NCBI RefSeq assembly: GCF_030013595.1
Contig: NZ_CP122768.1
Source of the DNA: Escherichia coli
GTDB lineage: Bacteria > Pseudomonadota > Gammaproteobacteria > Enterobacterales > Enterobacteriaceae
Reading direction: 5' to 3' (one strand)
DNA: 64,000 nucleotides
In this document: in pieces, positions 1-64,000 of the stretch
How positions within the stretch are numbered: the stretch's first letter is position 1
Layout: each line of letters begins with the position of its first letter
Position numbers and translations under genes: made by a program
The notes under the pieces: model-generated
Database searches by the model: none
The model's input: only the letters and a program-made list of their open reading frames with translations
Told to the model about the DNA's origin: nothing

Positions 1-1
1 A

Positions 2-1045
2 ATTACCGATAAAGCCGGCCAGCGGGAAATTTTCGGTTTTGCCCGCGTGAAAGAGAATGCGGGTTATGTCATTTATGAATGTTATCAACCTGATGATGGC
101 GATAAGTTAATCCGTGAGCTGCCGTTCAGTTCATTAATTTTTGCCCGCCAGTGGTTTGTGGTGGGGGAACTCCTGCAGCATTTGCCGCCAGAAGATCGTA
201 TTACCCCCATTGTCGGCATGTTACAGGGTGTAGTAGAGAAGGGCGGTGAACTGCGTGTTGAAGTTGCCGATACCAACGAAAGCAAAGAGTTGCTGAAATT
301 CTGCCGTAAATTCACCGTGCCGCTACGCGCTGCCTTGCGCGATGCTGGGGTGCTGGCGAACTATGAAACGCCGAAGCGTCCGGTTGTGCATGTATTCTTT
401 ATTGCACCAGGCTGCTGCTATACCGGTTACTCATACAGCAACAATAATTCGCCGTTCTATATGGGCATTCCGCGCCTGAAATTTCCGGCAGATGCGCCGA
501 GTCGTTCCACGCTCAAACTGGAAGAGGCATTTCATGTGTTTATTCCTGCGGATGAGTGGGATGAACGCCTGGCGAACGGGATGTGGGCGGTGGATTTAGG
601 CGCTTGCCCAGGCGGCTGGACCTACCAACTGGTGAAGCGCAACATGTGGGTTTATTCCGTCGACAACGGCCCGATGGCGCAAAGTCTGATGGATACCGGA
701 CAGGTGACGTGGCTGAGGGAAGACGGTTTCAAATTCCGTCCGACACGCAGCAATATCTCCTGGATGGTATGCGATATGGTTGAAAAACCGGCGAAAGTTG
801 CGGCATTGATGGCGCAGTGGCTGGTTAATGGCTGGTGCCGTGAAACCATTTTCAACCTCAAACTGCCGATGAAAAAACGCTACGAAGAAGTGTCACACAA
901 TCTGGCGTATATTCAGGCACAGCTTGATGAACATGGCATAAATGCTCAGATCCAGGCGCGGCAGTTATATCACGATCGCGAAGAAGTGACGGTGCACGTC
1001 CGCCGTATCTGGGCTGCGGTTGGTGGTCGTCGCGACGAGCGATAA
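2..1045 (+). CDS. rlmM: 23S rRNA 2'-O-ribose C2498 methyltransferase RlmM, 3' portion (N-terminus lies upstream of window)
   Basis: In-frame ORF open to the window edge; C-terminal sequence recognised as RlmM/YgdE; convergent with fucR as in E. coli. Confidence 0.8.
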
Positions 1046-1088
1046 CAGGCAAGGCCGGGGCGTCGTCTCCGGCCTGCTACCCTTTCCG

Positions 1089-1820
1089 TCAGGCTGTTAC
1101 CAAAGAAGCCGCAACCTGGCGCTCATCAGAAATAATGTGCGTGACCTCATCCAGATGCCCGATGCGGGCTTCCCCTGAACGATTAAATTTACTTTTATCA
1201 ATCAATAACAACGATTGCGCGGCACGTTTTAATAGCATTGATTTGTAATCAGCGTTGATGGCATTGGAGTCCCACAGTGCACCGCTGCTATCGATCCCTT
1301 CACAAGAAAAAATAAACAGATCGATTTCCAGCGATTTAAGTTGGGAAATCAGCGAGGGATTGACGTAACAGCCATATTTGCGCTCAAGTGTGCCGCCGGA
1401 ACTGATCAGTTGAATGCGTTCACGTTTACCGAGTTCATGGCAAATCGGATGGCTATTGGTGAAGACCTGGATGTTGATGTCAGGCAACTGGCGTGCCAGA
1501 TACCAGCAGGTTGAACTGGCGTCTAAGGCTATCACCATCCCTTCTTCAATCCACGCGAGCGCCTCGCGCGCGATATCTGCTTTATGCGCATAATGGCTTT
1601 TCAGCCGGATGTGAAAGGGATCGCCACTGTCTTGATTTTGACGGTGGATATATTTAGCGCGCCCATGATTGCGCAGAATTTTACCCTGCGTCTGTAATTC
1701 ATTGAGATCGCGACGAATGGTTTCTTTACTGACCTTTAGCTGTTCAGAGAGAGCTTCCGTGGTCAGGCTGGTATGGTTCAGCAGCAGGTCGACTATCGCT
1801 TGCTGGCGTGCCGCTTTCAT
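1089..1820 (-). CDS. fucR: L-fucose operon activator, DeoR family
   Basis: ORF 1089..1829; N-terminus MKAARQQAIVDLLL matches FucR from the second Met; last gene of the fucPIKUR operon. Confidence 0.9.
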   Translation of the reverse strand: MKAARQQAIVDLLLNHTSLTTEALSEQLKVSKETIRRDLNELQTQGKILRNHGRAKYIHRQNQDSGDPFHIRLKSHYAHKADIAREALAWIEEGMVIALDASSTCWYLARQLPDINIQVFTNSHPICHELGKRERIQLISSGGTLERKYGCYVNPSLISQLKSLEIDLFIFSCEGIDSSGALWDSNAINADYKSMLLKRAAQSLLLIDKSKFNRSGEARIGHLDEVTHIISDERQVAASLVTA

Positions 1821-1877
1821 ATTTTTCACCCCATCATTCGATAACCGCCCGCGTCATGCGGGCGTACCGGTATGAGA

Positions 1878-2300
1878 TTACGGTGTTACCCCTTTTTTTA
1901 AAAGAATATTCCCGTACTTCGCTCGTTCGCCTGTGATAACGATCGCAAAGGCTTTTTGCGCCCGTTCATAAAACGCAAAACGATTGATGCGGATGATGTC
2001 AGGACACGGGGCTTGTAGTGAAAGCGCATTACGGTAACGTCGTTCTACTTCAGGATCGAGAGTGTCACCTTCTACCGCCGCCATCATCACCAGCGGCGGT
2101 GCATAACTGTCCAGTTCAAATAACGGGATTATCGCCTGGAGCAAGTCGCTCACCAACAGGCCATCAGCGCGGATCACCTGCGGTCCCATCGAATGGGCGG
2201 GAAAGTGAGCATCGGAAAAAATAATTTCATCTCCATGTCCCATCTCTGCCAGCACTTTCAATAGTTCGGGAGAAATTAACGGCGAAATTGTTTTCAGCAT
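1878..2300 (-). CDS. fucU: L-fucose mutarotase
   Basis: 140-aa ORF, RbsD/FucU family, positioned between fucK and fucR. Confidence 0.9.
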
Positions 2301-2301
2301 T

Positions 2302-3720
2302 TCACACTTCCTCTATAAATTCAGGTTCAGTTTGCGGGTAGAAATAACGGTACTGATAATGAATCTGCGCGCGGGCTTCTTCCGGGCTGTTAAATTCCCC
2401 TACGCCATACCAACCGAACAGCGCAGCTCCTGCGACGGTCGTTTCTGCGTCGTCGAGAACTTTTACCGGAATATCAAGCATATTGGCTTTAATCTGATTC
2501 CACAATGTGTTGCGACTTCCTCCACCGACTAACAATAATTCAGAGGCTTTAAAGTGCCCGATTTTTTCCAGCATCTGTAGATTGTGCTGTAATTGCGCAG
2601 TTAACCCTTCCAGCGCCGCGCGATAGAAATGCCCCCGCGTGGTATTAAGCGTCACTCCTTGCCAGCCAGCGTTCTGACACGACAATAAATCACACTGCAT
2701 TTTCACGCCATCCGCGCCAGGCGCGATCAGACGAGCCTCTTCAATCAACATTTGCCAGGGAGTTTCAGCCGTCCAGAACAGTTTTCTCACCCATTCCAGC
2801 ACGCCGGATGCCAGCCATTGCATACCTGGGTTATACAACCCTGCCTGACTATCCAGTTCGCAGGTCGAACCGGCGTACTGACTTAACAGCGAAGTATCAA
2901 CCTGGGTGCTACGGACCATTAAAATTTCCCATGTACCGGAAGAGAGCACGGGTTCATTTTGGTCGGCACCAGCGCCAAAAAGGGCGAACTGGGTATCGTG
3001 ACCTGCGGAAATCACCGGTATGCCAACGGGTAAGCCGAGCATTCCTGCGGCGCTGTTCTGTAGCGTACCAATCTGTTCACCCGCTTCCACCAGACGAGGG
3101 AAGAGTCGGCGTGGAATACCGGTGGCTTGTAAAATTTGCGGACTGAAATCGCGTTGCTGGATATCCAGCATCTGGCTGGTTCCGGCCATCGTGATATCAG
3201 TAGTGAATTCGCCGGTTAAACGGTGGTTAATCAGCGACGAAATAAAGAGCCAGGCGTGCGCGCGTTCCAGCAGTTGTGGATGATTTTCTTTCAACCACAC
3301 CAACTTATATAACGTATTGAAACTAAAGGCTCCGACGCCAGAAATAGCCTGCAACTGCTGTGCGGAGATCAACCGTTCAATATTGTCCATTACCGCTGCT
3401 GTTCGCGGACATTTCCAGCTAATGATCGGATAGAGCAGATTGCCTTGCTTATCTACCAGAGCGCCATCCACACCAAAGGTGGTGACGGCGATACCGCGGA
3501 TGTGGCATTCAGTCAGTTCACTATTGATTTGCCGACAGCAATCAGCAAAGCGTTGCAAAATGGCGTCTAAAGACCACTGGTGCCAGGTGGTGTTTTCCAT
3601 CGCGATATCGCTGGCATTAGGCGTTGAGGCGCGGGCAACAATTTTTCCCTGCCGATTAACCGCGATGGCCCTGACATTGGTCGCGCCACAGTCGAGTACC
3701 AGGATAACTTCTTGTTTCAT
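2302..3720 (-). CDS. fucK: L-fuculokinase (FGGY family)
   Basis: ORF 2302..3750; likely true start at [15 protein letters not shown] giving 472 aa. Confidence 0.9.
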
Positions 3721-3828
3721 AATCGCTCCTGCAATATAGCCGGATAACATTGTTTATCCGGCTAACCACTCTTGCTTGTTCAGGCCCGGTAGCCGGAGCG
3801 ACCGGGCATCACATCAGGGAGTAATGTA

Positions 3829-5604
3829 TTAACGCTTGTACAACGGGCCGTAGTTCTGGCAAGCGCGATAATCCTGGCCTTCAATATCCATGCCGTGCGC
3901 GGCCCAGGCAGAAGGACGATACACTTTGGTCTCTTCAACGTTGTGCATACATACCGGGATACGCAGCATGGAGGCAAGAGTGATAAAGTCTGCGCCAACG
4001 TGGCCGATGGTTAGAACCCCGTGGTTAGCGCCCCAGTTCGCCATTACCGAGTACACATCCGTAAACGGCCCTTTACCGGTGAGGCGCGGTGCAAACCAGG
4101 TGGTTGGCCAGGTTGAGTTGGTGCGTTTGTTGAGGATGTCATGCACATCCTTCGGCAATTCCACGCTCCAGCCTTCCGCGATTTGCAGTACCGGTCCCAG
4201 GCCTTTGATGATGTTGACACGAGTCATGGTGAACGGGACGCCGCCTTCGGTAAGGAAGCGGGAAGAGTAACCGCCGCCACGGAAGTATTCGTGGATCGCC
4301 GGGCACCATTCGGTAGCGGCGAGGCAAGCGTCAGCCTCCTGCTGAGAGATTTCCCAGTGTGGCTTCATCGTCGGGTTACCTTCGCTGTCGCGTTGTTTAC
4401 AGGAACCGTCCAGCGCAGCAGAACCGGAGTTGATCAAATGGATGATGCCGTGTTCTGCCAGTCCATCGAGTTTATGCCCCGTTACACGTTCAATTGCTTC
4501 TGGTGACCAGTAGGTACGCACATCGGCAAATACCTGAGCGGTGCCGGTGAGCTGGTGACCCATTAGCATTGCCACGCCGTTAAGACTGTCGTTTTCGGTC
4601 GCCACGACAAAGGGTTCGCGCACGCCATTCCAGTCAAATGAACTGTTGAGGATCGCTTCGGCGGTGTCGCCATTGGGATATTGATCGGTCCAGTGACGTT
4701 GTCCCTGGAAGCCCGCAGCGATGGCGTTGTAGCCAAGTGATTCTTCCACGCGACCAATATCGGCCAGTTTGCTGTTGCCTTGCATCATGTCGCGGATACA
4801 CATCGCCATCAGTAAACTTTCGCGCAGAACTGCGCGGCTTTGCTCGGCATTGCGTTGATACTGTTTGTTATTTTCATCTTCGCCATAGCGGAAGTTTTTA
4901 TCAGCCCAGGCCAGCGCCATTTCCAGTTCGGCTTCGTCGTAAATCTTCTGATCGATACGGCGACGCAGTTCGGTCATATCCACCGCCTGGACTTTCATTC
5001 CCAGCCAGGATTCAAAGAAGTTGTGATCAACAATGGAACCGGCGATACCCATCGAAACGCCGCCCAGCGATAGATAGCTTTTACCTTTCATGCTGGCGAC
5101 TGCTAAACCGGCGCGGGCAAAGCGCAGCAGTTTTTCTTCAACATCGGCAGGAATCGATGTGTCATCGGCATCCTGAACATCATGACCGTAAATGGAGAAT
5201 GCCGGGATGCCTTTCTGGCTGTGAGCTGCCAGAGCCGCTGCCAGGTAAACAGCGCCGGGACGTTCAGTGCCGTTAAAGCCCCAAATGGCTTTCGGGCGGG
5301 TTGGATCCATGTCGATGGTTTCACTGCCATAGCACCAGCAAGGCGTTACCGTAATGGTGAGGCCTACATTCTGACTGCTGAATTTTTCTTCGCAAGCAGC
5401 GGCTTCAGCCATACCCGCGATACAGGTATCGGAAATGACACACTCGACGGCAGCTCCGCAGGCATGGCGCAGTTTCTCGGTCAGCAGTGCAGCCGTGGCT
5501 TTCGCCATATTCATTGTTTGTTCTTCAAGCGACTCACGAACACCCATGCGACGACCGTCAATAACCGGGCGGATACCAATTTTCGGTAAGCTGATTTTTT
5601 TCAT
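3829..5604 (-). CDS. fucI: L-fucose isomerase
   Basis: 591-aa ORF recognised as FucI. Confidence 0.95.
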
Positions 5605-5636
5605 TACTGATTCCTCACTTTATTCGGAAAATATGT

Positions 5637-6953
5637 TCAGTTAGTTGCCGTTTGAGAACGGAAACGGGCAAAGATAAAGATGACTGCGAAGCAGAGTGCC
5701 GGGATCAGTTCGGCAGTGGGGATGTTGCCCGCTGCGTCACTGACAAACCCCATGACCGGAGTGACAATACCGCCGCCAATAATGGTCATAACGATGAAGG
5801 ACGAACCGTATTTGGTGTCCTGGCCGAGATTTTTAATGCCCAGCGAGAAGATTGTTGGGTACTGAATCGACATAAAGGCACTGCATAAAGTCAGGGCTAT
5901 TAAGCCCACATGACCGCCAGCGAAGGCTGAGATCAGGCACAGTGCCATAGCGATTAATGCGTAGGCGGCCAGGACTTTGTGTGGTGCGAAGCGACTGATG
6001 AGCCAGGTACCGGTGAAACGACCAATAAAGAAGCACACCATGGTTCCGGTTAAATAGTTAGCGGCAAAGCCTGCAGTCATACCTGGAATTTCTTCTACAG
6101 CGTAGCGAATCAAATAGCTCCAGCAGGCCGTTTGTGCGCCGACATAGCAGAATTGCGCTAATACCGCCCAGCGCCAGTGACGAATACGCGCCAGACGAGA
6201 AAGCGATGCGGAGAACGATCCTTGTTTGGCGTCACTGTGATTATCACTCTGCAATGCCGGGAATTTCGTCAGCATGATCAGCAGGGCGACCAGTAACACG
6301 ATAGCCACGATGATCATATAAGGTGTCTGTACCGATAATACCAGGCTGTGTTTATACGCACTCAATTGCTCTGGAGACATTTTATCGAGAACGTCTTGCG
6401 ATTGATGTGGCACGTTAGACAAAATAAGACTTTGTCCAAAGACAACCGCGATAATTGCACCAAACGAGTTAAATGTTTGCGCAAGATTTAAGCGGAAGTG
6501 ACCACTGCTTTCCGGCCCTAATACCGTAACAAAAGGGTTTGCGGCAGTTTCCAGACAACCTAATCCGGCTGCAATAATAAATAGGCCAACTAAAAATAAG
6601 GTGTAGTTCATTATTTCTGCAGCGGGCCAGAATAATGCAGCGCCCAAGGCATATAAAAATAATCCGGTAATAATCCCTGCTTTATAACTGAGTTTTTTCA
6701 TCAATATCCCAGCAGGGATTGGGATAATGAAATAACCAAAGTAAAAGGCCGATTGGATCAGGCCAGCCTGGAAATTTGTCAGCGTAAAAGCCTGCTGGAA
6801 TTGAGGTAATAAAATGTCGTTAAGGTTATTGGCTACCGCCCAAAGAAAAAACAGTGAGCACAGCAGCGCGAATGGAATAATGTAACTTCTGCTTTGCCCT
6901 GCATCTTTATCTACCGCACGGTAACTCTGCGTTTGTATTGATGTATTTCCCAT
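5637..6953 (-). CDS. fucP: L-fucose:H+ symporter (MFS)
   Basis: 438-aa polytopic membrane ORF, first gene of fucPIKUR. Confidence 0.95.
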   Translation of the reverse strand: MGNTSIQTQSYRAVDKDAGQSRSYIIPFALLCSLFFLWAVANNLNDILLPQFQQAFTLTNFQAGLIQSAFYFGYFIIPIPAGILMKKLSYKAGIITGLFLYALGAALFWPAAEIMNYTLFLVGLFIIAAGLGCLETAANPFVTVLGPESSGHFRLNLAQTFNSFGAIIAVVFGQSLILSNVPHQSQDVLDKMSPEQLSAYKHSLVLSVQTPYMIIVAIVLLVALLIMLTKFPALQSDNHSDAKQGSFSASLSRLARIRHWRWAVLAQFCYVGAQTACWSYLIRYAVEEIPGMTAGFAANYLTGTMVCFFIGRFTGTWLISRFAPHKVLAAYALIAMALCLISAFAGGHVGLIALTLCSAFMSIQYPTIFSLGIKNLGQDTKYGSSFIVMTIIGGGIVTPVMGFVSDAAGNIPTAELIPALCFAVIFIFARFRSQTATN

Positions 6954-7499
6954 AGCATCCTCTTAGGTTCAGAAGCTTAAGCACGTAATCGGTTATGTTT
7001 TCAAAAGTGCAAAACCAGCGAGTTCGGGCTTCATATCAGTGAATATTTGCCTGTCAGAAATGAACTCATGGATTCATTTTCAAATAAAAAACGCTCTGTA
7101 ATATGACGGCGGTCACACTTATTAGCTGGGAGGTAACTTTATGTGACTAGCATCACTTTAATAATCGAAATTTCATGCCCGTTTCAGAAAATAAATCATA
7201 AAAAACACAAACCCGATGACCGTATTAATTGTTTGTGCCGAAAACGGGCATTTCTGGCGAAGGGGAATGGAAAAATGACCGTTTTGATAAATATTTTTAA
7301 GAGCGGTCATTTTTAATAGGGTTATAAAAAGAGAACTTGCAGTTATTTACTGTGATTAGTTGAACCAGGTCACAAAATATAAGCTTGTGAATTTCTTTCT
7401 GGTTAATCAGGAAGAAGATGGTGGGTAATTAAACGGCTAATTCAATAGTGTGAAAGGAACAACATTATTGCCCTGTTTTGAATCAGAGAGAGGTAGCTA
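6954..7499. promoter_or_regulatory. Divergent fucPIKUR / fucAO control region; CRP-like site TGTGA-N6-TCACT at 7142-7157
   Basis: 546-bp AT-rich intergenic region between divergently oriented operons; CRP half-site motif read directly; exact promoters not mapped. Confidence 0.5.
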
Positions 7500-8147
7500 A
7501 TGGAACGAAATAAACTTGCTCGTCAGATTATTGACACTTGCCTGGAAATGACCCGCCTGGGACTGAACCAGGGGACAGCGGGTAACGTCAGTGTACGTTA
7601 TCAGGATGGGATGCTGATTACGCCTACAGGTATTCCATATGAAAAACTGACGGAGTCGCATATTGTCTTTATTGATGGCAACGGTAAACATGAGGAAGGA
7701 AAGCTCCCCTCAAGCGAATGGCGTTTCCATATGGCGGCCTATCAAAGCAGACCGGATGCCAACGCGGTTGTTCACAATCATGCCGTTCATTGCACAGCAG
7801 TTTCCATTCTTAACCGACCGATCCCCGCTATTCACTACATGATTGCGGCGGCTGGCGGTAATTCTATTCCTTGCGCGCCTTATGCGACCTTTGGAACACG
7901 TGAACTTTCTGAACATGTTGCGCTGGCTCTCAAAAATCGTAAGGCAACTTTGTTACAACATCATGGGCTTATCGCTTGTGAGGTGAATCTGGAAAAAGCG
8001 TTATGGCTGGCGCATGAAGTTGAAGTGCTGGCGCAACTTTACCTGACGACCCTGGCGATTACGGACCCGGTGCCAGTGCTGAGCGATGAAGAGATTGCCG
8101 TAGTGCTGGAGAAATTCAAAACCTATGGGTTACGGATTGAAGAGTAA
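7500..8147 (+). CDS. fucA: L-fuculose-1-phosphate aldolase
   Basis: 215-aa ORF recognised as FucA (class II aldolase). Confidence 0.95.
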   Translation: MERNKLARQIIDTCLEMTRLGLNQGTAGNVSVRYQDGMLITPTGIPYEKLTESHIVFIDGNGKHEEGKLPSSEWRFHMAAYQSRPDANAVVHNHAVHCTAVSILNRPIPAIHYMIAAAGGNSIPCAPYATFGTRELSEHVALALKNRKATLLQHHGLIACEVNLEKALWLAHEVEVLAQLYLTTLAITDPVPVLSDEEIAVVLEKFKTYGLRIEE

Positions 8148-8171
8148 TTTCGTAAAGCAACAAGGAGAAGG

Positions 8172-9323
8172 ATGATGGCTAACAGAATGATTCTGAACGA
8201 AACGGCATGGTTTGGTCGGGGTGCTGTTGGGGCTTTAACCGATGAGGTGAAACGCCGTGGTTATCAGAAGGCGCTGATCGTCACCGATAAAACGCTGGTG
8301 CAATGCGGCGTGGTGGCAAAAGTGACCGATAAGATGGATGCTGCAGGGCTGGCATGGGCGATTTACGACGGCGTAGTGCCCAACCCAACAATTACTGTCG
8401 TCAAAGAAGGGCTCGGTGTATTCCAGAATAGCGGCGCGGATTACCTGATCGCTATTGGTGGTGGTTCTCCACAGGATACTTGTAAAGCGATTGGCATTAT
8501 CAGCAACAACCCGGAGTTTGCCGATGTGCGTAGCCTGGAAGGACTTTCCCCGACCAATAAACCCAGTGTACCGATTCTGGCAATCCCCACCACAGCAGGC
8601 ACTGCGGCAGAAGTGACCATTAACTACGTGATCACTGACGAAGAAAAACGGCGCAAGTTTGTTTGCGTTGATCCGCATGATATCCCGCAGGTGGCGTTTA
8701 TTGACGCTGACATGATGGATGGTATGCCTCCAGCGCTGAAAGCTGCGACGGGTGTCGATGCGCTCACTCATGCTATTGAGGGGTATATTACCCGTGGCGC
8801 GTGGGCGCTAACCGATGCACTGCACATTAAAGCGATTGAAATCATTGCTGGGGCGCTGCGAGGATCGGTTGCTGGTGATAAGGATGCCGGAGAAGAAATG
8901 GCGCTCGGGCAGTATGTTGCGGGTATGGGCTTCTCGAATGTTGGGTTAGGGTTGGTGCATGGTATGGCGCATCCACTGGGCGCGTTTTATAACACTCCAC
9001 ACGGTGTCGCGAACGCCATCCTGTTACCGCATGTCATGCGCTATAACGCTGACTTTACCGGTGAGAAGTACCGCGATATCGCGCGCGTTATGGGCGTGAA
9101 AGTGGAAGGTATGAGCCTGGAAGAGGCGCGTAATGCCGCTGTTGAAGCGGTGTTTGCTCTCAACCGTGATGTCGGTATTCCGCCACATTTGCGTGATGTT
9201 GGGGTACGCAAGGAAGACATTCCGGCACTGGCGCAGGCGGCACTGGATGATGTTTGTACCGGTGGCAACCCGCGCGAAGCAACGCTTGAGGATATTGTAG
9301 AGCTTTACCATACCGCCTGGTAA
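8172..9323 (+). CDS. fucO: L-1,2-propanediol oxidoreductase (lactaldehyde reductase), iron-containing ADH
   Basis: 383-aa ORF recognised as FucO; GGGSP iron-ADH motif present. Confidence 0.9.
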   Translation: MMANRMILNETAWFGRGAVGALTDEVKRRGYQKALIVTDKTLVQCGVVAKVTDKMDAAGLAWAIYDGVVPNPTITVVKEGLGVFQNSGADYLIAIGGGSPQDTCKAIGIISNNPEFADVRSLEGLSPTNKPSVPILAIPTTAGTAAEVTINYVITDEEKRRKFVCVDPHDIPQVAFIDADMMDGMPPALKAATGVDALTHAIEGYITRGAWALTDALHIKAIEIIAGALRGSVAGDKDAGEEMALGQYVAGMGFSNVGLGLVHGMAHPLGAFYNTPHGVANAILLPHVMRYNADFTGEKYRDIARVMGVKVEGMSLEEARNAAVEAVFALNRDVGIPPHLRDVGVRKEDIPALAQAALDDVCTGGNPREATLEDIVELYHTAW

Positions 9324-9341
9324 ATGCGCTGATGTGATAAT

Positions 9342-9374
9342 GCCGGATGCGACGCTAGCTGCGTCTTATCCGGC
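9342..9374. repeat. REP (repetitive extragenic palindrome) element
   Basis: gccggatgcgacgct...gcgtcttatccggc palindrome downstream of fucO. Confidence 0.6.
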
Positions 9375-9427
9375 GTATAAGTTCATTAAATTCAATGTGT
9401 TGATAATCGTTTGCATCCGGCACGCCG

Positions 9428-11661
<2,234 letters not shown>

Positions 11662-11718
11662 AGGAAATACATCGCGTTAAAACGGAGGAAGCGCCGCCCG
11701 AAAGCGGCGCGAAAGGAC

Positions 11719-13008
11719 TTAGCTGAACAGAGAGTAGAAGATTGCGGAGATTGCAATCAGACCCATCACGACAACGAATACGTTGCTGATGTGACCGCTG
11801 TACTTACGCATTGCCGGTACTTTCTGAATTGCGTACATCGGCATCAGGAACAGGATCATCGCGATGATTGGGCCGCCCAGGGTTTCAATCATACCCAGGA
11901 TGCTCGGGTTCAGGGTGGCAACAATCCAGGTCGTTACCAGCATGAACAGCGCAGTGATACGGTTCAGCTTGTTGATTTCGATAGACTTACCTTTACCACG
12001 CAGAGATTTAATCACCATACCGTTGAAGCCTTCACGTGCGCCCAGGTAGTGGCCGAGGAAGGATTTGGTGATAGCGATAATCGCGATAATCGGAGCCATC
12101 CACGCGATAACCGGTGCGTTAAAGTGGTTAGCCAGGTAAGACAGAATCGAGATGTTCTGCTCTTTAGCCGCAGCCAGGTCTGCCGGAGTCAGGCTCAGTA
12201 CGCAGCTGAATACGAAGAACATTACGGTCAGCACCATCATGATGTGTGCGAATGCCAGGATCTTCGAGCATTTCTGTTCTGCCATATCGCCGTACTCTTC
12301 ACGCTTCGCAACAGCGAAAGAAGAGATGATTGGAGAGTGGTTGAACGAGAACACCATTACCGGAATTGCCAGCCACAGGGTCATCCACAGACCGTTTCCG
12401 GTTGCCGATGCAGTGTCCAGAGACAGCGTTTCCAGTGCTGCGCCGTTCCACTGCGGGATCAGGTACAGAGCCAGCAGCATCAGTACGCCAACAAACGGGA
12501 ATACCAGAATACTCATCGCTTTAACGATCATCTGCTCACCGAAGCGAACGATGGTCATCATACCCACGATCAGGATCAGCGACAGAATCGCACGCGGCGG
12601 TGGTGTCATACCCAGCTGGTGAGACATGAAGCTTTCAACTGTATTGGTGATTGCCACGCTATAAACCAGCAGGATCGGGTAGATAGCGAAGAAGTAGAGC
12701 AGGGTAATCAGTTTACCTGCGCCAATACCAAAGTGTTCTTCTACAACCTCGGTGATGTCTTCGCCCGGGTTTTTACCAGACAGTACGAAGCGAGTCAGAC
12801 CGCGGTGAGCAAAAAATGTCATCGGGAACGCAAGGATAGCCATGATGATCAGCGGGATCATACCGCCAACACCGGCGTTGATTGGCAGGAACAGCACGCC
12901 CGCGCCGATTGCCGTGCCGTAAAGGCCCAGCATCCACATGGTGTCTGTCTTGCGCCAGGCACTACGAGAGTCTTTCGACGCAATCGTGCTGGTTTGAGTC
13001 GTTTCCAT
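11719..13008 (-). CDS. sdaC: Serine:H+ symporter
   Basis: 429-aa membrane ORF recognised as SdaC; long AT-rich upstream region 13009-13563. Confidence 0.95.
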
Positions 13009-13563
13009 CTATTTCTCCTGGAGGAATGCAAATAATTCAGCTTTTAGCCAGTTCAGCCCGGGAAGGTGCCTGACCGTAAAAATGAAATCTGTCTATCGGC
13101 GATGGCTTAATCATTTACCGCCGTAATAATTTGAGGGCGGAAAGATACACACAAGTTATGTATCTATCAGTGATCTTGATCCCAAATACAATAATCTACT
13201 TGGAAGATAGATTATCCCAACGCTTTACTCTGTAAATCAAAAGTAAAAGAGAATTTAAGGGCAATATTTGCCCATTAAACGACATCTGACTTCTTCCGGG
13301 GCGCGCAATATATGTAGGTTGAACTGAAAAAATCAATACTTTTAGTTAATCATGGCGATAATTTCTTTTTCATAGCGATAAAATGTGGTTTATGAAAATA
13401 GGTAAACGTTTGCGTTACAACATAAATTGTATGACATATTAACTGTAATGATATTTATCACGTGAGGGTGGTAAGAAACATTCATATAACAAATGAAATA
13501 AATTGATGGGTATGTGACCAAAAACGAGAAAACCCGGCAACAAACGTCACCGGGGGAGGGAGA

Positions 13564-14928
13564 TTACGTGCAGATTTCGTAGCAAGGGATGTAGGCTGAG
13601 CCTGGCAACTTCATACGATGCTGGGCAACAAAACCCTGTAGCAGGTCATCCATACGACGCATAATCTCTTTATCGCCGTTGATTTTATAAGGACCAAACT
13701 CTTCAATGGCGCGAATACCGACTTCTTTTACGTTACCCGCCACAATACCGGAGAACGCACGGCGCAGGTCGGCAGCCAGCACTTCAACGGGTTGATCCGG
13801 GTAAAGCTTCAGATTAGCCATATTCTCGTGAGACGGCTCAAACGGCATTTGCAAATCTGGCGCAATGCGCATTGACCAGTTAAAGCTGTAGGCATCGCCT
13901 GTGTCGCGGCGATTTTCTTTCACCAGCGGCATCGATTTTTTCATCTGACGAGCGACTTCAGCGGCGTCATCAATGATGATGCGGTAATGGCGGCGCGCGT
14001 TTTCACCCAACGTATGCACGACAAACTCGTCCAGTACGCGGAAGTAGTCGGCGCTCTCTTTCGGGCCGGTGAGGATCAATGGTAAAACCTGATCTTTGTT
14101 GGCCGGGTTCATTAAAATTCCCAGCAAATACAGCAACTCTTCTGCCGTACCCACACCGCCAGGGAAGATAATGATACCGTGAGCGATACGGACAAACGCT
14201 TCCAGACGTTTTTCGATATCTGGCATGATGATCAATTCGTTGACCAGCGGGTTAGGCGGTTCAGCGGCGATAATCGACGGCTCTGTCATACCAATAAAAC
14301 GACTGTCTTTGTAACGCTGCTGTGCGTGTCCGACCGCAGCGCCTTTCATCGGCGCTTCCATCGCTCCCGGACCACAGCCGGTGCAGATATTCAGCTCACG
14401 CAGGCCCAGCTGATTCCCGACGCGACGGGCATACAAATACTCGTTTTCGTTAATTGAGTGCCCGCCCCAGCAGACCACCATATTTGGCGCTTCACCAACA
14501 TGCAGCGCGCGAGCGTTACGCAAGATGGAAAAGACCAGGTTAGTGATGTGGACGGAGTTGTCGAGATTCAGGTTGGGAAAACGAACGGTGTTATGGATTT
14601 GCCCGTAAACGAAGAGAATGTCACGCAGAACCGCGAACAAGTTGGCCTGCAAAGCGCGAATAATTCGCCCATCGACAAAAGCCTCTTCCGGGGGATTAAT
14701 CAGTTCCAGCTTTACGCCGCGTTCACGGCGCAGGACGTTAATATCGAAATTTTCAAAACGAGACAGCAATTCTTTGCTGTTATCGGTCAAACTACCGGAG
14801 TTCAGTACGGCAAGTGAACAGTTGCGAAACAGTTGATAGAGGTCGCTGCTGGCGGTGCGTTTAAGCATATCCACTTCCAGCTGCGACAACATATCCATGG
14901 AGCCAAGCGGGCTAATATGTGTAATCAA
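13564..14928 (-). CDS. ppnN: Nucleotide 5'-monophosphate nucleosidase PpnN (YgdH, LOG family)
   Basis: 454-aa ORF recognised as YgdH/PpnN. Confidence 0.9.
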
Positions 14929-15039
14929 GAAAAACTCCTTATGGGACGAATATCGTCATTCCCTTTGATTACAATAGCCCTGCCTGATGACCTTTCACAA
15001 CCTTCTGCGTGAATCCAGCACGCAAAATTGAGAAAAAAT

Positions 15040-15888
15040 TTATTGCCGAACCAGTCTTGTGGTCGATGGGACAAAATCGCTATTACTGCGCCACGGGTTA
15101 ATGTCCAGACCGCCACGACGGGTATAACGTGCGTAAACGCTCAATTTCTCTGGCTGGCAGAAGCGTAACAGGTCATTAAAGATGCGTTCCACGCACTGTT
15201 CGTGGAACTCGTTGTGATGACGGAAAGAAACCAGGTAACGCAGCAGTTTTTCTCTGTCAATTTGGCGTCCACGATACTGAATTTGGATCGATCCCCAATC
15301 TGGTTGATGGGTGATCAGGCAATTTGATTTCAGCAGGTGGCTGACGAGCGTCTCTTCTACTACTTTTTCGCCACTGGTGGCATTCTCCAGATAGTCAGTA
15401 GTGAATTCATAGTTATCGATAGTGATATCCTGGTCATCAATGCAAGTGCCATTGAAATGACCTATCGGTTGGCCTTCCAGTTCATCAAGACGATATAACG
15501 CCACGCTAACCTTACCCTGAGCGCAAGTGCTTAAGTCGCGCTCCAGCGTCTGGCGCACCTCATCCCAGTTATTAAAACGCGTCTGGTTAAAACTGTTGAG
15601 ATAGAGCTTAAAACTCTTCGACTCAATCAGATTTGCGCTGGTGTAATCAAGTTCAACATGACCGACGGCGACCTGCGGCAAACCTTTCGCATTCAGCCAG
15701 GAAAGTTCATATAGCGTCCAGATATCCGTACCGTGAAAAGGCAGGTTATCCGCTTTCAGACCCAGCGGATCGCGATTCAGACTACGCGGAACGCCTTGCA
15801 GTAGGCTGGCGTCATAGGTATCCCGGTAATCGGTTGATTTTCCAAGAGTCAGGCCCGCAAGTGCCTGATGGTTTGCATAAGAAGACAT
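15040..15888 (-). CDS. queF: NADPH-dependent 7-cyano-7-deazaguanine (preQ0) reductase
   Basis: 282-aa ORF recognised as QueF. Confidence 0.9.
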
Positions 15889-15955
15889 GTTTCACCGTCA
15901 TAAACCAGATAAACTAAACGACAAGTGTATCTGGTTTAAGTGAAGAGAGAAATTA

Positions 15956-16501
15956 GTGGACGATTTGACCGCACAAGCCCTGAAAGATTTTACTGCACGC
16001 TACTGCGATGCGTGGCATGAAGAGCATAAAAGCTGGCCGTTGAGTGAGGAACTGTACGGCGTTCCTTCACCGTGCATTATTTCAACCACCGAAGACGCCG
16101 TATACTGGCAACCCCAGCCGTTTACCGGGGAACAAAATGTAAACGCGGTTGAACGCGCTTTTGATATTGTGATACAACCCACAATTCATACCTTTTATAC
16201 GACTCAGTTTGCCGGGGATATGCACGCGCAGTTTGGCGATATTAAACTGACATTGCTGCAAACCTGGAGTGAAGACGACTTCCGTCGGGTGCAGGAAAAT
16301 CTGATTGGTCATCTGGTGACTCAGAAAAGGCTAAAACTGCCGCCCACGCTATTTATCGCGACGCTGGAAGAAGAGTTAGAGGTCATCTCGGTGTGTAATC
16401 TCTCCGGTGAAGTGTGCAAAGAGACGCTGGGAACACGTAAACGGGCGCATTTAGCCTCAAATCTTGCGGAATTCCTTAATCAACTTAAGCCTCTTCTGTA
16501 A
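15956..16501 (+). CDS. syd: SecY-interacting protein Syd
   Basis: 181-aa ORF recognised as Syd. Confidence 0.9.
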
Positions 16502-16520
16502 TCCAAATACCCCATCTGGT

Positions 16521-16538
16521 TGTGAGAGATCTCTTACA
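16521..16538. promoter_or_regulatory. 18-bp palindrome TGTGAGAGATCTCTTACA, candidate UvrY (BarA/UvrY response regulator) binding site for csrB
   Basis: Perfect inverted repeat about 180 bp upstream of the csrB 5' end; matches my recollection of the conserved UvrY/SirA box. Confidence 0.55.
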
Positions 16539-16711
16539 GACTCTGTAGGAGATCGCCAGGAAATAAGCGAATACTTAAAAAGATAAGAATCGTTATTTTC
16601 ATTTAAAATCAATATATTGCTTGTTAATCCTTAACTTTCATATGAAATTTTCCTTAAGGCATTGTCTGTAAGCGCCTTGTAAGACTTCGCGAAAAAGACG
16701 ATTCTATCTTC

Positions 16712-17077
16712 GTCGACAGGGAGTCAGACAACGAAGTGAACATCAGGATGATGACACTTCTGAAGGACACACCAGGATGGTGTTTCAGGGAAAGGCTTCT
16801 GGATGAAGCGAAGAGGATGACGCAGGACGCGTTAAAGGACACCTCCAGGATGGAGAATGAGAACCGGTCAGGATGATTCGGTGGGTCAGGAAGGCCAGGG
16901 ACACTTCAGGATGAAGTATCACATCGGGGTGGTGTGAGCAGGAAGCAATAGTTCAGGATGAACGATTGGCCGCAAGGCCAGAGGAAAAGTTGTCAAGGAT
17001 GAGCAGGGAGCAACAAAAGTAGCTGGAATGCTGCGAAACGAACCGGGAGCACTGTGAATACAGTGCTCCCTTTTTTT
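16712..17077 (+). ncRNA. csrB: CsrB small RNA (CsrA-sequestering sRNA)
   Basis: Begins GTCGACAGGGAGTCAGACAACGAAG; more than a dozen CAGGATG/AGGA motifs spaced through ~360 nt; ends in a GC hairpin (17045-17070) plus T7 run; located between syd and yqcC. Confidence 0.85.
17045..17077 (+). terminator. Rho-independent terminator of csrB
   Basis: gggagcactg-tgaata-cagtgctccc stem-loop followed by ttttttt. Confidence 0.8.
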
Positions 17078-17122
17078 ATTCCTGCTATCCTTCGCGGCAG
17101 TTTTTCTTATTGAGGTTGCTTT

Positions 17123-17452
17123 ATGACCACTCATGACCGCGTTCGTCTCCAGCTGCAGGCGCTTGAAGCATTACTGCGTGAACATCAGCACTGGCAAAAC
17201 GATGAACCCCAGCCGCATCAATTTAACAGTACCCAACCGTTCTTTATGGACACCATGGAACCACTGGAGTGGTTGCAGTGGGTGCTGATCCCGCGAATGC
17301 ACGATTTGTTAGATAACAACCAGCCGTTACCGGGCGCTTTTGCCGTTGCACCCTATTATGAAATGGCGCTGGCGACGGACCACCCGCAACGCGCGCTTAT
17401 TCTGGCTGAGCTGGAAAAACTGGATGCTCTTTTTGCGGATGATGCGAGCTAA
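17123..17452 (+). CDS. yqcC: DUF446 family protein YqcC
   Basis: 109-aa ORF recognised as YqcC. Confidence 0.85.
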   Translation: MTTHDRVRLQLQALEALLREHQHWQNDEPQPHQFNSTQPFFMDTMEPLEWLQWVLIPRMHDLLDNNQPLPGAFAVAPYYEMALATDHPQRALILAELEKLDALFADDAS

Positions 17453-18234
17453 TGCTGGAAATACTCTATCAGGATGAATGGCTGGTTGCGGTAAATAAAC
17501 CCTCCGGCTGGCTGGTTCACCGCAGCTGGCTGGATCGCGACGAGAAAGTAGTGGTCATGCAAACCGTGCGTGACCAGATAGGCCAGCATGTGTTTACTGC
17601 TCATCGTCTGGACCGACCAACTTCTGGTGTGTTGTTGATGGGATTATCCAGCGAGGCCGGACGGCTGCTGGCACAACAGTTTGAACAGCACCAAATCCAG
17701 AAACGTTACCATGCGATTGTGCGCGGCTGGTTGATGGAAGAAGCAGTTCTGGATTATCCACTGGTGGAAGAACTGGACAAAATCGCTGATAAATTTGCCC
17801 GCGAAGATAAAGGCCCACAGCCAGCAGTGACGCATTATCGCGGTCTGGCGACCGTAGAAATGCCGGTAGCGACCGGACGTTACCCGACCACGCGCTACGG
17901 CCTGGTGGAACTGGAGCCGAAAACTGGACGTAAGCACCAGCTCCGTCGCCATCTTGCCCATTTGCGCCACCCGATTATTGGCGACAGCAAACATGGTGAT
18001 TTACGCCAGAATCGCAGCGGTGCTGAACATTTTGGCCTTCAGCGGTTAATGCTGCATGCCAGTCAGTTGTCATTGACGCATCCTTTTACTGGCGAGCCGC
18101 TGACTATTCACGCGGGCCTGGACGACACCTGGATGCAGGCGTTATCACAATTTGGCTGGCGGGGTCTGCTTCCTGAAAATGAAAGGGTTGAGTTCAGTGC
18201 GCCATCGGGTCAGGATGGAGAGATAAGTTCCTAA
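17452..18234 (+). CDS. truC: tRNA pseudouridine(65) synthase
   Basis: 260-aa ORF recognised as TruC/YqcB; start overlaps yqcC stop. Confidence 0.9.
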
Positions 18235-18251
18235 TCCAGGGAGAAAACGGT

Positions 18252-18701
18252 ATGGCGGAAATTGGTATTTTTGTCGGCACTATGTACGGAAATTCGCTGT
18301 TAGTGGCGGAAGAAGCGGAAGCAATTCTGACCGCGCAGGGCCACAAAGCAACGGTATTTGAAGATCCTGAATTAAGCGACTGGCTGCCCTATCAGGATAA
18401 GTATGTTCTGGTGGTTACGTCCACGACCGGGCAGGGCGACCTTCCTGATAGCATTGTGCCGCTCTTTCAGGGAATCAAAGATAGTCTGGGCTTCCAGCCG
18501 AATCTGCGTTATGGCGTGATTGCGCTCGGCGACAGTAGTTATGTGAATTTCTGCAATGGCGGCAAACAGTTCGATGCCTTGTTGCAGGAACAGAGCGCTC
18601 AGCGGGTTGGCGAAATGCTGTTGATTGACGCCAGTGAGAACCCGGAACCGGAAACGGAATCAAATCCGTGGGTCGAACATTGGGGCACGCTGTTGTCCTG
18701 A
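18252..18701 (+). CDS. yqcA: Flavodoxin-like protein YqcA
   Basis: 149-aa ORF recognised as YqcA. Confidence 0.85.
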
Positions 18702-19135
18702 TACGTTCAGCGAGCGGTAAATGCCGTTTTAGCGGTGCTGAATCGAATCTTTTCAGGCAAATGCCAGTAAAAACTGCTTCATAGCGCGGATTTTTACTGG
18801 CGTTTGCCTGGAGTCAAGCGATCCATTTCATACTCTTCTTTATTTCTTCGTTTTAACCCTTCCTTTCTTGTTCTTGTTTTCATTTCCGTGAAGTGGATTC
18901 CACCGTCCAGGGCTAATGCCAAAATCGGGCCTCATTGAACGCATTAATGTTGTGTTGTTGCACGGTGAGCCGCTATGGCGCGCTTTTTATACTGCTATTG
19001 CCAGATATAAACACGCGCCGTATTCGGCGAACGACCTATAAAAACGGCAAAAAACACCCTACGTCACCTCTGATTTCCTGGCGATGTCGCAGTCCAGAGT
19101 GAGCGTGGCTAACGCGAATTTTCAGGAGTGCAACA

Positions 19136-20488
19136 ATGAGTTCTTTAAGTCAGGCTGCGAGCAGTGTGGAAAAACGCACAAATGCTCGTTACTGGATAGT
19201 GGTGATGTTGTTTATCGTCACATCCTTCAACTACGGCGACCGCGCTACGCTTTCTATTGCCGGTTCGGAAATGGCCAAAGATATCGGCCTTGATCCCGTG
19301 GGAATGGGCTATGTGTTCTCTGCTTTCTCATGGGCTTATGTTATCGGACAGATCCCTGGTGGTTGGTTGCTGGATCGTTTTGGTTCAAAACGCGTCTACT
19401 TCTGGTCGATCTTTATCTGGTCGATGTTTACCTTGCTGCAAGGCTTCGTCGATATTTTTAGTGGATTCGGCATTATCGTTGCCCTGTTTACGCTGCGCTT
19501 CCTGGTCGGGCTTGCTGAAGCGCCATCTTTCCCCGGCAACAGTCGCATTGTTGCGGCCTGGTTTCCGGCGCAGGAAAGGGGAACGGCGGTGTCGATTTTT
19601 AACTCCGCTCAATACTTCGCAACGGTGATCTTCGCGCCGATTATGGGCTGGCTGACGCATGAAGTGGGCTGGTCACACGTCTTCTTCTTTATGGGCGGTC
19701 TGGGCATTGTCATCAGCTTTATCTGGTTGAAAGTCATCCACGAGCCAAATCAACATCCGGGTGTAAATCAGAAAGAGCTGGAGTACATCGCCGCAGGTGG
19801 CGCGCTGATCAATATGGATCAGCAAAACACCAAAGTTAAAGTGCCGTTCAGCGTGAAGTGGGGGCAGATCAAACAGTTGCTCGGGTCACGGATGATGATC
19901 GGCGTTTATATCGGTCAGTACTGTATCAACGCCCTGACTTACTTTTTCATTACCTGGTTTCCGGTTTATCTGGTGCAGGCGCGTGGGATGTCGATTCTGA
20001 AAGCGGGCTTTGTGGCTTCCGTTCCGGCGGTTTGCGGTTTTATCGGCGGTGTGCTGGGTGGGATTATTTCCGACTGGCTGATGCGCCGCACGGGATCGCT
20101 GAACATTGCGCGTAAAACACCGATCGTAATGGGCATGTTGCTGTCGATGGTGATGGTGTTCTGCAACTACGTCAACGTTGAGTGGATGATCATCGGCTTT
20201 ATGGCGCTGGCCTTCTTCGGTAAGGGCATCGGGGCGCTGGGTTGGGCAGTAATGGCAGATACCGCGCCAAAAGAGATCAGCGGTCTTTCCGGTGGCCTGT
20301 TCAACATGTTCGGTAACATTTCTGGCATCGTCACGCCAATCGCAATTGGTTATATCGTTGGCACGACTGGCTCCTTTAATGGGGCGCTGATTTATGTTGG
20401 TGTTCATGCCTTAATCGCGGTACTGAGCTACCTGGTGCTGGTGGGCGATATCAAGCGTATCGAGCTGAAACCTGTCGCGGGGCAATAA
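19136..20488 (+). CDS. gudP: Galactarate/glucarate transporter (MFS)
   Basis: 450-aa membrane ORF recognised as GudP. Confidence 0.9.
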
Positions 20489-20489
20489 G

Positions 20490-21830
20490 ATGACGACACA
20501 ATCCAGTCCTGTTATTACTGATATGAAAGTCATTCCGGTGGCCGGGCACGATAGCATGTTGCTTAATATTGGTGGGGCGCATAACGCATATTTCACTCGC
20601 AATATTGTGGTACTCACCGATAACGCCGGGCATACCGGCATTGGTGAAGCGCCAGGCGGAGAGGTGATTTATCAGACACTGGTCGATGCTATTCCGATGG
20701 TGTTGGGCCAGGAAGTTGCGCGCCTGAATAAAGTGGTTCAGCAGGTGCATAAAGGTAATCAGGCAGCCGATTTTGATACCTTCGGCAAAGGTGCCTGGAC
20801 TTTTGAATTGCGCGTTAATGCCGTGGCGGCGCTGGAAGCCGCCTTGCTTGACCTGCTAGGTAAGGCGCTGAATGTTCCGGTCTGCGAACTGTTGGGGCCA
20901 GGCAAGCAACGCGAGGCTATTACCGTCCTCGGTTATCTGTTTTATATCGGTGATCGGACCAAAACCGATCTTCCTTATCTGGAAAATACGCCGGGCAACC
21001 ATGAGTGGTATCAATTGCGGCATCAGAAAGCGATGAACAGCGACGCCGTTGTGCGTCTGGCGGAAGCCTCACAGGATCGCTATGGCTTTAAAGATTTCAA
21101 ACTTAAGGGCGGCGTGTTACCTGGCGAGCAAGAAATCGACACTGTTCGTGCATTGAAGAAACGCTTCCCGGATGCGCGGATTACCGTTGATCCCAACGGT
21201 GCATGGCTACTTGATGAAGCCATTTCTCTGTGCAAAGGGCTGAATGATGTTCTTACCTATGCCGAAGATCCATGCGGAGCAGAACAGGGGTTCTCCGGAC
21301 GTGAAGTGATGGCGGAGTTTCGGCGGGCGACCGGCTTGCCCGTCGCGACTAATATGATCGCCACCAACTGGCGCGAAATGGGCCATGCGGTGATGCTCAA
21401 TGCGGTAGATATTCCACTTGCCGATCCGCACTTCTGGACGCTTTCCGGTGCAGTCCGCGTGGCGCAGCTTTGCGACGACTGGGGGCTGACCTGGGGCTGC
21501 CATTCCAACAACCATTTCGATATCTCTCTGGCGATGTTTACCCATGTGGGCGCGGCGGCACCGGGTAATCCTACCGCTATCGATACCCACTGGATTTGGC
21601 AGGAGGGCGATTGTCGCCTGACCCAAAATCCGCTGGAGATTAAAAACGGAAAAATTGCCGTTCCTGATGCGCCCGGTCTGGGCGTGGAACTGGACTGGGA
21701 ACAGGTACAAAAGGCACATGAGGCCTATAAACGTCTGCCTGGCGGTGCGCGTAACGACGCGGGCCCGATGCAGTACCTGATCCCCGGCTGGACCTTTGAC
21801 CGTAAACGTCCCGTTTTCGGCCGTCATTGA
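20490..21830 (+). CDS. gudX: Glucarate dehydratase-related protein (enolase superfamily)
   Basis: 446-aa ORF, paralogous to the following gene. Confidence 0.9.
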
Positions 21831-21850
21831 TTTTGAAAAAGGACATAAAT

Positions 21851-23191
21851 ATGAGTTCTCAATTTACGACGCCTGTTGTTACTGAAATGCAGGTCATCCC
21901 GGTGGCGGGCCATGACAGTATGCTGATGAATCTGAGTGGTGCACACGCACCGTTCTTCACGCGTAATATTGTGATTATCAAAGATAATTCTGGTCACACT
22001 GGCGTAGGGGAAATTCCCGGCGGCGAGAAAATCCGTAAAACGCTGGAAGATGCGATTCCGCTGGTGGTGGGTAAAACGCTGGGTGAATACAAAAACGTTC
22101 TGACGCTGGTGCGTAATACATTTGCCGATCGTGATGCCGGTGGGCGCGGTTTGCAGACATTTGATTTGCGTACCACTATTCATGTAGTTACCGGGATAGA
22201 AGCGGCAATGCTGGATCTGCTGGGGCAGCATCTGGGGGTTAACGTGGCATCGCTGCTGGGCGATGGTCAACAGCGTAGCGAAGTCGAAATGCTCGGTTAT
22301 CTGTTCTTCGTCGGTAATCGCAAAGCCACACCGCTGCCGTATCAAAGCCAGCCGGATGATAAATGTGACTGGTATCGCCTGCGTCACGAAGAAGCGATGA
22401 CGCCGGATGCGGTGGTGCGCCTGGCGGAAGCGGCATATGAAAAATATGGCTTCAACGATTTCAAACTGAAGGGCGGTGTACTGGCCGGGGAAGAAGAAGC
22501 CGAATCTATTGTGGCACTGGCGCAACGCTTCCCACAGGCGCGTATTACCCTCGATCCTAACGGTGCCTGGTCGCTGAACGAAGCGATTAAAATCGGTAAA
22601 TACCTGAAAGGTTCGCTGGCTTATGCAGAAGATCCGTGTGGTGCGGAGCAAGGTTTCTCCGGGCGTGAAGTGATGGCAGAGTTCCGTCGCGCGACTGGCC
22701 TGCCGACCGCAACCAATATGATCGCCACCGACTGGCGGCAGATGGGCCATACGCTCTCGTTACAATCCGTTGATATCCCGCTGGCGGATCCGCATTTCTG
22801 GACGATGCAAGGTTCGGTACGTGTGGCGCAAATGTGCCATGAATTTGGCCTGACCTGGGGTTCACACTCTAACAACCACTTCGATATTTCCCTGGCGATG
22901 TTTACCCATGTAGCCGCTGCTGCACCGGGTAAAATTACTGCTATTGATACGCACTGGATCTGGCAGGAAGGCAATCAGCGTCTGACCAAAGAACCGTTTG
23001 AGATCAAAGGCGGGCTGGTACAGGTGCCGCAAAAACCAGGATTGGGCGTAGAAATCGATATGGATCAGGTGATGAAAGCCCACGAGCTGTATCAGAAACA
23101 TGGGCTTGGTGCGCGTGACGATGCGATGGGAATGCAGTACCTGATTCCTGGCTGGACGTTTGATAACAAGCGCCCGTGCATGGTGCGTTAA
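21851..23191 (+). CDS. gudD: D-glucarate dehydratase
   Basis: ORF 21827..23191; likely start at [20 protein letters not shown] (ATG 21851) giving 446 aa. Confidence 0.9.
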
Positions 23192-23203
23192 GACAGAAAA
23201 CCA

Positions 23204-23228
23204 AAACCGGCTCTTTCAGGAGCCGGTT
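23204..23228 (+). terminator. Hairpin downstream of gudD (candidate terminator, weak U-tract)
   Basis: aaaccggctc-tttcag-gagccggttt perfect 10-bp stem. Confidence 0.4.
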
Positions 23229-23265
23229 TGAGATTACTGACGAAGTGGCTTACGGGGACGGTTTT

Positions 23266-23366
23266 CCCCTCGCCCTTTCAAGGAGAGGACCGGGGTGAGG
23301 GTAATCATTCGCACTTGCGTTGGCCTGTTCCCCTCACCCTAACCCTCTCCCCGGAGGGGCGAGGGG
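23266..23366. repeat. GC-rich intergenic inverted-repeat element (two inverted ~36-bp units; boxC-like repeat class, family assignment uncertain)
   Basis: cccctcgccc...ggagagg...ggggtgaggg and its inverse cccctcaccc...cctctcc...gggcgagggg. Confidence 0.4.
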
Positions 23367-23430
23367 ACTGTCTGTGCTGCTCCCAGCATTGGCATTGGAC
23401 GGAACCTATTTTGACTCGACAAAACGTCCA

Positions 23431-26187
23431 TTACCCGAGAATTTTGCTGGCTTCGCGCGCTACATTATCCATCTCGTCCAACAGTTCCAGCAGCTCCGGC
23501 TCCAAATCTTCTTCTTTAGTACCGCTACGTAGCTGTTGTTCGATCAGCTGGCAGAGATTCTTCATACGCGGCACACCGCTATAGCCGCAACTGCCATGCA
23601 GTTTATGAATCAAATCAACCAGGCCTTCCGGGTTTTCTCCAACCAGCTGTTCCTCAACTTTGTTGCGAACTTCAGGCAGGAAATCGAGTAACATTTGCAG
23701 CATATCGCGCGCTAAATCGGTTTTTCCTGCTGCCTGGCGTAGTGCCAGTTGCCAGTCGAGGGTCGCATTCGGGTTCACCACAATTTCGTTGACTTCGGGC
23801 GTCACGACGCGAGACGAAATACCGCTGCCAGGCTTGTAGCGCAACAACAAATTATGCAATCGCTCTTCTTCAATCGGTTTCGCCAGATAATCGCTCATCC
23901 CTGCGCCAAGCAGCTTCTCTTTTTGCCCGGCCATTGCATGCGCCGTTACCGCGATAACTGGCGTTTGTTGCTGATGGGGGAGCTGGTGGATGAGTTCGCA
24001 GGCCCGAATGCCGTCCATGTCCGGCATTTGAATATCCATTAAGATCAAATCGAACGGCATCTGTTTCGCCCGTTCAACCGCCTGATGCCCGCTATCGCAA
24101 AGTTCCACATGTTGCACCATATCTTCCAGCAATGCGCCGATAAGTTTCAGGTTAGCGGGGTTGTCATCAACCGCCATGACTGTCATTGCCAGCTTACTTT
24201 CATCGGTTACAGGCAAAAGCGTGTTTTGTTTGTGATGACAAAATTCCGTCAGGGCAGGTAACAGGCGCGTAGGTGTTAATGGTTTCAGCAGACACGCGCC
24301 GATACCATCTTGCTTAAGTTTTTCAGCATTGACTTGTGCATGGCAAGGAAGTGCCAGCATCAGAAAATCGGTCATCGATACCGCTTTCGCTAATCGCTCA
24401 TGTTGCATTGTTAGCGGCTCGCGGAAGGTCACCGCAATGCCTAATAACATCATGTCGTAATGCGCGGGAGGCAGCGCGGAGAACGTTGGGCTATAAACCA
24501 CTTCCAGCGGCGTTTCACTTAAAATATCCAGCGTGCATTGCGCTGCTGCGGAGTTTGGTTCGACATAGGCCAGGCGCTTGCCGGCGAGGCACTGGGTGGA
24601 TGGCCCTTCGATAATAATGTTCGGATTCAGATCGAGATTAATGTGGAACCAGAAAGTTGAACCGCGATTCGGCTGGCTATGGAACGAAATATCGCCGCCC
24701 ATTTCATTAACCAGTTTTTGTGTAATCACCAGCCCCAGCCCGGTGCCACCATGACGGCGGGAAATACTGGCATCAGCCTGTCGGAAGGCCTGGAATAAGC
24801 GCGATTGATCGCGTTCAGGAATACCAATGCCGGTATCCCGAATCTGCACTTCAATCTGCACTTTGGTATTACTCAGCGCACGTTTTTCTACCAGAATATC
24901 AATGTTGCCATTCTCGGTGAATTTAATTGCATTCCCCACCAGGTTAGTGATGATTTGCTGTAATCGTAGTGGGTCGCCGATAACGTTATCAGGCACGTCG
25001 CTCTTAATATTGAGCGTCAGTTCCAGCCCTTTATCGTGAGAAGAATGTGCCAGCAGGGTAACGACTTCATCCAGCGTGCTGCGTAGTGGGAATGGAATAC
25101 TTTCCAGAATCAGCTTACCTGCTTCCAGTTTCGAGAAGTCGAGAACATCATTAATAATTGCCAGCAAATTATTTGCCGAACGTTCAATCGTATTCAGGTG
25201 ATCGCGCTGCGTTGGTGTTAATTCTGTTTTCAGCGTCAGGCGGGTAAAGCCAATAACACCATTCAGTGGTGTACGCAGCTCGTGTGACATATTTGCAAGA
25301 AACTCGGATTTAATACGCGCCGCTTCCTGGGCGCGCTTTTTCGCCAGATCCAACTCAACGTTCTGAATTTCCATCTGCTCCAGCGTTTCACGCAGATCGG
25401 ACGTCGCCTGGTCGATATTGTGCTGCATCTCTTCGTGATAAGCAGCCAGCGACATTGCCATCGAGTTGATACCGTTTTTCAGCATATCCAGCTCGCCGAG
25501 CATAAATCCTTCCACACGGCTGTCGAGTTGCCCGCGACGGATGCGGTCGACGGTATTCACCATATTGCGAATCGGACCGGTTACATCGCGCATTAAGCGC
25601 CAGCCAAAAATAAGCGCAATACCGATACAAAACAGCATCATCACGCTGGAAATAAAGATCTCTTTATATTGCTGCAAGCGAACCGATTTAAGATCCAGCT
25701 CAAGCGCAATATATCCCAACATATTTTGACTATTTTTGGCATCGCTACTGGGCGATTCGTCGGGGGAGTAACTCTCAGAAATAATCGGCGTGCGGAGGAT
25801 CATAATATCGCCGTCACGAGTGACAGTGAGCTGGCGAGGAAACGGCACGTTGCTGCCGAGCTGCATTGATGAGGGATCAAGATGAAAATTGGAGGTGACA
25901 AAGAGTCGGTTATTTTCATCATAAACCGAAATCGCGCGAACAATATCGGAATGGCGACGATGCAGTACGCTTATTAACTGACCGATAGATTCGCGATTTT
26001 GCAGGCTCATGCCATATTCAGTAGAAACTGCAAGCGGCTCAATAATGCTGGCACCGGCATCTTCCAGTTGACGCTGCAAGTCGTTATAGCGATGCACAAC
26101 GAAAAAGATACTCAGCAATAAACCAATAAGGACGGTCGGTGCCAGGATCAGAATCATCATGCGTGCGCGCAGGCTGTAGTTGGTCAT
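23431..26187 (-). CDS. barA: Hybrid sensor histidine kinase BarA
   Basis: 918-aa ORF recognised as BarA. Confidence 0.95.
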
Positions 26188-26243
26188 GGAGTTCCGTTAT
26201 GGGACAATTAAGGTCACACTGTTAAATTGAGAAAGTCTCGCCA

Positions 26244-27545
26244 ATGGCGCAATTCTACTCTGCAAAACGACGCACGACGACGCGTCAGATCATAACCGTT
26301 TCAGTCAACGACCTCGACTCTTTTGGTCAGGGCGTGGCACGACATAACGGCAAAGCGTTATTTATTCCTGGATTACTGCCACAGGAAAACGCGGAAGTTA
26401 CTGTTACTGAAGATAAAAAACAGTACGCCCGCGCTAAAGTCGTACGCCGGTTAAGCGACAGCCCGGAACGCGAAACGCCACGCTGTCCTCATTTTGGCGT
26501 ATGCGGCGGCTGTCAGCAACAACACGCCAGCGTGGATTTACAGCAGCGAAGCAAAAGTGCGGCACTCGCCCGATTAATGAAACACGAAGTCTCTGAAGTG
26601 ATCGCCGATGTTCCCTGGGGCTATCGCCGTCGCGCGCGTTTAAGTCTGAACTACTTACCGAAAACACAGCAACTTCAGATGGGGTTTCGCAAAGCGGGCT
26701 CCAGTGACATTGTCGACGTTAAACAATGTCCCATTTTAGTGCCCCAACTTGAAGCATTGCTGCCCAAAGTCAGGGCATGCCTGGGCAGCTTACAAGCTAT
26801 GCGCCATCTTGGTCATGTTGAACTGGTACAGGCAACCAGCGGCACGCTGATGATTTTGCGCCATACCGCACCGCTAAGTTCGGCAGATCGCGAAAAACTG
26901 GAACGCTTTTCGCATTCTGAAGGCCTGGATCTGTATCTCGCCCCCGATAGTGAGATACTCGAAACCGTCTCTGGTGAGATGCCCTGGTATGACTCAAACG
27001 GGTTGCGCTTAACTTTTAGCCCGCGCGATTTTATTCAGGTCAATGCGGGTGTGAACCAAAAAATGGTAGCGCGTGCGTTGGAATGGCTGGATGTACAACC
27101 TGAAGATCGCGTACTGGATCTGTTCTGCGGTATGGGCAACTTTACACTGCCATTGGCGACACAAGCTGCCAGTGTGGTGGGTGTAGAAGGCGTTCCGGCG
27201 CTGGTGGAAAAAGGCCAGCAGAATGCGCGTCTTAATGGCTTGCACAATGTGACGTTTTATCACGAAAATCTTGAAGAAGATGTCACAAAGCAGCCGTGGG
27301 CGAAAAACGGCTTCGATAAAGTGTTGCTGGACCCGGCGCGAGCAGGTGCCGCAGGTGTTATGCAGCAAATTATAAAACTGGAACCTATTCGTATAGTTTA
27401 TGTATCCTGTAACCCTGCAACGCTGGCTCGGGATAGCGAAGCGTTATTAAAAGCAGGATATACCATTGCGCGACTGGCGATGCTGGATATGTTCCCACAC
27501 ACGGGACATCTGGAATCGATGGTACTTTTCTCGCGCGTTAAATAG
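26244..27545 (+). CDS. rlmD: 23S rRNA (uracil1939-C5)-methyltransferase RlmD (RumA)
   Basis: 433-aa ORF recognised as RumA; Fe-S cysteine cluster [10 protein letters not shown] present. Confidence 0.9.
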
Positions 27546-27592
27546 TTACGATTTGCCGATTTCGGCAGGTCTGGTCCCTAAAGGAGAGGACG

Positions 27593-40368: not shown

Positions 40369-40392
40369 GCCTTACGGAAATTGGAGCTAACT

Positions 40393-41178
40393 ATGTCAAT
40401 CGAATCTCTCAATGCGTTCTCAATGGATTTTTTCTCCCTGAAAGGTAAAACCGCAATTGTTACCGGCGGGAATAGCGGTTTAGGCCAGGCATTTGCCATG
40501 GCGCTGGCCAAAGCAGGCGCAAATATCTTTATTCCAAGCTTCGTTAAAGATAACGGCGAAACAAAGGAAATGATTGAAAAACAGGGTGTTGAGGTGGACT
40601 TCATGCAGGTGGATATCACCGCAGAAGGCGCGCCGCAGAAGATAATCGCCGCCTGTTGCGAACGTTTCGGTACCGTCGATATTCTGATTAACAATGCCGG
40701 TATTTGTAAGCTGAATAAGGTGCTGGACTTCGGTCGTGCCGACTGGGACCCGATGATTGATGTGAACCTGACCGCCGCATTCGAGTTAAGCTATGAAGCT
40801 GCAAAAATTATGATCCCGCAGAAAAGCGGTAAAATCATTAATATCTGTTCATTATTCTCTTACTTAGGTGGACAATGGTCACCTGCATATTCTGCCACTA
40901 AACATGCTCTTGCCGGGTTCACCAAAGCTTATTGTGATGAACTAGGTCAATATAATATTCAGGTAAATGGTATTGCTCCGGGATATTACGCTACCGATAT
41001 CACTCTGGCGACCCGTAGTAATCCAGAAACTAACCAGCGCGTTCTTGATCATATTCCGGCAAACCGTTGGGGCGATACTCAGGATTTAATGGGCGCAGCC
41101 GTATTCCTCGCAAGTCCGGCATCGAATTATGTCAACGGACATTTATTAGTGGTTGATGGCGGTTATTTAGTGCGCTAA
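40393..41178 (+). CDS. ygcW: Short-chain dehydrogenase/reductase YgcW (KduD-like)
   Basis: ORF 40381..41178 uses an alternative start; ATG at 40393 with GGAG RBS gives MSIESLNAF..., 261 aa; TGGNSGLG Rossmann motif. Confidence 0.9.
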   Translation: MSIESLNAFSMDFFSLKGKTAIVTGGNSGLGQAFAMALAKAGANIFIPSFVKDNGETKEMIEKQGVEVDFMQVDITAEGAPQKIIAACCERFGTVDILINNAGICKLNKVLDFGRADWDPMIDVNLTAAFELSYEAAKIMIPQKSGKIINICSLFSYLGGQWSPAYSATKHALAGFTKAYCDELGQYNIQVNGIAPGYYATDITLATRSNPETNQRVLDHIPANRWGDTQDLMGAAVFLASPASNYVNGHLLVVDGGYLVR

Positions 41179-41247
41179 TCCATAACGGTGGTTTCTGTTT
41201 TCTCTTATTAATGATTATTCCATTTTTATTATCAGGAAGGAATTACT

Positions 41248-42702
41248 ATGTCTTTATCTCGCGCAGCGATTGTCGACCAGCTAAAGGAAATTGTTGGTGC
41301 AGATCGCGTAATTACCGATGAAACAGTATTAAAGAAGAACAGTATTGACCGTTTTCGCAAATTTCCGGATATTCATGGCATTTATACTTTGCCGATTCCG
41401 GCAGCGGTCGTAAAACTCGGTTCCACAGAACAAGTATCCCGTGTGCTGAATTTTATGAATGCGCACAAAATTAACGGTGTGCCGCGTACCGGTGCTTCCG
41501 CTACCGAAGGTGGGCTGGAAACCGTTGTGGAAAACTCGGTGGTGCTCGACGGCTCTGCCATGAATCAAATCATTAATATTGATATTGAGAATATGCAGGC
41601 CACGGCGCAATGCGGAGTTCCGCTGGAAGTGCTGGAAAACGCGTTGCGTGAAAAAGGTTACACCACGGGGCATTCTCCGCAGTCAAAGCCGCTGGCGCAG
41701 ATGGGCGGCCTGGTAGCAACCCGCAGTATCGGGCAGTTCTCCACACTCTACGGCGCAATCGAAGATATGGTCGTTGGTCTGGAAGCAGTATTGGCTGATG
41801 GCACCGTAACACGCATTAAAAACGTACCACGCCGCGCGGCAGGCCCGGACATTCGTCACATCATCATCGGCAACGAAGGTGCATTGTGCTATATCACTGA
41901 AGTAACAGTGAAAATCTTTAAGTTCACCCCGGAAAACAACCTCTTCTACGGCTATATCCTGGAAGACATGAAAACCGGCTTCAACATCCTGCGTGAAATC
42001 ATGGTGGAAGGGTATCGTCCGTCGATCGCTCGTTTGTATGACGCTGAAGATGGCACCCAACACTTCACCCATTTTGCTGACGGAAAATGCGTGCTGATCT
42101 TTATGGCTGAAGGTAACCCTCGCATTGCGAAGGCGACGGGCGAAGGGATTGCTGAAATCGTGGCACGTTACCCGCAATGCCAGCGAGTGGACAGCAAGCT
42201 GATCGAAACCTGGTTTAACAACCTGAACTGGGGACCGGATAAAGTAGCTGCCGAACGTGTGCAGATCCTCAAAACCGGCAACATGGGCTTTACCACCGAA
42301 GTGTCCGGCTGCTGGAGCTGCATTCACGAAATCTACGAAAGCGTTATTAACCGTATTCGTACCGAGTTCCCGCACGCCGACGACATCACCATGCTGGGCG
42401 GTCACTCCTCTCACAGCTACCAGAACGGCACCAACATGTACTTCGTTTACGACTACAACGTTGTTGACTGTAAGCCGGAAGAGGAAATCGACAAGTACCA
42501 CAATCCGCTCAACAAAATCATCTGCGAAGAAACCATTCGCCTCGGCGGTTCGATGGTGCACCACCACGGTATTGGTAAACATCGCGTTCACTGGAGCAAA
42601 CTGGAACACGGCAGCGCGTGGACGTTGCTGGAAGGTCTGAAAAAACAGTTCGATCCTAACGGCATTATGAATACGGGTACTATCTATCCGATTGAAAAAT
42701 AA
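41248..42702 (+). CDS. ygcU: FAD-linked oxidase YgcU (alkyl-DHAP synthase-like)
   Basis: 484-aa ORF recognised as YgcU. Confidence 0.9.
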   Translation: MSLSRAAIVDQLKEIVGADRVITDETVLKKNSIDRFRKFPDIHGIYTLPIPAAVVKLGSTEQVSRVLNFMNAHKINGVPRTGASATEGGLETVVENSVVLDGSAMNQIINIDIENMQATAQCGVPLEVLENALREKGYTTGHSPQSKPLAQMGGLVATRSIGQFSTLYGAIEDMVVGLEAVLADGTVTRIKNVPRRAAGPDIRHIIIGNEGALCYITEVTVKIFKFTPENNLFYGYILEDMKTGFNILREIMVEGYRPSIARLYDAEDGTQHFTHFADGKCVLIFMAEGNPRIAKATGEGIAEIVARYPQCQRVDSKLIETWFNNLNWGPDKVAAERVQILKTGNMGFTTEVSGCWSCIHEIYESVINRIRTEFPHADDITMLGGHSSHSYQNGTNMYFVYDYNVVDCKPEEEIDKYHNPLNKIICEETIRLGGSMVHHHGIGKHRVHWSKLEHGSAWTLLEGLKKQFDPNGIMNTGTIYPIEK

Positions 42703-42794
42703 TATGTCAGGCAGCGTTCCGCTATGAGGGGCGTTGCCTTTTCGGCTTCTCAGGCGAGAAGCCGTTCTTATTACCGGACAATGAAGGGGTAAAG

Positions 42795-44132
42795 ATGAAC
42801 ACTTCACCGGTGCGAATGGATGATTTACCGCTTAACCGTTTTCACTGTCGAATTGCTGCGCTCACTTTCGGGGCGCACCTGACCGACGGTTATGTTCTCG
42901 GCGTCATTGGTTACGCCATTATTCAGCTTACACCCGCCATGCAACTGACGCCGTTTATGGCGGGAATGATTGGCGGCTCGGCGCTACTTGGCCTGTTTAT
43001 CGGTAGCCTGGTTTTGGGGTGGATCTCCGACCATATTGGTCGGCAAAAAATCTTCACCTTCAGCTTTTTGCTGATTACGCTCGCTTCGTTCTTACAATTT
43101 TTTGCCACCACGCCAGAGCATCTTATTGGACTGCGCATTTTGATCGGCATTGGTCTGGGAGGCGATTACTCAGTAGGCCACACCTTGCTGGCTGAATTTT
43201 CTCCGCGCCGCCATCGCGGTATTTTGCTGGGCGCATTCAGCGTGGTGTGGACCGCAGGCTATGTGCTGGCAAGTATTGCCGGACATCACTTTATTAGCGA
43301 AAGCCCGGAGGCCTGGCGCTGGCTGCTGGCATCGGCAGCTCTGCCCGCATTGTTGATTACGTTATTACGCTGGGGAACGCCAGAATCGCCACGCTGGCTA
43401 CTGCGCCAGGGGCGTTTTGCAGAAGCTCACGCTATCGTGCATCGCTATTTTGGTCCCCATGTTTTACTGGGCGATGAAGTGGCAACGGCGACCCATAAAC
43501 ACATCAAAACCTTGTTCTCTTCGCGCTACTGGCGGCGCACGGCGTTTAACAGCGTCTTCTTTGTCTGCCTCGTAATCCCATGGTTTGTGATTTATACCTG
43601 GCTGCCAACTATCGCCCAGACTATTGGTCTGGAAGATGCGTTGACCGCTAGCCTGATGCTTAATGCGTTGTTAATTGTGGGTGCGCTGCTGGGATTAGTT
43701 CTGACGCACCTGCTGGCACATCGCAAATTTTTGCTGGGAAGTTTTTTGCTGCTGGCGGCAACGCTGGTAGTGATGGCTTGTTTGCCTTCCGGCAGTTCAT
43801 TAACGCTGCTGCTTTTTGTTCTCTTCAGCACCACCATTTCGGCAGTCAGTAATCTGGTGGGCATTTTGCCTGCGGAAAGTTTTCCTACTGACATTCGCTC
43901 GCTGGGCGTCGGTTTTGCCACCGCCATGAGTCGGTTGGGCGCGGCAGTAAGTACTGGCCTGCTGCCGTGGGTGCTGGCGCAGTGGGGAATGCAAGTCACC
44001 TTATTGCTCCTGGCGGCTGTGTTGTTGGTTGGTTTTGTCGTGACCTGGCTATGGGCACCAGAAACCAAAGCACTCCCGCTGGTGGCGGCGGGAAATGTTG
44101 GAGGTGCGAATGAACATTCTGTTAGCGTTTAA
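42795..44132 (+). CDS. ygcS: MFS sugar-type transporter YgcS
   Basis: 445-aa polytopic ORF recognised as YgcS. Confidence 0.9.
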   Translation: MNTSPVRMDDLPLNRFHCRIAALTFGAHLTDGYVLGVIGYAIIQLTPAMQLTPFMAGMIGGSALLGLFIGSLVLGWISDHIGRQKIFTFSFLLITLASFLQFFATTPEHLIGLRILIGIGLGGDYSVGHTLLAEFSPRRHRGILLGAFSVVWTAGYVLASIAGHHFISESPEAWRWLLASAALPALLITLLRWGTPESPRWLLRQGRFAEAHAIVHRYFGPHVLLGDEVATATHKHIKTLFSSRYWRRTAFNSVFFVCLVIPWFVIYTWLPTIAQTIGLEDALTASLMLNALLIVGALLGLVLTHLLAHRKFLLGSFLLLAATLVVMACLPSGSSLTLLLFVLFSTTISAVSNLVGILPAESFPTDIRSLGVGFATAMSRLGAAVSTGLLPWVLAQWGMQVTLLLLAAVLLVGFVVTWLWAPETKALPLVAAGNVGGANEHSVSV

Positions 44133-44889
44133 AGCCGAACCGGATGCCGGAATGCTGGCGGAAAAAGAGTGGCAGGCGGCGGCTCAGGGTAATAGCGGAC
44201 CGGATGTTTCGCTTCTGCGAAGTTTACTCGGTGCTGATGAACAGGCTGCCGCCGCGCTGCTGTTGACGCAGAGAAAAAACGGTACGTCGATGTCTTTAAC
44301 CGCGTTGAGCATGGGGGATGAACGGGCGTTGCACTGGCTGCGCTATCTCATGGCTCATGGGTTTGAGGAAGCTGTATTGCTGGAGACGGCGGCAGATCTG
44401 CGCTTTGCGCCGGAATTTGTCGCTCGCCATATTGCCGAATGGCAGTACCAGAATCCGCTGGATCTGATAATTACCGGCTGCCAAAGCAGCGAAGGGCAGA
44501 ATGGGCAAACGCCATTTTTGCTGGCGGAAATGCTGGGCTGGCCCTGCTTCACCCAGGTGGAGCGTTTTACTCTCGACGCGCCGTTTATCACCCTTGAACA
44601 GCGTACTGAAAACGGGCTGCGCTGTTGCCGGGTTCGCTTGCCTGCGGTGATTGCCGTGCGTCAGTGCGGTGAAGTGGCCTTGCCAGTACCGGGAATGCGT
44701 CAGCGAATGGCGGCGGGGAAAGCAGAAATTATCCGTAAAACTGTTGCTGCCGAATCGCCAGCGATGCAGTGTCGGCAACTGGCAAGAGCAGAGCAACAAC
44801 GCGGAGCGACGCTGATTGATGGGCAAACGGTAGCAGAAAAAGCGCAAAAGCTATGGCAGGACTATTTACGCCAAAGGATGCAGCCATGA
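44110..44889 (+). CDS. ygcR: Electron-transfer-flavoprotein beta-subunit-like protein YgcR (FixA paralogue)
   Basis: ORF 44095..44889; likely start at MNILLAFKAEPD giving 259 aa; overlaps ygcS end. Confidence 0.85.
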   Translation: MNILLAFKAEPDAGMLAEKEWQAAAQGNSGPDVSLLRSLLGADEQAAAALLLTQRKNGTSMSLTALSMGDERALHWLRYLMAHGFEEAVLLETAADLRFAPEFVARHIAEWQYQNPLDLIITGCQSSEGQNGQTPFLLAEMLGWPCFTQVERFTLDAPFITLEQRTENGLRCCRVRLPAVIAVRQCGEVALPVPGMRQRMAAGKAEIIRKTVAAESPAMQCRQLARAEQQRGATLIDGQTVAEKAQKLWQDYLRQRMQP

Positions 44890-45746
44890 ATCTCGCAATT
44901 GTGACAATAAATCAGGAGAATGCCGCAATAGCGAGCTGGCTGGCAGAACAGGATTTCAGCGGTTGTACCCTGGCACACTGGCAGATTGAACCTCAGCCCG
45001 TAGTGGCGGAACAGGTGCTGGATGCGCTGGTGGAACAGTGGCAGCGAACGCCAGCGGACGTTGTTCTCTTTCCGCCGGGAACGTTTGGTGATGAACTGTC
45101 GACCCGGCTGGCCTGGCGTTTACATGGTGCAAGCATCTGCCAGGTGACTTCGTTAGATATTTCAACCGTAAGCGTGCGCAAATCCCACTGGGGAAATGCG
45201 CTAACGGCGACGCTGCAAACAGAAAAACGCCCGCTATGCCTTTCCCTGGCGCGTCAGGCGGGAGCAGCGAAAAACGCCACGTTGCCCTCTGGTATGCAGC
45301 AACTGAAAATTGTCCCAGGTGCGCTTCCCGACTGGCTGGTTAGCATAGAGAATCTGAAAAATGTTAGCCGCGACCCATTAGCTGAAGCCAGACGGGTGCT
45401 GGTGGTGGGGCAGGGCGGAGAGGCAGATAACCAGGAAATCGCTATGCTGGCAGAAAAGCTGGGAGCCGAAGTGGGCTACAGTCGGGCACGAGTGATGAAC
45501 GGTGGCGTTGATGCCGAAAAAGTGATTGGTATTTCCGGACATCTGCTGGCACCTGAGGTGTGTATTGTTGTTGGCGCTTCCGGCGCAGCAGCGTTAATGG
45601 CGGGCGTCCGCAATAGCAAGTTTGTGGTGGCGATTAATCATGACGCCAGCGCGGCGGTATTTTCACAGGCAGATGTTGGCGTGGTTGATGACTGGAAAGC
45701 GGTGCTGGAGGCACTGGTGACAAACATTCACGCAGATTGCCAATAA
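44886..45746 (+). CDS. ygcQ: Electron-transfer-flavoprotein alpha-subunit-like protein YgcQ (FixB paralogue)
   Basis: ORF 44853..45746; likely start MNLAIVTINQ giving 286 aa; 4-bp overlap with ygcR. Confidence 0.85.
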   Translation: MNLAIVTINQENAAIASWLAEQDFSGCTLAHWQIEPQPVVAEQVLDALVEQWQRTPADVVLFPPGTFGDELSTRLAWRLHGASICQVTSLDISTVSVRKSHWGNALTATLQTEKRPLCLSLARQAGAAKNATLPSGMQQLKIVPGALPDWLVSIENLKNVSRDPLAEARRVLVVGQGGEADNQEIAMLAEKLGAEVGYSRARVMNGGVDAEKVIGISGHLLAPEVCIVVGASGAAALMAGVRNSKFVVAINHDASAAVFSQADVGVVDDWKAVLEALVTNIHADCQ

Positions 45747-45790
45747 CGTGCAGCCGGATGATCCTGCCTACGGTTCTGGGCTGGGGACTT

Positions 45791-45857
45791 GTAAGCCTGA
45801 TAAGACGCGTCAAGCGTCGCATCAGGCGCTGAATGTCGGATGTGGCGTGCAGCCTAC
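45791..45857. repeat. REP/BIME elements
   Basis: gcctgataagacgcgtcaagcgtcgcatcaggc plus a second REP-like unit gtcggatgtggcgtgcagcctac. Confidence 0.6.
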
Positions 45858-45892
45858 AAATCACACAAATTCAATTCGTTACGATTATCCCG

Positions 45893-46468
45893 TCAAAGCA
45901 ATTTTTTCGCTAGCGTCCAGACCCCGGTATTCGTGGTGGAAAGCGCCACAACACCCGCGTTAATCGCATTACGTGCATCTTCTTCATCGCACACCAGCCC
46001 GCCGGCAATCAGCGGTTGGCGGATTTTCTCCGTCACCCAGCCCAGCACTTTGGGCATACAGCCTGGCAGGATCTCAATACAATCCGGATTCGATTGCGCA
46101 ACTTGCTTATCAATGTTGTGAAACGAAATTGAATCAACAATAAACAGGCGATGAATACAGAAAAAACCTTCCGCTCTTGCCGCTTTCAACATTGAGGCTT
46201 TGGTACTGATAATGCCGTCCGCCTCAGTCACCAGTTTCAAAAACTGAATCACCACTTCTTTATTTGACGCGCCTTCCAGCAAATCAACATGAATAAAAGC
46301 ATATTTTCCGGCGTTCTTAATCTTTTTAACGATATTACTGATGGTGCAGATATTGCCGTACAACACGGAAATAAACTGGCATTCAGAGTCGATTGCCAGT
46401 TGCAGGCTGGCATTATCTTTAACGGCAGCAATCACCGGATTCTGGCGGAGCAGGTGTAAGAGGGGCAT
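45893..46468 (-). CDS. ygcP: GlpP-family (glycerol-3-phosphate responsive antiterminator-like) protein YgcP
   Basis: 191-aa ORF recognised as YgcP; K-12 annotation as putative antiterminator regulator. Confidence 0.85.
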   Translation of the reverse strand: MPLLHLLRQNPVIAAVKDNASLQLAIDSECQFISVLYGNICTISNIVKKIKNAGKYAFIHVDLLEGASNKEVVIQFLKLVTEADGIISTKASMLKAARAEGFFCIHRLFIVDSISFHNIDKQVAQSNPDCIEILPGCMPKVLGWVTEKIRQPLIAGGLVCDEEDARNAINAGVVALSTTNTGVWTLAKKLL

Positions 46469-46484
46469 AAATTATCCTTATTAT

Positions 46485-46745
46485 TTATCCAAAACGGTAG
46501 GTGATGCCGAATCCGGAAGGCGGATAGCGCCACTGTTGTAGTGTTGATTCGTCGCACAGCAAACGGCAGGTGCCACACTCCAGGCAGCCGCGATAATCAA
46601 CGCGTAAGTCACCTTCCGGTGTGAGCGAAAAAAGACCAGCCGGACAAGCGTTAATCAACCGTTGTACCGTCTGACGCTCAACGGAGTCAGCCGGAACAAT
46701 GTGCGGCGCATCGGCAACGCGCCAGAGATTACGGGCTACAGACAT
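46485..46745 (-). CDS. ygcO: Ferredoxin-like protein YgcO (FixX paralogue)
   Basis: ORF 46485..46781; likely start MSVARNLW giving 86 aa; Cys cluster CLECGTCRLLC. Confidence 0.8.
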   Translation of the reverse strand: MSVARNLWRVADAPHIVPADSVERQTVQRLINACPAGLFSLTPEGDLRVDYRGCLECGTCRLLCDESTLQQWRYPPSGFGITYRFG

Positions 46746-48007
46746 CGCAGACTCCTGATAACATCGCCCGCCAGATGCCACAGGCCGTGACGACGTAAAT
46801 GACGCCAGAATAACTGGCGCAGCGGTGGAACAGGTTTATCACCCTGATCCCATAAATCGCGGGAAATATCCTGCATTAACGCAGGCCACGCACGGTACCA
46901 TCCAGGGCGTTGCAAAAGCGCCGGAACATGCTGATAACGTTGTAGAACATCCCATAGCAGGCTGCGCTCGACGTTGTGATGATAAAGCGCAAACAGATTT
47001 TGCGGCTCGCGGTGCTGGCAGGCGCTTATCAGCGTTTGTGCCGCCGCCTGCGCGCCAGTTAGCGCCATATCCATGCCGCGCACGGAAATTCCGGTATTGA
47101 CGCAACTGCGCAACGTATCGCCCACCAGCAGCCAGCCGTTACCGGCGTATTGCACCGGCATACTGTGCAAGCCACCTTCTGGCACCAGATGCGCACCATA
47201 CTCCAGTGATTCCGTGTTTTTGATAAGCGGGCGCACTGCCGGATGCGTTTTAAAGCGAGCCAGCAGCTCGCATGCCGGAGCACGACTTTGCGTAAGGGAG
47301 GAGAGCGGGCAAACAATCCCTAACGAGAGCGTTTGTTGATTAGTATAAAGAAATGCGCCGCCGGGTAAGTCATCACAGATCCCGCCGCTGAACAGCAACG
47401 CTGCGCCTTCGTTATTCTCCAGATGAAAACGTTCTTCAATAGCGGATGTTTCCAGCGACAGCACTTCTTTGATTCCTAACGCCATTGATTCGCCAGCAGG
47501 ACGAGTCACTAACCCGTGACGTTCAGCCAGGACGCTGTTGGCACCTTCTGCCAGCACCACATAACGGGCGCGGAGAATATCGTCACCACAAATGACACCA
47601 CACACCCTGCCGTTTTCTTCATACAGCGCATCCACCGTCGCACCAGGGATGCATTCGACACCTTCTTTTTCGGCTTCGGCAACCAGCCACGGATCGAACC
47701 GTGCACGTAATACACTCCAGGATTCACCGCCGGGCTGTAAGCTGGAAAACGTCGTTGCGCCATCCGGCGTTAGCAGAGAAAGGCTTTCGTGAGTGATGCG
47801 TCGTTCAAGAGGCGCGGTCAGATGAAATTGTGGGAGGAGTTCCGCGAGCGCCTGGGTATATAAACGCCCGCCGGAAAGATTTTTGCTGCCGGGGATTTCA
47901 GCGCGTTCCAGTAACAAAACGGATAAACCCGCTCGCGCGCAGCGTAACGCGCAAGCGGTGCCTGCAATACCGGCACCAATAATAATAATGTCGCAGTCGT
48001 CTTCCAT
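46736..48007 (-). CDS. ygcN: FAD-dependent oxidoreductase YgcN (ETF-quinone oxidoreductase-like, FixC paralogue)
   Basis: ORF 46736..48037; likely start MEDDCDIIIIGAGIAG (FAD-binding GxGxxG) giving 423 aa. Confidence 0.85.
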   Translation of the reverse strand: MEDDCDIIIIGAGIAGTACALRCARAGLSVLLLERAEIPGSKNLSGGRLYTQALAELLPQFHLTAPLERRITHESLSLLTPDGATTFSSLQPGGESWSVLRARFDPWLVAEAEKEGVECIPGATVDALYEENGRVCGVICGDDILRARYVVLAEGANSVLAERHGLVTRPAGESMALGIKEVLSLETSAIEERFHLENNEGAALLFSGGICDDLPGGAFLYTNQQTLSLGIVCPLSSLTQSRAPACELLARFKTHPAVRPLIKNTESLEYGAHLVPEGGLHSMPVQYAGNGWLLVGDTLRSCVNTGISVRGMDMALTGAQAAAQTLISACQHREPQNLFALYHHNVERSLLWDVLQRYQHVPALLQRPGWYRAWPALMQDISRDLWDQGDKPVPPLRQLFWRHLRRHGLWHLAGDVIRSLRCL

Positions 48008-48084
48008 GTCATGCCCCAGATATCCAGAACACAACACCCTAACATAGCGTTACTTAAGGGAAATTGACCGCCGACACACTCTTA

Positions 48085-48450
48085 TCATTCGCCGCGATAG
48101 ATGCAACCTGCGGTGCAGGTTTCTTTCACCATAACCGCACTTAACAGCGGAACAACCGGTTTAACCTGATCCCAAATCCATTTTGCTAAAACCTCGCTGG
48201 TCGGGTTTTCCAGGCCAGGAATATCATTGAGATAATAGTGATCGAGGCGCTCGTAGGTTGGCTTAAACGCCGCTTTTAGTTCAGCGAAATCGATAATCCA
48301 GCCCGTATGCGGATCGACTTCCCCGGTAATTTCCAGTCGCACCATAAAGGAATGCCCGTGCAGGCGACCACATTTATGCCCTTCCGGGACGTGTGGTAAG
48401 CGGTGAGCGGCTTCGAAGGTGAAATCTTTAAATAACGTGGTGGACATCAT
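48085..48450 (-). CDS. queD: 6-carboxy-5,6,7,8-tetrahydropterin synthase
   Basis: ORF 48085..48534; conserved product starts [18 protein letters not shown] giving 121 aa. Confidence 0.9.
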
Positions 48451-48765
48451 AATTTCTCTACATGACGATAAAACCGCCGTAGAGTACCGGAAAGGCTGTT
48501 TTTTCGCATTATCTAAAACGACTTTGTTGCGCAAAATCGCTGATTTATCTTAATGATTGGCTAAATTCATTTGTTTTTCATTGGGTTGGTTAATCTGTTT
48601 TGTTGTTAAAGACTATTGCTAAAACAGGTTAGTCGATTTGGTTATTAGTTATCGCTATCCCGTCTTTAATCCACACCGTTCACCCCGTTAACCTTACCTT
48701 CTCTTCTGTTTTATGGGCGCTGACAGGGCGCAGAAACAGCTTTGCTTACTGGAACATAACGACGC

Positions 48766-50565
48766 ATGACGACACAGGTCCCACCTTCCGCGTTGCTTCC
48801 GTTGAACCCGGAGCAACTGGCACGCCTTCAGGCGGCCACGACCGATTTAACTCCCACCCAGCTTGCCTGGGTTTCTGGCTATTTCTGGGGCGTGCTCAAC
48901 CAGCAGCCTGCTGCGCTTGCAGCGACGCCAGCGCCCGCCGCAGAAATGCCGGGTATAACTATTATCTCTGCTTCGCAAACCGGCAATGCGCGCCGGATTG
49001 CTGAAGCATTACGCGATGATTTATTGACGGCAAAACTGAACGTTAAGCTGGTGAACGCGGGCGACTATAAATTCAAACAAATCGCCAGCGAAAAACTGCT
49101 TATCGTGGTGACGTCAACGCAAGGGGAAGGGGAACCGCCGGAAGAAGCCGTCGCGCTGCATAAGTTCCTGTTCTCCAAAAAAGCGCCGAAGCTGGAAAAC
49201 ACCGCGTTTGCCGTGTTTAGCCTCGGCGATAGTTCTTATGAATTTTTCTGCCAGTCCGGGAAAGATTTTGACAGTAAGCTGGCGGAACTGGGCGGTGAAC
49301 GCCTGCTCGACCGTGTCGATGCCGACGTTGAATACCAGGCTGCTGCCAGCGAGTGGCGCGCCCGCGTGGTTGATGCGCTTAAATCGCGTGCGCCTGTCGC
49401 GGCACCTTCGCAATCCGTCGCTACTGGCGCGGTAAATGAAATCCACACCAGCCCGTACAGCAAAGACGCGCCGCTGGTGGCGAGCCTCTCTGTTAACCAG
49501 AAAATTACCGGGCGTAACTCTGAAAAAGACGTTCGCCATATCGAAATTGACTTAGGTGACTCGGGCCTGCGTTACCAGCCGGGTGACGCGCTGGGTGTCT
49601 GGTATCAGAACGATCCGGCACTGGTGAAAGAACTTGTCGAACTGCTGTGGCTGAAAGGTGATGAACCTGTCACCGTTGAGGGCAAAACCCTGCCGCTGAA
49701 CGAAGCGCTACAGTGGCACTTCGAACTGACCGTCAACACCGCCAACATTGTTGAGAACTATGCCACGCTTACCCGCAGCGAAACGCTGCTGCCGCTGGTG
49801 GGCGATAAAGCGAAGTTACAGCATTACGCCGCGACGACGCCGATTGTCGACATGGTGCGTTTCTCTCCGGCGCAACTGGATGCCGAAGCGCTGATTAACC
49901 TGCTGCGCCCGCTGACCCCGCGCCTGTATTCCATCGCCTCCTCGCAGGCGGAAGTCGAGAACGAAGTACACGTCACCGTTGGCGTGGTGCGTTACGACGT
50001 GGAAGGCCGCGCCCGTGCCGGTGGTGCCTCCAGCTTCCTCGCGGACCGCGTGGAAGAAGAGGGCGAAGTCCGCGTCTTTATCGAACATAACGATAACTTC
50101 CGCCTGCCAGCCAATCCGGAAACCCCGGTGATTATGATTGGCCCAGGCACCGGCATCGCGCCGTTCCGCGCCTTTATGCAGCAGCGCGCTGCTGACGAAG
50201 CGCCGGGTAAAAACTGGTTGTTCTTTGGCAACCCGCACTTTACGGAAGATTTCCTCTACCAGGTGGAGTGGCAGCGCTACGTGAAAGAAGGCGTATTGAG
50301 CCGCATCGATCTTGCCTGGTCGCGCGACCAAAAAGAAAAAGTTTATGTACAAGACAAACTGCGCGAACAGGGCGCGGAGCTGTGGCGCTGGATCAATGAC
50401 GGTGCCCACATTTATGTCTGCGGCGACGCTAATCGCATGGCGAAAGACGTTGAGCAGGCACTTCTGGAAGTGATTGCCGAATTTGGTGGCATGGACACCG
50501 AAGCGGCGGATGAATTTTTAAGTGAGCTGCGCGTAGAGCGCCGTTATCAGCGAGATGTCTACTAA
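48766..50565 (+). CDS. cysJ: Sulfite reductase [NADPH] flavoprotein alpha component
   Basis: 599-aa ORF recognised as CysJ. Confidence 0.95.
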
Positions 50566-52277
50566 TGAGCGAAAAACATCCAGGGCCTTTAGTGGTCGAA
50601 GGAAAACTGACAGACGCCGAGCGCATGAAGCTTGAAAGCAACTACCTGCGCGGCACCATTGCGGAAGATTTAAACGACGGTCTGACCGGCGGCTTTAAGG
50701 GCGACAACTTCCTGCTGATCCGCTTCCACGGCATGTATCAGCAGGATGACCGCGACATCCGCGCCGAACGTGCTGAACAGAAGCTGGAGCCACGTCATGC
50801 AATGCTGTTGCGCTGTCGTCTGCCGGGTGGGGTGATTACCACCAAACAGTGGCAGGCGATCGATAAATTTGCCGGTGAAAACACCATCTATGGCAGCATT
50901 CGCCTGACCAACCGCCAGACGTTTCAGTTCCACGGCATTCTGAAAAAGAACGTCAAACCGGTGCACCAGATGCTGCACTCGGTCGGTCTTGATGCGCTGG
51001 CGACTGCTAACGACATGAACCGTAACGTACTCTGCACCTCGAACCCTTACGAGTCGCAGCTACACGCGGAAGCGTATGAATGGGCGAAGAAAATCTCTGA
51101 ACATCTGCTGCCGCGTACCCGCGCGTATGCGGAGATCTGGCTCGATCAGGAAAAAGTCGCCACCACCGATGAAGAACCGATCCTCGGTCAGACTTATTTG
51201 CCGCGTAAATTCAAAACCACGGTAGTGATCCCGCCGCAGAACGATATCGATCTGCATGCCAACGACATGAACTTCGTGGCAATCGCCGAAAACGGCAAGC
51301 TGGTGGGCTTTAACCTGTTGGTGGGCGGTGGGCTTTCTATCGAACACGGCAACAAGAAAACCTACGCCCGCACGGCGAGTGAGTTTGGCTATCTGCCGCT
51401 GGAGCATACGCTGGCGGTGGCAGAAGCCGTCGTGACGACTCAGCGCGACTGGGGTAACCGTACCGATCGTAAAAATGCCAAAACCAAATACACGCTGGAG
51501 CGCGTGGGGGTTGAGACGTTTAAAGCGGAAGTGGAGCGTCGCGCGGGGATCAAATTTGAACCGATCCGTCCATATGAGTTCACCGGACGCGGCGATCGTA
51601 TTGGCTGGGTTAAAGGCATTGATGATAACTGGCACCTGACGCTGTTTATCGAAAATGGTCGCATCCTTGATTATCCTGGGCGTCCGCTGAAAACCGGCCT
51701 GCTGGAGATCGCGAAGATCCACAAAGGCGATTTCCGCATTACGGCGAACCAGAATCTGATCATCGCCGGTGTGCCGGAAAGCGAGAAAGCGAAGATCGAG
51801 AAGATCGCCAAAGAGAGCGGGTTAATGAATGCCGTCACGCCGCAGCGTGAAAACTCAATGGCCTGCGTGTCATTCCCGACTTGCCCGCTGGCGATGGCGG
51901 AAGCGGAGCGTTTCCTGCCGTCTTTTATCGACAACATCGATAATTTAATGGCGAAACATGGTGTCAGCGATGAGCATATCGTGATGCGTGTAACAGGCTG
52001 CCCGAACGGTTGTGGTCGCGCGATGTTGGCGGAAGTGGGCCTGGTGGGTAAAGCGCCGGGTCGCTACAACCTGCATCTTGGCGGCAACCGCATTGGGACA
52101 CGTATCCCACGGATGTATAAAGAAAACATCACCGAGCCGGAAATCCTGGCGTCGCTTGATGAACTGATAGGGCGCTGGGCGAAAGAGCGCGAAGCGGGTG
52201 AAGGCTTCGGCGACTTTACGGTGCGTGCGGGCATCATTCGCCCGGTGCTCGATCCGGCGCGCGATTTGTGGGATTAA
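50565..52277 (+). CDS. cysI: Sulfite reductase [NADPH] hemoprotein beta component
   Basis: 570-aa ORF recognised as CysI; start overlaps cysJ stop. Confidence 0.95.
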
Positions 52278-52295
52278 CCATCAGCCCGGTCTTGT

Positions 52296-52335
52296 AGGCC
52301 TGATAAGACGCGTGAGCGTCGCATCAGGCAAGGCA
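52296..52335. repeat. REP element between cysI and cysH
   Basis: gtaggcctgataagacgcgtgagcgtcgcatcaggcaagg palindromic REP. Confidence 0.6.
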
Positions 52336-52350
52336 AACTGTGAGGAACTT

Positions 52351-53085
52351 ATGTCCAAACTCGATCTAAACGCCCTGAACGAACTGCCGAAGGTAGATCG
52401 CATTCTGGCGCTGGCAGAAACTAACGCCGAACTGGAAAAACTGGATGCTGAAGGCCGCGTTGCCTGGGCGCTGGATAATCTGCCCGGTGAATATGTACTT
52501 TCTTCCAGTTTCGGCATTCAGGCGGCGGTGAGCCTGCATCTGGTGAATCAGATTCACCCGGATATCCCGGTGATCCTGACCGATACGGGTTATCTGTTCC
52601 CGGAAACCTACCGCTTTATTGACGAGTTAACGGACAAACTCAAGCTCAACCTGAAAGTGTACCGCGCTACCGAAAGCGCCGCCTGGCAGGAAGCGCGCTA
52701 CGGCAAACTGTGGGAGCAGGGCGTTGAAGGCATTGAAAAGTACAATGACATCAACAAAGTCGAACCGATGAACCGGGCGCTGAAAGAACTGAATGCGCAA
52801 ACCTGGTTTGCTGGCCTGCGCCGTGAACAATCCGGCAGCCGCGCCAATTTACCGGTGCTGGCAATTCAGCGTGGCGTATTTAAAGTGCTGCCGATTATCG
52901 ACTGGGATAACCGAACTATTTATCAGTACCTGCAAAAACATGGCCTGAAATATCACCCATTATGGGATGAAGGATATTTATCGGTCGGTGATACCCATAC
53001 AACCCGTAAATGGGAACCCGGCATGGCGGAAGAAGAAACGCGTTTCTTTGGCTTAAAAAGAGAATGTGGGTTACACGAAGGGTAA
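52351..53085 (+). CDS. cysH: Phosphoadenosine phosphosulfate (PAPS) reductase
   Basis: ORF 52198..53085; true start [14 protein letters not shown] at ATG 52351 gives 244 aa. Confidence 0.95.
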
Positions 53086-53102
53086 ATATTGCCGGATAAA
53101 TT

Positions 53103-53140
53103 AAACGCCTCTGTCAGAAATGATGGGGGCGTTTTTATTT
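53103..53140 (+). terminator. Candidate terminator of cysJIH
   Basis: aaacgcc...ggcgttt stem followed by ttttatttt. Confidence 0.4.
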
Positions 53141-53349
53141 TGCGAGCAGCATTCCTGATTTTAAACGTGAACGCCGCTGGAAGAATTATCAGGTATAGAA
53201 TGGCGTTGGGTGCTTGAGGCTGTCTGGCGTTAAGCATTCGCGAGGTTCCAGATGGACAAAAGCCCCAGGCGATATTTCTATCAACCTGAGGCCAGCGTTC
53301 GAACCCAAACAATTCGAATGTTAGTCTCTTCTTTGCAGGGAGGCAAGGC

Positions 53350-53502
53350 ATGCTGACAAAATATGCCCTTGTGGCAATCATAGTGCTGTGTTTTACAGTA
53401 CTGGGATTCACGCTGATGGTAGGCGACTCGTTGTGTGAGTTGAGTATCAGAGAACGTGGTATGGAGTTTAAGGCAGTTCTCGCTTACGAATCGAAGAAGT
53501 AG
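53350..53502 (+). CDS. Hok/Gef-family type I toxin (50 aa), cysH-proximal hok locus
   Basis: [50 protein letters not shown]: single TM helix plus conserved SLCE...R....E..A...YESKK Hok signature; below the 60-aa cutoff of the ORF track; 34-codon upstream ORF (53252-53356) ends ATGcTGA over its start (mok-like). Confidence 0.6.
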
Positions 53503-53523
53503 CCACCACGCGGGGGTAAAACC

Positions 53524-54861
53524 CATAAGCGCTAACTTAAGGGTTGAACCATCTGAAGAATGCGACGCCTCGGTGCCTCGTTAAGACGATGCCTCGCGTT
53601 CTTCAATTGCGTTTTGTAGGCTGTCAGGGATACTGTCCCACGAATGGCCACCTGTAAGCTCCAGATGACCATTTTTGTTATTCTCCACAACGAGTTAGTT
53701 CTTCTTTTCGGATCCGGCACTTCTGGGGGGAAATCCAGCGATGGCTGGATTATGTCGTCAATTAAAAATGCGGCGAGTAGATTAGCAAATATCCACGCTT
53801 TCGCGAGTTCAGGTTCCTTTGCACGCAAAGCATCCAGGTGCAGCAAACTTTTGAGCCGCTTAAAAGCCAGTTCAATTTGCCATCGCAGACGGTAACAATC
53901 AGCCACTTGCTCTGCTGAATATTCATCTTCCGGTAATGATGTTAGCAATAGCACATGGCCCGCTGCTTCCAGCGTTTCCGCCTGAACTACTCGTCCTTTT
54001 CGACGATTCTCGCTGAGCAGTCGGGTTTTACTGATTAATGCTTTTTCGGGAGGAAGTGATACGGCAATGAGACGTGCCGGAAAGGGAGCTCCGGCTTTTT
54101 TATTACCTGAATTGCCTATCATTACAGTGGTTTCACCGTTCTTACCGCAATCCAGCCCGCGCAGAAAACCCATCATGTCAAAGCGCATTCCTTCTGCAGT
54201 TAACCAGCGCAATCCTCGCCAGTGAACCCGGACGATATAATCAGCTTCTCCAAAAGCAAGTGAGCGGATACATTCGGGACGCGAACCGAATCCCCGGTCA
54301 GCAATGCGTATCTCGTCTGCCGTTTGCGCAAATCGGTCCAGCCGTTCAGCGTCTCTGCTGTCGGTTAGCTCAAAATCAGTGAACTGACAGGTATGAGGAT
54401 CATATCCCATATGTAGTCGCCATTCAGCGCTGCCGCCCCCGGGCGCACTGATTGCTGTTCCATCGACAAGACGCAATCTCTTTCCGCTTGTACAACCCGT
54501 AACTGCGGCGCGTACAGCAAGTGTTTGTGCGGCAAGTATGCCAAACCAGTCGGCGGCATTCCGCAGCCGCTTCAGGAGAGCCACGTCAGATAATGTTGCA
54601 ACGTCATGGAGCTGAGCCCATGCAGTGACTTCACGTAATGACATCCCCCCGGGGCCGTAAGCCAGCCCCAGACGTAGCAGAGTTGCAGCATCACGAATTT
54701 CGCGGCGGCGGGTTAGAGCCCCGGCATTACGTGCCGAAGTATCCAGTTCTTCGGGCTTACCAATATGGGCCAGAATTGCTGACCAGTTATCGTGAGAGTA
54801 ATTCATCGGCACGTTAAATCATATCAGGCGTAATACCACAACCCTTAAGTTAGCGCTTATG
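53524..54861 (-). mobile_element. IS186 (IS4 family) insertion sequence, about 1.34 kb
   Basis: Terminal inverted repeats CATAAGCGCTAACTTAAGGGTTG at 53524-53546 and 54839-54861; flanked by direct repeats GGGTAAAACC; single transposase ORF. Confidence 0.85.
53532..54644 (-). CDS. insL: IS186 transposase (DDE, IS4 family)
   Basis: ORF 53532..54812 (426 aa); start at MSLREVTAWAQLHD would give the 370-aa form I recall for K-12 InsL; the longer in-frame extension may or may not be translated. Confidence 0.8.
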   Translation of the reverse strand: MSLREVTAWAQLHDVATLSDVALLKRLRNAADWFGILAAQTLAVRAAVTGCTSGKRLRLVDGTAISAPGGGSAEWRLHMGYDPHTCQFTDFELTDSRDAERLDRFAQTADEIRIADRGFGSRPECIRSLAFGEADYIVRVHWRGLRWLTAEGMRFDMMGFLRGLDCGKNGETTVMIGNSGNKKAGAPFPARLIAVSLPPEKALISKTRLLSENRRKGRVVQAETLEAAGHVLLLTSLPEDEYSAEQVADCYRLRWQIELAFKRLKSLLHLDALRAKEPELAKAWIFANLLAAFLIDDIIQPSLDFPPEVPDPKRRTNSLWRITKMVIWSLQVAIRGTVSLTAYKTQLKNARHRLNEAPRRRILQMVQPLS

Positions 54862-54977
54862 GGGTAAAACCCCGCGTATTGAATTGTTAAAGTTTGGCCT
54901 CCTGCACCCCTTTTTTATACTCTGTTTCTGGTGGCATTGATTTCCTGCAGGCAAGGGAGTAATCATTTTCAAACCCA

Positions 54978-56015
54978 TCAAGACGCCTTCGCCAGCTCCT
55001 TCACCAGCGGTAGCATTATCCGCATAACATCACGGCAGCGACGTTCTATTCTTCCTGGAAGTGCCTTATCAATATGTTGTTGATTATCCAGTCTTACGTC
55101 ATGCCAGCTATTTCCCGCAGGGAATGCGGCTGTTTTTGCGCGTTGCTGATAACCATCTTTATTCCCAAGATTCCAGTTTGTTGCTTCTACCGAAAGTACG
55201 GCAATACCGGCTTTGTCGAAAACTTCGGCGTCATTACAACAGCCAGTACCCTTCGGATAATTTTTATTCAAACCCGGATTGGTCGTTGCGGCAATTCCAT
55301 GACTACGCGCAATTGCCAGCGCCCTGTCGCGCGTTAATTTCCTTACTGCTTCAGGGGTTTTTACACCGCTGTTGAAATACAATTTATCGCCAACAATTAA
55401 GTTATCGAGATTAATCACCAGCAGCGTATTTTTCTTTTCGGTGTCACTCATCCGCTTGAGTAAATTCTCAGCGCCTAATTTTCCTTCCTCTTCGCCGCTG
55501 GTCGCCACAAATCGAATACCATACTCGGTAGGCGTATTTTTCAGGCGTTCTGCCAGTTCCAGCATGACACCTAAACCTGCGGCGTTATCATCTATTCCTT
55601 GTAACGTCAGTCCGCCGAGATTGGCATCGGCGTCAGCATCGCTCAGCGGAGCGTAAGTATCCAGATGCGCCATAATGATGATCTGCTGCGGCGCTTTGCC
55701 TTCATGAGCGGCAATCACCGTACTTCCCGTCACGTTATGCCAGCTCTTGCGATTATCGCGGGCGGTATAAATATACCGACTATTAAATGTCCGAATATCA
55801 CTGCGATAACCCATTTGCTGAAACTGCTGGCGAATATAATCGGCAGATAACATTTCTGCAGGAGTTCCGGTCATGCGTCCCGGAAAGAAAGTAGCAATAT
55901 GTCGTGCCTGAGTATTAGCAAAATCGCCAGGTTTAGATGACGAGGCGTGTACGGGGAGAATAAAGCATACGCCGAGCGCCAGGGCAGCGGTACGGTGGCG
56001 CAATGCGGAAAACAT
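54978..56015 (-). CDS. iap: Alkaline phosphatase isozyme conversion aminopeptidase
   Basis: 345-aa ORF with signal peptide recognised as Iap. Confidence 0.9.
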   Translation of the reverse strand: MFSALRHRTAALALGVCFILPVHASSSKPGDFANTQARHIATFFPGRMTGTPAEMLSADYIRQQFQQMGYRSDIRTFNSRYIYTARDNRKSWHNVTGSTVIAAHEGKAPQQIIIMAHLDTYAPLSDADADANLGGLTLQGIDDNAAGLGVMLELAERLKNTPTEYGIRFVATSGEEEGKLGAENLLKRMSDTEKKNTLLVINLDNLIVGDKLYFNSGVKTPEAVRKLTRDRALAIARSHGIAATTNPGLNKNYPKGTGCCNDAEVFDKAGIAVLSVEATNWNLGNKDGYQQRAKTAAFPAGNSWHDVRLDNQQHIDKALPGRIERRCRDVMRIMLPLVKELAKAS

Positions 56016-56266
56016 AGTGAGTCCTTAAATACCATGCAAATTTTTTTACCGCCATAGTATGAAACTGCCGATGCGCTAAAACAATTTCAAATCTTCCTAA
56101 ACGCCCGAAATCCGGTGCCTTAAGCACTTTTTGATATTAGCTTTGCCAAATCGTTATTCCGTTAAGGAACTACTCATTCTAATTGGTAATTTCATTCGTT
56201 CTCCTGCGCTCCCTATAGTCGAAACATCTGATGGCAAGAAAATAGCGGTATTGCAAAGGAACGGTT

Positions 56267-57175
56267 ATGGATCAAAAACGACTTACTCACCTGCGGCAAC
56301 TGGAGGCGGAAAGCATCCACATTATTCGCGAGGTGGCGGCAGAATTCTCAAATCCGGTGATGCTCTACTCTATCGGTAAAGATTCCAGCGTCATGCTGCA
56401 TCTGGCGCGCAAGGCGTTTTATCCAGGTACGCTGCCTTTCCCGTTGCTGCATGTCGATACCGGCTGGAAATTCCGCGAGATGTATGAGTTCCGCGATCGT
56501 ACGGCTAAAGCCTACGGCTGCGAGCTGCTGGTGCATAAAAACCCGGAAGGCGTGGCGATGGGGATTAATCCATTCGTTCATGGCAGCGCGAAACATACCG
56601 ATATTATGAAAACTGAAGGCCTGAAACAGGCGCTGAATAAATACGGTTTTGATGCCGCCTTCGGTGGTGCACGCCGCGACGAAGAGAAATCCCGCGCTAA
56701 AGAGCGAATCTACTCTTTCCGTGACCGCTTCCATCGCTGGGATCCGAAAAATCAGCGCCCGGAGCTGTGGCACAACTACAACGGGCAAATTAACAAAGGC
56801 GAAAGCATTCGCGTCTTCCCGCTCTCTAACTGGACCGAGCAGGATATCTGGCAATACATCTGGCTGGAAAATATCGACATTGTTCCGCTGTATCTCGCTG
56901 CGGAACGACCGGTTCTGGAACGCGACGGTATGTTGATGATGATTGATGACAACCGTATCGACCTGCAACCGGGCGAAGTGATTAAAAAACGGATGGTGCG
57001 TTTCCGTACGCTGGGCTGCTGGCCGCTGACCGGCGCGGTGGAGTCAAATGCGCAAACACTGCCGGAGATCATCGAAGAGATGCTGGTCTCCACCACCAGT
57101 GAACGTCAGGGCCGCGTGATTGACCGCGACCAGGCGGGGTCTATGGAGCTGAAAAAACGTCAGGGGTATTTTTAA
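56267..57175 (+). CDS. cysD: Sulfate adenylyltransferase subunit 2
   Basis: 302-aa ORF recognised as CysD. Confidence 0.95.
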
Positions 57176-57176
57176 G

Positions 57177-58604
57177 ATGAACACCGCACTTGCACAACAA
57201 ATCGCCAATGAAGGCGGCGTCGAAGCCTGGATGATTGCGCAACAACATAAAAGCCTGCTGCGTTTTCTGACCTGTGGTAGCGTCGATGACGGCAAAAGTA
57301 CCCTGATTGGTCGCCTGTTGCACGATACCCGCCAAATCTACGAAGATCAGCTCTCATCGCTGCATAACGACAGTAAACGTCACGGCACCCAGGGCGAAAA
57401 ACTGGATCTGGCACTGCTGGTGGACGGCCTGCAAGCTGAGCGCGAACAGGGCATCACCATTGACGTGGCTTACCGTTATTTCTCTACCGAGAAGCGTAAA
57501 TTTATTATCGCCGATACCCCAGGGCACGAGCAGTACACTCGCAATATGGCGACTGGCGCATCGACATGTGAACTGGCGATCTTACTGATCGATGCCCGTA
57601 AAGGCGTGCTCGATCAAACCCGTCGTCACAGTTTTATCTCCACACTGTTGGGGATCAAACATCTGGTCGTGGCGATCAACAAAATGGATCTGGTGGATTA
57701 CAGTGAAGAGACGTTCACCCGTATTCGTGAAGATTATCTGACCTTTGCCGGGCAGCTGCCGGGTAATCTGGATATCCGCTTTGTGCCGCTCTCCGCACTG
57801 GAAGGTGACAACGTGGCTTCGCAAAGTGAAAGTATGCCGTGGTACAGCGGTCCGACACTGCTCGAAGTGCTGGAAACCGTGGAGATCCAGCGAGTGGTGG
57901 ATGCCCAGCCAATGCGCTTCCCGGTGCAGTACGTTAATCGCCCGAATCTCGATTTTCGTGGCTACGCCGGAACGCTGGCATCCGGTCGAGTGGAAGTCGG
58001 GCAACGTGTCAAAGTGCTGCCCTCTGGTGTGGAATCAAACGTCGCGCGGATCGTGACTTTTGATGGCGATCGCGAAGAAGCCTTTGCCGGAGAAGCGATC
58101 ACCCTGGTGCTGACGGATGAGATCGACATCAGCCGTGGCGATCTGCTGCTGGCGGCAGACGAAGCGTTACCGGCTGTGCAGAGCGCGTCGGTGGATGTGG
58201 TATGGATGGCGGAACAGCCGCTTTCCGCGGGCCAGAGTTATGACATCAAAATTGCCGGTAAGAAGACGCGTGCTCGTGTTGATGGTATTCGTTATCAGGT
58301 TGATATTAATAACCTTACCCAACGCGAAGTTGAAAACCTGCCGCTGAACGGCATCGGCCTGGTGGATCTCACTTTTGACGAGCCACTGGTGTTAGATCGT
58401 TATCAGCAAAATCCGGTTACCGGTGGGCTGATTTTTATCGATCGCCTGAGCAATGTGACCGTGGGTGCCGGTATGGTGCACGAGCCAGTTAGCCAGGCAA
58501 CTGCTGCGCCATCTGAATTCAGTGCATTTGAACTGGAATTGAATGCCCTGGTTCGTCGCCACTTTCCGCACTGGGGCGCACGCGATTTGCTGGGGGATAA
58601 ATAA
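57177..58604 (+). CDS. cysN: Sulfate adenylyltransferase subunit 1 (GTPase)
   Basis: 475-aa ORF recognised as CysN; G-domain motif GSVDDGKST. Confidence 0.95.
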
Positions 58605-59209
58605 TGGCGCTGCATGACGAAAACGTCGTCTGGCATAGCCATCCAGTCACTGTACAACAACGCGAGCTACACCACGGTCATCGTGGTGTAGTGCTGTGGT
58701 TTACCGGCCTCTCCGGGTCCGGTAAATCAACGGTCGCCGGGGCGCTGGAGGAGGCGTTACATAAACTCGGCGTCAGTACGTATCTGCTGGATGGCGACAA
58801 TGTTCGCCACGGATTATGCAGCGATCTCGGTTTTAGCGATGCCGATCGTAAAGAGAATATCCGTCGCGTCGGTGAAGTGGCGAATTTGATGGTTGAAGCC
58901 GGACTGGTGGTGCTGACCGCATTTATCTCGCCACACCGCGCCGAACGCCAGATGGTTCGTGAACGCGTAGGAGAAGGGCGCTTTATCGAAGTATTTGTCG
59001 ATACGCCGCTGGCGATTTGCGAAGCCCGCGATCCAAAAGGCTTATATAAGAAAGCGCGTGCCGGTGAACTGCGCAACTTTACGGGAATAGATTCCGTTTA
59101 CGAAGCGCCTGAATCGGCAGAAATTCATCTCAATGGTGAACAATTAGTAACAAATTTGGTACAGCAATTATTAGATCTGTTGAGACAGAACGATATTATC
59201 AGATCCTGA
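58604..59209 (+). CDS. cysC: Adenylylsulfate (APS) kinase
   Basis: 201-aa ORF recognised as CysC; P-loop GLSGSGKST. Confidence 0.95.
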
Positions 59210-59258
59210 GACACCACCGGGTTTCCATGCCCGGTTCGTCAAAGTAACAGGATCAAAT

Positions 59259-59582
59259 ATGCGTAATAGCCATAACATTACACTAACAAATAACGACAGC
59301 CTTACTGAGGATGAAGAAACCACATGGTCACTGCCTGGTGCCGTGGTCGGTTTTATCTCCTGGTTATTTGCGCTGGCGATGCCGATGTTGATTTATGGCT
59401 CTAACACGCTGTTCTTCTTTATCTACACCTGGCCTTTCTTTCTGGCACTGATGCCTGTCGCGGTAGTGGTGGGGATTGCGCTGCATTCATTGATGGACGG
59501 AAAGCTACGCTACAGTATTGTTTTCACCCTGATGACAGTAGGCATTATGTTTGGCGCACTGTTTATGTGGCTACTGGGCTAA
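59259..59582 (+). CDS. ygbE: Inner membrane protein YgbE (DUF3561)
   Basis: 107-aa hydrophobic ORF recognised as YgbE. Confidence 0.85.
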   Translation: MRNSHNITLTNNDSLTEDEETTWSLPGAVVGFISWLFALAMPMLIYGSNTLFFFIYTWPFFLALMPVAVVVGIALHSLMDGKLRYSIVFTLMTVGIMFGALFMWLLG

Positions 59583-59775
59583 TTTGTACTTTCTTGTCTC
59601 CTCTGTTCATAATTCAAACCGTAACTAATAATGAGATTATGTTCTGCACGCCCTGGGTATACGTAACAATGGACAAATGTGGTACATTTGCCCGCGTTGT
59701 CGCGGTATCCCCAACAGAGGATGTAGAGTCGTCTTCGGATGCATGGGATGATGATGCCGTTTTTCAGGGGGCAGG

Positions 59776-60087
59776 ATGGGTAAACTAACGCTGCTGTTGC
59801 TGGCTATTCTGGTCTGGCTACAGTATTCGCTGTGGTTCGGTAAGAACGGTATACATGACTATACCCGCGTCAATGATGATGTGGCGGCACAGCAAGCTAC
59901 AAACGCGAAACTTAAAGCGCGAAACGATCAACTTTTTGCCGAAATTGACGATCTCAATGGCGGCCAGGAGGCGCTCGAAGAGCGTGCGCGTAATGAACTC
60001 AGCATGACCAGGCCGGGCGAAACTTTTTATCGTCTGGTGCCTGACGCGTCGAAGCGCGCACAGTCTGCGGGGCAAAACAATCGATAA
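59776..60087 (+). CDS. ftsB: Cell division protein FtsB
   Basis: 103-aa ORF recognised as FtsB. Confidence 0.9.
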
Positions 60088-60105
60088 ATCAGCCCAGGAA
60101 TTAAC

Positions 60106-60816
60106 ATGGCAACCACTCATTTGGATGTTTGCGCCGTGGTTCCGGCGGCCGGATTTGGCCGTCGAATGCAAACGGAATGTCCTAAGCAATATCTCTCAAT
60201 CGGTAATCAAACCATTCTTGAACACTCGGTGCATGCGCTGCTGGCGCATCCCCGGGTGAAACATGTCGTCATTGCCATAAGTCCTGGCGATAGCCGTTTT
60301 GCACAACTTCCTCTGGCGAATCATCCGCAAATCACCGTTGTAGATGGCGGTGATGAGCGTGCCGATTCGGTGCTGGCAGGTCTGAAAGCCGCTGGCGACG
60401 CGCAGTGGGTATTGGTGCATGACGCCGCTCGTCCTTGTCTGCATCAGGATGACCTCGCGCGATTGTTGGCGTTGAGCGAAACCAGCCGCACGGGGGGGAT
60501 CCTCGCCGCACCAGTGCGCGATACGATGAAACGTGCCGAACCGGGCAAAAATGCCATTGCTCATACCGTTGATCGCAACGGCTTATGGCACGCGCTGACG
60601 CCGCAATTTTTCCCTCGTGAGCTGTTACATGACTGCCTGACGCGCGCTCTAAATGAAGGCGCTACCATTACCGACGAAGCCTCGGCGCTGGAATATTGCG
60701 GATTCCATCCGCAGTTGGTCGAAGGCCGCGCGGATAACATTAAAGTCACGCGCCCGGAAGATTTGGCACTGGCCGAGTTTTACCTCACCCGAACCATCCA
60801 TCAGGAGAATACATAA
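60106..60816 (+). CDS. ispD: 2-C-methyl-D-erythritol 4-phosphate cytidylyltransferase
   Basis: 236-aa ORF recognised as IspD. Confidence 0.95.
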
Positions 60817-61295
60817 TGCGAATTGGACACGGTTTTGACGTACACGCCTTTGGCGGTGAAGGCCCAATTATCATTGGTGGCGTACGCATTCCTTACGAAA
60901 AAGGATTGCTGGCGCATTCTGATGGCGACGTGGCGCTCCATGCGTTGACCGATGCATTGCTTGGCGCGGCGGCGCTGGGGGATATCGGCAAGCTGTTCCC
61001 GGATACCGATCCGGCATTTAAAGGTGCCGACAGCCGCGAGCTGCTACGCGAAGCCTGGCGTCGTATTCAGGCGAAGGGTTATACCCTGGGCAACGTCGAT
61101 GTCACTATCATCGCTCAGGCACCGAAGATGTTGCCGCACATACCACAAATGCGCGTGTTTATTGCCGAAGATCTCGGCTGCCATATGGATGATGTTAACG
61201 TGAAAGCCACTACTACGGAAAAACTTGGATTTACCGGACGTGGGGAAGGGATTGCCTGTGAAGCGGTGGCGCTACTCATTAAGGCAACAAAATGA
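60816..61295 (+). CDS. ispF: 2-C-methyl-D-erythritol 2,4-cyclodiphosphate synthase
   Basis: 159-aa ORF recognised as IspF; overlaps ispD stop. Confidence 0.95.
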
Positions 61296-62321
61296 TTGAG
61301 TTTGATAATCTCACTTACCTCCACGGTAAACCGCAAGGCACCGGGTTGCTGAAAGCCAATCCGGAAGACTTTGTGGTGGTGGAAGATTTGGGCTTTGAGC
61401 CTGATGGTGAAGGTGAGCATATTCTGGTTAGAATCCTCAAAAACGGCTGCAATACCCGTTTTGTGGCGGATGCACTGGCGAAATTCCTGAAAATTCATGC
61501 CCGTGAAGTCAGCTTCGCTGGGCAAAAAGACAAACATGCTGTAACGGAACAGTGGTTATGTGCTCGCGTGCCGGGCAAGGAAATTCCCGATCTGAGCGCC
61601 TTTCAACTGGAAGGCTGCCAGGTGCTGGAGTATGTGCGGCACAAGCGCAAGCTGCGTTTAGGGGCGCTGAAAGGTAACGCCTTTACCCTGGTTCTGCGCG
61701 AAGTGAGCAATCGCGATGACGTTGAACAACGTCTGATCGATATTTGCGTAAAAGGTGTACCGAACTACTTCGGTGCCCAACGTTTCGGGATTGGCGGTAG
61801 CAACTTGCAGGGCGCGCTGCGCTGGGCGCAAACCAATACTCCGGTGCGCGATCGCAATAAACGGAGTTTTTGGTTGTCGGCAGCCCGCAGTGCGTTGTTT
61901 AATCAGATTGTTGCTGAGCGCCTCAAAAAAGCAGACGTTAATCAAGTTGTTGACGGCGATGCGCTACAATTAGCCGGACGTGGTAGCTGGTTTGTCGCAA
62001 CCACCGAAGAACTGGCGGAATTACAGCGTCGCGTCAACGATAAAGAGCTGATGATAACCGCCGCATTGCCGGGCAGTGGCGAATGGGGAACTCAGCGTGA
62101 AGCGTTGGCATTCGAACAAGCAGCTGTCGCCGCAGAAACTGAATTACAAGCCTTACTGGTGCGCGAAAAAGTTGAAGCCGCGCGCAGAGCGATGCTGCTG
62201 TATCCGCAACAATTAAGCTGGAACTGGTGGGATGACGTCACCGTAGAAATCCGTTTCTGGCTTCCGGCGGGTAGTTTTGCAACCAGCGTTGTCAGGGAAC
62301 TTATCAACACAACAGGTGATT

Positions 62322-62341
<20 letters not shown>
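61292..62341 (+). CDS. truD: tRNA pseudouridine(13) synthase
   Basis: 349-aa ORF recognised as TruD. Confidence 0.9.
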
Positions 62342-63703
<1,362 letters not shown>

Positions 63704-63842
63704 AACGTGAGGAAATACCTGGATTTTTCCTGGTTATTTTGCCGCAGGTCAGCGTATCGTGAACATCTTTTCCAGTGTTCAGTATGGTGCCTTGCACGGT
63801 AATTATGTCACTGGTTATTAACCAATTTTTCCTGGGGGATAA

Positions 63843-64000
63843 ATGAGCGCGGGAAGCCCAAAATTCACCGTTCGCCGCATTGCGGCTTTGTCACTGGTTT
63901 CGCTATGGCTGGCAGGCTGTTCTGACACTTCAAATCCACCGGCCCCGGTCAGCTCCGTTAATGGCAATGCGCCTGCAAATACCAATTCTGGTATGTTGAT
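63843..64000 (+). CDS. nlpD: Lipoprotein NlpD, 5' portion (continues beyond window)
   Basis: ATG at 63843; lipoprotein signal with lipobox LAGC; ORF open to window end. Confidence 0.85.

Follow-up and report, generated by a model that had tools for sequence, protein, structure and literature searches.

The 64,000-nucleotide stretch of Escherichia coli DNA analyzed here (the window) contains csrB, a small RNA gene of 369 nt, on the + strand at 16712-17080, between syd and yqcC. A cmscan search against all families of Rfam 15 placed the CsrB model (RF00018, gathering score 71 bits) at 16721-17080 (+) with 382.9 bits (E = 2.2e-111); the match spans model positions 1-356 of 356, and no non-canonical pairs were flagged. 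The sequence-only reading of this DNA had called the region a CsrB sRNA and named an Rfam search as the way to check the call, which the full-length match bears out. The csrB gene of K-12 MG1655 (b4408, NC_000913.3 2924156-2924524) has the same length and the same flanking genes, and the two loci align ungapped with 99% identity over 691 nt, including 367 of the 369 RNA positions. The earlier reading had located the region correctly, whereas its length of 366 nt gives way to the 369 nt of the K-12 annotation, in which the last 3 nt follow the T-run.

In a megablast search, 5425 of 5426 complete E. coli genomes contained the segment 16450-17130, many of them with 100% identity, and in every match it lay between syd and yqcC. 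In RefSeq records annotated by PGAP the syd-yqcC interval carries no feature at all. The gene order of the window, syd-csrB-yqcC-truC-yqcA-gudPXD-barA, is that of K-12. Downstream, the yqcC start follows on the same strand, only 43 nt past the 3′ end of csrB (17081-17123 lying between), and a scan found no promoter-like site ahead of it; transcripts running past the csrB terminator could add to the expression of yqcC-truC-yqcA.

Within 16712-17080 the trinucleotide GGA occurs 22 times, including 14 AGGA, 8 AGGATG and 6 CAGGATG. Across the window, 369 nt hold 5.2 GGA on average, and outside the csrB region the count peaks at 13. Dinucleotide shuffles gave 0.37 AGGATG expected (shuffle maximum 3) against the 8 observed. 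The plain GGA count exceeded that in dinucleotide shuffles of the csrB region itself by a moderate margin only (22 against 15.2 +/- 2.5, z ~2.7) because the region is G/A-rich; the AGGATG enrichment and the contrast with the remaining window sequence are the informative tests. TCC occurs only twice in the same interval, so the GGA bias is strand-specific. Successive GGA motifs are spaced 4-32 nt apart (median 14, mean 15.5) and strict AGGATG motifs 23-47 nt apart; the array of CAGGATG/AGGATG motifs noted earlier is thus present, and the interval of 15-25 nt given for it holds only approximately. The interval +263-369 holds five GGA motifs, of which the terminator contains one, in agreement with the counts in PMC5027483.

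The minimum free energy (MFE) fold of the RNA has -119.9 kcal/mol (z = -4.3 against 100 dinucleotide shuffles), with GGA in the loop of 9 of its 14 hairpins and at least 2 unpaired nucleotides at 19 of the 22 GGA. In the Rfam consensus, GGA occupies the loop of 11 of the 12 hairpins, the terminator being the exception. From aligned csrB sequences of 15 Enterobacteriaceae genera, RNAalifold derived a consensus of 72 pairs, 20 of which were compensatory, with both sides changed and the pair kept. Sequence, structure and covariation here show the RNA step of the explanation, an untranslated RNA of 369 nt with 22 GGA motifs, roughly half of which sit in short-hairpin loops, the geometry that CsrA prefers for binding.

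GGA hairpins are common to the families of the Csr/Rsm clan, and small open reading frames do occur in the region (46 aa at 16736-16876 on the + strand and 71 aa on the − strand), so that the GGA-rich stretch might be read as a clan member of the CsrC, RsmY or RsmZ type or as a short coding region. We give either of these a negligible chance. In the competition within clan CL00106, where the best-scoring family alone is retained, CsrB wins with its full-length match, and the K-12 annotation at the corresponding place is csrB. Indels among genera are 1-2 nt long, not multiples of three, and occur together with the compensatory stem changes, a pattern of non-coding sequence on which the small open reading frames were rejected as coding sequence. 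The locus is csrB itself rather than a csrB-like gene, and nothing in the sequence evidence speaks against that identity.

The RNA ends in an intrinsic terminator at 17045-17077 (+), recovered by the terminator scan, by Rfam and in the alignment. It has an 11-bp stem with 7 G-C pairs and a 4-nt loop (stem and loop 17045-17070), followed by T7, and it substantiates the strong terminator that had been read at this end. The stem is invariant in the 15 genera. One of the two RNA positions differing from K-12 lies in it: at 17051 (+340) the window has A, forming an A-U pair, where K-12 has G in a G.U pair. The A-U pair is common to the window and 14 other genera, and it is the K-12 laboratory strain that deviates. 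At the other position, 16763 (+52), the window has A and K-12 has C; A is the Rfam consensus.

Between GGA 21 and the terminator lies the stretch AAACGAACC (17036-17044, +), unpaired in both the MFE and the consensus folds. Decay of CsrB begins with RNase E cleavage at A327/A331, described as the ‘necessary cleavage site’; this site is shielded by CsrA bound at GGA 20/21, a block that CsrD lifts (PMC5027483). When these positions are mapped onto the window with +1 at 16712, A327 falls at 17038 and A331 at 17042, both of them A here, and GGA 20 and GGA 21 begin at 17007 and 17025.

Upstream of the RNA gene, an 18-bp near-palindrome, TGTGAGAGATCTCTTACA, occupies 16521-16538. Its centre lies at -183/-182 from the 5′ end annotated in K-12 (16712), which confirms the position of about 180 bp upstream given in the sequence-only reading. 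That reading had also called the palindrome perfect; the element is there, but 8 of its 9 pairs match, positions 4 and 15 (G and T) being non-complementary, and ‘nearly perfect’ is the better description. Compared with the TGTAAGN6CTTACA consensus, it has a single half-site departure (G4). A full-text search for the 18-mer returned one paper, Zere et al. 2015 (PMC4682653), in which the identical sequence upstream of E. coli csrB is described as a ‘nearly perfect’ palindrome centred at -183/-182. ChIP-exo and DNase I footprinting identified it there as a specific site of phosphorylated UvrY (UvrY-P), and UvrY binding in vivo was BarA-dependent, being ~35-fold lower without BarA (PMC4682653). 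The SirA box of Salmonella csrB is the same 18-mer, at a published position of -182/-181 (PMC4682653).

Symmetry by itself says little about this element. The 64-kb window contains 12 18-mers in which 8 or more of the 9 pairs match, against 6.8 expected, so the symmetry of TGTGAGAGATCTCTTACA alone is not above chance and was rejected as evidence; the meaning of the element comes from the published footprint and from its conservation. Its position invites another reading, in which the inverted repeat is a terminator or other 3′ element of syd rather than a control element of csrB, since it starts 20 nt after the syd stop codon (16499-16501) and, as RNA, a G4/U15 wobble would allow a 7-bp stem with a GAUC loop. 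The stem would, however, be A/U-rich and no T-run follows, and the terminator scan did not report the repeat. The published footprint of UvrY-P on the 18-mer also argues against a syd element, as does the linkage of the 18-mer to sRNA genes in other genomes, amid varied neighbour genes and in both orientations. The missing T-run, the terminator scan and this linkage led us to reject the repeat as the syd terminator, and we regard a role in syd as next to impossible.

The linkage emerged from a scan for exact copies of the 18-mer, with one genome per species, which gave at least 121 occurrences in other Gammaproteobacteria. The listed copies belong to Enterobacterales, Shewanella, Photobacterium, a small number of further taxa and Vibrionaceae, where one genome can hold as many as three. 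A GGA-dense region, defined as a flank with 13 or more GGA per 300 nt (background 3.6 +/- 2.9 per 300 nt), adjoins 113 of the 121 listed exact copies. Among the matches listed, the densest 300-nt window starts a median of 171 bp from the 18-mer centre (IQR 158-183), and the 113 GGA-flanked copies comprise 84 oriented as in E. coli and 29 reversed. Rfam made a CsrB call next to the box in 11 of the 13 loci tested. The Rfam CsrB match starts 174.5-191.5 bp from the 18-mer centre in eight Enterobacterales loci and one unclassified metagenome-assembled genome; Citrobacter, E. albertii and Klebsiella give values of 190.5-191.5 bp, and the window itself gives 191.5 bp.

Two genomes show where the covariance models stop. 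Vibrio breoganii has the exact 18-mer three times, each beside a GGA-dense region, two of which are called by Rfam; in Shewanella gelidimarina the GGA-dense region (23 GGA per 300 nt) received no CsrB call at the Rfam gathering threshold. These missed calls are a limit of the model and not counterevidence to the association of box and sRNA, and the 18-mer box picks up Csr-type sRNA genes with greater sensitivity than today's covariance models do.

A third half-site, TGTAGGAGATCG, follows at 16544-16555 (+), 5 bp to the promoter side of the 18-mer. Zere et al. described a further TGTAGGAGA 5 bp downstream of the 18-mer (PMC4682653), and this sequence is found at 16544-16552 in the window. Its TGTRRGAGATCG is conserved in 19 Enterobacterales genera, the genera of an upstream alignment that were not chosen for the third half-site. 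Among the matches listed, a TGTRAG-like third half-site always faces the sRNA; in 67 of 114 loci the TGT stands at offset 5.

The box and the third half-site each contain a GATC, one at the centre of the 18-mer (16528-16531) and the other at 16551-16554, 23 bp away. Both are kept in all 19 aligned Enterobacterales genera, GAGATC being the form of the third half-site, and a GATC stands at the third-half-site offset in 49 of 114 loci among the matches listed. Binding of UvrY-P and Dam methylation might conceivably compete here and make csrB activation methylation-sensitive, a proposal that we consider quite unlikely. If it were true, Csr control would gain a methylation layer, through hemimethylation after replication or through cell-to-cell heterogeneity. 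The conservation of GATC is explained equally well by base recognition by UvrY alone, and a literature search for a link between csrB or UvrY and Dam or GATC found nothing relevant.

In the upstream alignment of 19 genera only five conserved islands were seen: the 18-mer, TGTRRGAGATCG, TCA-N5-TTA, TTGTAAGAC and GATTCTAT. The third of these is the core of a match to the IHF consensus, AATCAATATATTG (WATCAANNNNTTR), at 16607-16619 (+; -105 to -93). The window has 9 matches to this consensus against 2.5 expected, and the match is therefore weak and not significant by itself; its TCA-N5-TTA core is conserved across Enterobacterales. Zere et al. placed a putative IHF site between the upstream and the promoter-proximal (-56 to +25) UvrY crosslink regions, and CsrB was ~10-fold lower on loss of IHF (PMC4682653). 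From pattern and conservation, 16607-16619 is probably the IHF site that they marked, and DNA would bend there between the UvrY box and the promoter. Four further differences from K-12 (16613, 16616, 16620 and 16629) fall in this A/T-rich -100 region, two of them in the N4 spacer of the IHF match, and the core consensus is kept. The UvrY box, the third half-site and the promoter-proximal 90 bp are identical in K-12 and the window.

The core promoter region (16667-16707, +), which falls within the promoter-proximal UvrY crosslink, is marked by conserved blocks, of which TTGTAAGAC (16677-16685, +) is a candidate -35 element and GATTCTAT (16700-16707, +) a candidate -10 element; we infer the hexamer assignment from block conservation. 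A scan of 16400-17200 for the sigma-70 consensus found no promoter, which fits the activator dependence of the csrB promoter. TGTAAG, half of a UvrY box, occurs twice, at 16667-16672 (-45 to -40) and at 16678-16683 (-34 to -29), the second copy belonging to the conserved TTGTAAGAC block. Both lie inside the promoter-proximal ChIP-exo crosslink of UvrY, a region in which the inverted repeat was described as ‘not preserved’ (PMC4682653).

Between the IHF-like site and the promoter we observed a perfect 12-bp palindrome, TTTCATATGAAA, at 16636-16647 (-76 to -65). In the upstream alignment, Citrobacter and Pluralibacter retain it, E. albertii has an altered form, and Klebsiella and Enterobacter lack it; a literature search for it returned unrelated primer matches only. 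Zere et al. inferred an additional factor from failed in vitro transcription (PMC4682653), and TTTCATATGAAA, with its weak conservation, is a possible candidate site for that factor.

The sensor kinase that phosphorylates UvrY is encoded in the same window by barA (23431-26187, −), identical to K-12 BarA at 918 of 918 aa. Its nearest edge lies 6.35 kb downstream of the csrB 3′ end. The distance of 6 kb pointed out in the sequence-only reading is right, and its value as evidence lapses, this being the ordinary gene order of E. coli: BarA acts in trans, and the linkage of csrB and barA is incidental, a matter of shared gene order. A tblastn search of the 64-kb window with a UvrY sequence gave no match; UvrY is therefore not encoded in the window.

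Elsewhere in the window, a CRISPR array at 36323-36716 carries the E. coli type I-E repeat GAGTTCCCCGCGCCAGCGGGGATAAACCG with a period of 61 and ~6.5 copies (Tandem Repeats Finder). Rfam identified a sok antitoxin RNA (RF01794, 112 bits) at 53208-53365 (+), which overlaps the start of an intact 50-aa Hok-like open reading frame at 53350-53502; 53208-53502 is a chromosomal toxin-antitoxin locus of the hok/sok type, right after a cysH-like open reading frame. Between this locus and a 345-aa open reading frame lies one of 426 aa (53532-54812, −), presumably resembling a transposase of the IS186/IS4 family. K-12 has cas3 and the type I-E cas operon where the 426-aa frame sits, and the source strain seems to lack the cas genes at this site.

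Comparison with other csrB loci and with related families sets the E. coli gene in context. The csrB loci of other Enterobacterales have in common with the window the third half-site, the IHF-like core, the TTG and GATTCTAT blocks and the terminator, whereas the sequence between conserved blocks diverges freely and some genera have extra hairpin units, such as an insertion in Pseudocitrobacter csrB. CsrC of E. coli, CsrB/C/D of Vibrio and RsmY/RsmZ of Pseudomonas (CL00106) likewise have multiple GGA hairpins that sequester CsrA/RsmA, and these relatives are likewise driven by BarA/GacS-UvrY/GacA through an upstream palindromic box (the GacA box being TGTAAGN6CTTACA); they are, however, shorter and have fewer GGA motifs than E. 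coli CsrB. The box of E. coli csrC differs from that of csrB in its weaker symmetry, and IHF is not needed there (PMC4682653). The exact E. coli 18-mer occurs 2-3 times per genome in Vibrio, each time beside a GGA-dense region, among the matches listed.

Every feature defining CsrB/RsmB RNAs and the UvrY box that can be tested in sequence was found at this locus. We hold it to be almost certain that the region is the E. coli csrB locus, with activation by BarA, UvrY-P and IHF and titration of CsrA as the best explanation; this finding is already known. As described in the literature for essentially identical sequence, BarA, stimulated by short-chain carboxylates (formate, acetate), would phosphorylate UvrY, and UvrY-P together with IHF would activate csrB (PMC7652899, PMC4682653). 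UvrY-P would bind the 18-bp inverted repeat at -183/-182, and IHF at around -100 would bend the DNA and allow the distant UvrY-P to reach a weak promoter. K-12 CsrB binds and sequesters multiple CsrA dimers (PMC5027483, PMC7652899), and the RNA made from this locus would, on the same published grounds, titrate CsrA off its mRNA targets. Decay, with the positions mapped from the literature, would begin as RNase E cuts at A327/A331 before the terminator, a step that CsrA at GGA 20/21 would block and CsrD would overcome. No new biology follows from the csrB locus, which matters here only as the correct annotation of the RNA that is the main antagonist of CsrA, the global regulator of carbon metabolism, biofilm formation, motility and virulence.

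Follow-up and report, generated by a model that had tools for sequence, protein, structure and literature searches.

A conserved, single-copy RNA hairpin downstream of yqcA in Escherichia coli that probably descends from an intrinsic terminator

The locus described here lies in a 64,000-nt stretch of Escherichia coli DNA (referred to as the window), in which csrB, yqcC, truC, yqcA, gudP and gudX follow each other in this order, all on the plus strand, according to the list of open reading frames and the RefSeq annotation of strain K-12/MG1655. The intergenic region between yqcA and gudP measures 434 bp. It contains, 53 nt past the yqcA stop codon and about 325 nt ahead of the gudP start, an inverted repeat that can form a long hairpin inside the yqcA 3' untranslated region (Table 1). 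In MG1655 this hairpin is found at positions 2,922,423-2,922,485 of NC_000913.3, on the minus strand, and the MG1655 record has no annotated feature over this region.

When the sequence is read directly, the two arms form 20 pairs, one of which is T.G (G.U in plus-strand RNA), with 17 nt between the arms. A repeat search finds the same structure, and at lower identity the inverted repeat can be extended to arms of 35 nt. A preliminary description of this DNA had reported a 20-bp stem with one G-U pair and a 17-nt loop in the yqcA-gudP intergenic region, and both analyses bear this out. Plus-strand RNA of positions 18735-18830 folds with an energy of -45.5 kcal/mol, compared to -21.8 +/- 3.2 kcal/mol for shuffled sequences (z = -7.4; none of 200 shuffles was as stable). 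The minus strand folds less stably (-38.3 kcal/mol, z = -5.6), because the G.U pair becomes C.A there. The full duplex consists of 23 + 4 bp with a single bulge, and thus has the length of about two helical turns or more that is typical of RNase III substrates; a stem of this kind is inside the size range of such substrates, and far beyond the stems expected of terminator hairpins. In addition, the hairpin shares with the protective stem-loops of Rho-terminated transcripts that it is stable, located in a 3' region and not followed by U-rich sequence. No U-tract was found after the full hairpin, as the next 8 nt (GAGUCAAG) hold one U. The preliminary description was correct in this respect, but a run of five U residues does open the 3' arm itself.

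Table 1. Features of the yqcA-gudP locus. Positions refer to the window, except in the last line, where they refer to the locus of a relative.
Feature	Position	Strand	Remarks
csrB	16721-17080	+	Rfam match, 382.9 bits
yqcA (flavodoxin)	18252-18701	+	Final gene of the yqcC-truC-yqcA cluster, whose genes share one orientation; TGA stop at 18699-18701
CTGAATCGA	18738-18746	+	What Escherichia retains of the block ACTGAATCG[A/T]GT[T/A]AGC, which is conserved in many genera ahead of the hairpin
Full RNA hairpin	18751-18813	+	23-bp outer stem (18751-18773/18791-18813) and 4-bp inner stem (18774-18777/18786-18789)
Unpaired parts of the full hairpin	18790 (bulged A); 18778-18785 (8-nt loop)	+	RNA fold
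5' arm, CAGGCAAATGCCAGTAAAAA	18754-18773	+	Carries the mini-palindrome GGCAAATGCC; terminal A5 run at 18769-18773
Hairpin centre, CTGCTTCATAGCGCGGA	18774-18790	+	Reported as the 17-nt loop
3' arm, TTTTTACTGGCGTTTGCCTG	18791-18810	+	Opening five bases (18791-18795) are the U-run; last bases TTTGCCTG
Pyrimidine-rich tract	18811-18890	+	Candidate Rho loading (rut) region, from composition statistics
GTCAAGCGA .. TTTCATACTC	18813-18821 .. 18826-18835	+	Widely conserved; opens the conserved gudP upstream region
gudP	19136-20488	+	ORF list, RefSeq annotation
Block ACTGAATCGTGTTAGC with gudP leader	L007 3021-3036 with 3400-3421; equivalent in L023 and L024		Complementarity

The possibility that the hairpin belongs to an unrecognised repeat family, raised in the preliminary description together with a genome-wide search for copies as the way to check it, did not hold. 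Of 5426 complete E. coli genomes, 5425 contain the intergenic region, queried as 451 bp, at a single place. A query restricted to the 87-nt hairpin matches two places per genome at low stringency, but a local BLAST search showed the second to be the self-match of the palindrome on the other strand, so that no second locus exists; in 4315 records, the identity of the best match over the 87 nt is 99% or higher. As a positive control, an inverted repeat at 23265-23367 was used in the same kind of search, and this was found at a median of 14 places per E. coli genome. It is an imperfect repeat downstream of gudD with arms of 40 nt (TCCCCTCGCCC...GGGGCGAGGGGA), belongs to a dispersed repeat family, and is the only other inverted repeat of comparable size in the window. 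Within the 64-kb window, the arm pattern with up to three mismatches occurs only at the two arm positions (0.01 occurrences expected by chance). A covariance model was built from the hairpin and run on the window and the loci of relatives (485 kb in total); it matched the window at 18750-18821 only (87.3 bits) and the relatives at one site per locus, without any second copy in the 485 kb. As the hairpin is single-copy in each genome, a repeat family or mobile element (REP/BIME, ERIC, BoxC or a new one) is ruled out. A search of Rfam 15 with positions 16000-20000 of the window and four relatives' loci gave no match to the hairpin at E-values up to 1, and identified only CsrB.

Two other observations on repeats and insertions were made in passing. 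At 40323-40362, two perfectly complementary 16-nt arms (AGAAAGGTAACTTCCC / GGGAAGTTACCTTTCT) are separated by 8 nt, and another inverted repeat lies close by, at 40109-40148. E. coli strain 2014C-4135 (L088, 3067/3068) carries ISEc23, an element of the IS66 family, a few bases behind the hairpin at about position 18818 of the window, and in another genome (H15) the match to the intergenic region ends at about 18858. Such events are rare (3 of 5425 genomes).

For comparison with relatives, 80 species-level loci were gathered via the YqcA protein, which makes the sample independent of the hairpin itself, and these were aligned over the stretch that begins at the yqcA stop codon and ends with 24 almost unchanging nucleotides ahead of gudP (18946-18969). 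The alignment reveals a recurring module, consisting of the block ACTGAATCG[A/T]GT[T/A]AGC, then GGGCAAATGCC-GTAAAA, a central stem-loop, TTTTTAC-GGC-TTTTCA, and finally GTCAAGCGAC..TTTCACACTC. In Escherichia, the second half of the first block (GTTAGC) is swapped for A(G/A)TCTT. The covariance model recognised the hairpin part of the module in 25 of the 80 loci, including eight that had played no part in its construction. These 25 loci include Escherichia, several Citrobacter, Salmonella, Superficieibacter, Silvania, Kosakonia and Phytobacter, and also two genomes labelled as Raoultella or Enterobacter. All sampled Escherichia species with a yqcA-gudP junction have the structure; absence from close relatives, which the preliminary description considered an argument against it, was not observed.

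Outside Escherichia, the sequence following yqcA is more varied. Salmonella, many Citrobacter and others have an extra canonical hairpin right after the yqcA stop codon, which is lacking in Escherichia. The whole module is absent from Enterobacter and the Citrobacter freundii group, where a REP-like GC-rich hairpin or a plain terminator is found after yqcA, as would be expected if a stable 3' hairpin of some kind is needed at this position. We take the sequence GCCGGGTAAGGCGTAGCCGCCACCCGGC, found after yqcA in these two groups in the same position as the hairpin, to be REP-like. In Phytobacter, Kosakonia and Silvania the long stem has been lost while the flanking sequence blocks were kept, which implies that something besides the hairpin is also under selection in the module. 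In five Phytobacter/Kosakonia loci (L050, L051, L064, L059 and L049, at about 3047-3120), the 5' A-run and GC core hairpin are kept, the 3' T-run is replaced by TGAAAAG, so that a terminator would be visible to the minus strand only; in the same loci the centre of a GGGC-N4-GCC mini-palindrome is flipped from AAAT to GTTT.

The alignment of these sequences indicates that the E. coli hairpin is probably the descendant of an intrinsic terminator of the A-tract/GC-stem/U-tract type, provided with an extra outer helix. An independent consensus scan called the centre of the module a canonical terminator on both strands in a Citrobacter locus (L007), and on the plus strand in a Superficieibacter locus (L063). 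Both terminators align column for column with the E. coli hairpin and occupy the same position after yqcA, and the U5 run of E. coli is homologous to the terminator U-tract of the relatives. A U-tract with at least 5 U in 8 nt directly 3' of a hairpin is present in L007 and L063, but not in E. coli. Likewise, E. coli lacks the G+C-rich stem of at least about 5 bp with a short loop that precedes the U-tract of a canonical terminator: its core (CUGC/GCGG) has 4 bp, an 8-nt loop and a folding energy of -3.9 kcal/mol, and in two other Escherichia loci (L004 and L005) the energy is 0.0. The homologous 17 nt in Citrobacter (CCTTTCATTTGAAAGGG) form a 6-bp stem-loop of -6.8 kcal/mol. In general, core energies range from 0 to -5.5 kcal/mol in Escherichia versus -6.8 kcal/mol in several Citrobacter, whereas the complete hairpin has -27 to -40 kcal/mol in Escherichia versus -11 to -28 kcal/mol elsewhere, suggesting that it is the total stability that has been kept up. 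The gain in Escherichia is due to a change of TTTTCAT to TTTGCCTG in the 3' arm, by which the stem was lengthened. Through decay of the core and lengthening of the outer stem, the U-run became buried in a 27-bp stem and the canonical pattern was lost. No terminator-like site was called by the consensus scan on the plus strand of E. coli in 18200-19200, which includes the whole yqcA-gudP gap. The judgement in the preliminary description that this is not a typical terminator therefore stands, and its repeat family does not; a modified intrinsic terminator, recognizable by the A5 and U5 runs and by the homologues L007 and L063, had been overlooked.

Conservation of pairing was assessed on an alignment of 19 sequences (A1), seven of which are from Escherichia, by counting pairs against the E. 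coli structure. Of all cells, 78.7% are paired, compared to 32-50% in controls with the 3' partners shifted by 1-3 columns. Compensatory changes are present in the outer helix, where column pair 17/49 is A-U in eight sequences, C-G in five and U-A in three, with an A.G intermediate in Superficieibacter (L071), and the inner helix covaries too. The covariation of the outer helix implies that the relevant RNA reaches beyond the U-run. Moreover, G.U exceeds A.C by 72:24 in the whole alignment and by 36:2 if only its seven Escherichia rows are counted, which points to the yqcA-sense RNA as the structured strand. The plus strand also gives the more stable fold in every Escherichia sequence; the arms of the E. 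coli variant L086, for instance, differ by no more than one C to U change, which creates a G.U pair, and its energies are -37.0 kcal/mol for the plus strand and -24.5 kcal/mol for the minus strand. Within Escherichia, divergence amounts to 3% in the 5' arm and 7% in the 3' arm, 35% in the loop, 20% in the 5' flank and 2-3% in the gudP upstream DNA.

The base of the stem differs between genera, and the lowest five pairs of the reported stem (columns 5-9 with 57-61) are formed only in Escherichia. The U-run is nearly invariant across the 19 sequences, more so than the A-run, and T43 and T44 are invariant; pure stability does not explain this strong conservation of the A and U runs. Half-site sequences kept across species, as would be typical of an operator, were not found, considering the switches at column pair 17/49 and the one-strand G.U bias. 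Taken together, the data on pairing, strand and divergence favour an RNA structure read in the yqcA sense over a palindrome bound by protein. The latter is unlikely, as the stem changes its sequence while the pairing stays, in agreement with the earlier view that this is not a palindrome for a transcription factor.

Downstream of the hairpin, several motifs upstream of gudP (18813-18835, 18882-18903, 18909-18927 and 18946-18969) are conserved more widely than the hairpin. Across genera the series reads GTCAAGCGA..TTTCA(C/T)ACTC, TTTCCGTGAAG-N4-TTCCAC, GGGCT(A/T)ATGCC and the nearly invariant AATGTTGTGTTGTTGCACGGTGAG. These motifs are presumably control sites of gudPXD; by eye, the first two resemble CRP half-site arrangements. 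None of them is present in the garP-garD control region. A candidate gudP promoter (GTGAGC-17-TATACT, 18965-18993) is located about 155 bp downstream of the hairpin, and its counterpart in Citrobacter L022 was called by a promoter scan. It is likely to be activator-dependent, and would give a leader of about 130 nt holding a small conserved hairpin before the Shine-Dalgarno sequence.

Two candidate features on the minus strand were rejected. A promoter-like sequence (TTGACT-16-AAAAAT, from 18817 to 18790) has its -35 box in the conserved GTCAAG motif and its -10 box in the A/U run of the hairpin, but one such sequence was found where 0.9 is expected from shuffled sequences, and the -10 box appears to lose its final T in most relatives. 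An ORF of 42 amino acids (18794-18922), which overlaps the 3' arm and the pyrimidine tract, is probably spurious: a single RefSeq genome lists it, as a hypothetical protein, and the region varies by indels between genera.

Rho-terminated transcripts of E. coli have been found to possess precise ends at stable stem-loops without a following U-tract; sequences with C > G and rut sites are located just downstream, and PNPase and RNase II are held off by the stem-loops (Dar and Sorek 2018, PMC6061677). The E. coli hairpin fits this description in its stability and its missing U-tract, and may do so in its downstream sequence; we therefore propose, with moderate confidence, that it defines and protects the 3' end of the yqcC-truC-yqcA mRNA and insulates gudP, with Rho terminating transcription downstream. 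RNA polymerase would run on past the hairpin, and Rho would load on the untranslated, pyrimidine-rich and G-poor RNA just beyond it and terminate transcription there. Exonucleases acting from 3' to 5' would then trim the RNA back to the base of the hairpin, which would block further digestion. As a result, the 3' end of yqcC-truC-yqcA would be marked and protected, and gudPXD would be insulated. The involvement of Rho, the protection against exonucleases and the position of the 3' end in vivo are the parts of this model that we infer. Of the ideas put forward in the preliminary description, that of an RNA processing site finds its closest supported form in such a stem-loop that defines a 3' end and would block exonucleases. 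Most likely, the hairpin represents a known type of element that had gone unannotated here, i.e. a terminator-derived 3'-UTR stem-loop, and no new repeat family.

The putative Rho loading region (18811-18890) is 80 nt long, of which 75% are C or T and nine are G (T 50%, C 26%, G 10-11%). Its pyrimidine content is in the top 0.035% of 80-nt windows, albeit that its excess of C over G is only in the top 4% or so. The tract is more T-rich than C-rich and overlaps the conserved motifs upstream of gudP, and given this overlap its composition may have another cause. In the Term-seq tables of Adams et al. (2021), no 3' end is listed between MG1655 positions 2,914,915 and 2,924,161 for the conditions covered, whereas the csrB terminator nearby is listed; the missing end may only reflect low expression of yqcA. 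TERMITe contains no match at the hairpin, and a literature search gave no paper that ties yqcA or gudP to terminators, sRNAs or RNase III.

Other explanations of the hairpin must be weighed against this proposal. It could still be a working intrinsic terminator in E. coli, either with a stop at the U-run (18791-18795) by means of the core hairpin and A:U pairing, or with the full hairpin dislodging the polymerase without a U-tract. This would be in line with the U-run being better conserved than the A-run, with the canonical homologues L007 and L063, and with the hairpin being the only strong structure between yqcA and gudP. We nevertheless consider it rather unlikely, in view of the weak 4-bp core before the U-run, which has no stable fold in L004 and L005, the lack of a call in the consensus scan, the single U in GAGUCAAG, the lack of a listed 3' end at this site in the Term-seq tables, and the covariation of the outer helix, which requires RNAs longer than the U-run. 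Cleavage of the 27-bp duplex by RNase III in read-through or 3'-UTR RNA, which would separate off the yqcA RNA or trigger its decay, is a decidedly improbable function. The near-perfect stem of 23 + 4 bp and its lengthening specifically in Escherichia would favour recognition, but the hairpin is kept in relatives with shorter stems (about 11-13 bp in Salmonella), so that RNase III cannot be its general function, and the main text of the in vivo RNase III map of E. coli (PMC6212723) does not mention yqcA or gudP.

Equally improbable is a neutral relic, i.e. a decaying terminator or sRNA 3' end, of which the long stem is upheld by quasi-palindrome template switching. The degradation in Escherichia of both the canonical core and the conserved 5' block would agree with this, as would the very fast turnover of the loop, as at a mutational hot spot, and an Escherichia lineage (L002) with two mismatches and a much weaker fold (-26.7 kcal/mol). 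On the other hand, the arms diverge by 3-7%, comparable to the neighbouring regulatory DNA (2-3%), against 20% in the adjacent 5' flank; the hairpin is retained in 5425 of 5426 E. coli genomes, with at least 99% identity over 87 nt in 4315 records; and nearly all arm substitutions preserve pairing by G.U on one strand, which template switching would not yield. A role at the DNA level, with the arms as inverted copies of a protein motif GGC-N4-GCC that serves in gudPXD control or as a nucleoid-protein site, appears very unlikely. Each arm has a mini-palindrome resembling GGCWWWWGCC, and a third copy (18911-18920) is present in a conserved block; flanking blocks are conserved even without the long stem; and the spacing between TGAATCG and TCAAGCG is 73-75 bp in most genera and 65 bp, one helical turn less, in Salmonella. 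However, the stem switches between A-U, C-G and U-A yet remains paired, and the G.U bias on one strand is an RNA signature. Moreover, the five occurrences of the motif in the window are only marginally above the 1.5 expected (3 of 100 shuffles reach five), and the other CdaR-controlled promoter region, garP-garD, shares no motif beyond chance. A shared CdaR operator found no support: GGC-N4-GCC is barely enriched, and garP-garD has four 8-mers in common with the gudP upstream region, which by a rough estimate is about the number expected by chance, and no conserved motif.

A complementarity between the conserved block on the 5' side of the hairpin and the gudP leader of the same genome exists in Citrobacter (L007, L021 and L022) and Salmonella (L023 and L024). 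As RNA, the block (ACUGAAUCGUGUUAGC) faces GCUAACGCGA...UUCAG in the leader: UCGUGUUAGC pairs with GCUAAC(A/G)CGA and CUGAA with UUCAG, the latter overlapping the Shine-Dalgarno sequence (10 + 5 bp). These duplexes have energies of -19 to -22 kcal/mol, rank first or second among about 420 intergenic windows, and are matched by none of 300 shuffled blocks. The pairing is weaker in Silvania and Superficieibacter, and it is absent from Escherichia, in which the block has changed, and from Phytobacter/Kosakonia, in which the block is kept and the leader differs. Since the pairing is absent where the block is kept, pairing with gudP cannot be the general reason for conservation of the block. In E. 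coli the block-leader pairing is not significant (-6.7 kcal/mol, rank 312 of 371); a target-like leader sequence is retained at 19107-19128 of the window and the block is lost. No independent sRNA promoter was found upstream of the module in Salmonella. The complementarity could represent the seed of an sRNA, perhaps one of the Hfq type made from the 3' UTR, a cis-acting anti-Shine-Dalgarno sequence on read-through transcripts, or a coincidence, and we regard it as an unexplained lineage-specific lead, short of a finding.

A further and unlikely reading, suggested by this complementarity, is that enterobacteria possess a regulatory RNA module in the yqcA 3' UTR that has so far escaped description, composed of the conserved single-stranded block, a small GGC-N4-GCC hairpin and a terminator, and that the Escherichia hairpin is what remains of it. 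The Citrobacter and Salmonella versions would pair over about 15 bp at the gudP Shine-Dalgarno sequence and keep the transporter untranslated, and Escherichia would have lost the block and obtained the insulation from a lengthened, very stable hairpin instead. If true, the module would silence the glucarate transporter in trans, as a 3'-UTR-derived sRNA, or in cis, as a "translational insulator" on read-through transcripts. The complementarity itself gives a concrete, testable starting point for how Citrobacter and Salmonella may control the uptake of glucarate and galactarate after transcription.

Returning to the proposed role in 3'-end formation, the hairpin adds an unannotated and well-supported structural RNA element to the map of E. 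coli K-12. The proposal would explain how the yqcC-truC-yqcA transcript can end without a recognizable terminator before the separately regulated gudPXD operon. The inferred history provides a clean evolutionary example, in which a GC core was lost, an outer helix gained and a U-tract buried, while total stability went up. It may illustrate how intrinsic terminators can turn into protective stem-loops without U-tract at Rho-dependent 3' ends, and it carries a warning that terminator predictors miss such elements.

Several known systems resemble the hairpin in part. With intrinsic terminators, in particular the bidirectional type with complementary A- and U-tracts, it shares an A-run, stem-loop and U-run in the same order and register, and a position directly downstream of a gene, and its homologues L007 (on both strands) and L063 satisfy the terminator consensus. 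Unlike in intrinsic terminators, a conserved, covarying outer helix of about 15-18 bp encloses the A and U runs; E. coli has no more than 4 bp (-3.9 kcal/mol) ahead of the U-run, and no U-rich sequence behind the complete hairpin. REP/BIME elements that stabilise the 3' ends of mRNAs are likewise stable intergenic hairpins downstream of a gene, but REP elements occur in hundreds of dispersed copies, whereas the E. coli hairpin is single-copy and unrelated in sequence. The near-perfect intramolecular duplex of more than 20 bp is shared with RNase III hairpin substrates, but the hairpin is also kept in genera whose stems are not long enough for this enzyme. A similar layout is found in the stem-loops of Dar and Sorek (2018, PMC6061677), which are also stable, located in 3' UTRs and free of a U-rich stretch, and are followed by sequence with C over G, a feature that the tract behind the E. 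coli hairpin may share; that class is defined by mapped, precise, Rho-dependent 3' ends. According to that study, stem and loop lengths in this class are distributed as in intrinsic terminators and upstream A-tracts are lacking, whereas the E. coli hairpin combines an A-tract with a stem of 27 bp.

Follow-up and report, generated by a model that had tools for sequence, protein, structure and literature searches.

Potential intrastrand triplex (PIT) elements reportedly go back to a 2000 study by Maher et al. The motif described as TMECO in Escherichia coli is the same element, which had earlier been named BoxC (in the 1990s) and PIT (in 2000) (Holder et al. 2015, PMC4666352). Its consensus, 5'-CCCTCNCCC-N3-6-GGGNGAGGG-N3-GGGNGAGGG-3', consists of three blocks separated by two loops, the second of which defines the subtypes (TTA in type A and CCG in type B), and copies with one mismatched position are designated “mm” (PMC4666352). 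For the K-12 strain, 23 TMECO copies have been published, and all five K-12 pairs combine a type A and a type B unit on opposite strands (PMC4666352). The length of BoxC has been published as 56 bp, with an HMM of 50 bp, in a survey of stem-loops from 2008 (PMC2267715). Holder et al. catalogued 63 loci, reported no association of TMECO with mobile elements and observed more variability between strains at TMECO loci than at control loci; at paired sites, parts of both units had been lost and a stem-loop was left behind, which they termed the “palindrome effect” (PMC4666352). By CD and NMR, single-stranded oligonucleotides of types A and B were reported to adopt a purine-motif intrastrand triplex in vitro (Tm ~74 °C for the type A “mm” class), and NMR of DNA oligonucleotides favoured the triplex over a G-quadruplex (G4), but double-stranded TMECO gave duplex signals only, and footprinting with DMS in vivo lent no support to a stable triplex (PMC4666352). 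Earlier tests of PIT elements, cited in the same paper, showed neither promoter nor terminator activity, no effect on conjugation and no blocking of polymerase in vivo. No function has been demonstrated for the family, and apart from PMC4666352 and the stem-loop survey of 2008 (PMC2267715), our search of the literature found no later functional work on BoxC/PIT/TMECO.

The locus described here lies in a 64-kb stretch of E. coli DNA (hereafter the window, with positions counted from its first letter), between gudD, coding for glucarate dehydratase (21851..23191, + strand), and the convergent barA, coding for a sensor histidine kinase (23431..26187, - strand). Both genes were assigned by NCBIfam equivalog profiles (TIGR03247 with 899 bits for gudD; NF008318 with 1624 bits for barA, over profile positions 1-917 of 920). 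The coordinates of gudD were transferred from the RefSeq annotation of strain NRZ14408, in which the locus is identical, and those of both genes are the same in that annotation. An initial interpretation made from the letters of the DNA, which we call the sequence-only reading, had noted an inverted pair of GC-rich units between convergent gudD and barA, and this placement is borne out by the two profile matches and by the annotation. The spacer measures 239 bp from stop codon to stop codon (23192-23430), and the pair is strictly intergenic, lying between the gudD stop (23191) and the barA stop (23431). In the PGAP annotation of the spacer there is no feature at the pair.

A repeat search found two inverted arms of 40 nt each (23265-23304 and 23328-23367), which are 78% complementary, are separated by 23 nt and each open with a 13-nt direct repeat, TTCCCCTC(G/A)CCCT. 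The two inverted GC-rich units are thus present, but the sequence-only reading went too far in describing each as the inverse of the other: they are imperfect inverses, they belong to two subtypes with different second loops (CCG and TTA), and the unit on the + strand carries two G>A changes. That unit (23267..23302, + strand) reads CCCTCGCCC TTTCA aGGAGAGGa CCG GGGTGAGGG T and is a degenerate type B unit, 34/36 identical to K-12 TMECO #10, which misses the strict consensus by the two G>A changes at both ends of its middle block (aGGAGAGGa). With two G-G-C triplets lost, it is expected from its sequence to be weaker as a triplex. The other unit (23330..23365, - strand) reads CCCTCGCCC CTCCG GGGAGAGGG TTA GGGTGAGGG G and is a type A “mm” unit, identical letter for letter to K-12 TMECO #23, a copy of that same class. 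It matches the strict consensus exactly (23331-23365, - strand), which none of 100 shuffles does. A canonical G-quadruplex motif, GGGGAGAGGGTTAGGGTGAGGGG, lies within it (23330..23352, - strand, which is the barA-sense strand), the sole such motif that a regular-expression scan found in the spacer. The immediate flanks of the type A unit (5' GCACnGACAGT, 3' AACAGGCC) recur at solo copies in K-12, one of which lies beside fabI, and similarity that extends beyond the 36-nt core in this way agrees with the 50-56-bp BoxC unit of the 2008 stem-loop survey. Between the two units is a central spacer of 27 nt (23303..23329), AATCATTCGCACTTGCGTTGGCCTGTT, which forms the loop of the long hairpin and is conserved among paired BoxC loci. 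Together, the type B unit, the central spacer and the inverted type A unit make up a composite of 123 bp (23255..23377), which is the full extent of the similarity to paired BoxC loci elsewhere.

The block pattern is far from chance. It occurs in full once in the 64-kb window and in none of 100 shuffles, and five of the six CCCTCNCCC 9-mers of the window fall within this 100 bp, the expectation for the whole window being 1.08. Given the exact consensus match, the identity to copy #23 and the 34 of 36 positions shared with copy #10, the feature between gudD and barA is an inverted BoxC (PIT/TMECO) pair in its ordinary known form. The sequence-only reading had proposed a “boxC-like” repeat without confidence in the family; with one unit matching the published consensus exactly, this assignment can now be made confidently. 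It had also proposed counting copies in the genome, with a single copy as the refutation, and the 36-nt unit proves to be multicopy: of 5426 complete E. coli genomes, 5425 contain it (median 19 places each, range 2-33). These amount to 93,227 places, 93,160 chromosomal and 67 on plasmids. With the whole spacer as the query, strain NRZ14408, which is 100% identical at the locus, has 21 places. Considering both queries together, the median is ~19-21 and the range 2-36 places per genome, with 63-67 of ~93,000-101,000 places on plasmids. In the portion searched of the Holder et al. supplement, which lists coordinates only, there is no match for barA, gudD or the distinctive unit with a GCG loop described below.

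The composite as a whole also recurs at other E. coli loci, and is itself a dispersed repeat of ~123 bp. Its best non-allelic match by BLAST covers 23255-23377 (query positions 64-186; both units, the central spacer and short edges) at 87% identity and lies between ygfF and gcvP in K-12-like genomes. The window pair was aligned with four K-12 pairs (ygfF-gcvP, hrpB-mrcB, fepB-entC and alx-sstT), all of which have the same orientation as the window pair; in the remaining K-12 pair, lldD-trmL, the units are arranged the other way round (divergently). Conserved in the five-locus alignment are the central spacer, TTCGCACCnGTGCTGGCCTGTT, which is shortened only in hrpB-mrcB, and the edges, ACGGTTTTC ... 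GGGGACTG. The pattern TTCGCAC..G..GGCCTGTT in the central spacer is common to the window, ygfF-gcvP, fepB-entC and alx-sstT pairs. Compensatory covariation between the arms was looked for across these paralogous pairs and rejected for lack of consistency: at the variable block position, mismatches occur in two of the five. The possibility that the whole segment from ~23240 to 23412 forms one extended BoxC element was rejected as well, since its outer flanks score like shuffles against the K-12 flanks (z mostly <2), and the left flank (23240-23254) has no significant similarity to K-12 BoxC flanks beyond the immediate ~10 nt. Some of the type A copies in K-12 share a longer 5' flank, TGATGACAAAGT..AAAAGTGC, for which the similarity to the window is not significant.

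At the gudD-barA spacer itself, the complete E. coli genomes fall into three alleles. The most frequent by far is the K-12 type (5210 of 5426 genomes, 96%), a spacer of similar length and wholly different sequence, which contains a REP palindrome (GCCGGATG..CGCATCCGGC type). The REP consensus palindrome matches the K-12 spacer at 30/30 positions, and does not match the window spacer with as many as 8/30 substitutions tolerated. The BoxC-pair allele is present in 174 genomes (3.2%), of which 13 are at least 99% identical to the window, 22 lie at 95-99% and 139 at ~94.6%. The third allele, found in 15 genomes, lacks 70 nt (23277..23346), has a 170-bp spacer and retains the same allele-specific flanks as the pair allele. 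The flanking genes are 92-100% (mostly 94-100%) identical to those of K-12, and non-homology is confined to ~23240-23412. Of this replaced segment of ~170 bp, the BoxC composite accounts for 23255-23377 only; the outer 15 and 35 nt (TTACTGACGAAGTGGCTTACGGGG and TGCTCCCAGCATTGGCATTGGACGGAACC) occur nowhere else in the collection. The left of these (23240..23254) is missing from the K-12/REP allele in an alignment with K-12. The right one (23378..23412), which includes small hairpins right after the barA stop codon, occurs in 189 genomes, in one place each and at this locus only, and is unlike both the K-12 allele and the K-12 BoxC flanks. When GTDB species representatives were scanned with degenerate codons for the 3' end of gudD, the REP-type spacer also turned up in E. 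whittamii, Escherichia sp. E1V33, Escherichia sp. MOD1-EC7003 and strain E69. Its presence in four other Escherichia lineages indicates that the REP spacer is ancestral and the BoxC pair derived. A different gene comes after gudD at the loci inspected in Salmonella, Klebsiella, Kosakonia and Pseudescherichia, which are thus uninformative as to the ancestral spacer.

Taken as a whole, these results favour a reading to which we give a probability of about 0.88. Its demonstrated parts are the family identity, the copy number, the three alleles and the deletion derivative: the feature is a BoxC inverted pair, a dispersed composite within a segment of ~170 bp which, in a minority of E. coli lineages, has taken the place of the ancestral spacer with its REP. 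The pair is most likely a passive, structure-prone repeat without a dedicated function. At the RNA level, it would be transcribed as part of the barA 3' UTR and form a long hairpin of high stability. As DNA, it would be prone to point decay and to deletion by slippage or microhomology, owing to its internal repeats and its palindromy.

The variation seen at the locus is consistent with the last of these suggestions. In the commonest pair haplotype (CFSAN061768 type), the type B unit is intact and reads GGGAGAGGG GCG GGGTGAGGG, and the window haplotype and two others carry differing substitutions in this unit. The type A unit and the central spacer are invariant across the five haplotypes examined, which, together with the near-identical copies elsewhere, could reflect constraint or gene conversion instead of neutrality. 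The 70-nt deletion is bounded by CCCT microhomologies (23273-23276 and 23343-23346), and a simulated deletion of these 70 nt reproduces the sequence of the short allele in an alignment of four short alleles. The remnant, CCCCTC(G/A)CCC TCTCCCCGGA GGGGCGAGGGG, still forms a hairpin (-22 to -28 kcal/mol), so that the outcome is the one reported by Holder et al. for paired sites, namely a stem-loop left after partial loss of both units (PMC4666352). The haplotype-specific substitutions in the type B unit and the deletion allele in 15 genomes together point to a decaying, unstable locus. The cause of this instability is where an alternative proposed by Holder et al. has to be weighed (PMC4666352), namely that the units form an intrastrand, H-DNA-like triplex which stalls replication and makes the locus a hotspot of instability. 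The type A unit does match the triplex consensus exactly, its “mm” oligonucleotides form the triplex in vitro as mentioned above, and the polymorphism of the locus, where three alleles, point changes in one unit and the loss of 70 nt are seen, is what such a hotspot might look like. However, the published results for double-stranded TMECO and for in vivo footprinting speak against it, and the unit that keeps its triplex potential is the invariant one, the decaying unit being already off-consensus in the window haplotype. Moreover, microhomology inside a long palindrome suffices for the deletion, which hairpin-promoted slippage at the CCCT repeats would explain without any need for a triplex. 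We therefore regard a triplex as possible but unlikely to be the source of the instability, and consider the pair most likely a passive repeat, whose internal repeats and palindromy would account for it.

The position of the pair with respect to transcription was addressed with a consensus terminator scan, on which its placement in a 3' UTR is based. The sole terminator-like site in 23100-23520 is a GC-rich hairpin adjoining the gudD stop codon (23204..23229), which is terminator-like on the - strand (23229>23204), with the tail TGGTTTTCTG; its tail on the + strand, TTTGAGATT, is poor. The hairpin stands out from shuffled sequences (DNA fold z = -5.9 and -5.5) and is present in both major alleles, its stem being kept through paired changes from one haplotype to another (GGCTC/GAGCC vs GGCTTC/GAAGTC). 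Judging from these sequence features, it is the probable terminator of barA, and for gudD only a weak one. As the only good barA terminator lies beyond the pair, next to gudD, the pair is probably contained in a barA 3' UTR of ~230 nt, from the stop at 23431 to ~23200, and transcripts reading through from gudD could reach it as well. For the barA 3' region, folding predicts two small hairpins, followed by the long BoxC hairpin and then the terminator hairpin. The 123-nt pair folds at -75.6 kcal/mol as RNA of the + strand and at -68.5 kcal/mol as RNA of the - strand (z ~-6), with none of 200 shuffles as stable. Taken singly, the units show no unusual stability as Watson-Crick hairpins (DNA fold z from -1.0 to +0.5), and were rejected as exceptional hairpins in their own right, only the composite standing out against shuffles.

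A pair of this kind could have a function as RNA within the barA 3' UTR, where it would block 3'-to-5' exonucleases or set the stability of the mRNA and would have taken the place of REP, for which a role in stabilising mRNA is known. Both major alleles do put a structured repeat (REP or the BoxC pair) between the barA stop codon and the terminator hairpin, and the -68.5 kcal/mol fold belongs to the barA-sense strand and forms part of the structure predicted for the 3' UTR. On that strand the type A unit presents its G-rich, better-pairing sense, and the deletion allele keeps a stable hairpin. Against this, the type B arm decays without a compensatory change in the other arm, and the K-12 pairs do not keep their arms complementary at the variable block position. 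BoxC pairs are also found in intergenic regions of all kinds, the divergent fepB-entC region among them, and PIT elements had neither a terminator nor an RNA polymerase effect in earlier work (PMC4666352). On balance, we find a dedicated role in the 3' UTR rather improbable.

About equally improbable, in our view, is an alternative that takes the ~123-bp composite for a non-autonomous mobile element of the MITE kind, with the BoxC units as the terminal inverted repeats on which a recombinase would act. This would account for near-identical composites at unrelated loci in which the non-palindromic central spacer is conserved too, for the number of copies, which varies between genomes over the range given above, and for the derived state of the pair allele in comparison with other Escherichia lineages. 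We know of no transposase for the BoxC composite. Comparisons with paralogues, K-12 and other Escherichia showed neither a target-site duplication nor a clean empty site, and the change at this locus is a replacement and not a clean insertion: the ~170 bp of REP-bearing spacer are gone, and the composite is bordered by 15-35 nt of unrelated flanks. The very small share of plasmid-borne places is a further argument against mobility, as is the lack of association of TMECO with mobile elements in the study by Holder et al. (PMC4666352). A more speculative suggestion, which we hold to be a long shot, combines elements of these two alternatives: the spacer may record selection for a structured repeat in the barA 3' UTR which tunes the BarA/UvrY-CsrB cascade and whose part the BoxC pair would have taken over from REP, or else the composite may be a still-mobile MITE-like element moved by some recombinase.

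The terminator, REP and sRNA readings fail direct tests. A GC-rich inverted repeat between convergent genes, which forms very stable hairpins on both strands, might be taken for a bidirectional intrinsic terminator serving gudD and barA. This is very improbable for the present pair, which has no T-run after either arm and is not flagged by the terminator scan, while a separate conserved hairpin with a T-rich tail is available at 23204-23229 and PIT elements had no terminator activity in earlier experiments (PMC4666352). An identity of the feature as a REP/BIME element, as ERIC, as an sRNA gene or as a gene for a small protein can safely be dismissed: the same spacer carries REP in most E. coli and mechanical open reading frames do overlap the pair (e.g. 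23228-23584), but the window spacer has no REP-like sequence at the above threshold, the Rfam hits are sub-threshold hairpins of eukaryotic miRNA type (E 0.08-9), no promoter-like site was found near the pair in a scan of 23100-23520, and the overlapping frames start with TTG or GTG and run antisense into barA. The best of the Rfam hits, obtained with a permissive E-value over 22900-23700, was mir-423, with 22 bits against a gathering score of 71; such hits are generic GC-hairpin matches, and a known Rfam RNA family was rejected as none reached its gathering threshold. When the whole window was compared with Rfam, only CsrB and sok passed the threshold.

The family, its two subtypes, the inverted pairing, the intergenic multicopy distribution and the variability of the loci have already been published. 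What is added here is a strain-variable locus with its polarity (REP ancestral, pair derived), the frequencies of its alleles in 5426 genomes and a precisely delimited deletion between microhomologies. These additions confirm existing ideas without extending them, and carry little weight as a discovery. Their use lies more in the natural series of three alleles (REP, BoxC pair and deletion) that they reveal in one spacer, beside the gene of a global regulator, barA. This series could serve to test the effects of repeats on mRNA 3' ends and stability, as well as triplex formation versus palindromy as the cause of instability. If selection for a structured repeat were indeed at work, the choice of allele would tune the level of BarA and hence the BarA/UvrY-CsrB cascade. 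The locus also illustrates that genome annotation pipelines leave the BoxC family unannotated.

Among the systems with which the pair can be compared, Rho-independent terminators share the GC-rich stem-loop after convergent genes but possess the adjacent U-tract that the BoxC pair lacks. REP/BIME elements are, like the BoxC pair, short GC-rich palindromic intergenic repeats, and here they even occupy the same spacer upstream of the same terminator hairpin, although the sequences are unrelated. REPs have a dedicated RAYT transposase, documented binding of gyrase, IHF and Pol I, and a documented effect on mRNA stabilisation, and to our knowledge none of these features has been described for BoxC. 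ERIC/IRU and other MITE-like repeats, such as the Correia/NEMIS elements of Neisseria, resemble the pair in being imperfect palindromic composites of ~120-150 bp which are intergenic and dispersed. They are co-transcribed with their neighbours and give long RNA hairpins, as is predicted for the BoxC pair. The pair is unrelated to them in sequence and has neither a target-site duplication nor an enzyme known to mobilise it, and its arms are internally structured three-block units which are also found singly. The closest system is the BoxC/PIT/TMECO family of K-12 itself, from which the present locus differs as follows: the gudD-barA pair is not among the 23 K-12 copies, the locus being found in ~3.5% of complete genomes (174 with the pair and 15 with the deletion), and its type B unit departs from the strict consensus in the window haplotype. 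The units have the same three blocks (one C-rich, followed by two G-rich) and are intergenic and multicopy, the pair joins an inverted type A and type B unit with the conserved spacer and immediate flanks of the K-12 pairs, and, as at other BoxC/TMECO loci, the site is variable among strains and has a deletion derivative that keeps a hairpin.

The hairpin adjacent to gudD (23204-23229) retains its stem despite the differences between haplotypes, the changes being paired among the compared loci (L009, L023 and L036 included). In the CFSAN061768-type haplotype, the commonest one carrying the BoxC pair, stem and loop read GGCTTC ATAA GAAGTC. A second hairpin, which adjoins barA, is present in E. 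whittamii and in strain E69, and has decayed in K-12. The similarity of this barA-side hairpin to the gudD-side one of the CFSAN061768-type haplotype suggests that the two hairpins of the gudD-barA spacer have recombined in the past.

About 6 kb separate barA from the gene for the CsrB sRNA (16721-17080, + strand; Rfam RF00018, 382.9 bits), and this layout is the same in K-12. The neighbouring genes gudX and gudD are paralogues, which accounts for a 300-nt direct repeat (21002-21301 and 22366-22665, 69% identity, spacing 1364 nt). While the gudD-barA spacer is devoid of REPs, two repeats with 92% identity to each other, GG(A/T)CTTGTA(A/G)GCCTGATAAGACGCGT at 45785-45810 and 52288-52313, look by eye like REP-type palindromic repeats, and show that REPs are present elsewhere in the window.

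The CRISPR array at 36195-36749 comprises 9-10 copies of the repeat GAGTTCCCCGCGCCAGCGGGGATAAACCG with a 61-nt period. Within it, the repeat-spacer unit at 36384-36444 and the one that directly follows at 36445-36505 show 100% identity, which indicates that one spacer has been duplicated. An additional degenerate repeat is found after another 532 nt (37215-37245). Further along, a sok antitoxin RNA (53208-53365, + strand; Rfam RF01794, 112 bits) is directly adjoined by a pair of 39-nt inverted repeats, 90% complementary and 1292 nt apart. The region that these repeats delimit (53508-54877) is a candidate insertion sequence, as judged by its size and form.

Several K-12 type A copies of BoxC, namely those in the ygfF-gcvP, alx-sstT, fimH-gntP and fepB-entC intergenic regions, have in common about 35 nt of additional similarity on their 5' side, with the consensus GACTGATGACAAAGT..AAAAGTGCnCGGACAGT. 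Often, the upstream gene has a terminator-like hairpin directly before this extended flank. Comparison of the flanks did not reveal the extension at the type A copy of the window (23330-23365, - strand). Since the K-12 copies share this additional stretch, the BoxC repeated unit may exceed the 36-56 bp given in the literature. The published account also describes the motif as having no association with phages (PMC4666352), and it sits oddly with this statement that TMECO #3 and #4, both type B copies of K-12, lie within the annotated cryptic prophage CP4-6 (K-12 282000-289600).

Follow-up and report, generated by a model that had tools for sequence, protein, structure and literature searches.

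The CRISPR-I locus of Escherichia coli, between cysH and iap, holds no cas gene in the genome studied here, and an IS186 element lies inside it. The locus therefore raises the question of whether the insertion sequence removed the cas genes or came to a site that had already lost them, and, in the latter case, by which route the cas-less state was reached. We have analysed the stretch of 64 kb that carries this locus (the window). The explanation that we prefer as a whole, to which we assign a probability of roughly 85%, is that the interval carries the cas-less allele known as arrangement B, that this allele would have arrived by recombination, and that IS186 was inserted later.

Content of the cysH-iap interval

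From the profile and Rfam searches, it is clear that the 1,892 bp between the end of cysH (53085) and the end of iap (54978) contain sokX/hokX, a single IS186 and then 116 bp, the last consisting of the second copy of the target duplication and a 106-bp spacer that reaches up to iap (Table 1). The first-pass annotation, which had described an interval of 1.9 kb with a hok-like locus and IS186 as its only contents, was thus correct on this point.

Table 1. Features in and around the cysH-iap interval, with one array elsewhere in the window; positions are counted from the first letter of the 64-kb window.
Feature	Position	Strand	Evidence or remark
CRISPR-II (CRISPR2.3) array, orphan	36201-36717	+	9 repeats, 8 spacers; window without cas genes
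cysH (PAPS reductase)	52351-53085	+	TIGR02057, 346 bits; RefSeq annotation of homologous loci concordant; left boundary gene
Putative recombination tract, cysH to cysN	about 52416-58589		SNP-dense against the cas-positive sister ETEC4077; flanks near-identical
cysH terminator-like hairpin	53103-53134
hokX mRNA 5′ leader (sok/hok)	53208-53365	+	Rfam RF01794, 112.4 bits against a gathering score of 59
5′ (tac-like) segment of hokX mRNA	53208-53221	+	pairs with the 3′ fold-back element (predicted)
SokX antisense RNA	53252-53310	-	59/59 identity to annotated K-12 sokX (b4701)
hokX toxin ORF, 50 aa, intact	53350-53502	+	PF01848 Hok/Gef, 43 bits against a cut-off of 22
Target duplication GGGTAAAACC, left copy	53514-53523		left half of the post-hok hairpin CGCGGGGG-TAAAA-CCCCGCG, split by the IS
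IS186 (IS4 family), 1,338 bp	53524-54861	-	perfect 23-bp terminal inverted repeats
IS186 DDE transposase ORF	54806-53532	-	NF033592, 132.7 bits against a cut-off of 115; PF01609, 93 bits
G6 run (G7 in other copies)	53727-53732		alignment and translation comparison
Target duplication GGGTAAAACC, right copy	54862-54871
Native sequence 3′ of hokX (IG3 of Almendros et al. 2014)	54872-54917	+	also in O157 and ETEC4077 (cas-E1), to about 54915-54917
46-bp junction segment	54918-54963		cas-less genomes only
14 bp 3′ of the iap stop codon	54964-54977		common to all arrangements
iap	54978-56015	-	NF007568, 704 bits; right boundary gene

No cas-like ORF had been noticed between cysH and iap, and a tblastn search over the whole 64-kb window bears this out: with 16 queries, comprising all eight Cas proteins of both I-E variants, those of K-12 (E2) and of O157 (E1), the best match had an E value of 0.018, while the positive control worked. 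The reported absence of CRISPR repeats between IS186 and iap was likewise upheld by a search with the 29-nt I-E repeat in which up to three mismatches were allowed. This gave no match anywhere in the cysH-iap interval, and its sole match in the window is the CRISPR-II array.

With Cascade, Cas3 and Cas1-2 absent at the locus, the CRISPR-II array, which lies 17 kb away, would be orphaned unless cas genes are present outside the window; its orphan status holds for the visible 64 kb, and cas genes may be located elsewhere in the genome. A CRISPR-II array left without cas genes is one of the three points that we count as new. It has two spacers in common with the array of ETEC4077, while EC958 (phylogroup B2) has no CRISPR-II array at all, a pattern that is consistent with a cas-positive past, and the retained array suggests such a past for the window lineage. 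In strains of this kind CRISPR-II would be non-functional baggage, which is relevant to any typing, or any inference of immunity, that relies on its spacers.

The hok-like locus has the components of a hok/sok module, that is, a Hok/Gef ORF together with an antisense Sok RNA and a hok leader. NCBIfam models score below their curated cut-offs on the hokX product (57.7 against 89 for HokA and 41 against 73 for Hok), and the Hok protein encoded at this locus in BL21, HCP5S3_I2 and ETEC4077 is annotated as WP_000956460.1, a Hok/Gef family protein. HCP5S3_I2 is base-identical to the window across the hokX ORF.

The mobile element next to it is identified as IS186 by its inverted repeats and IS4-type DDE transposase as well as by its target motif and short, GC-rich duplication, and is 99.9% identical to the copies in BL21, 7CC and VTB96933v. 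Its transposase follows the reference sequence exactly through residue 361, after which the G6 run shifts the frame and gives a product of 424 aa as against 370, so that the full-length 370-aa transposase is not encoded by this copy. The frameshift may be a homopolymer sequencing error.

Target site and timing of the IS186 insertion

The intact direct repeats that the first reading had placed on both sides of IS186 were recovered. The identity reported by the repeat-finding tool extends over 12 bp, GGGGTAAAACCC, at 53513-53524 and 54861-54872; since the ends of the element are fixed by its inverted repeats, the target duplication proper is the 10-bp GGGTAAAACC. The reconstructed target site, GGGGGTAAAACCCC, with the core GGGG(GTAAAA)CCCC, lies in a hairpin just 3′ of the hokX stop codon. 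The target specificity of IS186 has been described as 5′-GGGG(N6/N7)CCCC-3′ (Lee et al. 2016, PMC5009759), a motif from which the present site shows no difference of substance, and insertions in both orientations occur at it.

Two pig isolates, HCP5S3_I2 and LCP30S3_I5, are near-identical clone-mates of the window genome in which this site is uninterrupted. Both are 100% identical to the window over the 2,537 bp of the reconstructed empty site, and HCP5S3_I2 shows 3 differences from the window over 9.1 kb on the right-hand side of the IS and 9 point differences over 16 kb on the left (37524-53524), CRISPR-II array differences aside. Since these clone-mates have a site that is empty and already cas-less, the insertion of IS186 must be recent and later than the loss of the cas genes. 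The earlier proposal of a simple insertion is therefore sustained by four observations, namely the 10-bp duplication, the canonical target site, the native post-hokX DNA to the right of the element and the empty site of the clone-mates; that the insertion post-dates, or is independent of, the cas loss is supported both by the clone-mates and by the 1,111 IS-free junctions described below.

The opposite order of events, in which IS186 itself caused the cas loss through recombination between two IS copies or through an adjacent deletion, has a clear precedent in E. coli B (arrangement G), since BL21, REL606 and others show exactly such a state at the same left junction, and there are about 278 genomes with IS186 and iap close to each other. 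BL21(DE3), REL606 and others share the left IS186 junction of the window exactly, and on the right their element abuts GGGGTTTTTCCCC inside a CRISPR2.1 spacer; a junction of this kind, with residual repeats and no duplication, is what recombination between two IS186 copies leaves behind. IS-mediated deletion is thus real in E. coli B, where the element is the deletion agent. It is not in the window, where the IS186 copy has a perfect 10-bp duplication, IG3 is kept to its right, the interval has no CRISPR remnant, and the clone-mates share the cas-less junction without any IS. For the window genome we consider this explanation refuted, and give it next to no weight.

An assembly artefact is just as improbable. 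Repeats are classic misjoin sites, and IS186 is multi-copy in E. coli (the median genome has about two matching places), so that a misjoin across it could in principle conceal a linked cas operon. In cas-positive strains, however, cas3 begins beyond IG3 (after 54917), in unique sequence 56 bp past the element, and a misjoin at the IS could for this reason not hide the cas genes. In addition, the flanks of the IS site are contiguous in independent assemblies, and the duplication is intact.

Taken together, the locus is a clean natural example of an insertion sequence that lies beside a missing gene cluster and need not be the cause of its loss; the target duplication and an empty-site clone-mate are what decide the matter.

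The cas-less allele and its route of arrival

Whether strains without IS186 at this position have the same cas-less configuration, and where the edges of the junction lie, were two checks proposed with the first-pass annotation, and both have been carried out. For the former, the IS and one copy of the duplication were removed from the sequence, and the resulting empty site was searched in 5,426 complete E. coli genomes. A contiguous hok-iap junction without IS186 was found in 1,111 of them, so the configuration is indeed shared. Most of these matches are at about 95% identity, as for the ST131 strain EC958 (B2), and another set, which includes O166:H15 strains, PCN033 and soil isolates, is at 98-99%, with a tract far nearer to that of the window than is the one of EC958. 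For the latter, alignment of the interval with genomes that have or lack I-E cas genes placed the edges at about 54917 and at 54964: against the cas-E1 loci of O157 and ETEC4077, homology on the hok side extends to the first of these positions, and that on the iap side resumes at the second.

Between the two edges lies the 46-bp segment, which does not differ by a single base between the window, HCP5S3_I2 and EC958 and is absent from cas-positive loci. Local alignment of this segment with the O157, ETEC4077 and K-12 loci, covering leader, repeats, spacers and cas genes, gave scores no better than those of shuffled controls. By eye, the segment gave the impression of a decayed terminal CRISPR repeat; this reading was rejected, as the alignment score was at the shuffled level. 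A 20-mer taken from it had two exact matches in the representative genomes of 100,044 species, one in an unrelated coding sequence and one in a Lachnospiraceae contig, both of which are taken as chance. That scan was for exact matches only, and the E. coli representative, which we assume to be K-12, evidently lacks the cas-less junction, hence the result is not informative on outgroups.

These sequence comparisons identify the interval as "arrangement B", a cas-less form of the CRISPR-I locus already known in E. coli (Almendros et al. 2014, PMC3903273). The window has no cas-E genes and neither repeats nor leader of CRISPR2.1, and its hok/sok and IG3 are joined towards iap; once the IS is taken out, the junction matches that of HCP5S3_I2 base for base and that of EC958 almost completely. 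A cas-less cysH-iap interval is thus a textbook polymorphism of E. coli, already described and common in the species. The locus had initially been compared with that of K-12, and this comparison holds in part: the cas operon is indeed missing relative to K-12, but K-12 is not the proper comparator, since its cas genes are of the E2 variant and its hok ORF has been lost, so that homology to the window ends at the hok start codon. The proper cas-positive reference is instead E1 "arrangement A", as present in O157, ETEC4077 and ST2747.

The nearest genomes on the cysJIH side are ETEC4077 (99.3%) and ST2747 (98.7%), both of which have the full cas-E1 operon and a CRISPR-I array. Compared with ETEC4077, the window shows 5 differences from 40369 to 52026, dense differences from 52416 to 58589, and sparse ones again after about 58990. 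This SNP-dense tract, which carries the cas-less allele, points to loss by allelic replacement. In cysH, ETEC4077 and ST2747 differ from each other at 8 positions, and the window differs from both at 22-26, its nearest relative in this gene being 7CC, with 10 differences; the pattern of iap across the compared strains is a mosaic. A search for the donor of the tract gave AST215 as the best non-clonal match (98.9%), and no sampled genome is the donor itself.

From these data we infer, with moderate confidence, that the cas genes of the window lineage were lost by homologous recombination, that is, by allelic replacement and not by local deletion, and we count this as a new point. The direction of the exchange is assigned with similarly moderate confidence, mainly from cysH with ST2747 as the one outgroup. 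In this scheme, the cysH-cysN tract, about 4.8 kb of donor DNA when the later IS is excluded, would have come from an unsampled donor and replaced a cas-E1-positive locus. The transposition of IS186 came later and is very recent: the element entered the GGGG(GTAAAA)CCCC hairpin behind the hokX stop codon and generated the 10-bp duplication, as the empty-site clone-mates show.

Two other routes to the cas-less state have been weighed. A fresh local deletion in the window lineage, as opposed to import of an existing allele, would fit the cas-positive state of the closest relatives on the cysJIH side, which shows that the state has changed recently. Against it, distant cas-less strains such as EC958 have a junction that is base-identical to the window's, 46-bp segment included, this segment is not derivable from cas-positive loci, and the change coincides with a SNP-dense tract that extends over cysH, iap, cysD and cysN; such a deletion is therefore very improbable.

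The other route reverses the history: the cas-less allele would be an ancestral site that was never occupied, or ETEC4077 and ST2747 would have re-acquired their cas genes, with the window keeping the older state. This would account for the 46-bp segment, which has no counterpart in cas-positive loci and is not explained by a plain deletion, and for an allele that is widespread and diverse (95-99% identity). It is at odds with cysH, which groups ETEC4077 with ST2747 and not with the window, and with the spacers that the CRISPR-II array of the window shares with ETEC4077, which suggest a cas-positive past; in addition, deletion was inferred as the most parsimonious route in the text of Almendros et al. 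2014 (PMC3903273). We judge it unlikely for the window, though less so than a fresh deletion.

Arrival of arrangement B by recombination, followed by the IS186 insertion, thus remains the preferred reading. If correct, the case shows that CRISPR-Cas can be lost by allelic replacement between very close relatives. What is new here is the exact combination of features and the evidence for allelic replacement; the remainder has already been described.

The hokX hairpin as IS186 target, and comparison with known systems

The insertion also has a predicted consequence for hokX. In the minimum-free-energy fold of the reconstructed, uninterrupted transcript, the first 14 nt (53208-53221) are predicted to pair with 54896-54909, and a hairpin, CGCGGGGG-UAAAA-CCCCGCG, is predicted immediately behind the stop codon. 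The loop of this hairpin is where IS186 lies. In the native sequence to the right of the element there are a T-run and the 3′ fold-back element (54896-54909), both now parted from hokX by the IS, the 3′ pairing partner having been moved 1.3 kb away. Long-range 5′-3′ (tac-fbi) pairing within a contiguous hokX mRNA is accordingly not found in the window, where the 1,338-bp element separates the partners. We count the parting of hokX from its 3′ fold-back element as a new point.

A 5′-3′ fold-back architecture is known from hok of plasmid R1, which the reconstructed hokX transcript resembles in its predicted fold. In the interrupted locus, hokX transcription would continue into the IS, in antisense to the transposase gene, and the transcripts would be unable to close into the inert form. 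With the coding region cut from its fold-back element and terminator, the pool of stable, inert mRNA would be lost and the module disabled. By analogy with hok/sok of plasmid R1, IS186 thus probably abolishes the stable inert hokX mRNA pool, and the module is predicted to be disabled because its stable toxin-mRNA reservoir would have been removed.

The same hairpin has been struck many times. Using locus-specific junction queries of 851 bp, which include the 3′ end of cysH, we found IS186 at this hokX site in 592 of the 5,426 genomes in the orientation of the window and in 172 in the opposite one. Initial junction counts of 839 and 1,724 were rejected, as they were inflated by paralogous hok loci with IS186 neighbours. 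The hokX hairpin is thus a natural hot spot for IS186, hit in both orientations in different lineages; this has already been described, and the IG2-IG3 boundary is named as an IS186 target in the text of Almendros et al. 2014 (PMC3903273).

On the B allele, an IS186 at this site is rare. Strain 7CC has this combination with the element in the orientation of the window, and in VTB96933v, likewise cas-less, the element is inverted relative to the window and flanked by the same duplication. GPEC856, GPEC403-625 and 100416 show an IS-sized gap like that of VTB96933v and were missed by the same-orientation junction query; in these strains IS186 is probably also in the opposite orientation. As a separate observation, the IS at the hokX site of WP5-S17-ESBL-10 borders rpiA and marks a rearrangement breakpoint.

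Insertion sequences adjoining hokA, hokC and hokE in K-12 were reportedly noted by Pedersen and Gerdes in 1999. In two of these pairs, hokC/IS186A and hokE/IS186B, the element presumably lies in a GC-rich hairpin just 3′ of an intact hok ORF. Placement in the window would be similar to that of these hokC and hokE insertions, with the difference that a separate paralogue, hokX, is concerned.

The inserted IS also provides a portable patch of homology, and it was this patch by which cas genes were deleted in E. coli B, C and ATCC 8739. We further put forward a broader view as a speculation, more doubtful than probable. The cas-less allele would be an old alternative, possibly the unoccupied ancestral site, and part of a presence/absence polymorphism shuttled by recombination over a few kb; the window would represent a very recent swap, from cas-positive to cas-less, that left an orphan CRISPR-II; and the hokX hairpin, with IS186 in 14% of genomes and in both orientations, would be a selected "handle" that silences hokX and at the same time supplies homology for cas loss.

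Among the known arrangements, an IS-bearing state is arrangement G of E. coli B, BL21 and REL606, in which IS186 has the identical position and orientation after hokX and the cas genes are absent as well. Unlike the window, these strains have an IS without duplication, have lost IG3 and retain 5 CRISPR2.1 repeats between the IS and iap; in the window, the duplication and IG3 are present, and no such repeats were found between the IS and iap.

The closer likeness is to arrangement B, since the window is without cas-E genes, leader and CRISPR2.1 array, has kept hok/sok beside cysH, and has IG3 joined to the iap-proximal region. To this arrangement the window adds IS186 at the IG2-IG3 boundary, a combination that is not among the nine main arrangements given in the text of Almendros et al. 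2014 (PMC3903273). With respect to EC958, a B2 strain of arrangement B, the flanks of the window show a weak resemblance (about 95%), and CRISPR-II is present in the window and absent in EC958. A 2025 survey of uropathogenic strains (PMC12736100) has described a Region B without CRISPR-Cas components and with hok/sokX in 54% of strains, and the window resembles those Region B strains in which CRISPR-Cas components are lacking (Groups V-IX).

CRISPR-II and CRISPR2.2 arrays

The window retains an orphan CRISPR-II array, in which spacers 4 and 5 are identical in sequence, indicating that one unit was duplicated in tandem. Two of the spacers are common to the cas-positive strain ETEC4077. The clone-mate HCP5S3_I2, near-identical to the window, has five spacers in its CRISPR-II array and lacks the window's two leader-proximal ones. 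The CRISPR2.2 mini-array of HCP5S3_I2 carries three degenerate repeats as opposed to two in the window, which is short of one 61-bp repeat-spacer unit, and ETEC4077 has a gap of equal size at this position.

Features in the CRISPR-II part of the window and the CsrB sRNA
Feature	Window position	Description
CRISPR-II (CRISPR2.3) array	36201-36717	orphan; 9 repeats, 8 spacers
CRISPR2.2 mini-array	37173-37249	two degenerate repeats
CsrB sRNA	16721-17080	full length (RF00018, 383 bits)

A second stretch dense in SNPs relative to ETEC4077 was seen in the ygcE/yqcE region (37692-39706), and is probably another recombination tract.

IS186 copies at the hokX site

At 53727-53732 the window IS186 has a run of six G residues, as compared with seven in the copies of BL21, 7CC and VTB96933v, and its transposase is frameshifted past residue 361, with 63 other residues in place of the final 9. 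This G6 run could be a genuine inactivating or altering mutation, or else a homopolymer sequencing error.

In WP5-S17-ESBL-10 (locus L007, NZ_AP022105.1, 12300-14400), rpiA and argP, not cas genes or iap, directly follow the hokX-site IS186; this copy marks the breakpoint of a large rearrangement.

The hokX locus in K-12

In K-12 MG1655 (locus L003, 12720-13078), homology to the hokX locus ends precisely at the hok start codon, and only sokX and the leader are left, adjoining the E2-type (K-12-type) cas3. This remnant is consistent with the absence of hok from E2 strains, as described in statements from PMC3903273.

Follow-up and report, generated by a model that had tools for sequence, protein, structure and literature searches.

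In the hok/sok/mok system of plasmid R1, the mok reading frame, which begins 19 codons upstream of hok and overlaps it in another frame, has to be translated at least as far as the hok initiation region (PMC9841398). [quoted passage not shown] The same region is known from work on the CRISPR-I locus, where a 'hok sok system' serves as a landmark, IS186 inserts beside it at a GC-rich boundary and an IS186 hot spot has been reported (PMC3903273), and from urinary-tract isolates, 90% of which have hok and sokX adjoining cysH (PMC12736100).

In the window, i.e. the whole stretch of 64,000 nucleotides analysed here, cysH ends at position 53085, and a hok gene carrying IS186 in its 3' untranslated region (UTR) lies directly downstream, as expected of a hokX orthologue (Table 1). 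We regard it as highly probable that this region is the chromosomal E. coli hokX/sokX type I toxin-antitoxin locus in an IS186-interrupted form, in which delayed killing has most likely been lost. The feature to which an earlier note on this DNA had drawn attention is real, was read correctly and is already known as hokX/sokX, the name, position, distribution and IS186 interruption of which have been published and annotated. Its correct annotation is that of a hokX/sokX type I toxin-antitoxin locus with IS186 in the 3' UTR, and it has little significance beyond that.

Of 5,426 complete E. coli genomes, about 4,145 (some 76%) carry the hokX stretch (53090-53530, at least 80% coverage), on the chromosome in every case. 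In every genome inspected it lies 3' of cysH, its next neighbour being cas3, IS186 or iap, and in RefSeq genomes PGAP labels the 50-aa ORF as 'Hok/Gef family protein'. The gene order in 53086-56015 of the window is cysH-hokX-IS186-iap, with neither cas genes nor CRISPR repeats; in the uninterrupted, cas-less alleles MS1266, AVS0970 and DE17 the hok 3' UTR runs straight into iap, as it does in the window.

The window locus and R1 hok/sok/mok have in common a Hok toxin, a cis-antisense Sok RNA lying over the leader, and the predicted pairing of tac with fbi followed by refolding of the tac stem after shortening of the 3' end. They differ in that R1 has a 70-codon mok overlapping hok, whereas the window locus is chromosomal, has its 3' end interrupted by an IS, and offers candidate upstream ORFs of 34, 18 or 12 codons that end at or before the hok start. 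K-12 hokC (gef)/sokC (sof) with IS186A resembles the window in four respects: the insertion in the loop of a post-stop GGGG-N6-CCCC hairpin, its orientation, the 10-bp duplication and the presence of fbi on the far side. It differs in its Hok protein (39% identical), in its site between dnaJ and nhaA, and in mokC, which is annotated as an in-frame extension starting 19 codons upstream. K-12 hokE/sokE with IS186B is the closest paralogue (78% protein identity) and shares the hairpin position and an upstream AUG at about +45/+49, but its IS186 has the opposite orientation, its upstream AUG is in frame with hok (83-codon ORF), and it adjoins entD/ybdK.

In the hokX locus of E. coli B (BL21, REL606), the hok DNA and protein are identical to those of the window (no nucleotide difference over 153 nt from the BL21(DE3) gene for WP_000956460.1), and the left junction of IS186 falls on the very same base, with the element oriented alike. 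Its leader is also that of the window apart from six substitutions in the cysH-hokX interval 53086-53523, located at 53348, 53207, 53293-53295 and 53150. On the right side, a CRISPR spacer directly adjoins the IS186 of E. coli B; the target duplication is lacking and the fbi-containing 3' UTR has been deleted, an arrangement that fits recombination between two IS186 copies (PMC3903273). Unlike E. coli B, the window shows a simple insertion with a 10-bp duplication, a 3' UTR that continues beyond IS186 into iap, and no CRISPR repeats.

K-12 MG1655 retains a sokX-only remnant (b4701, between cysH and cas3), of which the leader and SokX are nearly identical to those of the window through the hok ATG. 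Right after this ATG, the sequence diverges into the upstream region of the K-12-type cas3, so that the hok coding sequence (CDS) is missing. Other strains with the K-12-type cas3 share this structure, and the replacement that introduced this cas variant removed exactly the toxin CDS and left the antitoxin. In the MG1655 segment compared, positions 4200-4578 align to 53086-53352 of the window, and about 1,280 genomes match only this far.

The toxin gene, its leader and the antisense RNA

Table 1. Positions of the hokX/sokX features, of IS186 and of the displaced 3' UTR in the window, with the basis of each assignment.
Feature	Position	Strand	Basis or remark
Putative hokX promoter, -10 box TAGAAT, no good -35	53196-53201	+	Sequence only; 6 nt upstream of the Rfam-predicted leader start
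hokX mRNA leader (5' UTR through hok start)	53208-53365	+	Rfam RF01794
tac element GGGTGCTTGAGGCT	53208-53221	+	Part of hokX leader
34-codon upstream ORF, AUG at +45, stop overlapping hok AUG	53252-53356	+	ORF listing
SokX antisense RNA, 59 nt: 17-nt 5' tail, long hairpin, UUUUGU	53252-53310	-	K-12 sokX b4701, 100% identity
12-codon ORF ending in the ATGCTGA overlap, without Shine-Dalgarno	53318-53356	+	Kept in 7 of 7 hokX alleles
Putative sokX promoter: -35 TTGCCT (53346-53341), 17-nt spacer, -10 TAACAT (53323-53318), +1 at 53310	53318-53346	-	Sequence
hok Shine-Dalgarno GGGAGG, 6 nt before AUG	53338-53343	+	Sequence; in loop of local hairpin CUUUGC/GCAAGG
hokX CDS, 50 aa, intact	53350-53502	+	Pfam PF01848, 43.1 bits
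Left arm and loop of post-stop hairpin CGCGGGGGTAAAACC, including left target duplication	53508-53523	+	Uninterrupted alleles
IS186, 1,338 bp (PGAP: 'IS4-like element IS421 family')	53524-54861	-	23-bp inverted repeats; PGAP in matching genomes
Right copy of target duplication GGGTAAAACC	54862-54871	+	Sequence
Displaced end of hokX 3' UTR CCGCGTATTGAATTGTTAAAGTTTGGCCTCCTGCACCCCTTTTTT	54872-54916	+	Aligns with 3' UTR of uninterrupted alleles
Hairpin right arm	54872-54877	+	Displaced 3' UTR
Second long-range helix partner	54878-54887	+	Displaced 3' UTR
fbi GGCCTCCTGCACCC	54896-54909	+	Complementary to tac
T-run	54911-54916	+	Displaced 3' UTR

The 50-codon Hok/Gef ORF proposed by the earlier note was found at exactly its coordinates, and the Pfam search suggested there as a check gave a significant match to HOK_GEF (PF01848), with E = 3.1e-11 and a score well above the cut-off of 22, over profile positions 1-42 of 42. 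This end-to-end match and the identity to HokE show that the ORF did not arise by chance; among the other K-12 paralogues, HokX is 50% identical to HokA, in addition to the lower value given above for HokC. The NCBIfam models for HokA (NF007290, 57.7 bits against a cut-off of 89) and for the Hok subfamily (NF007279, 41 bits against a cut-off of 73) scored the 50-aa product below threshold, and we therefore file it at the Pfam level only, as a member of the Hok family that is not HokA. It has the Hok architecture, with hydrophobic residues 5-24 in a total of 50 aa, and the residues C14, L28, C29, E30, E39 and A45 are invariant in the alignment of HokX, HokE, HokC and HokA. By analogy with this family, expression of HokX would be expected to damage the membrane or kill the cell. 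The local hairpin that holds the hok Shine-Dalgarno occurs both in the Rfam consensus structure and in the MFE folds. At 53348, 2 nt before the hok ATG, the window has a G where all seven other sequences inspected have an A; this G would give the Shine-Dalgarno hairpin one extra base pair.

The leader is matched by the Rfam model RF01794, named 'sok', over the full model (1-157) with 112.4 bits against a gathering score of 59. As RF01794 also matches the hok-sense strand at K-12 hokC and hokE, what it models is the leader of the hok mRNA, with Sok encoded opposite it in the same interval. The forecast of the earlier note, an antisense Sok-like RNA near 53200-53350, was borne out by K-12 sokX, which maps inside this range without a mismatch. 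SokX folds with -25.7 kcal/mol (z = -3.7) into a tail and a terminator-like hairpin followed by UUUU.

A consensus promoter and terminator scan of 53050-53560 found neither the hok promoter nor the sok promoter nor the Sok terminator, and called only the cysH terminator (hairpin at 53103-53134) and a chance site inside hok. Since neither promoter was called, both are treated here as putative. The candidate sokX promoter has 8 of 12 consensus matches, the threshold of the scanner being 9, and was placed by its spacing to the annotated 5' end of SokX, while the hok promoter and the 5' end of the mRNA would lie where homology places them.

Several neighbouring signals were set aside. A weak match of Rfam ctRNA_p42d to 53101-53143 (+), at 24.9 bits (cut-off 50), falls on the cysH terminator hairpin and was rejected as a chance resemblance between terminator stem-loops. 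The long minus-strand ORFs 52953-53411 (152 aa) and 53281-53526 (81 aa), which lie opposite the 3' end of cysH, the leader of hok and hok itself, have no family support and are most likely spurious. Besides the hokX leader, the only match above the Rfam threshold in the 64-kb window is the CsrB sRNA gene at 16721-17080 (+; RF00018, 383 bits).

IS186 in the post-stop hairpin and the displaced 3' UTR

The element shows all the features of IS186 (IS4 family): it has perfect terminal inverted repeats of 23 bp (53524-53546 and 54839-54861; 0 expected by chance), is about 1.34 kb long, contains a single transposase gene and lies in a GC-rich target, of which 10 bp are duplicated (GGGTAAAACC, left copy at 53514-53523). 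The inverted repeats and the duplication confirm that IS186 cuts the hok 3' UTR, as the earlier note had claimed; the distance of 16 bp past the stop given there has to be corrected, because IS186 starts 21 nt after the stop codon (53503-53523 lying between).

In uninterrupted alleles, the sequence from the stop codon onwards reads TAG-CCACCA-CGCGGGGGTAAAACCCCGCG-TA(C/T)TGAATTG, in which a perfect hairpin directly follows the stop codon. This hairpin is present in the MFE fold of the reconstructed mRNA. In the window it is split in its loop by IS186, and the 3'-end hairpin of the processed active mRNA is accordingly missing. The IS186 target, GGGGGTAAAACCCC, is the only GGGG-N6-CCCC (G4N6C4) in the reconstructed 62.7-kb window, and none is left with the IS in place. 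The hairpin core fits the IS186 target consensus that was reportedly described by SaiSree et al. in 2001. K-12 hokC and hokE carry IS186 in the equivalent loop (GGGG-AGTGAT-CCCC and GGGG-AGTAAT-CCCC, respectively), each with a 10-bp duplication, and three hok paralogues with IS186 in the same hairpin loop illustrate the G4N6C4 target preference.

The left junction and the orientation of IS186 seen in the window recur, with the hok ORF retained, in at least 839 of the 5,426 genomes. Both orientations of IS186 occur at the hokX site in different strains, the opposite one at 100% identity in several genomes, which implies that IS186 inserted there more than once; the 1,732 genomes counted for the opposite orientation in hokX are not a clean figure, since matches to the hokE-IS186 junction, at 80-90% identity, are among them.

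The IS186 copy of the window is one base shorter than K-12 IS186A, having lost one G in a G-run at about 53724 (region 53720-53730), and this is its sole difference from the K-12 IS186A, BL21 and 7CC copies. The lost G, which could be either a homopolymer sequencing error or a real frameshift, gives a transposase ORF of 424 aa instead of 370, in which a 63-aa tail, reaching to within 8 nt of the IS186 end, takes the place of the last 9 residues. The transposase gene (53532-54812, minus strand) runs towards hok, and its end is about 30 nt away from the hok stop codon; the minus strand has no terminator-like hairpin between the two genes, and the orientation at K-12 hokC is alike. Read-through from the transposase gene could give an RNA antisense to the hok coding region. 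On the plus strand, no convincing terminator was found in IS186 near the point, at about 200 nt, where the gef mRNA reportedly ends; the only plus-strand terminator site in IS186 occupies 54076-54095, and the total of 2 sites equals the shuffle expectation.

Beyond IS186 the hok 3' UTR resumes, with fbi displaced by 1,348 nt (about 1.35 kb) and lying 1,393 nt from the hok stop, the whole IS186 included. Being beyond the whole IS186, fbi is not expected to be part of the normal hok transcript, and the end-pairing of tac with fbi is therefore absent from the window. The earlier note had suggested that the insertion may remove the fold-back element: the 3' UTR is indeed interrupted, and the post-stop hairpin is split as well, but fbi is displaced and still present.

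We rebuilt the pre-insertion mRNA (361 nt) by joining 53208-53523 to 54872-54916. Its MFE fold shows the tac/fbi pairing, of nt 1-6 (GGGUGC) with 54904-54909 and of nt 9-14 (GAGGCU) with 54896-54901, and a second long-range helix between 53308-53317 and 54878-54887; the details of such folds are not reliable for RNAs of more than 300 nt. In the 3'-trimmed or IS-interrupted RNA, nt 1-14 pair locally with nt 19-32 instead, a predicted refolding that mirrors the tac/ucb refolding described for R1 (PMC9841398). The reconstructed hokC and hokE mRNAs show the same end-pairing in their folds despite different fbi sequences, and the fbi variants among hokX alleles (GGTCTCC, CTGTACCC) keep the pairing via G-C to G-U changes. 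A promoter-like site at 54894-54921 (+; TTGGCC, 16-nt spacer, TATACT, 9 of 12 matches), which overlaps fbi and the T-run and points into the iap 3' end, is probably due to chance, the number of such sites found being equal to the shuffle expectation.

Upstream reading frames and the question of mok

The 34-codon upstream ORF, which the earlier note had described as mok-like, was recovered with its exact coordinates and with the exact overlap of its TGA (53354-53356) and the hok ATG (53350-53352) as ATGCTGA. We consider it possible, although somewhat doubtful, that this ORF is the true mok, i.e. that its translation, ending on ATGCTGA, is needed to start the translation of hok. A stop codon overlapping a start codon is the classic arrangement for coupling, and the ORF has a GAGG Shine-Dalgarno at 53241-53244, 6 nt upstream of an AUG (53252) that is conserved in 7 of 7 hokX alleles and in hokE. 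SokX is complementary to the first 19 codons of the ORF, and the AUG region (nt 41-46), which pairs with nt 15-20 in the closed fold of the full-length RNA, is freed when tac pairs locally, as the ucb/SD-mok switch predicts. Against this role stands the length of the ORF, which is limited to the leaders of the window, UPEC245, BL21 and the K-12 type. In five of the seven sampled hokX alleles (O157, MS1266, AVS0970, DE17 and 7CC) it is ended after 18 codons by a TAG or TAA at +99-101, 40-41 nt before the hok AUG, and the exact 50-nt version of this stretch found in the window is present in only 818 of the 5,426 genomes. Moreover, the AUG of hokE equivalent to 53252 is in frame with hok, the annotated mokC start of hokC lies elsewhere, and a Pfam search of the 34-aa peptide gave no family match. 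Coupling would fit this arrangement, but the ORF is not conserved at a length of 34 codons, and that it corresponds to mok is unproven.

The 12-codon ORF that ends in the same overlap begins at +111 (53318), and O157, which has TAA in place of TGA, yet keeps its stop (ATGCTAA). The ATG of this ORF is the reverse complement of the putative sokX -10 box (TAACAT), and this overlap alone could account for its conservation. In hokE, both upstream AUGs are in frame with hok. An in-frame mok extension in the style of mokC or hokE was considered for hokX and rejected, as the hok frame is closed by the TGA at 53287-53289 and has no later start codon. The polymorphism of the upstream ORF (34, 18 or 12 codons) bears on how, and whether, coupling of the mok type works in chromosomal hok loci.

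Probable consequences of the interruption

By analogy with R1 hok/sok, we propose that the hok mRNA, weakly promoted, starts near 53208 with a structured leader and encodes a membrane toxin of 50 aa. The full-length mRNA would be inert through the pairing of tac (5') with fbi (3'), until slow 3' trimming back to the post-stop hairpin frees tac to form a local 5' stem, thereby opening the leader for translation of an upstream ORF, to which the translation of hok would be coupled. The open leader would also expose the Sok site, leading to the binding of Sok and to cleavage of the duplex, presumably by RNase III. In the window, IS186 has transposed into the loop of the post-stop hairpin, leaving the right arm, the second helix and fbi downstream of the element. 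Since the insertion separates fbi from the leader, the hok transcript would enter IS186 and could not adopt the closed form that serves as a stable reservoir; the prediction is that it takes up the 'open' tac-stem form straight away, without a protective 3' hairpin. Programmed delayed killing has most likely been lost in this way, and what is left would be a hok ORF with a short-lived mRNA held down by SokX, the condition to which the label 'inactivated' refers for hokX of E. coli B and for hokC and hokE of K-12.

The term 'inactivated' may overstate the effect of such insertions, given that K-12 gef is reported to be transcribed and antisense-regulated. A stronger version of this idea, which we judge rather unlikely, is that hokX continues to work as a toxin-antitoxin pair in spite of IS186, its mRNA being permanently open, translatable and Sok-sensitive, so that the output of Hok is set by the level of SokX alone and released when SokX falls. 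The hok ORF, the Shine-Dalgarno, the leader and sokX are undamaged and match those of uninterrupted alleles exactly or almost exactly, the predicted fold of the interrupted transcript is the local tac stem of the active form, and the many genomes counted above have kept the hok ORF next to the insertion. K-12 gef (hokC), with IS186 at the equivalent site, is moreover transcribed into an mRNA that ends inside the IS and is antisense-regulated, according to a secondary source (PMC3562002). The destruction of the protective 3' hairpin argues the other way, because weakening the terminal hairpin of the truncated mRNA by mutation makes R1 hok non-toxic, the mechanism predicted by the authors being degradation by RNases (PMC9841398). 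The equivalent alleles of hokC, hokE and hokX (E. coli B) are classed as inactive in the literature (PMC7232551), and read-through from the convergent transposase gene could add antisense RNA. Loss of delayed killing, with a SokX-repressed hok ORF left behind, is our preferred reading.

Two further interpretations deserve consideration. It is very unlikely, in our opinion, that the hok ORF is a decaying, functionless pseudogene kept next to cysH by chance: K-12-type strains do lack the hok coding region right after the ATG and have sokX only, and IS insertions and deletions do recur at the locus, but no hok-bearing allele inspected has a damaged 50-aa ORF, the proteins are 96-100% identical among alleles with flanks up to about 6% different, the score of the leader structure is far in excess of the Rfam threshold, and the locus is kept in some three-quarters of the complete genomes. 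It is improbable, though slightly less so, that the post-stop hairpin of hokC, hokE and hokX is a preferred landing pad that makes IS186 a recurrent and possibly reversible switch, the interrupted allele being a selected regulatory state rather than a dead gene. Were this true, the insertion would turn a delayed-killing module into a constitutively open mRNA controlled only by Sok, convergent transcription of the transposase gene might add a second antisense layer over the hok CDS, and this interrupted state would be that of at least 15% of the genomes.

Whatever the reading, an allele with a simple insertion, a target duplication, a kept fbi and no cas genes or CRISPR repeats is a clean natural 'fbi-uncoupled' hok that can be compared with uninterrupted alleles. 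Its exact right junction, from IS186 through the hok 3' UTR to iap, is present in 1 of the 5,426 complete genomes, that of strain 7CC, from mink.

Follow-up and report, generated by a model that had tools for sequence, protein, structure and literature searches.

The window, a 64-kb stretch of E. coli DNA, carries an IS186 element which starts 22 nt past the stop codon of the toxin gene hokX. We consider it very likely that the element came there by simple transposition into the GGGG-N6-CCCC stem-loop of hokX, and that IS186 in E. coli rests mainly in the hairpins 3' of hok genes. It is confirmed that the observation is real and that its interpretation is correct, but also that it is already known.

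The insertion and its target site

The gene order in the window is cysJIH – hokX/sokX – IS186 – iap. The left neighbour cysH, for PAPS reductase, lies at 52351..53085 on the plus strand (ORF, with the RefSeq annotation of the identical sequence in strain HCP5S3_I2), and is followed by its intrinsic terminator at 53103..53134 on the same strand, found by a terminator scan at 3004-3035 of the HCP5S3_I2 locus and mapped onto the window. The 5' regulatory region of hokX/sokX occupies 53208..53365 on the plus strand, including the 5' tac element GGGTGCTTGAGGC at 53208-53220. The identical HCP5S3_I2 locus (3109-3266) scores 112 bits here with the Rfam sok family RF01794, for which the gathering score is 59. 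The toxin ORF of 50 aa (53350..53502, plus strand) is intact and matches the Pfam family HOK_GEF (PF01848) with 43 bits against a cutoff of 22. Its product, WP_000956460.1, is annotated as Hok/Gef family across the three loci compared, which include those of HCP5S3_I2 and E. coli C. By its position between cysH and iap, this hok/sok-type locus is the hokX of the literature (PMC7232551). The right neighbour iap is found at 54978..56015 on the minus strand, and the interval between hokX and iap in the window contains no CRISPR array and no cas genes.

IS186 itself lies on the minus strand at 53524..54861 (1338 bp, including an ambiguous terminal C and G), and its unambiguous core is 53525-54860. 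Perfect 23-bp terminal inverted repeats, CATAAGCGCTAACTTAAGGGTTG, are present at both ends, and they belong to a 39-nt inverted repeat (53508-53546 / 54839-54877). The element is IS186/IS421, an insertion sequence with an IS4-type DDE transposase. Over 1339 nt it has 100% identity with the IS186/IS421 copies of many E. coli genomes, and it aligns with IS186A and IS186B of K-12 with 0 mismatches and one 1-nt homopolymer gap. The sole difference from IS186A, IS186B and IS186C is one G in a run of seven, which is reduced to six in the window; IS186C equals the other two K-12 copies in length and in the G7 run. Due to G6 in place of the reference G7, the C-terminus of the transposase is shifted and extended, giving an ORF of 424 aa (53532..54806, minus strand) compared with the 370-aa InsL. 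The Pfam match of this ORF to DDE_Tnp_1 covers residues 107-348 with 93 bits. PGAP labels identical IS186 copies as frameshifted. Two features are peculiar to the window, namely the G6 variant of the IS copy and the cas-less hokX-IS186-iap layout, the latter being common to one of the 5,426 complete genomes (strain 7CC), where it occurs on a different haplotype.

On both sides of the element stands the same 12-nt sequence, GGGGTAAAACCC, as a direct repeat at 53513-53524 and 54861-54872, both on the plus strand. Because IS186 ends in C...G, the terminal bases are ambiguous, and the true target duplication is therefore 10-12 bp. The left half of the split hairpin (53508..53524, plus strand) consists of the 5' arm ACGCGGGG, the loop and CCC, while the second copy of the duplication and the 3' arm CCCCGCGT together occupy 54861..54877 (plus strand). 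Further to the right, at 54896..54916 on the plus strand, is the displaced 3' end of the hok mRNA, with the fbi element GGCCTCCTGCACCCC and then a T6 run.

When the IS and one copy of the repeat are removed, the sequence reads ...TAG CCACCA CGCGGGGGTAAAACCCCGCG TATTG.... The rebuilt empty site of 853 nt is 100% identical to a real allele, that of strain HCP5S3_I2, in which iap comes directly after hokX with no insertion between, so the empty-site sequence foreseen in the original prediction exists exactly. For 2,500 nt both to the left and to the right of the insertion, the window does not differ from HCP5S3_I2. With GGGG-GTAAAA-CCCC in the empty allele, the pre-insertion site is the canonical IS186 target 5'-GGGG(N6/N7)CCCC-3' (Lee et al. 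2016, PMC5009759; the motif is also given in PMC6925257), in agreement with the preference of IS186 for GC palindromes that had been invoked for it. What had been described as a perfect palindrome immediately after the hok stop needs some correction. Only the 8-bp arms ACGCGGGG / CCCCGCGT are palindromic, the 6-nt loop GTAAAA not being so, and the palindrome begins 6 nt downstream of the stop codon. Likewise, the interval 53503-54872 that had been assigned to the insertion begins with 21-22 nt that belong to the host and ends 4-5 nt before the right arm does, so that 54873-54877 is left out. A chance match is of no concern here: as it stands, the 64-kb window has no intact GGGG-N6-CCCC site, with 0.65 expected, and one GGGG-N7-CCCC site, which is unoccupied.

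IS186 at hok loci across genomes

The copies in K-12 that the original prediction had named near hokC and hokE are indeed there. IS186A adjoins hokC and IS186B adjoins hokE, both directly 3', and each splits a homologous hairpin and is flanked by a 12-nt repeat. The reconstructed targets are GGCGGGG-AGTGAT-CCCCGCC for hokC and (U)GCGGGG-AGTAAT-CCCCGC(A) for hokE. Relative to hok, the IS in the window has the same orientation as that at K-12 hokC, and the one at K-12 hokE is opposite.

Junctions were counted in 5,426 complete E. coli genomes at a coverage of at least 80%, with queries consisting half of flank and half of IS. Queries of 551 nt cross-matched between hokE and hokX, which are similar paralogues with the same IS orientation (both gave 1,723), and locus-specific queries of 700 nt were used instead. 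The hokX junction was found in the orientation of the window in 592 genomes and in the opposite one in 172. For hokC, the counts are 817 as in K-12 and 667 in the other orientation. For hokE, they are 1,551-1,723 as in K-12, which stays a range owing to the cross-match of the 551-nt query with hokX, and 262 in the other orientation. The three loci together give junction genome counts of 4,061-4,233, compared with 7,826 chromosomal IS186 matches from 2,220 IS186-bearing genomes, and the hok share of chromosomal IS186 is thus about 52-54%, uncorrected for phylogeny. As the counts ignore phylogeny, and clonal inheritance and over-sampled laboratory K-12 and B strains inflate them, they speak for enrichment and recurrence and not for a rate. 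With the site counts of PMC5009759, the three hok hairpins make up ~5% of the canonical sites and ~14% of the N6 sites. Both IS186 orientations occur at each of hokC, hokE and hokX, and the opposite-orientation insertion in hokX was confirmed in Ec1120 and ECCNB12-2, with the same duplicated sequence. The proposed enrichment near hok loci is therefore borne out by the survey, and is strong, and the GC hairpins at hok 3' ends do appear as recurrent IS186 traps, with homologous GGGG-N6-CCCC hairpins hit at three loci in both orientations.

The excess over the site share bears on a different reading, in which selection rather than target preference is responsible: any insertion that uncouples hok from its 3' or 5' regulatory elements would be favoured, and IS186 would be one of several such elements. 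We regard this as rather unlikely as the main cause, even though a hok share of ~53% is greater than 3/~57 of the canonical sites or 3/~22 of the N6 sites (PMC5009759), and other IS types are also found around hok loci. In K-12, IS150 is found on the 5' side of hokA. Strain MB30 has IS150 on the 5' side of hokB and, in addition, ISKpn26 inserted at a CTAG that lies 8 nt 3' of the hairpin of hokB and before fbi. Part of the clustering thus calls for more than target specificity, and passages of Durrant et al. (bioRxiv 10.1101/527788) propose adaptive disruption at hok/sok hotspots; together these suggest that positive selection for disarming the toxin may contribute. Against selection as the leading cause, IS186 sits exactly at the canonical motif in all cases examined and, among hokC, hokE, hokX and hokB, was seen only at the three paralogues with GGGG-N6-CCCC. 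A search for an interrupted locus at hokB, whose spacer is N5, served as a specificity control. The locus was uninterrupted in 5,067 of 5,415 genomes, and the one interrupted allele inspected, that of MB30, holds IS150 and ISKpn26 and no IS186. In selection-free lines, moreover, IS186 lands almost only on GGGG(N6/N7)CCCC motifs (PMC5009759), and the excess at hok is equally well explained by purifying selection against insertions at other sites, such as fimA, menC and the lon promoter.

Less probable still is that the clustering is mostly a matter of inheritance, with a few ancient insertions passed on clonally or by homologous recombination and the window holding an inherited or imported one. 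The genome set is redundant, with many derivatives of K-12, B and C, and the junctions and duplications are identical across strains, as inheritance would have it. The occurrence of both orientations at all three loci, however, speaks against it, and so does the spread of haplotypes: the orientation of the window is found on at least 4 hokX flank haplotypes that are 45-91/2,500 nt apart, and E. coli C and Ec1120, which differ at 4/2,500 nt, carry IS186 in opposite orientations. The window itself has flanks identical to those of the empty strain, while the other occupied hokX alleles compared differ from it at 58-65/2,500 nt in the left flank, and the nearest differences between the window and the occupied alleles are 7-177 nt from the junctions. 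Taken together, these flanks point to a recent insertion in the window, the nearest of the sampled haplotypes being an empty one. In principle, the empty allele of HCP5S3_I2 could be a product of precise excision rather than ancestral. That recombination with one of the sampled occupied alleles brought in the IS was also considered, and with differences at 7-177 nt from the junctions we judged it unlikely.

A scan for IS186 ends with one genome per species gave E. albertii as the sole informative genome. Its type strain has IS186 in the same hokX hairpin with the same duplication, the IS being 1% divergent and the flanks ~8-11%, which again argues against inheritance. Among the remaining matches, two had a different interior sequence, and the others, fragments from tiny contigs in unrelated taxa, are most likely contaminating E. 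coli DNA. Independent IS186 events at hok loci, of which a handful can be told apart, are thus indicated by the two orientations, the divergent haplotypes, the empty relative and E. albertii.

The hok mRNA hairpin and the proposed mechanism

In the RNA fold of the empty allele, the hairpin, a stable stem-loop of the hok 3' UTR, is present in the MFE structure and in the centroid structure alike. The MFE fold (z = -3.3) also predicts that 5' GGGUGCUUGAGGC pairs with 3' GCCUCCUGCACCC and closes the whole mRNA, and this predicted long-range pairing is the tac-fbi architecture of hok mRNAs. A GC hairpin is found 7-10 nt past the stop codon in all six E. coli hok paralogues, and a conserved GCACCC follows ~30 nt beyond the hairpin, again in 6/6. 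The hairpin reads GGCGGG-N8-CCCGCC in hokA, CGCGGGG-N5-CCCCGCG in hokB, GGCGGGG-N6-CCCCGCC in hokC, UGCGGGG-N6-CCCCGCA in hokE and ACGCGGGG-N6-CCCCGCGU in hokX, and hokD has an imperfect stem. The outer stem pair is G:C, C:G or U:A depending on the paralogue, and this pattern is that expected of a selected RNA structure.

The hairpin as a rho-independent terminator of hok was considered and rejected. The sequence after it, TATTGAATTG / UAUUGAAUUG, is not a U-run, and the terminator scan of the locus called the cysH terminator only and not the hokX hairpin. A T6 run occurs 34 nt past the hairpin, beyond the fbi element, and the transcript is predicted to run ~40 nt past the hairpin, to fbi and this T6 run. 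The third K-12 copy, IS186C, does lie inside a terminator hairpin of the GGGG-N6-CCCC form, that of nupC (CCGGGG-ATAATT-CCCCGG, then T7), and all targets are GC hairpins at gene 3' ends. With UAUUGAAUUG after the hokX hairpin, the negative scan and the onward transcript, it is nevertheless improbable that the hairpin is the hok terminator and that IS186 merely targets terminators in general with nothing specific to hok. Such a reading would in effect sharpen the main explanation and is no real competitor to it, as the DNA motif is enough for IS186.

We return to transposition into the stem-loop, followed by persistence at hok. IS186 inserts with a duplication of 10-12 bp centred on the spacer of the symmetric GGGG/CCCC site, in either orientation. 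The transposase probably recognises the two symmetric half-sites, GGGG and CCCC, and cleaves the strands at staggered positions around the spacer, and we propose that both orientations occur because the half-sites are symmetric. The hairpin would be retained by selection on the hok mRNA, as suggested by its presence in 6/6 paralogues, its fixed distance from the stop codon and its varying outer pair; under such selection the host presumably could not easily lose the IS186 site. Insertions at hok may persist because no essential gene is damaged, and those at the other hot sites (fimA, menC, the lon promoter) are probably costly in nature.

In the window, IS186 lies between the 5' tac and the 3' fbi elements, and a distance of 1.35 kb has come to separate fbi from the hok ORF. 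With the hairpin split, and fbi and the transcript end displaced by this distance, the full-length hok mRNA would no longer be closed by pairing of 5' tac with 3' fbi. On the Gerdes-lab model, and on what PMC3562002 states of gef/hokC, the stable inert mRNA pool and the 3' processing would be lost, and the killer system would be disabled with the toxin ORF intact. For annotation, hokX in this strain is to be regarded as IS-disrupted, an intact toxin ORF being severed from its 3' regulatory element.

A broader claim, put forward only tentatively, is that IS186 in Escherichia has its principal reservoir, or 'safe haven', in the 3' hairpins of chromosomal hok mRNAs, on a stem that the host cannot remove since it is under selection at the RNA level. 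If true, IS186 would be bound up in its persistence with a toxin-antitoxin family, and where hok function has been lost, as in many lineages, this would largely be a by-product of IS186 activity or a selected outcome of it. An RNA structure kept for one purpose would then offer a sequence-specific transposon a fixed landing pad. Copies of IS186 there have been proposed as seeds of larger rearrangements, such as the loss of cas from E. coli B and C through recombination of two copies. IS186 at hokC, hokE and hokX could also be a marker for strain typing, and counts of 'IS186 activity' in natural genomes are dominated by three sites. This quantitative view of an IS186 reservoir was not found stated in the literature examined; its components are published.

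Comparison with known systems

Inactivation of hokA, hokC and hokE in K-12 and of hokX in E. coli B by IS elements goes back to Pedersen & Gerdes 1999, as cited in PMC7232551. The K-12 insertions at hokC and hokE resemble that in the window in the element, in the 12-nt type of duplication, in the displaced fbi and in the position, which is 22-23 nt past the stop codon and within a GGGG-N6-CCCC hairpin. They differ in the paralogue, which in the window is hokX in the cysH-iap interval with the spacer GTAAAA; K-12 is without hokX. At K-12 gef/hokC, transcription and control by the antisense RNA persist in spite of the IS (PMC3562002), a point against the predicted disabling of hokX.

At hokX itself, JE86-ST05 agrees with the window in locus, site, IS186 orientation and duplication, and E. 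coli C shares the left junction. The E. coli B/BL21 strains have the same IS186-CRISPR-iap layout. Compared with the cysH-iap region of those strains, the window is without cas and CRISPR and holds a simple insertion with both copies of the duplication, followed by the hok 3' remnant and iap. IS186 beside hok/sok in this cysH-iap (CRISPR-I) region was described by Almendros et al. 2014, who regarded the GC-rich sites as IS hot spots that drive cas deletion (PMC3903273).

A similar generalisation is contained in passages of Durrant et al. 2019 (bioRxiv 10.1101/527788), where hok/sok homologues, several of them in number, lie near MGE insertion hotspots in E. coli and K. pneumoniae and adaptive disruption is suggested. 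In these passages the hotspots are not linked with the IS186 motif of the hok mRNA hairpin, and no share of IS186 copies is given. The main elements of our account are therefore already published, and the share of IS186 copies held by the three hok hairpins alone may be new.

The last comparison is with the other hot spots of IS186. SaiSree et al. are said to have described the IS186 motif, and the lon promoter as a hot spot, in 2001. Lee et al. 2016 found only 19 + 35 sites of the target motif in K-12, insertions in both orientations and repeated hits at some sites, with fimA and menC as hot spots (PMC5009759). The lon promoter, fimA and menC have the motif and the two orientations in common with the hok sites. 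Insertions there, however, alter or destroy the function of a gene and are known mainly from laboratory lines, whereas insertions in the hok hairpins are widespread in natural isolates.

IS186 junctions and the cas-E genes in E. coli C and B

On the hokX side, the IS186 junction in E. coli C (L003 5612-5670) is the same as that in the window, and the B/BL21 genomes are alike by layout. At the far end of the element in E. coli C, IS186 is followed by GGGGTTTTTCCCC and then by a CRISPR repeat, and the second copy of the target duplication is absent; the B/BL21 strains have the same IS186-CRISPR arrangement, again judged from layout. Read from the sequence, this E. coli C / B-type junction pattern is what would be left if two IS186 copies had recombined and the cas-E genes had been lost in the process. 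Such a deletion was proposed by Almendros et al. 2014 (PMC3903273).

Insertion sites in K-12 and IS186 beyond E. coli

The nupC terminator hairpin of K-12, CCGGGG-ATAATT-CCCCGG followed by T7, is split by IS186C (L012 1728-1777 and 3115-3160), the third copy in that strain. Each of the three K-12 copies thus occupies a GC hairpin at a gene's 3' end. In the window, the only further canonical IS186 target is GGGGAAGAGTTCCCC at 36622-36636, which is of the N7 type and unoccupied.

In the one-genome-per-species collection, the sole complete copy detected is that of E. albertii NBRC 107761 (L014 13348-14684). It is located inside the hokX hairpin with cas3 adjoining, and both its GGGGTAAAACCC duplication and its orientation are as in the window. 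IS186 ends were also found in unrelated taxa, where the contigs that carry them are very short (L015, L017, L019, L020 and L021; Marinobacter, Kocuria, Bradyrhizobium and Collinsella MAG contigs). The Kocuria contig bears the K-12 flank of IS186A on the side away from hokC, and the ends in these assemblies look like E. coli contamination.

Other insertion elements at hok loci

In E. coli MB30, hokB (L013 649-3432) is flanked on both sides by elements other than IS186: IS150 on the upstream side, and ISKpn26 (IS5-like) at CTAG, 8 nt 3' of the hairpin, giving the order hairpin-ISKpn26-fbi. K-12 hokA (L009) also has IS150 on its 5' side. Therefore, elements with differing target rules also gather at hok loci.

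Transposase variant and a short ORF upstream of hok

The window IS186, whose transposase ORF occupies 53532-54806 (-), carries a G6 run at 53726-53731, compared to G7 in K-12 IS186A, B and C. The G6 run shifts the C-terminus, so that the transposase has 424 aa in the window as against 370 aa, while the DDE domain is unaffected. Identical copies in other genomes are labeled 'frameshifted' by PGAP, and the run could reflect either genuine variation or a sequencing error in the homopolymer.

A 34-codon ORF at 53252-53356 (+) starts before hok and overlaps its first 7 nt in a different frame; it is possibly a mok-like leader for translational coupling. The K-12 annotation differs in this respect: there, mokC shares the frame of hokC and extends it at the N-terminus.
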